Of a stretch of DNA of 64,000 bases, positions 1-64,000 are shown piece by piece (the stretch's first letter is position 1; every line of letters begins with the position of its first letter). A program made the translations under genes and the position numbers. Origin of the DNA: Eledone cirrhosa (lineage: Eukaryota); NCBI GenBank assembly GCA_964016885.1, contig OZ024743.1, positions 179,738,001 through 179,802,000 on the forward strand. Reading direction: 5' to 3'. The notes beneath the pieces are model-generated. The model saw only the letters and a program-made list of their open reading frames with translations. It did no database searches and was not told the origin of the DNA.

Positions 1-14
1 ATCGCTGCAATGAA

Positions 15-545
15 CTGCATATTAGCAGACCCACAGATCAGACACTGTATATTTTAGAAAATATCATATATTTTCACTAGCTCTATCAGTTATTATTAAT
101 ATTCGAAAAACTCAGAATACATTTATTGTATTCAGCCACGTAGAGCGATAAACTATTTGTTTGTTATTTGAATAAGACAAAGCTGGCCCTTAATCGCTCG
201 TATACATAAAACTGACTGGCCTATCTGCTGATATGCAAATCTGGCTGATCAGTGGGTCTGCTAATATGCAGATCTGACTGGTCAACCAGTCTGCTAATAT
301 GCAAATCAGGCCGATCAGTCACTGTATATTTTAGAAAATATCATAAATTTTCACTATCTCTGACAGTTGGCAGGTAAACAATATACTGTACTGATGAAGG
401 GTAATCACCCAGAAACATTAGTTTCTGCAGGTCTGTTTACATGCCGACACAAGAGCAAGAATTACAGGATCATTCTACTGACATGGCTATAAAGAGGCTG
501 TTTGCAAATGAATCGAATATTATTATTAATATTCGAAAAACTCAG

Positions 546-550
<5 letters not shown>
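15..550 (+). mobile_element. ORF-less PLE pLTR or retrozyme-like unit with HHR, ending at (TA)n
   Basis: Direct repeats 43-79/320-356 and 91-116/521-546, inverted repeat 15-33/253-271, HHR at 368-445, (TA)n from 551. Confidence 0.6.
368..445 (+). ncRNA. type I hammerhead ribozyme (one stem III mismatch)
   Basis: ctgta CTGATGA a gggt-aatc-accc a GAAAC attagt TTC tgcag; stem I extends as ggca..gtaaaca / tgtttac..tgcc. Confidence 0.7.
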
Positions 551-580
<30 letters not shown>

Positions 581-587
<7 letters not shown>

Positions 588-1430
588 GAATTGGTGCTCT
601 GAAATATATATATGAATGTATATATAGTGTATTTTGCAATACACTGTATGCTTAATTAAAAGCATTTTGAAGACCATACGCTATTGTTTTAAAATTGTGA
701 CAATGTCACTTATTTAAATTTTCTGCAAAGAGGGGAGATAAACTGACAGAGCTCTGTTTCGTACTTTTTGCTACTTATCAAAGCTCACTACGCATCCTGT
801 TTGCTGAAAATGATGTGTGTTGGATTCTTATAGAATTCCAGTACCAATCAGGAATTGATTATACAGAGCGGTCGCCGGTCCAGCAGAAATTGAAAATTAG
901 AATTGGTGCTCTGAAATAGCGATATATATATGAATGTATATATAGTTAATTTTGCAATACATTGTATGCTTAATTAAAAGCATTTTGAAGACCATACGCT
1001 CTTGTTCTAAAATAGTGACAATGTCACTTATTTAATTTTCAGAAAACAGGGGAGATAAGCTGGTTTTCAAAATGTTTTTAATTAAGCATGCAGTGTATTG
1101 CAAGATACACTATATATACATTCATATATATATATCGCTATTTCAGAGCACCAATTCTAATTTTCAATTAGCGTTGACCGCTCTGTATAATTAGTTCCTG
1201 ATTGTTACTGGAATTCTATAAGAATCCAACACACATAATTTTCAGCAAACAGGAGGAGTAGTGAGCTTTGATAAGTCGCAAAAAGTACAAAACAGAGCTC
1301 TGGCAGTTTATCTCTCCTGTTTGCTGAACATTTAAGTAAGTGACATCGTCACTATTTTAAAGCAATAGTGTATGGTCTTCAAAATGCTTTTAATTAAGCA
1401 TACAGTGTATTGCAAAATACACTATATATA
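581..1430. mobile_element. ~313-bp non-coding HHR unit: 1.5 tandem copies plus an inverted copy, within (TA)n
   Basis: aaaattagaattggtgctctgaaata at 581 and 894; 1060-1430 is the reverse complement of the unit; (TA)n on both sides. Confidence 0.75.
741..785 (-). ncRNA. type I hammerhead ribozyme, U3-A8 core variant
   Basis: Minus strand: agct TTGATAA gta-gcaaaaag-tac GAAAC agagctct GTC agtt; palindromic stem III. The plus copy at 1264-1308 has GAAA and GTC mutated. Confidence 0.7.
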
Positions 1431-1505
1431 CATACATATATATATATACATACATATATATACATGTACACACATATATATATACATATATATATATATA
1501 TATGT

Positions 1506-1573
<68 letters not shown>

Positions 1574-1668
1574 GTATAAACTATTGTTTATAGGGATCGA
1601 CTATTTTTAATGTCATTTGCGGAAGGCCGACTAGATCTAAGGAATTTTAATTTTTACATGTGTGTGTA

Positions 1669-1813
<145 letters not shown>

Positions 1814-1934
1814 CAAATGAATGAGTGAATGAAAAAGTTACAAGCCATTAAAATATTTCTTTATATAGCTCTCATATGTGTTACGCCCACAGGGGCTCGT
1901 CGGAGGCAGATGTTCCGATAGCTAGGTCCTTAAA

Positions 1935-4150
1935 TACATATGCCCCTCCACTTCGGATATAGGTAGAATTAACAAAGTGATCCTCGATAGGATAATGCCC
2001 GAACTAAATAGTAAAGCTCAGGTCCGCCTCTGGGGCAATACTGACCAGGTCATTAAATGGTTCACGGATGTACCTGATAAGGTCTCTTTAAAATTTATCC
2101 AGTTCGACATAGACAATTACTACGCATTTATCTCCCCTATACTCCTAAATAAAGCCCTCATCTGAGGTAGATCTAACACTAGTTTAACTAAAAAAGAAAT
2201 AGACATAGTGTTTGCAGCGAGACGAACAATCATTCACTTCGAAGGCTCCTACTGAACCCGAACCAAACGTCCTGATAACTTTGATATCACGATGGGGTCA
2301 AGTGACTCGGCGCAGGCCACTGATCTGGTTGGAATATACCTCCTACACAGGCTCAGGGACGAGATCCCTGTACTACAAGGAGCTGTATATAAGGACGACA
2401 CCCTATCTACTGTAAGGAACCACAGCCCCCGTAGGATAGAAAACCTCAATAAACATATACATAATTTCTTTAAAACGTACGACATCTCAGTAACAGGAGA
2501 CCACAACTATGAAATAGTTAACTTCTTAGATGTAACGTTAGAATTAGATACTGGCTTATACAGACCATATCACAAGCCTGGTGACTTCCTGTCTTACATC
2601 AACAAAGCATCTAATCACCCCAAATCTACACTTAACTCTATAGTGAGTAGCATCTCACATAGAATCTCATGACTGTCGGCCAATGAGGACCTCTTCAACC
2701 AAAATGCCGATTATTACAACAAGGCACTGGCCGAATCAGGTTATAGCAGCAGGATTTCATACATCCATGACGCAGGCTCTACTAAGCCTCCCTCCCGTAG
2801 GACTGGTGTAATAGCGTGCTGTACCAATAACAACCGCGGCAGCGGGCCTACAAACGGGAAACATACAAATCGAACAAGTAATGCGGCTAGTTCTGGCCAG
2901 CATCATAACAACAAGGGTGGTTGGTTGGGTGAACCACGACACTCACACCAACTTAGTTCGGACAATGGAATTAACAGCAACCTACTAGAAGAATTCCCTG
3001 CATACAGGCTTAATAATGTTGACGGTATCTTACCAACACCTACCAGCAAGCATAGGGCAACCCACAGCTGCCACGCAGGGAGTGGGCTAACACATGGGCA
3101 TAATACGCGCAGAGCACACAATAGGCAGCAGCCCAACTGCCTTGGTAGAAATACCCACCAGGGCATAAACATCCGCACCAACCCAGCTGCGACACGGAAA
3201 CGCTCCGAGAGTAGGGGGAAGGAACCATAAGACATTAGTCTTATGGTTCCTTCCCCCTACTCTCGGAGCGTAGCCTCTAACATACCCAGAATCTTCTTCG
3301 ACGCTTTAGAGAGGAACTTCCCACCTAACCACAGGTATCGAAATATCCTCAACAAGAATAACGTCAAGATATCTTATTCTACTACACCTAATTAGCTGAC
3401 CTCATAGCAATAAGCAACCACAGTAAGCCCACTAGAATAAAACCTGCCTGTAATGCAACATTGGTGAATATGGCTTCCCGGTCAACTTTAACAATTCAGT
3501 CGCCCAGAATAGTAACAGTAATAGTAACTAGGACAGGAATCATAGTATTAGCAGAAACATGTACAATAGCAACACCATAGAAACTAACCGCAGCCCCAGT
3601 AGTGTGACCGATGACCAGGTCAGATACCATAGCAGCGATAACAACGGCCGTAGAAGGCGCTGTAACACGAGCAATAGAAATAGCACCATGTCGCAGGACT
3701 ATTACTACAATAATGCCAACCACAATAATGGCAACAATCGTGATGGTGGAAATGATAGTATTAGGGTCAGCAGCAGTCCTCACATTTTAGAAATGGCAAC
3801 AAAAACACTGCAATTGCCGAAACCCCTCCAAGGCTACTGCTTGATTAGAAATGTAATCTATGGATGCACTGTTACAAGTTATAAAAGTGCTAGGTCGTAC
3901 ATAGGCACCACATCCGGGGAGTTCAAGTCTACATTTAGAGTGCATCTCCACTCATTTAGGAATAGGAAATTAAGATACTCTACCTCCTTCGCTAATTATA
4001 TTACCCAATTAACTAACTCCAACATTAGCTACATCACACAATGGGAAATTGTGAACCATATAATTTCAGGAAAATCTGCCAGCTCTGCTTAATGGAGCTA
4101 TACTATATAGTACAAGCACCCCAGTAACTCATAAATAGTCGGGCCGAAAC
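1935..4150 (+). pseudogene. disrupted PLE RT + GIY-YIG ORF
   Basis: ICPSTSDIGRINKVILDRI, LWGNT..VIKWF, FIQFDIDNYY, FDITMGSSDSAQATDLVG, YKDD, NFLDVTL, SNHP, WFLPPYS, NVIYGC..YIGTTSGEFK; colinear with the 823-aa ORF; stops at 2163 and 2670, plus frameshifts. Confidence 0.9.
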
Positions 4151-4856
4151 AGTCATCAATTGCGGCCGCCGAATGCAACAATCATTCTACAGATGGACCC
4201 GTGAACCTGAATAACTCCGTATCCTTGCGGCTCTCCGCACCGCACCCGGGCATGACCCACCGACGGTAGGTTTGCCAATATACAGCGTAGAATAACATCA
4301 TCAACCACCCATCGGTTTTCCACCGGGAGGCTGCACAGCACCTACTCAGTTGGGCCCACCCCGCTATATTTTTCCTCTTTGCCGGATCGGGTTAAAGTAA
4401 TCGTATGAACTAGCTGCTTGAACCCGAGTAACATCATAGATAAATTGAACATATGAACATACAACTAGGATCCGAATTGGCATCATATTTCCAAGCCTTC
4501 AACATCGCACCCAAACGCCCCCCCCCCCTGCATTAGGTATACCTGTGTGCAGTGTTTAACGTAACGATACTACCAACAGTCTATTGTTTTCCCACCTAAA
4601 CACTGCACGATTTCTACTGAGTTGGACCAGCCCCTCATAAGTTATATGAATAAAATGTTTTTCTCCATAGCTGGGATTGGTAAAAAAATAACACACAGTG
4701 ACATTCAACAGGCACCGGGTAATTACCAGCCTTAGCGAGTTATATCCCTTTCACCGGTGGCAATGCCTTTACCATCTTAAATCAGGATGCATGGCGATGG
4801 GAAATTGTGATATTCTCTCAACGATTTATAATTAAGGACCTCGCCATCGGAACATC

Positions 4857-4897
4857 TGCCTCCGACGAGCCCCTCTCGGCGAAACACGTGTAAGAGC
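4857..4897 (+). ncRNA. HHR-like motif in pLTR (CCGACGA core)
   Basis: CCGACGA gcc-cctctc-ggc GAAAC ACGT GTA agag; palindromic stem III; weak stem I. Confidence 0.55.
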
Positions 4898-5119
4898 TTT
4901 ATAAAGACATGTTTTAACGGCTTTTAACTCTTTCATTCGCTTATTCATTTGCTTAATAAAGCTCTGCTTAAACCTTACGCAAAATATATATTAACCTTGT
5001 CTAATATTTAACCCTGCTAACCCAAGCATCGAGCACGCTACGCTTCGGCTTTTGGCATTTAGTATTCTGTATCGCACCTCTTTGTATCTCTCCTCTTCAT
5101 CCTCTCCTACAATACTTTA

Positions 5120-5197
<78 letters not shown>

Positions 5198-5211
5198 TAC
5201 CTATATATAAA

Positions 5212-5269
<58 letters not shown>

Positions 5270-5287
5270 TAACTCTATATATATATA

Positions 5288-5332
<45 letters not shown>

Positions 5333-5375
5333 GTGTGTATATATATACACACACATATACATACTTATATATAAA

Positions 5376-5419
<44 letters not shown>

Positions 5420-5439
5420 TATACATACCTATATATAAA

Positions 5440-5502
<63 letters not shown>

Positions 5503-5689
5503 TTTTATATATACAAAGTGAAGAAAGGTGGGGGAATAAAATGAGAGAGACAGTTAGGCGGACAGTTGAAATATGAGGGATTTGTGTGTATGTTAACACA
5601 AGGTATAACCATATTGTTTCAACAGCTTACACTTCTGTGATTAAATCTTACTACTTATATAGTCTTGGCATGTATTGGAACCGACAATT

Positions 5690-6215
5690 TCTCAGAGCAT
5701 CTTAGGGGACAGTCCGACAGTATGGAAGAGACCTTGCCTCGAAGGATGGTGAGGAACGCGTTGGAGGGGCAACCCCGCCTCGCTTGGCTGGCACTTGCGG
5801 GTAGTCATCTCTGCTATGCTATCAGTGAGCAGGGATGTGATCCGAGGGTTCCAGACCACCGTAAGTCTCCACTGCCACAGGTTCAACTTCAGACCTATCA
5901 CAAAGCGGCCAATGTTTGGACAGTTTGCCCTGTTCGGTCATACGAGAAGCGAACCTGGGTTGGTAGCCGAACGCACCAGATTGCCGTTGATACGTTGTCA
6001 CAGCATGTGGTATCTCAGATAAGGGGCCTACACCCGCGGAACGGGAAGATTGTCATGCCATATAGCCTTTTAACGTCCCCTAGTTCCAGCCGTTCCAGCG
6101 AGAGCTTGGAAAAGAAGCCTACGCCGCCCAGGCGATGCTTTATAAATCTCCTTGTAAGCAGCATGGTGTGTGAGGCAGCCAGCAGGCCAGCACAGTAACG
6201 GCAACACAGTCTCAC
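5690..6215 (-). pseudogene. CRE-like non-LTR retrotransposon 3' fragment (restriction-like endonuclease)
   Basis: CCRYCAG..H, GDVKRLYGMTIFPFRGCRPLI*DTTC resembles the RPDGMT..W/DAT RLE motif; homologous to 61295-61690; frameshifted. Confidence 0.6.
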
Positions 6216-6710
6216 AAATTATGACAGAAACAAGATATTTCTAGAAGATGCCCAACGATTTGCATCACTAGAATTGAATATCGAACTCGTCAAATTAAAT
6301 AAAAAATCATATACCAGTTATTTAGTAAATATTCATATTGATATATTGATTTTGTGAAGTAATAGTCACTTGCAAATTGGTTTCTGTTTTACAGACACAT
6401 TTATAACGATGCTTTCTCTCTTTCGCCCTCTCGATTCTCTTAATACTGCGTGAACATTTTTTTTTAAATTATATCAACTGAAGAATATATTAAAGTCTGC
6501 AGCTATGCATTAATCAATATGTTTTCCATTTTGCTTTGATCTGATTCATTTTCATTCATTGAACATTTTAAAATATCAAAATAAATATTTTGACGTCGTA
6601 AATATTTACATACAATGAGCATGTGTTTATGCATAGTATGTATATATATATAAATAAATAAATAAATAAATAAATATATATATATATATACACTATATTA
6701 TATATATATA

Positions 6711-6766
<56 letters not shown>

Positions 6767-6781
6767 TACGATATATATGTA

Positions 6782-6813
<32 letters not shown>

Positions 6814-6816
<3 letters not shown>

Positions 6817-7008
6817 AACGAGTAGTACCCCGACGGCTGAGCTCAAGCCGTTTCGACGGCTAATTCTGGGTCCAGAATTAGCCGTCGAAACGGCTTGAGC
6901 TCAGCCGTCGGGGTCCTACTCGTTCCTATTACCCACTCTACTACTCTAAGTATTGAGTACTTTGGTGCGTTATGGTCCACCTGGTTCCTTACCACATTTC
7001 CTTCGTTA
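6814..7008. mobile_element. fold-back fragment of an HHR-bearing pLTR within (TA)n
   Basis: Near-perfect palindrome 6814-6926; the arm matches 57585-57640 (GAAAC ggct..agcc GTC gggg, the 3' half of an HHR). Confidence 0.75.
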
Positions 7009-7125
7009 TATATATATATATACTATATATATATATATACTATATATATATATATATACATACGATATATATGTATACTATATATATATATATAAATATA
7101 TATATATACACTATGTGTGCATATA

Positions 7126-7157
<32 letters not shown>

Positions 7158-7201
7158 CACTGTGTGCATATATATATGTATATATATATATATACTGTAC
7201 G

Positions 7202-7232
<31 letters not shown>

Positions 7233-8085
7233 CGCGCGCACACACACACACTCACACACATATCTGTTGGGGGTTGGATATACACACATTCACGCAAACA
7301 TACATTTCATTTATTTAACACATTCACACAAATGCCCCCCCCCCCCAACACACACACATACACACACTCTCGAAAAGACATCAAGACAGGTAGATACCCT
7401 AAAACTTACTCTGGCCTTTTATCCCTACAGATCTAGAGATATGACCAGTAATTCCACCATTTATTCAACTACACACATCCCAAACCTCACCCTGATCGGT
7501 TATCATAATCCTTTATTGTGTCATTCGCTGGCCAATCGTTCTTTCTGCGACTAGGGCCAGATTGAATGGGAGGAGAAGGGGGCTATTTCCCCAGGTCCCC
7601 TGCAGTGGGGTACCCACCAGCGACTGCTGTAGCAATTTATTTGTGCCCTCTGCTGGGCTTCTTAGTTTCAGGATGGTTAGAGTTTTTGAATGTAATACCT
7701 GTATGTATAACCTTTCAATTCCAATTACTTCCACCAAACTAACTTTGATATGTAAAAATTGGGGGTTTGCTGTGTATTGTAATTATTTATGTGTACCCCC
7801 CCCCCCCGATCCTTTAATGTTTAAATCCAACCCTGTCTACAATACACATACACAAACAACTAACCCAATTCTCCCTCCTCTTCCTCTCATTTTGACCCAC
7901 TTATCACAATTTTCTTTAGACCAGTCCAAAGTTCACCCCCAGGGGCAGAAACCACATGTTTCGTCTGGCCACAGTTCCTTAATATGTCCGAGTGTCATTT
8001 CTTGAGGTTTTATTTTGATTTGTTTACCTCCTGTTTTGCACCATACACGTCTCCATGGTACGTGGGCACATACACACACACACGT

Positions 8086-8126
<41 letters not shown>

Positions 8127-8134
8127 ATAGTTGT

Positions 8135-8365
8135 TTTTTCTGGCGTTAAACGACTAAGAGTACAATACACTCACTGGACTGGACGAAAGTCCATCACAGG
8201 GTTATACTTGTTGCTGTTACTCATCTTTGGCTGAGTACAAAGGAGCAATATGAAATGAAGCGTTTTGCTCAAGACCCCAACACACAACCACGTCTACTAA
8301 TCGAACCCCCGGCATTATGATTGCAAGTCCAACACCCTTGCATCTAGGCCACACGCATCCACATA
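8135..8365 (-). mobile_element. tRNA-derived SINE family B (degenerate)
   Basis: Homologous to 8740-9017; GTTCGATT B-box-like motif; cttgagcaaaac core-like segment. Confidence 0.6.
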
Positions 8366-8739
8366 CTACGACATAAACCCACCCAAAAGATGCGCTCAAT
8401 AACCCTACAGACACGTGTACATTGATTCACTCCAAAATTTACTTGCTACAAGTGATACACACAAAATATAAACTGACTGTAGAACACCTGTAATTTGTGG
8501 GCGATGTGAACACACAATGTGTGGAAATAAAGAGAGTCCACAGATCGGTACAGTGGCTTTGGCTTGAATATAACAATACCAAAGCTTCTCGTACCCATCC
8601 TTGGAAACCTCTTTAAAAACAACCAGTTCTACTGCAGCAGAGGAATCCATTTAATAATGTTATAAATTACCACTAAAACCCTATCTATTTTATAACACTG
8701 ATGCTTTAACATAGGGTTTTAGTCTGAAATCTGTCTTGA

Positions 8740-9017
8740 GGCCAGTGTTTACCCTGGATTCCGTGGTGTTACGTAACTCAGAATACAAGACTCCCCCGCC
8801 CTGAAAAAGACACCAGTCAATCGGCAAAGTTTAACCCACCCACCCACCCCACCCCCGGTTATTGCTACAGGTACTCATTTGAAGCTGAGTATACTGGAGC
8901 AGCGTGAGATGAAGTGTTTTGCTCAAGAATGTAACACACAACCCAGTTCAGTAATCGAACGCGGGACATTATGATCCTAAGTCCAACACCCTTAGCACTA
9001 GGTCACGCGCTTCCACC
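8740..9017 (-). mobile_element. tRNA-derived SINE family B
   Basis: Minus head gtggaagcgcgTGACCTAGTGC (A box) .. GTTCGATTAC (B box), then ttcttgagcaaaacacttcat, a CORE/MIR-like segment. Confidence 0.7.
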
Positions 9018-9099
9018 ATAGCCTAGGTACAGTGTCATGAATGTTTTAACGGCGCTCTTTTAGAATATTTAGATCGTTTAAATTTTTTTTTTTTTTTTT

Positions 9100-9268
9100 G
9101 AGGGAGAAAATCGATTAAATCAACCTCAGTGTATTACTGGAGCTTTATTTTATCGATCCAGCAAGGATAAAAGGCAAAGCTAACCTCGGCGAGATTTGAA
9201 CTCGGAACGTAAAGGGCAGTAACTCTATGATACGAAGCATACTGCCAATTCTGCCAATCCACCACCCT
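9100..9268 (-). mobile_element. tRNA-derived SINE family A
   Basis: TGGCAGAATTGG / GAGTTCAAATC boxes; ttttatcga..aaggcaaag body shared by about 15 copies in the window. Confidence 0.8.
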
Positions 9269-9585
9269 TATTTAGGTTCAATAATGTAACTACCTACCTA
9301 GGGCTGGTGCAACCCTCTTTCCTTTCAACTGTCACTTCCTGAATATTTCACTGGATTAAAGGGTGAAGGGTCAGGTAGTGTCTATATAAGCTGGCGTCTG
9401 TATGAGCACCTAAATCCCTTAGTGATTAGTGGCAGTATTAGTAGAGATATATTTTTTTATTGGTTTGCCTTTTCTTTAATGCTAGCTGTTTTCGTAATCT
9501 AGGCTATAAACTCTTCTTCCTTTAAACAATTTGTATTCAATATAGTTATCTATTTCCATATTGAATCTTCCGTGTGAACTGAGAA

Positions 9586-9779
9586 TAATAATTATTTCTA
9601 CTTTAGGCACAAGGCCAGCAATTACCCAGTACATTACTGGTACTTTATTTTATCGACCCCGTAAGGATGAAAGGCAAAGTCAACCTCGGCGGGATTTGAA
9701 CTCAGATCGTAAAGGGACGTAACTATGCTCGAAAGCATGTCGTCCGACTCTCCACCGATACTGCCAATCCACCACCGCC
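9586..9779 (-). mobile_element. SINE family A (short subfamily)
   Basis: A box TGGCAGTATCGG, B box GAGTTCAAATCC, ATT tail. Confidence 0.85.
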
Positions 9780-9932
9780 ATGAACTGAGAATAATAATAT
9801 TTCTCTATAAAATATTTAGGTTTTAGAATTCTTTTTGTGAAGCCAATGAACATCACTGAAATACTGCAGTTAATCTCAGCAAAGATTTTCAAGCTTATCT
9901 CATTTATATGCCATTCACCTTCTCTCTATTTA

Positions 9933-10117
9933 CAATAATTGTTTCTACTTTTGGCACAAGGCCAGCAATTATCCCAGTGTATTACTGGTACTTTATGTTA
10001 TCGACCCTGTAAGGATGAAAGGCAAACTTAACCTTGGCGAGATTTGAACTCATATCATAAAGGGGCGTAACTCTATGCTGCAAAGCATGGCGTCCGACCC
10101 TCTACCGATACTGCCAA
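9933..10117 (-). mobile_element. SINE family A (short subfamily)
   Basis: Near-copy of 9586-9779. Confidence 0.85.
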
Positions 10118-10324
10118 TAATGATGGTCAGATTTTGAGAATCACGGATGTCAAAGATATCAAAAATTCTTTTGCATTTTTTTAAAATACATAATACAATT
10201 TAGGAATACTAATCCACCTTTCATACAATGACTGAATACAGTGTATCTCAATACATCAGTCATGTGGTGTTTAGTTAATATGTATTTGAGATGTTTGTGG
10301 GCTTATGTATTTATCTATATAATA

Positions 10325-10515
10325 TAATTGTTTCTACTTTTGACACAAGACCAGCAATTATCCCACTGCATTGCTGGTACTTTATTTTATCGACCCCGTA
10401 AGGATGAAAAGCAAAGTTAACTTCGTCGGGATTTTAATTCAGACCGTAAAGGGTTGTAACTCTATGCTGCAAAGCACGGCGTCCGACCTTCTACCGATAC
10501 TGCCAATCCACCGCC
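10325..10515 (-). mobile_element. SINE family A (short subfamily)
   Basis: Near-copy of 9586-9779. Confidence 0.85.
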
Positions 10516-10661
10516 CGGCATAATATGTAGTATTTCTATTAACATTTTCACATATTTCTGTGTTACTAGTGGTTTCAATATGAAAAAACATTTACATGCA
10601 TGCGCACTTACATACAAACGTATATAAGTACGCATACATGCATACTTATACACACAAAGCA

Positions 10662-10850
10662 GGTGGTATGGCAGATATCGGTAGAGGGTTGGACGCCATG
10701 CTTTCTAGCATAGTTACGTCCCTTTACAGTCTGAGTTCAAATCCCGCCGAGGTTAACTTTGCCTTTCATCCTTACGGGGTCGATAAAATAAAGTACCAGT
10801 AATCTACTGGATAATTGCTGGCCTTGTGCCAAAAGTAGAAACAATTATTA
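10662..10850 (+). mobile_element. SINE family A (short subfamily)
   Basis: ggtggtatggcagatatcggtagag..gagttcaaatcccgccgagg..gtgccaaaagtagaaacaattatta. Confidence 0.85.
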
Positions 10851-11019
10851 CTTGCTGAAACAGATTAGGTTAGACCTTTCATGTCGGGATACTGTACGAT
10901 TTTAAATCTCATTGGATGAAGAGAGAATGTAATGTTTCATGGTTAATGAAATATCTTTTTTTACTACAGAATAAAATTGATGCGTTATAAAAATAAAAAT
11001 AAAAATGAAGAAATCGTTA

Positions 11020-11180
11020 TTAAGTTACGCTCCTTTACGTTCAGATTAATTCTAGCCCTATATGTGTCGACATTGTATTTAGTATCGATAAAATAACTGT
11101 TTGTAAATTATTGGCGACCTAATTGACTATAACTCTCTCACAATAAATTTGTTCTAGTGTGCCAAAGAAAAGAACATTAG
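11020..11180 (+). mobile_element. SINE family A, highly degenerate
   Basis: cctttacgttc, tcgataaaataa and gtgccaaa..agaa remnants. Confidence 0.4.
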
Positions 11181-11504
11181 TTGTGGTTTCCTATCACTTT
11201 TCACTTACCGAAAATAGAGTTTATACATTTACTTACACCATATTCCCGGGAATGAGATAGATGTATTCGATCCACGACTCTTTTCGACTCGGTTCATTCT
11301 TGTTCTGTAATATAAAAAAATGATGCATGCATGGTCCCGTAATACCTGAGTCATAGGGGCACCGTATTGACACGCGGTGTTTCTAAGGCAGTTTTTAAAC
11401 CTGGTGGAGCCCATCTCCACACCATGTCTGAATACAGTAGCTTTCTCCCAGACAAGGATAGAGAGAGTGAAAGAACGGACGAGAGAACCTGATATAGCGG
11501 AAGA

Positions 11505-11620
11505 ATTGGCTGGTACGTTTTTTATCGACCTCGAATGAATGAAGTCAAAGATGATCCGGCGGGATTTGAACTCAGAGAACAGCGAGCAGGAACTAATACC
11601 GCTAAGCATTCTACCCGATG
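11505..11620 (-). mobile_element. SINE family A, partial
   Basis: ctggtac..tttatcgacc..ggcgggatttgaactcaga. Confidence 0.6.
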
Positions 11621-11880
11621 TTCCAACAACTATACTATTTGCCGCTTACTATAAAGAAGATATAACTTTTATAATGAAAAGAAAAGGAGCGAATTTAACT
11701 GTTTTAAACAACCAAAATCGAGCTTGTATTTATACATTATTTTGTCATATGTCTTCTAACCCTTACCAACCATAAATTATATATGTGTATATATGTGTAC
11801 GTATATGTATGTATATATGTGTGTGTATATTAAATAGATGTATAAATATGTATATATATGTGTGTATATATATATATATA

Positions 11881-11945
<65 letters not shown>

Positions 11946-12612
11946 ATATATATAAGGCCAGAGAATAAAATGAGAAGGAATTTCCTTAAAGGCGAGGTGG
12001 CGGAGGTTTATAGAATTGCCTTCGACCGGAAATTAAGACCCGCCACAAACCAGATCTTTATACCTATGTGTGTGTTTGTGTGTATCAATTCAACATTGTG
12101 GGCGTCTGATGTTTGTATTTATCCTTCGCCTCCAAGAGTAATCAAAACATCCATCTTATTTAAGACGCTTCAAATGTATTGTTTAAACTCTATATTACAA
12201 TACTGTGCTATTCCAACATATCCAAACCAGAGTTTAGCGTCCCGCCATGTGTAGAAAATGTCAACAAAGGGAATTTTCTTGCGTTTAGAAATTTCTTATT
12301 GAGATATATTTTATTGGCTGATCGAATATATCCAATAGTATTCAATATATGATTGATTGTATTGACTGTCGGCGACGATCTTCTGTCTTTCATTAGAACA
12401 TCTATATATATATATTCTCTCAAATCCACAATATTATTTATAGCATAAGAATAGTTTATACATTTTCGTAAAGCTGCAATTAAGTTTTTGGTTTAACATT
12501 AGATAAACTATCATATTCTACGACAGTGTGTCTTGTCAATCTGTCTTATGCGAAGACTCGCGTTCATATAACTTCTTTTGTAAAATTTGCTAGCGCCACT
12601 AATTTTATTGAG

Positions 12613-12833
12613 AGTGGTAAATTGGCAGTATCGGTAGAGCGTCGGACAGGATCCCTTGTCGTATATAGTTACAGCCCTTTACGTTCTGATTTCAAATCCC
12701 GCCGTGGTTAGCTTTGCCTTTTATCCATACGGAGTCGATAAAATAAAGTACCAGTAATGTACAGAGGTCGATTTATTCGACTTTCAGTTCCTTCAAATTT
12801 GTTGGCCTGGTGCCTAAATCAAAAACCATTATT
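12613..12833 (+). mobile_element. SINE family A (long form)
   Basis: A and B boxes, body, ATT tail; tandem with the next copy. Confidence 0.85.
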
Positions 12834-12842
12834 ACTGAGTGC

Positions 12843-13062
12843 AGTGGATTGGCGGAATCGGTAGAGCATCGGACACCCTGCTTCGTGGCATAGACTTACA
12901 GTCGTTTACGTTCTGCGTTTCAAATCCAGATGAGGTTAGGTTTGCCTTTCATCCTTACGGAGTCAGTTAAATAAAGTACCAGTAATGCACTGGGGACGAT
13001 TTAATCAACTTCCAGTTCCTCCAAAATTGTTGGCTTTGTTCCTAAATCAGAAACCATTGTTA
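12843..13062 (+). mobile_element. SINE family A (long form)
   Basis: Second copy directly after 12613-12833. Confidence 0.85.
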
Positions 13063-13064
13063 TT

Positions 13065-28518: not shown

Positions 28519-30121
28519 ATACAATATATAAACAGTTTTATAAATAATTTTGACGTACCATAATATAAGCGACCATTAAATTAGGAGGCTGCCTTGGTAG
28601 TGAAGTGTTCATAATTATTTAGTTATAGTGCTAAGCACAGTTAGAAAAAAAACGGAGAAAAGGAAGAAATGGAGGTAAAGAAAAACAGAGAGAGAGAGGG
28701 GAGAGAGAAAGAAGGAGGAGGTGAAAAAAAGAGAGGCAACCTAAAGCAACAGATAAATAATAATAATTCACCATACAAATAGAGAGATTCAAGAGAGAGG
28801 GAGTGCTATATATAGAGAGAGTACAGTAATTATTTAGTTATAGTGTTAAGCACAGTTAGAGAAAAGACGGAGAGAAAGAAAAAAAGTGGAGATAAAGAGA
28901 AAACGGAGAGAGAGAGAGGGAGGAAAAGAAGGAGAGAGAGAAAATATAACTAGATATTAGGAAGTGAAAAACCAAGAGAGAAATAAGAGAGAAATATGAG
29001 AGGCAAAACCAAAGCGACAGATACATAATACTTCATCATATATAAAGAGAGAGGAGAAAGAGCTATATGTAGAGAGAGAGGATACAGTTACATCTTTACG
29101 TCATGTCATATCAATTTGAATTATCAATTCATATGAAATGGATAATAGAATGTAAATATCAATATTCATGAATGAGACATAGATATATAATATGAGAAAA
29201 TAACTTTGTTCAATAATGTCCATATGTTTAGTTTAAAACTCTGAGGTCAATGTACCAAAATCTGAGATAAACCTTCAAAAAATTACCCTATTTATAAAAA
29301 TACGGAAATATATATGTATATATAAATACGTATATGTACTTTCTGAAAAAAGAAAAAGAGAAAGTTATGTCTAGCTCTAGTCGATAATATAGACATACAC
29401 ATGACTTTACGTGATCAACTCTATAATTTCTTGTGTCATAAAAAGAATTTCTTGTGTTATAAAAAATTTCACTATATATATACATAAAAAATAAACGATT
29501 AATATTCATGCCCTCACACATATGATTACCGTTCATGTATTTAATATTATGCATATCTGTAACATATACAGAACTATACCTATATATATATATATATATG
29601 TATATACAATATATCTGCGTGAGTATTCCAGCATCTCTATGCACACATACAGGCACATGAACAGATAAAATAAACTCTATAAGCCTTCTATATGCATGTT
29701 AATACATATGGACTTTGTATAGAGATAATCAAATATCAATATATCAGCACAGAAACATCAAAACGGTAAAATATTTTCAACACACTATAGAGTATCTCAG
29801 GCCACAAAACAGTATGCTTCATATATTTACCACAGAAATCTATCCTTCCAATTTTTCAGACAATATATTGCAAAGTCTTTGAGAAGCAATCAGAGTCAAA
29901 AAACGAATAAAACCCAGTGGTTCTACGGATGCCCTTATATTTAGTATAGAAATTTATCTTGCGTAAAATTTATTTAATACATTGGGAGCATATACATTTT
30001 AGAGTAGTTTAATTACATCTTTGTTTATATTTATGAAGAAGGTTTAAAAAGAAAAAGGTGAAGGAATCGAAAGATTTATCGTCAGGTTTCATACATTAAT
30101 TAAATTTCTTAATTAATTATA

Positions 30122-31020
30122 CTACATTTTAAATTTATATTTATATTTAAACGTTGAGTTCAATCTATGTCTGCAGCAACTGAATAAATTGCTCCTTAAA
30201 TTAAGGGAATTTTTGGATTTTAATATAAAGAATATCTCCTCCACACAGAGATCACATGTCTCAGATGAGGAATTAAAGGGAATCCCTCTTGAGACAATAT
30301 TCCAAAACATCGAATACTCAACATTATCTCGTTTAAGTTGCCAGAGTAGGCTTGATAGCGAAGTTGAAGATTTTTTGTTTGGATCTGTGAAAGAATTCTT
30401 ATGATTATTGAAGCGAAGTTTAAATTCTGTCGAGGTGGAACCAACATAGTTGAAAGAATTTAAGTTAGTTTTAACATTACAATTGTATACTATATTTTTA
30501 ACTAAGCAATTGTTATTTAACGGACAGTTAGATTTATTTCTACAGTTACAGTTATTTAATTGAATATTGTTTGGGTTATTATTGGTATTTTGGTTAGGTT
30601 TTAAATTCCTATTATTAATTCTGTTAATATTTTGTGCTAAATTTTTGGTGGACGAGTAAGTTAATTTTATAGTATGTCTATTAAAAATTGAGTGATATTT
30701 ATGTGTTCTAGGGAAGCGTTTGTCAAGAGCATTAAAGAATAGTTTAGCAATATGGGTTTTAATATTTATTGAAAAAGAGGGGGCAAACCATATTATATTT
30801 CTAGTTCTATTTCTTTTTCGGCTTTTGGAATTATTGTAATGTTTTCTATTATAGTTGTTAATGTTGTTACCGTAATTAAAATTGTTATTATTTTGGTTAG
30901 TTTGCTTATTATTATCGATGTACTTAATTTTATCACTATATCCTGCTCTAGCTAACGCTTCATTGTAATACTGCGCTTTTTCGTCAAAAATATTTTTATT
31001 AGATGAAATTCTCTTTATCT
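30122..31020 (-). CDS. Naiad-type PLE thumb/linker + GIY-YIG, 5'-truncated, frame open
   Basis: RISSNKNIFD..YYNEAL, WFAPSFS, CNCRNKSNCPLNNNC, NIVYNC..YVGSTSTEFKLRFNNH, CDLC..CCRH. The ATG at 31024 comes from the inversion junction. Confidence 0.9.
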
Positions 31021-31452
31021 CCACTTTTTTTCTTTCTCTCCGTCTTTTCTCTAACTGTGCTTAACACTATAACTAAATAATTACTGTACTCTCTCTATAT
31101 ATAGTACTCCCTCTCTCTTGAATCTCTCTATTTGTATGGTGAATTATTATTATTTATCTGTTGCTTTCGGTTGCCTCTTTTTTTTCACCTCCTCCTTCTT
31201 TCTCTCTCCCCCCTCTCTCTCTGTTTTTCTTTACCTCCATTTCTTCTTTTTCTCCGTCTTTTTTTCTAACTGTGCTTAGCACTATAACTATATAATTATA
31301 AACACTTCACTACCAAGGCAGCCTCCTAATTTAATGGTCGCTTATATTATGGTACGTCAAAATTATTTATAAAACTGTTTATATATTGTATTTTATCTGA
31401 CGAAGGCATGCCAATTTACTTGTGGTAACCCAACAATTTTAAATAAAACTTT

Positions 31453-31517
<65 letters not shown>

Positions 31518-32153
31518 AGGATGAATATAAAATGAAAGTGCTTTTGTTAAAAAAGGAATTTATTAGGTATTGACATATGTTTCTGTAACAGACCGAATAC
31601 CTATGTATCGCTGCTTGCGTAATCATATAATGTTAGCAAGTATTCGATAGCAAATGTATAATCAGTTGTCACTTCTTCAGAGATTTTGGATAAACTGGAT
31701 AAAATCAGAAAAATTGAAGTATTTATATTAGTAAAAGAGGAAGGAACAGAGGGGATAGAATATGACAGATGGTAAAATAATTTACTGCTAAACAAGTATA
31801 TAATGGGTTTTTAATGAGAATACCATGAGTAAATCTAAATAAGAATTTTGGGGATGCCGATTTTAATCTCTACTTGACCAACTGGAGAGTGGACAGGGCT
31901 GGTCATTTGGTGCAGTAGTATTAATCATAAAGTGTCAATTGGGGAAGGGGGAGATTTCGATTGCTACTAAATAACATCAATGCTAGTAGTCAGCTGGTAT
32001 TTGCACTAGGGAATTGAATCAAAAAATCAGAAATCTCATTTTATCTATAGCAGTTTGTATTAAAAGGTAAATAATAGAAGAGTTGATAGAATTAAGACTA
32101 ATAAAGAATGTTCATATCTATTTTGACAATCAAACGGGGATAGAGACAGGCGT

Positions 32154-32679
32154 TCAATCCTGGTAGTATTTATAATATGAAAATGTAGATTTTAAGCGAT
32201 GGTTACAGTATAACGATCGCTCTATTCTGTTATTTAATAAAATGTTTTTGGATTTCATAATACAAAATAATTCTACATTACATAATCTACAAAATTCCTG
32301 TCCATTGGAATATGGGGGGGCAGTCGCTATTATATCCCATTTTAGGTGAAATTGTTGGTTATTTTCACGCAGCTGCCAAGCCTTGTCTGCGAGTGTTGTT
32401 ACATAACGCTGGTTTTCATGTTTTATCGAATAACGATGTCTATAAAGGCGTGATTTAAAGGAGGTGGCTGTAGATCCCACATAGTACCACTTCTGTCTAT
32501 CCGATTCGATAGTACATTTGTATACGATGTTGCGTTCAAGACACTGATTGTTCAACGGACACATTCCTGGTTGGACACAGTTGCAATTACAATTTTGCGT
32601 TGTTGTATTGCCATGGATGGGTTGATGAGGTTGCTTATGTAGGACAGGATGTTGTTTGTTGTTTTGTGATGTTATAGCT
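32154..32679 (-). pseudogene. inverted duplicate of the GIY-YIG region
   Basis: Translation identical to the C-terminus of the 33095-34543 ORF. Confidence 0.9.
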
Positions 32680-34543
32680 TAAAAACATCAACAACTCGGC
32701 ATGTGATATTGTTAAAAAACTTTGTATTGACGATAGAACGCAACCCTTAACACCAGCTATACCATCCTTCAACCTGAAGGACCACAAGGTAAACTTCGAT
32801 ACTAACCCAAATATTAGACTTATATGCCCCTCTAAATCTGATATAGGTAAAATTAGCAAATATATACTAGACAGAATTATCCCCCAAGTTAAAGTTAAAG
32901 TAGAGATTAAACTATGGGGTAACACTCATGAAGCAATAAGATGGTTTAACAACATTACTGATAAGAAAAAATCAAAATTTATTCAGTTTGATATTGATGA
33001 ATATTATTCCTCAATTTCACCTGATACTCTACATGAAGCTCTTTCGTTCGCTAAGGATAATTCCGACCTTACGGATGCTGAAATTAAAATTATTATGGAA
33101 GCGAGAAAAACTATAGTTAAATTCGATGATAGCTACTGGGTTCGCAAAGATAGACCTTCTAATTTTGATATCACTATGGGTTCTAATGATTCGGCGGAGG
33201 TAACAGATCTTGTGGGAATTTATATCACCCACAGATTACAAGGAAAATTCAAGGATCTCCACGGTGGAATTTACCGTGACGATGCGCTCCTATTAGTTAA
33301 GAATATGAATAACCAGAATTTAGAAAGGATGCGTAAAAATATCAGAAAACTTTTTAAAGAACTAGGATTAAATATTACATTTGAATATAACCTCAAAGAG
33401 GTCAATTTCCTTGATGTTACTTTCAATCTCAATACAGATACGATTAAACCGTTCCATAAACTAAATGAGAACCTTAAATATGTAAATACGAGTTCTAACC
33501 ATCCACTCTGTATAATTAAATCCATCCCTAGAAATGTTTCTCTTAGAATCTCCCGCCTATCCTCCAACCAACAAACCTTCAAAGAACATGCCGAGTATTA
33601 TGATGATGCACTTAGGAAAGCCGGTCACCTAGATAATATAGAGTATATAGTCAATGATCACCAAAACACCCAAAATAAATCACATAGGAGTAGAAATAGC
33701 ACAGAATCACCACCATACATACACTACCGCAATAGACACAATAATAGTCGCACACCACCAAACAGAAGGCGATGTAAGGAGTATATCTGGTACAACCCGG
33801 TCTATAACAAATCTATTAAAACCAATCTACCCTCAAAATTCTTTCGATTAGTTAGAAAACACTTTCCAACATCACATAAATATAATAAAATCTTAAACCC
33901 TAACACCATCCGACTTTCATATTCAACCGCCCCTAATATTGAACAACATATAAAAATGCTTAACGCAAAACGGTTGTATAAACGCCTTCCAACACATAAC
34001 AATACACGTAAAACATTAGCTATAACATCACAAAACAACAAACAACATCCTGTCCTACATAAGCAACCTCATCAACCCATCCATGGCAATACAACAACGC
34101 AAAATTGTAATTGCAACTGTGTCCAACCAGGAATGTGTCCGTTGAACAATCAGTGTCTTGAACGCAACATCGTATACAAATGTACTATCGAATCGGATAG
34201 ACAGAAGTGGTACTATGTGGGATCTACAGCCACCTCCTTTAAATCACGCCTTTATAGACATCGTTATTCGATAAAACATGAAAACCAGCGTTATGTAACA
34301 ACACTCGCAGACAAGGCTTGGCAGCTGCGTGAAAATAACCAACAATTTCACCTAAAATGGGATATAATAGCGACTGCCCCCCCATATTCCAATGGACAGG
34401 AATTTTGTAGATTATGTAATGTAGAATTATTTTGTATTATGAAATCCAAAAACATTTTATTAAATAACAGAATAGAGCGATCGTTATACTGTAACCATCG
34501 CTTAAAATCTACATTTTCATATTATAAATACTACCAGGATTGA
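32678..34543 (+). CDS. Naiad-type PLE RT + GIY-YIG; frame open from the inversion junction, N-terminus missing
   Basis: LKDHKVNF..RLICPSKSDIGKISK, FIQFDIDEYY, FDITMGSNDSAEVTDLVG, YRDD, NFLDVTF, WYNPVY, CNC..CPL..C, YVGSTATSFKSR. First ATG at 33095. Confidence 0.92.
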   Translation, partial: LKNINNSACDIVKKLCIDDRTQPLTPAIPSFNLKDHKVNFDTNPNIRLICPSKSDIGKISKYILDRIIPQVKVKVEIKLWGNTHEAIRWFNNITDKKKSKFIQFDIDEYYSSISPDTLHEALSFAKDNSDLTDAEIKIIMEARKTIVKFDDSYWVRKDRPSNFDITMGSNDSAEVTDLVGIYITHRLQGKFKDLHGGIYRDDALLLVKNMNNQNLERMRKNIRKLFKELGLNITFEYNLKEVNFLDVTFNLNTDTIKPFHKLNENLKYVNTSSNHPLCIIKSIPRNVSLRISRLSSNQQTFKEHAEYYDDALRKAGHLDNIEYIVNDHQNTQNKSHRSRNSTESPPYIHYRNRHNNSRTPPNRRRCKEYIWYNPVYNKSIKTNLPSKFFRLVRKHFPTSHKYNKILNPNTIRLSYSTAPNIEQHIKMLNAKRLYKRLPTHNNTRKTLAITSQNNKQHPVLHKQPHQPIHGNTTTQNCNCNCVQPGMCPLNNQCLERNIVYKCTIESDRQKWYYVGSTATSFKSRLYRHRYSIKHENQRYVTTLADKAWQLRENNQQFHLKWDIIATAPPYSNGQEFCRLCNVELFCIMKSKNILLNNRIERSLYCNHRLKSTFSYYKYYQD

Positions 34544-35012
34544 ACGCCTGTCTCTATCCCTGTTTGATTGTCAAAATAGATATGAACATTCTTTATTAGT
34601 CTTAATTCTATCAACTCTTCTATTATTTACCTTTTAATACAAACTGCTATAGATAAAATGAGATTTCTGATTTTTTGATTCAATTCCCTAGTGCAAATAC
34701 CAGCTGACTACTAGCATTGATGTTATTTAGTAGCAATCGAAATCTCCCCCTTCCCCAATTGACACTTTATGATTAATACTACTGCACCAAATGACCAGCC
34801 CTGTCCACTCTCCAGTTGGTCAAGTAGAGATTAAAATCGGCATCCCCAAAATTCTTATTTAGATTTACTCATGGTATTCTCATTAAAAACCCATTATATA
34901 CTTGTTTAGCAGTAAATTATTTTACCATCTGTCATATTCTATCCCCTCTGTTCCTTCCTCTTTTACTAATATAAATACTTCAATTTTTCTGATTTTATCC
35001 AGTTTATCCAAA

Positions 35013-35129
35013 ATCTCTGAAGAAGTGACAACTGATTATACATTTGCTATCGAATACTTGCTAACATTATATGATTACGCAAGCAGCGATACATAGGTAT
35101 TCGGTCTGTTACAGAAACATATGTCAATA
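35013..35129 (+). ncRNA. candidate type I HHR with ~90-nt stem II (inverted copy at about 31570-31685)
   Basis: CTGAAGA a gtgaca..tgttac a GAAAC ATAT GTC; stem I pairing is poor. Confidence 0.55.
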
Positions 35130-35285
35130 CCTAATAAATTCCTTTTTTAACAAAAGCACTTTCATTTTATATTCATCCTTTCTACATTTCTCCGGAATAT
35201 AATTTATACTCGTTGAGCAAACCTGCACGTACGCTGTTCATCTCTAACGTAACGATATATTATCACTACATTATTGATAACCTGA

Positions 35286-35341
<56 letters not shown>

Positions 35342-35349
35342 ATATATAC

Positions 35350-35462
<113 letters not shown>

Positions 35463-36472
35463 CATATATATATACATATACATATATAAATCAGGAAAGA
35501 AGATTGACACGGTTTTTGCTATACAAAAAAGGTTTTTAATCTCATTGCTGACAATTGTTTCTCTGAACTGATAGGTCTAGAGATCGCTATCCGCTTGTTT
35601 TCGCGTTACTCGATCGCTAATACAAAATTATAACCAGTCAGTTCATCGGAGCTTGCGAGAATGAAGAGAATATACAGGCATGAAAGGAATATACAGGCTA
35701 CTATATGAAGTAGTAATGGCATTCAGTTAGAACAATAACAACAATATCAACAATGCTAGCAATAAAATATTTGAGATAATCACATCATTCTAGGTGGGGA
35801 GTATAGTATATCTAAGATTTTAGCGTGTAAAACTAGCTGACATGAAGCAGATGTATAAAATTGACATGTAAAGACTGTCGTAGGGTGTATTATATCAAGT
35901 GTAAAGATAAGCTGGTGTGTATAAACAATGTAGGTCAGGTGGCCGTAATATTCATTTTTTATCTGACCGATGAAGCATTTATCACTGTAGTAGAATTTGT
36001 GTGGTCTATATTAGATGAGAGTTCAGACTGTCTTTTCCATCCTCAATAACATACATGTATAGGACAACACTGTCAAAGCTAAATAATGGGCAAGTTAATA
36101 CAGAGGTTAAGGAGGTAATATGTATACATATATATATATACACATATATATACACACGCACGTGCACACAAACGTATACATACACACTCATACAAATACA
36201 TACATACATACAAATAGAAAACATGCTGACTATAATTATGGCAAGAGGAAGGTAAAGTTCCATTGTAGTAGTATTTTGAAATGTTCTTGGATTTAGGATC
36301 ATGTGATGACAGCAGCTGAGAAGAAATAAGTTTATGGGTTGATGAGGTACTTACAGACATTTGTGTGGTATAGCATTAAGAAGGCTAGAATGTACTTAAT
36401 GAGTATATTTCTGTGGTGATTCATGCAGAGTAGTGGGTATCCTAGTTGAAAGCTATGTTATGTCGGTTCGAT

Positions 36473-36912
36473 TCATGGAGGTTTGAATCTTATGAATTTA
36501 GTGGCAATTCTATGTCTGCAGAAGATAGATCTTTCTAACTTGTTGTTAAGTTGCCTTTTTACATTTTTAAGGATATACAGTAGTTCTAGATCACATAGTC
36601 CACAGTGGGATATACCTGTACTATAGGTTTTAGCAGCCGACAACCTCGACCAGTTGATACTGTAGCTAGTGTTGTTGTCCTTCAGTTCCCATATTTTTTT
36701 GGCGAGGGTTGTAGAACCCATAAGTGCACGATTTTTCATCGAGTGCCTCTGCACATACCATCTTTTTTTAAAAGAACCCGCGGTGGATCCAATGTAATGC
36801 CAGGTGGAATTGTCTGAGTTGACCGTGCACATGTACACTAGGCTTGAATCGAGACATCTATTCGCCAATGGGCACCTATACGGTAGGTGACAGTTACAGT
36901 TTGAGGTGTTAT
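36473..36912 (-). CDS. Naiad-type GIY-YIG C-terminal fragment
   Basis: CNCHLPYRCPLANRC, LVYMC..HYIGSTAGSFKKRW, CGLC..LNNKLERSIFCRH. Confidence 0.88.
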
Positions 36913-37191
36913 TACGGCCACCTGACCTACATTGTTTATACACACCGGCTTAACTTTACACTTGATATAATACACCCTACGACAGTCTTTACGTGTCAAT
37001 TTTATACATCTGCTTCATGTCAGCTAGTTTTACATGCTAAAATCTTAGATATACTATACTCCCCACCTAGAATGATGTTGTGATTATCTCAAATATTTTA
37101 TTGCTAGCATTGTTGATATTGCTGTTATTGTTCTAACTGAATGCCATTACTACTTCATATAGTAGCCGGTATATTCTCTTCATTCTCGCAA

Positions 37192-37297
37192 GCTCCGATG
37201 AACTGACTGGTTATAATTTTGTATTAGCGACCGAGTAACGCGAAAACAAGCGGATAGCGATCTCTAGACCTACCAGTTCAGAGAAACAATTGTCAGC
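37192..37297 (+). ncRNA. type I HHR with CCGATGA core and long stem II (second copy at about 35546-35653, minus)
   Basis: gct CCGATGA a ctgactggt..accagttcag a GAAAC AATT GTC agc. Confidence 0.7.
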
Positions 37298-37524
37298 AAT
37301 GAGATTAAAAACCTTTTTTGTATAGCAAACCGTGTCAATCTTCTTTCCTGATTTATTATTACTCCAAGTGTTTACGACATAGGAATTACAGCGTACACGC
37401 AGCATCACTATGAAAAATTGTTGTTGAGTCAAACTTAGCCAAGCGTTGATATCATCCACTACCCTGAATACCATAACTGGACTATACCTAAGTGGGCTGC
37501 ATATAACTATTATTTGTTACCACG

Positions 37525-37710
<186 letters not shown>

Positions 37711-37777
37711 CATATATATATATATACATATATATATACATATATATATATATACATATATATATAAATACATATAC

Positions 37778-37862
<85 letters not shown>

Positions 37863-37885
37863 CATATATATATACATATATATAT

Positions 37886-38392
37886 AAAAGAAGTTAATAT
37901 GCCCGTGGGTACTAAGTACCCCTGGAAATATATAGGTTGTTTATGATTTAAGGTTGTTCTATGGTATTAATTTGACATACCAGAACTATAATATTAAGAT
38001 AAGCAGAACAAGCAAAATTCAACCAATTTTTTAAAATAAATTAAAAAATATAATTTAAATATTTACCTATTCTTTTGGCCCTTACCGATCGGTTTCGCTT
38101 TGTAAAACACCAGAAATCCAATGGATTTCCAATGGAAAATCAAAGCTCATCAGAGAAGCATTTTCCTTTCCTAGGGCTAAAGACCCAGGAACGATAAAAT
38201 ATATTGTTATCTGCCAGCTAGCACAGATCCAAAAGGCCGAAAACGACCCGTACGTGAACTGCCCGAGGTGAAAGCGGGAAAAGCATAGACGTGTTGTCTA
38301 TCTCGTTACTAAAAATAGCAGCTAAATAGAAACAACAGATTTGTTCTCAACATAACGGAGGATTATAATAGAAGAGGTTAATATGCCCGTGG
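37886..38392 (-). mobile_element. ~483-bp non-coding HHR unit with ~20-bp terminal redundancy, within (TA)n
   Basis: gttaatatgcccgtgg at about 37893 and 38377. Confidence 0.75.
38079..38157 (-). ncRNA. type I hammerhead ribozyme, extended stem II
   Basis: ttct CTGATGA gctttg..caaagc GAAAC CGATCG GTA aggg; inner hairpin ggaaatcca/tggatttct. Confidence 0.88.
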
Positions 38393-38404
38393 ATATGTAT
38401 ATAC

Positions 38405-38452
<48 letters not shown>

Positions 38453-38464
38453 ATATATACATAT

Positions 38465-39072
38465 ATGGTGGCTGCCAACTCGTTTTCGAGTACGACCACT
38501 AATTTATATGTAGGAGAACCCCTACCGATGCGCTGAACGAGTGTGAATTTTTAGTCCAGCCAGCGACTTGAAAAATCTGGTAGGTACAAATACTACACTT
38601 GTGACAATTATTGACACATAGTGCTCGGCCCATGGTACCACGTGATGACAAGTGCTGAGAGATCTCCAGATATAAAGCAATGCCTGTGCCGTGAAGCTTT
38701 TATAGTGAGGAAAGGCACTGCACAAAGCCAGTCCCACTCTCTTAACCAAGATGATATTTACCAAAAAGAAGAACAAGTCAACATCATCGGATACCATCAG
38801 GGTTGCAGGTGTTATATCAGAGTTTTCCTTCTCCTAGAATTCTGCCTTGACAAAGGCTAAGGGGTCATCTCTCCCGGTGATTTTGGATGGCCATTGACTC
38901 TTAAGAGCTCCTTTGCCCTTTGACAGGTTTTGATTTTAGTCCTGCAGAATGTCCAAAGTCACCCTCCTCACCAAGAACCCTTGGTGGGGTTGCCAGTTTA
39001 GTCGCCAACGACCCGACCATGAGACAGGTTGTACTGGAATACATCTTACCAGTAGCACCAACTGGTGACCTG
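38465..39072. mobile_element. non-autonomous retroposon(s), probably RTE-related
   Basis: 38465-38760 is homologous to the reverse complement of 62688-62987; 38760-39072 (minus) resembles RTE-type 5' UTRs (ctaggagaaggaaaactctga, ctggcaaccccacc) and 63075-63225. Confidence 0.55.
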
Positions 39073-39074
39073 AC

Positions 39075-39160
<86 letters not shown>

Positions 39161-39175
39161 CATATATATATATAC

Positions 39176-39220
<45 letters not shown>

Positions 39221-39251
39221 CATATATATATATATACATATATATACATAC

Positions 39252-39282
<31 letters not shown>

Positions 39283-39359
39283 CATATATATATATACATA
39301 TATATATATACATATATATATATACATATATATATATACATATATATACATACATATAT

Positions 39360-39416
<57 letters not shown>

Positions 39417-39733
39417 CATATATATATATACATATATATATACATATATATATTTATATACATATATATATATACATATATATATATATACATATATATA
39501 TACATATATATATATACATATATATACATATATATATATATACATATATATATACATATATATATATATACATATATATATACATATATATATATACATA
39601 TATATATATATACATATATATATACATATATACATATATATATACATATATATATACATATATATATATATACATAAAATATTAAACAAATAATGAACAA
39701 ACAATTCCTTATATTAAACAAAAAAAGTTCACT

Positions 39734-39876
39734 ATTTAACGATCGTTTCTAGGGTATATATGTGTTATAATTGGTATGCATATTCAACAGATCTATGTAC
39801 AAAATTATACAAAATTATACAAATTATCAAGATTAAATATACATACCTAACACATATATACGCCGTCTTCAGAAAT
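39734..39876 (-). ncRNA. type I HHR with ~115-nt stem II (3' pLTR)
   Basis: Same motif as 48297-48439. Confidence 0.8.
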
Positions 39877-40710
39877 AATGAAGTATATTTATTGATAATA
39901 ACAACAATTCAAAATATCAGTTCAAAATTGACCAATGAAAACACAAAGGGTTAAAAGCAGTTTGGTGTGTGTATATACATGTAAAATCCTTACACATATT
40001 TTACAATAATGTGTGTATAATTTGTATGTGCATACTAAAAAGATGGATGCAAACACAAAATTTCAAGGTTAATATCTCTGTAAGCTTAATGCGCTGATAA
40101 GATGCGCAATGATACTTATGGAGTCAAGCATATAAATATATTTTTTTCATACTCACACATATCAGTATAATCACACATACATGCGCGTATATGCATAAAT
40201 ATACACATAACCACGAACATACAAACACACACACTCCCCCACTCACATTTATATATGTGGATATAAAATCATAAGCAAATAGAAATTAAGTCACTCACAT
40301 AAAACACTGGCACACACATTTCAAGATCAAGATACAGAAATTAGGTGGGAGGGGGGGGAGGGGTCAGTATTAGATTGTCAGAGCAGACTGCCTAATATAA
40401 ATGTATCTATAAATTAAGAAAAATAAAAAAATAAAAAAATAAAAACAATAAAATATAATAAATATAATATAATGTACATACACATACAGATATACATACA
40501 CATACATACATGAACGCGCACATAGAGATATTTACGCATACACACATACACACATACGTATACAGTCATACACACACATACACTTACACGAACATACACA
40601 TACACATATAAAAAGATATATATACACACACACACACGCGCAACACATACACACATACACATATATATAAAAAATAGATAATAAAGATATATATCCATAT
40701 ATATATATAT

Positions 40711-40773
<63 letters not shown>

Positions 40774-40868
40774 TATACACATACATACCCATACATCTAA
40801 ATATACATACACATACATACACACATACATGTATATACATGTACATACATATACGCACATCGATATAC

Positions 40869-40924
<56 letters not shown>

Positions 40925-41264
40925 TCACATAGACATAAAGATACATACACACACAACTTACATACACACGCATATATATATATATATATATATATAGATG
41001 TACCTTCATAGATAGAATTAGATATATAATCATACATACATATGCACCTACTTATACTCATATAAATAAATACATACGCTTCCATATATGTGTATACACA
41101 TAAAAAACAATACCACCTCACCAAACTCAGACATACAAATGAAAATAATAATAAAAAAACGCATATGTATATACATACACACACGCATTAATAGAGATAT
41201 ATATATATACACACATACATACACACACATACATATACATACACACACACATACATACACATAC

Positions 41265-41317
<53 letters not shown>

Positions 41318-41324
41318 TAGACTC

Positions 41325-41355
<31 letters not shown>

Positions 41356-41659
41356 AACATATATATCCACACACTCATACCACCATAAATACACATACAA
41401 ACACCCACATGTATATATATATATATATATCCACATACACACACGTATACATATATATATATATACATATACACATATATATGTATATATACACACACAT
41501 AAAAAACAGACATGCACATATATATATATATATATATATTTCATTACTCTTATATATACACATAGTATATATACATACACAACCTCACTTATATACATAT
41601 ACACATAAGTTATATTACAATAATAATAAAGAATAATATATATATACATATATATACAT

Positions 41660-41692
<33 letters not shown>

Positions 41693-41812
41693 TACATACA
41701 TACACATACATACATACACACAAATATATACATACATAAATACACACATACGAATAAAGACATATATTCACACATAGACACCTATATACATATATATATA
41801 TATATATATATC

Positions 41813-41860
<48 letters not shown>

Positions 41861-43584
41861 CACACACACACACACACACAGACACACATACACACTCACA
41901 TATATATATATATATATGTGTATGTGAGTGTGCGCACATACACATATATACACACACACATACAAACACACACAAACACATACATATGCATACGTGCACA
42001 CACACACACATATATCACATAGATACGAAGATAAACATATAAATAGAGAGACATACAAATATATACACAACACATATACACATACATACATACACGCATA
42101 TACATATACATACATATATACACATATATATATTCCTATATACAAGCATACACATACATACACATATATACATATACATACACATATACATACCACACAT
42201 TCACATACACATACATATATAATACATATATATACATATATATACATACATATGTATGTACAATCATATATACACACTCAATCTTACATTCATATTTACA
42301 TGCTCATATATGTATTTTTATATTTAGAAATAAATACCAAAACCTATATAGACACCCACCTACATATATATTCATACATATATGCTTACAAATACAGATG
42401 ATAATAGTATGGGGGAAAGGGGGGGTTTGGAGAAGGGGATCAAAGTAAATATATGTTTCAAGAAACATATAATATTTTCCGTATCTTAATTCAATGTATG
42501 CTCTTACATATTTTCAGTGCTAGGAAATACGAAATCTATGCATCTCAAAATAAATAAGTATACCATTAATCACATGTTAACTAAACCAAAGATAGTCAAC
42601 ATATTGATTTCTAAGGTGTAAATTAGTTAGGTTTATAATATTTGAAGCAGAATTATGAAGTCAAACAGTAGTAGATTATTAATTACATTATAACTAAATT
42701 AAAGTTAATAACGTTATGGTATCAATATTAGGAGATGAATTTAGTAATAGGGAAAAGAAACCCAAATAAAAATAAAATAAAGTATTACATCGGTAGTAGC
42801 ATATAAATTATATGTTAACTAAATTAAAAATTATATATTTATTTCAATAGTATACGTTAATTAGTATATGTTAATTAGGTATACAATACATAAAGCAGAT
42901 ATTGTATTTCATCAATAGCATAATATAATTATATGCAAATAAAAATCAAAATTAATACGCATACATATACATATACATACACATACACATATACATACAT
43001 ATACACACATATATATATATATATATACATATATATACACACATATATACATATATACACACATAAACATACATACAGATACACATACACAACACACACA
43101 TATACATATACATATACATATACATATCTTTTTCAAAAAATTGCACAGAATATATTAACTAGGTATATATCCAAAACACATCCCATTCTATGATTACATG
43201 ACATTCTGCAATTCGTCTGTACAAGGATACTAATTTTAAGCAAATTAAAATTAAAGTTTTAGGTTGATTAAAACTAAAACCAAATAATAAATATATTTCC
43301 AAAATGTATATTAATTAGGTCTATAATACTAAAAATTCTTTCTCCGTCATTGGATACATGATATTATTTTGTTATATTTTATCTGTAAAAGAATTATAAT
43401 AAAAAGGTTTAAATAAATTAAAATTAATCTATAAATTAAATTACTGAGTATATATTAGTAATATTTAAAGGTTTTTCAAAATTTATGATTACATAATATT
43501 TTCTCATCTGTAATAAAATATTAATTAAATTAAATTTATAGGTTAACTAACATTTAAATTAAATTAATTTCTAGAATAATGTTA

Positions 43585-56608: not shown

Positions 56609-57640
56609 GCTGCCCTTTGGCCCCTTGTAGCCTTAGTACCCCCACCCCCTCCCCTAGTCTATGATAGATTTGGCGGACTCCGCCCTTTATAGCAGTTGGT
56701 TTAGACCCCGGATACTTGTCCCCTTTTTCCGACCGCTCCCACTATTCTCTGTGCCCTCTATATTTCTTAGTGGCACTTATGCCTTATTTTTTCGTTTCAG
56801 TATTTCTTTCTTCGCTTTTCTTTTGGGCGGCGTGGATTCTGAATTTATTTTTCCGTATTCTACCTTTACTTCGTACGAACTTTCATGTAGCTTGTTTTAG
56901 ATCTTTTAGAGTTAGCATTAGCAAATATTTTTCTCGGGACTCAGAATTATTATCTCGTACTAGTTCACTTTGCTGCACTGGGTCGTTGCTGGCCCGGGAT
57001 GGAAACCTTTATTGTTTATTTCGTGGTAGTCTCTTTAGTATTTTGGCCCCTTTTGTTGACCCGTCACCGTATCATTTACGTACTTATACCTCTTAAAAGG
57101 GTCCTTGCCTAACTCGTCCCACCTAGTTCTTTTACTTATTTCGTTATTTCTTTATTTCTTTCTTTACTTCTTTCTTTCTTTATTTATTTATTTATTCTAG
57201 CCTAACAATAGCTAGAGACCTAGGTCGTAGAATTTACTTTACTTTTTTCTTTACACTAATTTGCTTTTCTTCACTCTCAGTATTTTTTCTTTCCTATATA
57301 TTTCTACCCCCCATTGTTCTACCTACCGTTCCTACTTCCTCCCCCTCCCCCTCCCCTGTATCTTCTTTGACCTCATGCCCAGCTGTAGCTGCCACTACCA
57401 ACGCTTGATTGGGTCTACTCCACCCCCTCCCCTCTTTCTCCTACTGGCAGGTTTAGCCACCATCTCCCTAAACTAATTTGCAACCACAGAATTACTACTG
57501 ATTTTTGACAATCACTTTGACCATATATGGAATTACCCCTTGAGAAGATCGGCTATTTAAATACCAGGATAAATTTTCATTTAGTCCAGAATTAGCCGTC
57601 GAAACGGCTTGAGCTCAGCTGTCGGGGTCTTACTGGTTCC

Positions 57641-57642
<2 letters not shown>
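56609..57642 (+). mobile_element. PLE pLTR-like non-coding element with terminal HHR, within (TA)n
   Basis: HHR at 57536-57627; same family as the 6814-6926 palindrome. Confidence 0.6.
57536..57627 (+). ncRNA. type I HHR, U3-A8 variant
   Basis: cccc TTGAGAA ga(t)cggcta..tagccgtc GAAAC ggct-tgagctc-agct GTC gggg. Confidence 0.7.
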
Positions 57643-57682
<40 letters not shown>

Positions 57683-57687
<5 letters not shown>

Positions 57688-59559
57688 TATGAAGAGAGAA
57701 GAAACATTTAGATATAATTGGTAATAAAATGTATCATACCTAAACTGCTCCTAAATTCCTCGACTACGTAGTTTCGTGGCATAAACAAAAACAATATATC
57801 AAAGATATAGAGTCCTTGCGAGGTCTGCCAACTTATCAAGAGGATACCTCATTTTACTAGTCTCAAGAACGCGTCTACACGACGTGAGAAAGAATCCCAA
57901 AAGGCGGAGGGGGAGATAGTCACGCGATATAACGGTCGAGAAACAGAGCTAAGCCTCTTATAACCACGAAGAAAATACCACGGAGGCGGAGGGGGTATTC
58001 ATATCGAGGCCGTAGAAGAGGTAGTGAAGAAGGCGAGAAGTACGAGTAATGGAAGCTTTCCAGTTGTCCCCACACTTCAAAGATTGCTCGACCAGAGGGA
58101 GTTATTAATATATTTAGAAACACACAGATACATGCGGACACACACATATATACATGAATGCATCCGCACCCAACTGCGAGTTAAGGGTGCCAACTTCACC
58201 GATGTTGCTCAATGAATGACTGGGACAGACCAATTCAGTTTGAACCAGACTGAACCAGTATCAGAGTTAAAAATACATTATGAAGAGAGAAGAAACATTT
58301 AGATATAATTGGTAATAAAATGTATCATACCTAAACTGCTCCTAAATTCCTCGACTACGTAGTTTCGTGGCATAAACAAAAACAATATATCAAAGATATA
58401 GAGTCCTTGCGAGGTCTGCCAACTTATCAAGAGGATACCTCATTTTACTAGTCTCAAGAACGCGTCTACACGACGTGAGAAAGAATCCCAAAAGGCGGAG
58501 GGGGAGATAGTCACGCGATATAACGGTCGAGAAACAGAGCTAAGCCTCTTCTCGACCGTTATATCGCGTGACTATCTCCCCCTCCGCCTTTTGGGATTCT
58601 TTCTCACGTCGTGTAGACGCGTTCTTGAGACTAGTAAAATGAGGTATCCTCTTGATAAGTTGGCAGACCTCGCAAGGACTCTATATCTTTGATATATTGT
58701 TTTTGTTTATGCCACGAAACTACGTAGTCGAGGAATTTAGGAGCAGTTTAGGTATGATACATTTTATTACCAATTATATCTAAATGTTTCTTCTCTCTTC
58801 ATAATGTATTTTTAACTCTGATACTGGTTCAGTCTGGTTCAAACTGAATTGGTCTGTCCCAGTCATTCATTGAGCAACATCGGTGAAGTTGGCACCCTTA
58901 ACTCGCAGTTGGGTGCGGATGCATTCATGTATATATGTGTGTGTCCGCATGTATCTGTGTGTTTCTAAATATATTAATAACTCCCTCTGGTCGAGCAGTT
59001 TTTGAAGTGTGGGGACAACTGGAAAGCTTCCATTACTCGTACTTCTCGCCTTCTTCACTACCTCTTCTACGGCCTCGATATGAATACCCCCTCCGCCTCC
59101 GTGGTATTTTCTTCGTGGTTATAAGAGGCTTAGCTCTGTTTCTCGACCGTTATATCGCGTGACTATCTCCCCCTCCGCCTTTTGGGATTCTTTCTCACGT
59201 CGTGTAGACGCGTTCTTGAGACTAGTAAAATGAGGTATCCTCTTGATAAGTTGGCAGACCTCGCAAGGACTCTATATCTTTGATATATTGTTTTTGTTTA
59301 TGCCACGAAACTACGTAGTCGAGGAATTTAGGAGCAGTTTAGGTATGATACATTTTATTACCAATTATATCTAAATGTTTCTTCTCTCTTCATAATGTAT
59401 TTTTAACTCTGATACTGGTTCAGTCTGGTTCAAACTGAATTGGTCTGTCCCAGTCATTCATTGAGCAACATCGGTGAAGTTGGCACCCTTAACTCGCAGT
59501 TGGGTGCGGATGCATTCATGTATATATGTGTGTGTCCGCATGTATCTGTGTGTTTCTAA

Positions 59560-59563
<4 letters not shown>
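57683..59563. mobile_element. 591-bp non-coding HHR unit: ~1.5 tandem copies plus ~1.7 inverted copies, within (TA)n
   Basis: Period 591 (57683/58274); inversion at about 58549; copies near-identical; four HHRs; no meaningful ORF. Confidence 0.9.
58648..58733 (+). ncRNA. type I HHR, U3-A8 variant (also 59239-59324 plus; 57758-57843 and 58349-58434 minus)
   Basis: cctc TTGATAA g t tggca..tgcca c GAAAC TACGTA GTC gagg. Confidence 0.82.
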
Positions 59564-59607
<44 letters not shown>

Positions 59608-59611
<4 letters not shown>

Positions 59612-60123
59612 AAGTTTTATTTAAATTGTTGGGTTACAACGAGTAAATATTTATAACTGATATAAAAGCACTCAACAAGTATTTGGAGTATATTTACGAT
59701 ATTAAATAAATGGAAACTATATTTATAAAACCATATTTATTTCATTATATATATTTCAGGGATATCAAATTAAAAATATGGTATGCCTTCATCAGACAAA
59801 ATACAATATAAACAGTCTTATAAATAGATAGATTTGACATACCTTACAACTTCAACTTCCATTTAAAAAGTTGATTTGGTAAATAGATAGATTTGACATA
59901 CCTTACAACTTCAACTTCCATTTAAAAAGTTGATTTGGTACCAAATCAACTTTTTAAATGGAAGTTGAAGTTGTAAGGTATGTCAAATCTATCTATTTAT
60001 AAGACTGTTTATATTGTATTTTGTCTGATGAAGGCATACCATATTTTTAATTTGATATCCCTGAAATATATATAATGAAATAAATATGGTTTTATAAATA
60101 TAATTTCCATTTATTTAATATCG

Positions 60124-60125
<2 letters not shown>
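59608..60125. mobile_element. fold-back pLTR remnant of the 28415-31457 Naiad family
   Basis: Palindrome 59697-60124 centred on tttggtaccaaa (about 59939); ~59-bp tandem duplication in the left arm; CTGATGA agg..cct GAAA at 60025-60066. Confidence 0.8.
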
Positions 60126-60194
<69 letters not shown>

Positions 60195-60195
60195 G

Positions 60196-60324
<129 letters not shown>

Positions 60325-60393
60325 TAAATATTATATATATATATATATGTATATATATGTATATATATATATATTAAATATTATATATATATA

Positions 60394-60495
<102 letters not shown>

Positions 60496-60507
60496 ATATA
60501 TATAATA

Positions 60508-60692
<185 letters not shown>

Positions 60693-60712
60693 CACACATA
60701 AACATACACACG

Positions 60713-60806
60713 TACGAGGTTGCGCTGAAAAGTTCCCCTGCAAAGGTAACCGATCTACCCTTTCTCCATAACCTTAAAACCGGGAACTTGTCAGCATCCC
60801 TGCTAT
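60713..60806. mobile_element. short mariner-like MITE
   Basis: TA cgaggttgcgctgaaaagttccc ... gggaacttgtcagcatccctgc TA; imperfect TIRs resembling mariner ends. Confidence 0.5.
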
Positions 60807-61294
60807 ACAAATGTATACATTGAGGTGGTATGTGGTTCAGAGTGTAGAGACAGCCGTCGAGAAAAGGGTTTTCTGATTTGAAGACATTTCACTTATACTA
60901 TAATGTTTTTTGTAAATTAATGACATTAACGATAGAATGTCCCATTATCCCTCCCCTAACACAATAAGCCATATATTAACCACCCACCAACCAATATATT
61001 TCTTTCATAATTTAACAGAGAAAATTATGTATATTTAAATAAGTTAACAATTTGTTAAGAGTGAAGTTGACAGAAAATATATACCACCCTAAAATGATTG
61101 CCGCGGTTGGTTAGTCGCAGTTAAAAGGTTTTCCAGATTATTCATGATGAGAGGCATAGGTGCCGTGTCATCCTCTTCTCTTGGGAGTATCTAAATAGTT
61201 TACAGTTCTGTTCTTATCAAGCGCGTATGTGTGTTGATGTTCTCTCTCGTTCACTCACTGCATCCGTCTCTCTCACTCTCCCCATCTCTCTCTA

Positions 61295-61690
61295 TTATAT
61301 ACGAATGGAAGCCCAGGCGCTGGCCGTGCCGGCGGACAGAATAGAAAAAGAGTTTCCTCGGGGGATGGTAAGGGAGACGCGTTGGGAGACAAATTCCAGC
61401 TTGCAAGCCTCACACCTATGTGTAGCCAAATCTGTGCCGATGGTGGGGAGTAGGAAAGTGGTCCTAGGGCCAAGGACACCCGAACTTTCCACAGCTACGG
61501 GCTCGAGCGCAAACCTGTCAGAGAGCGACCGATATTTGGAGAGTTTACTCTCCTCGGCCCGAAGTGCAGCAGATTCTGGATTAGTTGCAGACTGTACCAA
61601 GTTGCCGCTGGAAAATATGTCGCTTCACGTGGCCTCCCAGATGAGGGGTTTACCACCGCGTTACGAGAAGATGGCCATGTCAAGTAACTT
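61295..61690 (-). pseudogene. CRE-like non-LTR retrotransposon RLE C-terminal fragment
   Basis: GKPLIWEAT..AALRAEESKLSKYRSLSDRFALEPVAVESSGVLGP..QRVSLTIPRGNSFSIL. Confidence 0.7.
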
Positions 61691-62564
61691 GATTGATATT
61701 AGAAAATGCATTCTTCTTTTTTATCTATAGAGGTGCTGTGGTGTTATAACAACTATATCTAACACGATGACCGTCCATAACTCTCCTTTATAGACCAGTT
61801 TACAACGTGTTTGTAATGCCAGGTTGAAGATAACCAAAATAAATATATTGAGATACATTTCATATGTAGATGAGGAAGACGTAAATGTCATAATATTCGC
61901 ATTGTCTTCTACAAAGATCAAGCCATTAATGTATTACATACAAATATATAGAAGATATACAAGAGAAATATATGTGAAATATATTATATACAATATTCGT
62001 ATTGTCTTCTCCTATTATGATCAAATCATAAATATATCATATACAAGAGAAATATAGGAGATATATGTTTTAAAAAAAATATGTAGATGTGAAATATATT
62101 ATATACAAGATAAATATATGCGAAATATATTATATACAAATATAAGGAATGCCTGAACGTCATAATTTTCACATTATCTTCTCCTAAATATATTATATTC
62201 AAATATTTGTTGAAGAAAGAAGCGCAGCTGTTAAAGTTTTTCAAATGTCACTTTTACTATTAATTATTAGGCTATAAGAAAGAAGATATTTTTTCACACC
62301 AGAATATCCTGACAACGAAACAAACTCCTTAAGGATAAGAGTACGTTAATCACACTAAATGACCGTTCAATAGAATGTTCGTATTTGTAGACAGAACTAC
62401 TCCGTCAACAAGCAGAGTTTCAGACATTCTGGCATTCATTTGGGAATCATTGCTTTATTTTCTTCTCAAACATACTTCCCTTTGGAAAGTTTGAAAATCA
62501 AACTATTGATATCTTCACAGCTGCGACAAAAATGTGGGACACACACGCACATATATATACATAC

Positions 62565-62621
62565 GTATGTATGTATGTATGTATGTATGTATGTATGTAT
62601 GTATGTATGTATGTATGTATG

Positions 62622-62655
<34 letters not shown>

Positions 62656-62987
62656 TCATCTTGGTATGTATGTATGTATGTATGTAAATATCATCTTGGT
62701 TAAGAGAGTGGGACTGGCTTTGTGCAGTTCCTTTGCTCACTATAAAATCTTTACGGCATAGGCATAGGCATTACTTTATATCTGGAGATCTCTCTGCACT
62801 TCTCGTCACATGGTACCATGGGCCCAGCACTATGTGTCAATAATTGTCACAAGTGTAGTGTTTGTACCAGAGTTTTCAAGTCGCTGGCTGGACTAAAAAG
62901 TCACACTCGTTCAGTGCTTCGGTAGGGGTTCTCCTACATGGATATAAAGTAGTGGCCGTACTCGAAAACGAGTTGGCAGCCACCATG
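62565..62987 (-). mobile_element. short retroposon with (CATA)n tail
   Basis: Reverse-complement homolog of 38465-38760; (TATG)n at 62565-62686. Confidence 0.7.
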
Positions 62988-63039
62988 TATGTATACACAT
63001 GTACATATGTATATATGTATGTGCATGTGTATGTATATG

Positions 63040-63320
63040 CGCGGGGACATAGAAATAGTCGGGCTGGATACCCGATTGCGCGGTTAAACCACTGGGAGTG
63101 AAGGACCCCTAGTTTTGTCAAGACATTTTTTATAGGAGAAGGCAACTAAGGAAACTGGGATAACTCCGGCATAAAACCTTTGGCTCAGTAGTTACCGATG
63201 ATGTTGATATTTTCTTCTTTTCAGGTTATAGTTGCTATCGCTCAGAGAGTAGGATTGGCTCAGTGCACAGTCTTTCCTCACTTTAAAAGAAATCTTCACG
63301 CACAGGCATTGCACGATAGA
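63040..63320 (+). mobile_element. related RTE-like non-autonomous fragment
   Basis: Similar to the reverse complement of 38690-38880 (taggagaagg..ccgatgatgttga..ttcttctttt). Confidence 0.5.
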
Positions 63321-63425
63321 ATTAATTAATAATTATTAATAATGGTATAGCGTACAATAGCCATACTCGATAACGAGGGGGGGGGGGGGGCAGCCATCAT
63401 GTATGTATGTACGTATGTATGTATG

Positions 63426-63460
<35 letters not shown>

Positions 63461-64000
63461 ATTTTGTATATCTAATGATATATGGTATGTTTACGAATAA
63501 ACATTTGGCAAGCCTTTTATCTATGAATATTGAAAAGCTGGCGTCAAGCGCCGTCTAGCAGATTCCAGCGGAAACAGCGAGGGACAACAACCAACTCGTT
63601 TCTGGCTCTGGCCGTGATAAGGAAAGTGCTTTACCGCTCTACTTTCTGCTGGAATTTGAAAAAGGCGAGAATATATAGTTTTTTCGCCTATTTAGATGGG
63701 CTAATTAGCTTTATTTTCCTATCTAGTTGTCAAGCGGGCTCAGGCTGAAAGCTGTATACATATAAGTATATATGTCTACTCGTTAGACAAGCATGACCAT
63801 TGCTGACGGATTGACGTATAACTGATTGTTCCTACGAACGTGAGATTATCTGACTTTTGAATCCGGCGAGAGATTTACACCCATCCATTCATACATATAT
63901 ACATATTGGTTGCTACTTATTGTCAGAAGAGTGACATCCCTTCATTGAACATTGCACGATCATGGTGACTTTTCACGCAGGTGACTTTTCAGACCCGCTT

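Follow-up and report, generated by a model that had tools for sequence, protein, structure and literature searches.

The window, by which we mean the whole 64,000-nt stretch of Eledone cirrhosa DNA analyzed here, is a nest of many Penelope-like elements (PLEs) in (TA)n. Comparison of the window with itself delimited, at 57682–59567, a single insertion of approximately 1.9 kb between two (TA)n runs (left target flank, 57641–57684; right target flank, 59560–59608), for which a preliminary description had given boundaries of 57683–59563. The insertion consists of a left arm on the minus strand (57682–58550; 869 nt, or 1.47 units) and a right arm on the plus strand (58549–59567; 1,019 nt, or 1.72 units), which meet head to head at 58549–58550 in a 2-nt overlap (TT) common to both. 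Within the unit, the 5′ ends of the arms are 17–19 nt apart, so that the tip of the hairpin comprises a 6-nt loop and a 3-nt bulge. At its sense 3′ end, the left arm meets the left (TA)n 80 nt past C17 of a hammerhead ribozyme (HHR), with 3 nt in common, and the right arm meets the right (TA)n approximately 241–247 nt past C17, its last ~8 nt being compatible with the microsatellite too; AT letters are common to the target at both of these ends. A tail of approximately 160–167 nt (59401–59567, plus strand) occurs at the right end only and marks a putative second reverse-transcription start, after PMC11167929. A target-site duplication cannot be read because both flanks are (TA)n. The self-comparison found one insertion of this element in the window.

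The period is exactly 591 nt in both arms, and the unit junctions are identical. The tandem overlaps are also identical (278/278 and 428/428), and 2 of the 850 nt aligned between the left and right arms are different (0.24%). The near-identical copies of the preliminary description were thus recovered, as was the tandem and inverted layout, but the arms do not consist of whole monomers. The two arm differences (58998 and 59000 versus 58084 and 58082) are both transitions with a spacing of 2 nt, which hints that they derive from two variants of the template and did not arise later as independent mutations; with respect to RNA editing, either direction of change amounts to one A-to-G and one C-to-T on some strand. 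When 15 pairs were compared, 9 of them non-coding, the divergence was the lowest among the non-coding pairs, in agreement with an earlier ranking of the unit as the youngest non-coding one, although it was inseparable from that at 59614–60117 (1/179). One coding unit had less arm divergence (1/1159): the 5′-truncated Hydra-like element at 31521–35283, whose 1,159-nt inverted arms, with 1 difference, show less divergence than any other pair in the window.

Fold-back during assembly or amplification could also generate an inverted structure of this kind, here an 850-bp palindrome that is nearly perfect and closes on a 6-nt loop. However, the unequal arm lengths, the separate (TA)n junctions at different unit positions, the 2 substitutions, the match of the 160-nt tail to the internal copy, and the occurrence of the same layout in units whose arms have diverged by 8–14% make such an artefact highly improbable. 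Simple fold-back copying of one cDNA was rejected, as the right arm extends ~160 nt past the end of the left arm and the loop is found in the left arm only. Twin priming on one RNA occurs in L1 and may be an alternative origin of inverted arms, but the ends at this locus do not abut, with gaps of about 150 or 330 nt.

From cut site to cut site, the predicted 591-nt monomer occupies 58730–59320 on the plus strand (42% GC, with structure on the sense strand only) and, in the left arm, 57762–58352 on the minus strand, 2 substitutions from the right-arm monomer. The reported lack of an ORF was borne out: the circular monomer contains 6–14 stops per 197 codons in all six frames, its longest ATG-started ORF is 75 amino acids, and the RT plus GIY-YIG ORF of an autonomous PLE is absent from the unit. 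PLE coding remnants were sought with 65 homologues of a local PLE ORF and 7 window ORFs as queries, which gave only a short antisense match (best E, 0.022), with a profile of the same sequences, which gave no match, and with 3 GIY-YIG relatives (best E, 0.88). The monomer is 63% paired in its predicted fold. As a linear molecule, the sense strand had a folding z-score of −5.5 (0/100 shuffles as good), versus −0.5 for the antisense strand (28/100); the circular sense monomer scored −7.3 (40 shuffles), with 20 control folds between −2.9 and +2.6. Such a strong fold does not imply a circle because 2 of 10 other PLE-end regions (15 shuffles each) matched or exceeded it, a coding Hydra 3′ region with −5.4 and another unit with −7.3, and because the score of the monomer body without the HHR falls to −3.3. 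When folded as a circle, the monomer is predicted to engage both strands of stem I in other pairings, an arrangement that would shield the circle from re-cutting.

Four identical type-I HHRs were located in the insertion. They lie in the right arm at 58647–58734 (U3, 58652; A8, 58657; C17, 58729) and 59238–59325 (U3, 59243; A8, 59248; C17, 59320) on the plus strand, and in the left arm at 58348–58435 (U3, 58430; C17, 58353) and 57757–57844 (U3, 57839; C17, 57762) on the minus strand. The preliminary description had claimed four U3–A8 HHRs, forming one same-strand pair exactly 591 nt apart on each strand, and the C17 positions agree with it. Each HHR has U3, A8, a 5-bp stem I, a GUC site, and the type-I core (N3-UGA-N-N8-A, GAA, A15.1–U16.1, and H17, with a 3–8 Watson–Crick pair). 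Helix II, 57 nt in all, starts with a G10.1–C11.1 pair, followed by a bulged U, 5 bp, and then an extension, and helix III is a 10-nt palindrome that gives 3 bp in a single HHR and 10 bp in a dimer. Helices I, II, and III can form, the constrained folds lying 1.6–19 kcal/mol above the free fold depending on the context. Folding probabilities of the HHR core were low in the folding model, which included no active-ribozyme control, and were not counted against activity.

A relaxed HHR descriptor matched 14 times in the window, whereas 40 block-wise dinucleotide shuffles yielded 0.175 matches on average and at most 1; a motif of the U–A palindromic class was present in 0/40 of them. A strict descriptor missed all four HHRs because of the helix II bulge, and the relaxed one missed several others, so the set was curated by eye. 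Rfam gave no hammerhead match at the gathering threshold in the whole window, the other HHRs included, or at E ≤ 5 in 57500–60150, and the HHR assignment therefore rests on the descriptor and published core numbering. Sub-threshold Rfam matches to microRNAs and other families were set aside as mostly generic hairpins or AT repeats. The curated set comprises 17 HHR motifs at element ends (14 C3–G8, 3 U3–A8, and none mixed), a split that is weak evidence of covariation because the search patterns favored both classes. A second U3–A8 HHR family occurs at 56611–57638 and 6819–6922, with a 19-nt helix III region and an end ~20 nt past the cut site. Hydra-like HHRs in which C replaces U4 occur in two different elements (35649–35550, minus strand; 4862–4892, plus strand), reflecting either decay or a tolerated variant. 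In the coding PLEs of the window, the core is C3–G8 in 6/6 cases, not U3–A8. File S2 of Craig 2021 reportedly lists Hydra HHRs.

The U3–A8 core has precedents in Schistosoma PLEs, in the S. mansoni Cercyon elements (PMC4209133), for which dimeric action, low activity, close opposite-strand HHR pairs, and the idea of a circle template have already been described. Like the Cercyon HHRs, those described here combine U3–A8 covariation with a 5-bp helix I, a long helix II, and a palindromic 15.2–16.2 region for dimeric action. They differ in that helix III is not of the minimal form, having two pairs beyond A15.1–U16.1 and a tetraloop, and in that G10.1 directly follows A9, with the bulge placed within helix II.

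The coding PLEs of the window include an intact 816-amino-acid ORF on the minus strand at 43585–46035. It carries the motifs RWR, DKT, CxCx5C, YRDD, and YIG, of which the first three are diagnostic of the Hydra clade (PMC8557442), and 65 of 7999 candidates scored were homologous at E ≤ 1e-10. Pfam assigned it 0 families, with only a sub-cutoff GIY-YIG match among the window PLE ORFs, so its clade assignment rests on the motifs and the 65 homologues. Four further Hydra-like coding fragments match the same proteins, the motif check covering the 816-amino-acid ORF. We propose the product of this ORF as a candidate helper enzyme for the 591-nt element. The surrounding region, 39683–48630, appears to be a complete, young Hydra-clade PLE encoding a candidate active enzyme; it has a period of about 6.65 kb, a very long microsatellite-rich 3′ region, and an inverted arm that is 0.32% diverged.

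The window also contains short units with a PLE-style layout and no listed ORF, at 588–1422, 22226–23240, 17181–17889, and 49065–49716, with periods of about 315, 658, 618, and 524 nt, respectively; the first carries a U3–A8 HHR, and no HHR was found in 17181–17889. Another PLE clade is represented at 25828–27374 by a GIY-YIG fragment with minimal HHRs on both arms; the best match of this fragment (26418–26885) is an Octopus bimaculoides protein (57% identity), which makes an octopus host likely. A truncated 3′ end of the 28417 family at 59614–60117 forms a perfect 120-nt palindrome with no loop and contains a 59-nt direct duplication that suggests a template jump. Among other repeats, 42 copies of a 74-nt satellite (99% identity) at 50523–53635 adjoin a 200-N assembly gap region near 49.8–50 kb. 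Many copies of a SINE-like repeat of about 150–230 nt, which we take to resemble an octopus SINE, occur at 9108–21763 and 53954–54137.

The arrangement of the 591-nt element corresponds to what has been reported for PLE insertions, namely a partial tandem, an adjacent inverted 5′-truncated copy, a tail at one end, and a (TA)n bias (PMC8557442), with head-to-head junctions containing palindromes (PMC3846280). All of these occur here, including a microsatellite target with (TA)n on both sides, and the same layout is found in the coding PLEs of the window, five of which match Hydra-like proteins. The preliminary description overlooked that this layout is the standard PLE integration signature. 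At the same time, the unit is non-coding, has a GC content below 50%, is extensively self-paired, and presents two HHRs 591 nt apart in each arm; at the sequence level, it has the features of a non-LTR retrozyme. The locus is therefore probably one recent insertion of a non-autonomous PLE of the non-LTR retrozyme type, with a 591-nt non-coding unit trans-mobilized by a PLE RT/GIY-YIG protein.

The locus might instead be the 5′-truncated 3′ end of a long autonomous U3–A8 PLE that was locally duplicated by a template jump. The local Hydra-like 3′ UTRs are long (about 0.7 to several kb), so that missing coding sequence proves little; a jump duplication of 59 nt is present at 59821–59940, and a 1-kb U3–A8 3′ fragment adjoins the locus at 56611–57638, the T-rich upstream part of which, also 1 kb, may be the 3′ UTR of an autonomous element outside the view. 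Nevertheless, both arms carry an identical 591-nt period and identical unit junctions, so the 591-nt unit was present in the template before integration, and the sequence past the HHR runs back to the next HHR without an ORF. We consider a truncated autonomous element quite unlikely.

If the locus is a non-autonomous PLE, its mobilizing protein most likely belongs to the (TA)n-targeting Hydra clade, which we offer as a suggestion because the first end exceeds the local Hydra range and no sequence is common to the two. The first end lies 80 nt past C17, outside the local Hydra range of 43–61 nt. The (TA)n target and the tail length fit a dependent of a Hydra element, although other clades also use (TA)n in the sources available: the 161-nt tail falls among the local Hydra-like tails of 107, 140, 169, and 170 nt (89 nt in a related truncated end) and resembles these more than it does the tails of the other units measured (58, 39, and 62 nt). 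When the monomer was aligned with the 17 other units in the window, 0/17 aligned convincingly, the best alignments (z, 3.0–4.8) lying in AT-rich or C-rich stretches, and no autonomous partner with common sequence emerged. Against five coding Hydra-like ends and one related truncated end, all from the window, the z-scores ranged from −0.8 to 0.4.

Like the Hydra-clade PLEs (Craig et al. 2021, PMC8557442), the 591-nt element has a (TA)n target, an HHR near its 3′ end, and a partial tandem, inverted copy, and tail, and coding members of the clade occur in the same window. It differs in having no ORF, no detectable identity to the local Hydra ends, and a U3–A8 rather than a C3–G8 core. Its tail of about 160 nt is also long compared with the 30–40 nt given for PLEs generally (PMC8557442), whereas the local Hydra-like tails span 89–170 nt. 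Non-autonomous PLEs are known in Chlamydomonas (PMC8557442, PMC9977147). In the available descriptions, the Chlamys PLEs MRC1 and Chlamys-N4 are, like the 591-nt element, non-coding PLE dependents with microsatellite targets, pseudo-LTRs, and head-to-tail copies. Unlike it, they are algal, mostly lack HHRs, and have 3′-end sequence in common with a known autonomous partner, which was not found for the 591-nt element in the window.

We envisage integration as follows. A source copy would give rise to RNA exceeding one unit in length, be it a concatemer left uncleaved or a ligated circle around which copying proceeds more than once. [quoted passage not shown] By analogy with this biochemistry, which comes from Poseidon, a different clade than Hydra, the enzyme would cut both (TA)n strands, and each 3′ end would prime a cDNA at one of two AT-rich start sites, ~80 and ~245 nt past the HHR cut site. 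Two HHR sites lie intact within each cDNA of the insertion. A linear monomer released by cleavage could therefore have served as the template only if the RT jumped from end to end; the sequence is compatible with monomers linked by such jumps, with a circle, and with a concatemer that had remained uncleaved. Finally, the two cDNA ends, which show the 2-nt overlap, would be joined by microhomology into the head-to-head hairpin.

Of the head-to-head junctions, 6 have both of their references inside the window; 4 of these show an overlap of exactly 2 nt (58549, 23209, and 49624, identified automatically, and 1061, identified by eye), and 2 show no overlap (about 6870 and 47670, both by eye). Two junctions in 59614–60117 were excluded from this tally because their references are not independent. 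For random joins, the probability of an overlap of at least 2 nt is 0.155, and that of at least 4 in 6 is about 0.007 by a hand calculation, a post hoc figure from few junctions. The 2-nt overlap may be a signature of how PLE ends are joined. Overhangs of 2 nt are left by some GIY-YIG homing endonucleases, and connecting the junction overlap with these is speculation.

On the RNA side, release of a 591-nt monomer by the HHRs would require a transcript free of the opposite arm. Release upon transcription from either direction had been expected, and each arm, with two HHR sites around one unit, could in principle achieve it, as reported for non-LTR retrozymes. However, when the whole insertion is read from either flank, it is predicted to form a ~850-bp hairpin of about −1700 kcal/mol, in which both sense HHRs are entirely paired with the opposite arm (88/88 nt); this is an equilibrium prediction, with the arms contiguous from the 6-nt loop. 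Because such read-through RNA buries both sense HHRs, release is restricted to RNA starting near the center, and only transcripts starting in the 180–200 nt between the center and the first HHR are predicted to escape the hairpin. Two GC-box-like repeats and a TATA-like word, seen as motifs only, occur near the arm starts. The unconstrained fold of the isolated dimer (58640–59330) already includes helix III in its crossed 10-bp form together with a crossed stem I, that for the cut at 59320, and the double hammerhead lies 6.2 kcal/mol above the ensemble, compared with 10.8–19 for the single forms. In the full right arm, the order is reversed (14.6 for the double form versus 8.7 kcal/mol for the single forms), and formation of one stem I is opposed by a competing small hairpin. 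We favor a double hammerhead, formed through the 10-nt palindromic helix III, as the most likely mode of HHR action.

There is an even chance that the 591-nt element makes no circular RNA, the template being an uncleaved linear concatemer with weak or late HHRs, and read-through RNA folding into a long hairpin and entering small-RNA or editing pathways without yielding a monomer. Being limited to the RNA step, this alternative does not conflict with the identification of the locus as a non-autonomous PLE. PLE-type HHRs cleave weakly (PMC4209133), cleavage by a Poseidon PLE HHR needs the protein of the element, HHR mutants left PLE insertion in vitro unreduced, and unprocessed RNA was the main substrate, with 0 reads ending at the HHR site (PMC11167929). 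Of nine Xenopus retrozyme dimers, eight remained uncleaved in vitro and one was cleaved (bioRxiv 10.64898/2026.07.22.740005). The predicted 850-bp hairpin at the locus points the same way, as does the fact that local coding elements also show copies of more than one unit, such as that with a period of ~6.65 kb at 39683/46334. Circles are favored, in contrast, by the perfect 10-nt palindrome of helix III and by the double form already present in the fold of the isolated dimer. In addition, abundant retrozyme circles have been reported from mussel, coral, and axolotl (PMC7229834). We rate the chance that the 591-nt element family makes circular RNA in vivo as slightly below even, and it is unlikely that the locus at 57682–59567 itself yields a monomer or circular RNA. 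Divergent RT-PCR, which had been suggested as a check, cannot reveal a circle because, on linear RNA or DNA with tandem copies, divergent primers also converge, from one copy to the next.

Non-LTR retrozymes are tandem non-coding repeats with type-I HHRs that form circles in coral, mussel, and axolotl; PLEs have been proposed as their helpers (Cervera and de la Pena 2020, PMC7229834), and Li et al. derived retrozymes from PLE pLTRs (bioRxiv 10.64898/2026.07.22.740005). As far as these sources describe them, metazoan non-LTR retrozymes resemble the 591-nt element in being non-coding, with GC below 50%, one type-I HHR per unit, at least two consecutive HHRs, a short palindromic helix III, and high predicted self-pairing. 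They differ from it in core and helix II, the 591-nt unit having a U3–A8 core and a 57-nt helix II. At 591 nt, the unit is longer than the retrozymes of invertebrates (170–400 nt) and lies inside the 51–972 nt of a broader survey (PMC7229834; bioRxiv 10.64898/2026.07.22.740005). Whereas retrozymes form head-to-tail arrays, the 591-nt element forms partial tandems in two inverted arms in (TA)n, and the available text of the same two sources does not describe inverted arms for retrozymes. Circular RNA has been seen for retrozymes in animals and is putative for the 591-nt unit.

In Octopus vulgaris, 31 recently active PLE families with 336 recent insertions have been reported, and ribozymes are not mentioned in the available main text on these PLEs (PMC13282606). 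Literature on cephalopod retrozymes, octopus PLE hammerheads, and PLE twin priming, covering few subscription journals, yielded no description of the 591-nt family among the records listed. Non-autonomous PLE retrozymes, U3–A8 cores, and tandem or inverted insertions have already been published, and the 591-nt element is not a new class.

A more far-reaching interpretation, which we regard as tentative and rather unlikely as a whole, is that the element represents a cephalopod retrozyme family in which a U3–A8 double hammerhead makes a 591-nt circle and the integration scar records mobilization by a Hydra-clade PLE enzyme: priming on both target strands would have occurred at two fixed sites, copying would have exceeded one turn, and the cDNA ends would have been joined with a characteristic 2-nt overlap. 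If true, this would provide structural evidence for the link between retrozymes and PLEs, which, in the sources available, is otherwise based on pLTR homology and co-occurrence, and would make the 591-nt RNA and the 816-amino-acid ORF available as a substrate–enzyme pair. Since the 591-nt unit is small, nearly unmutated, and protein-free, with two mapped starts, a predicted double hammerhead, and an intact Hydra-clade ORF 12 kb away, it is a convenient test substrate for how PLE-type elements move. It bears on the role of HHRs in the PLE life cycle and on circles as templates for transposition (PMC8557442, PMC11167929, PMC7229834).
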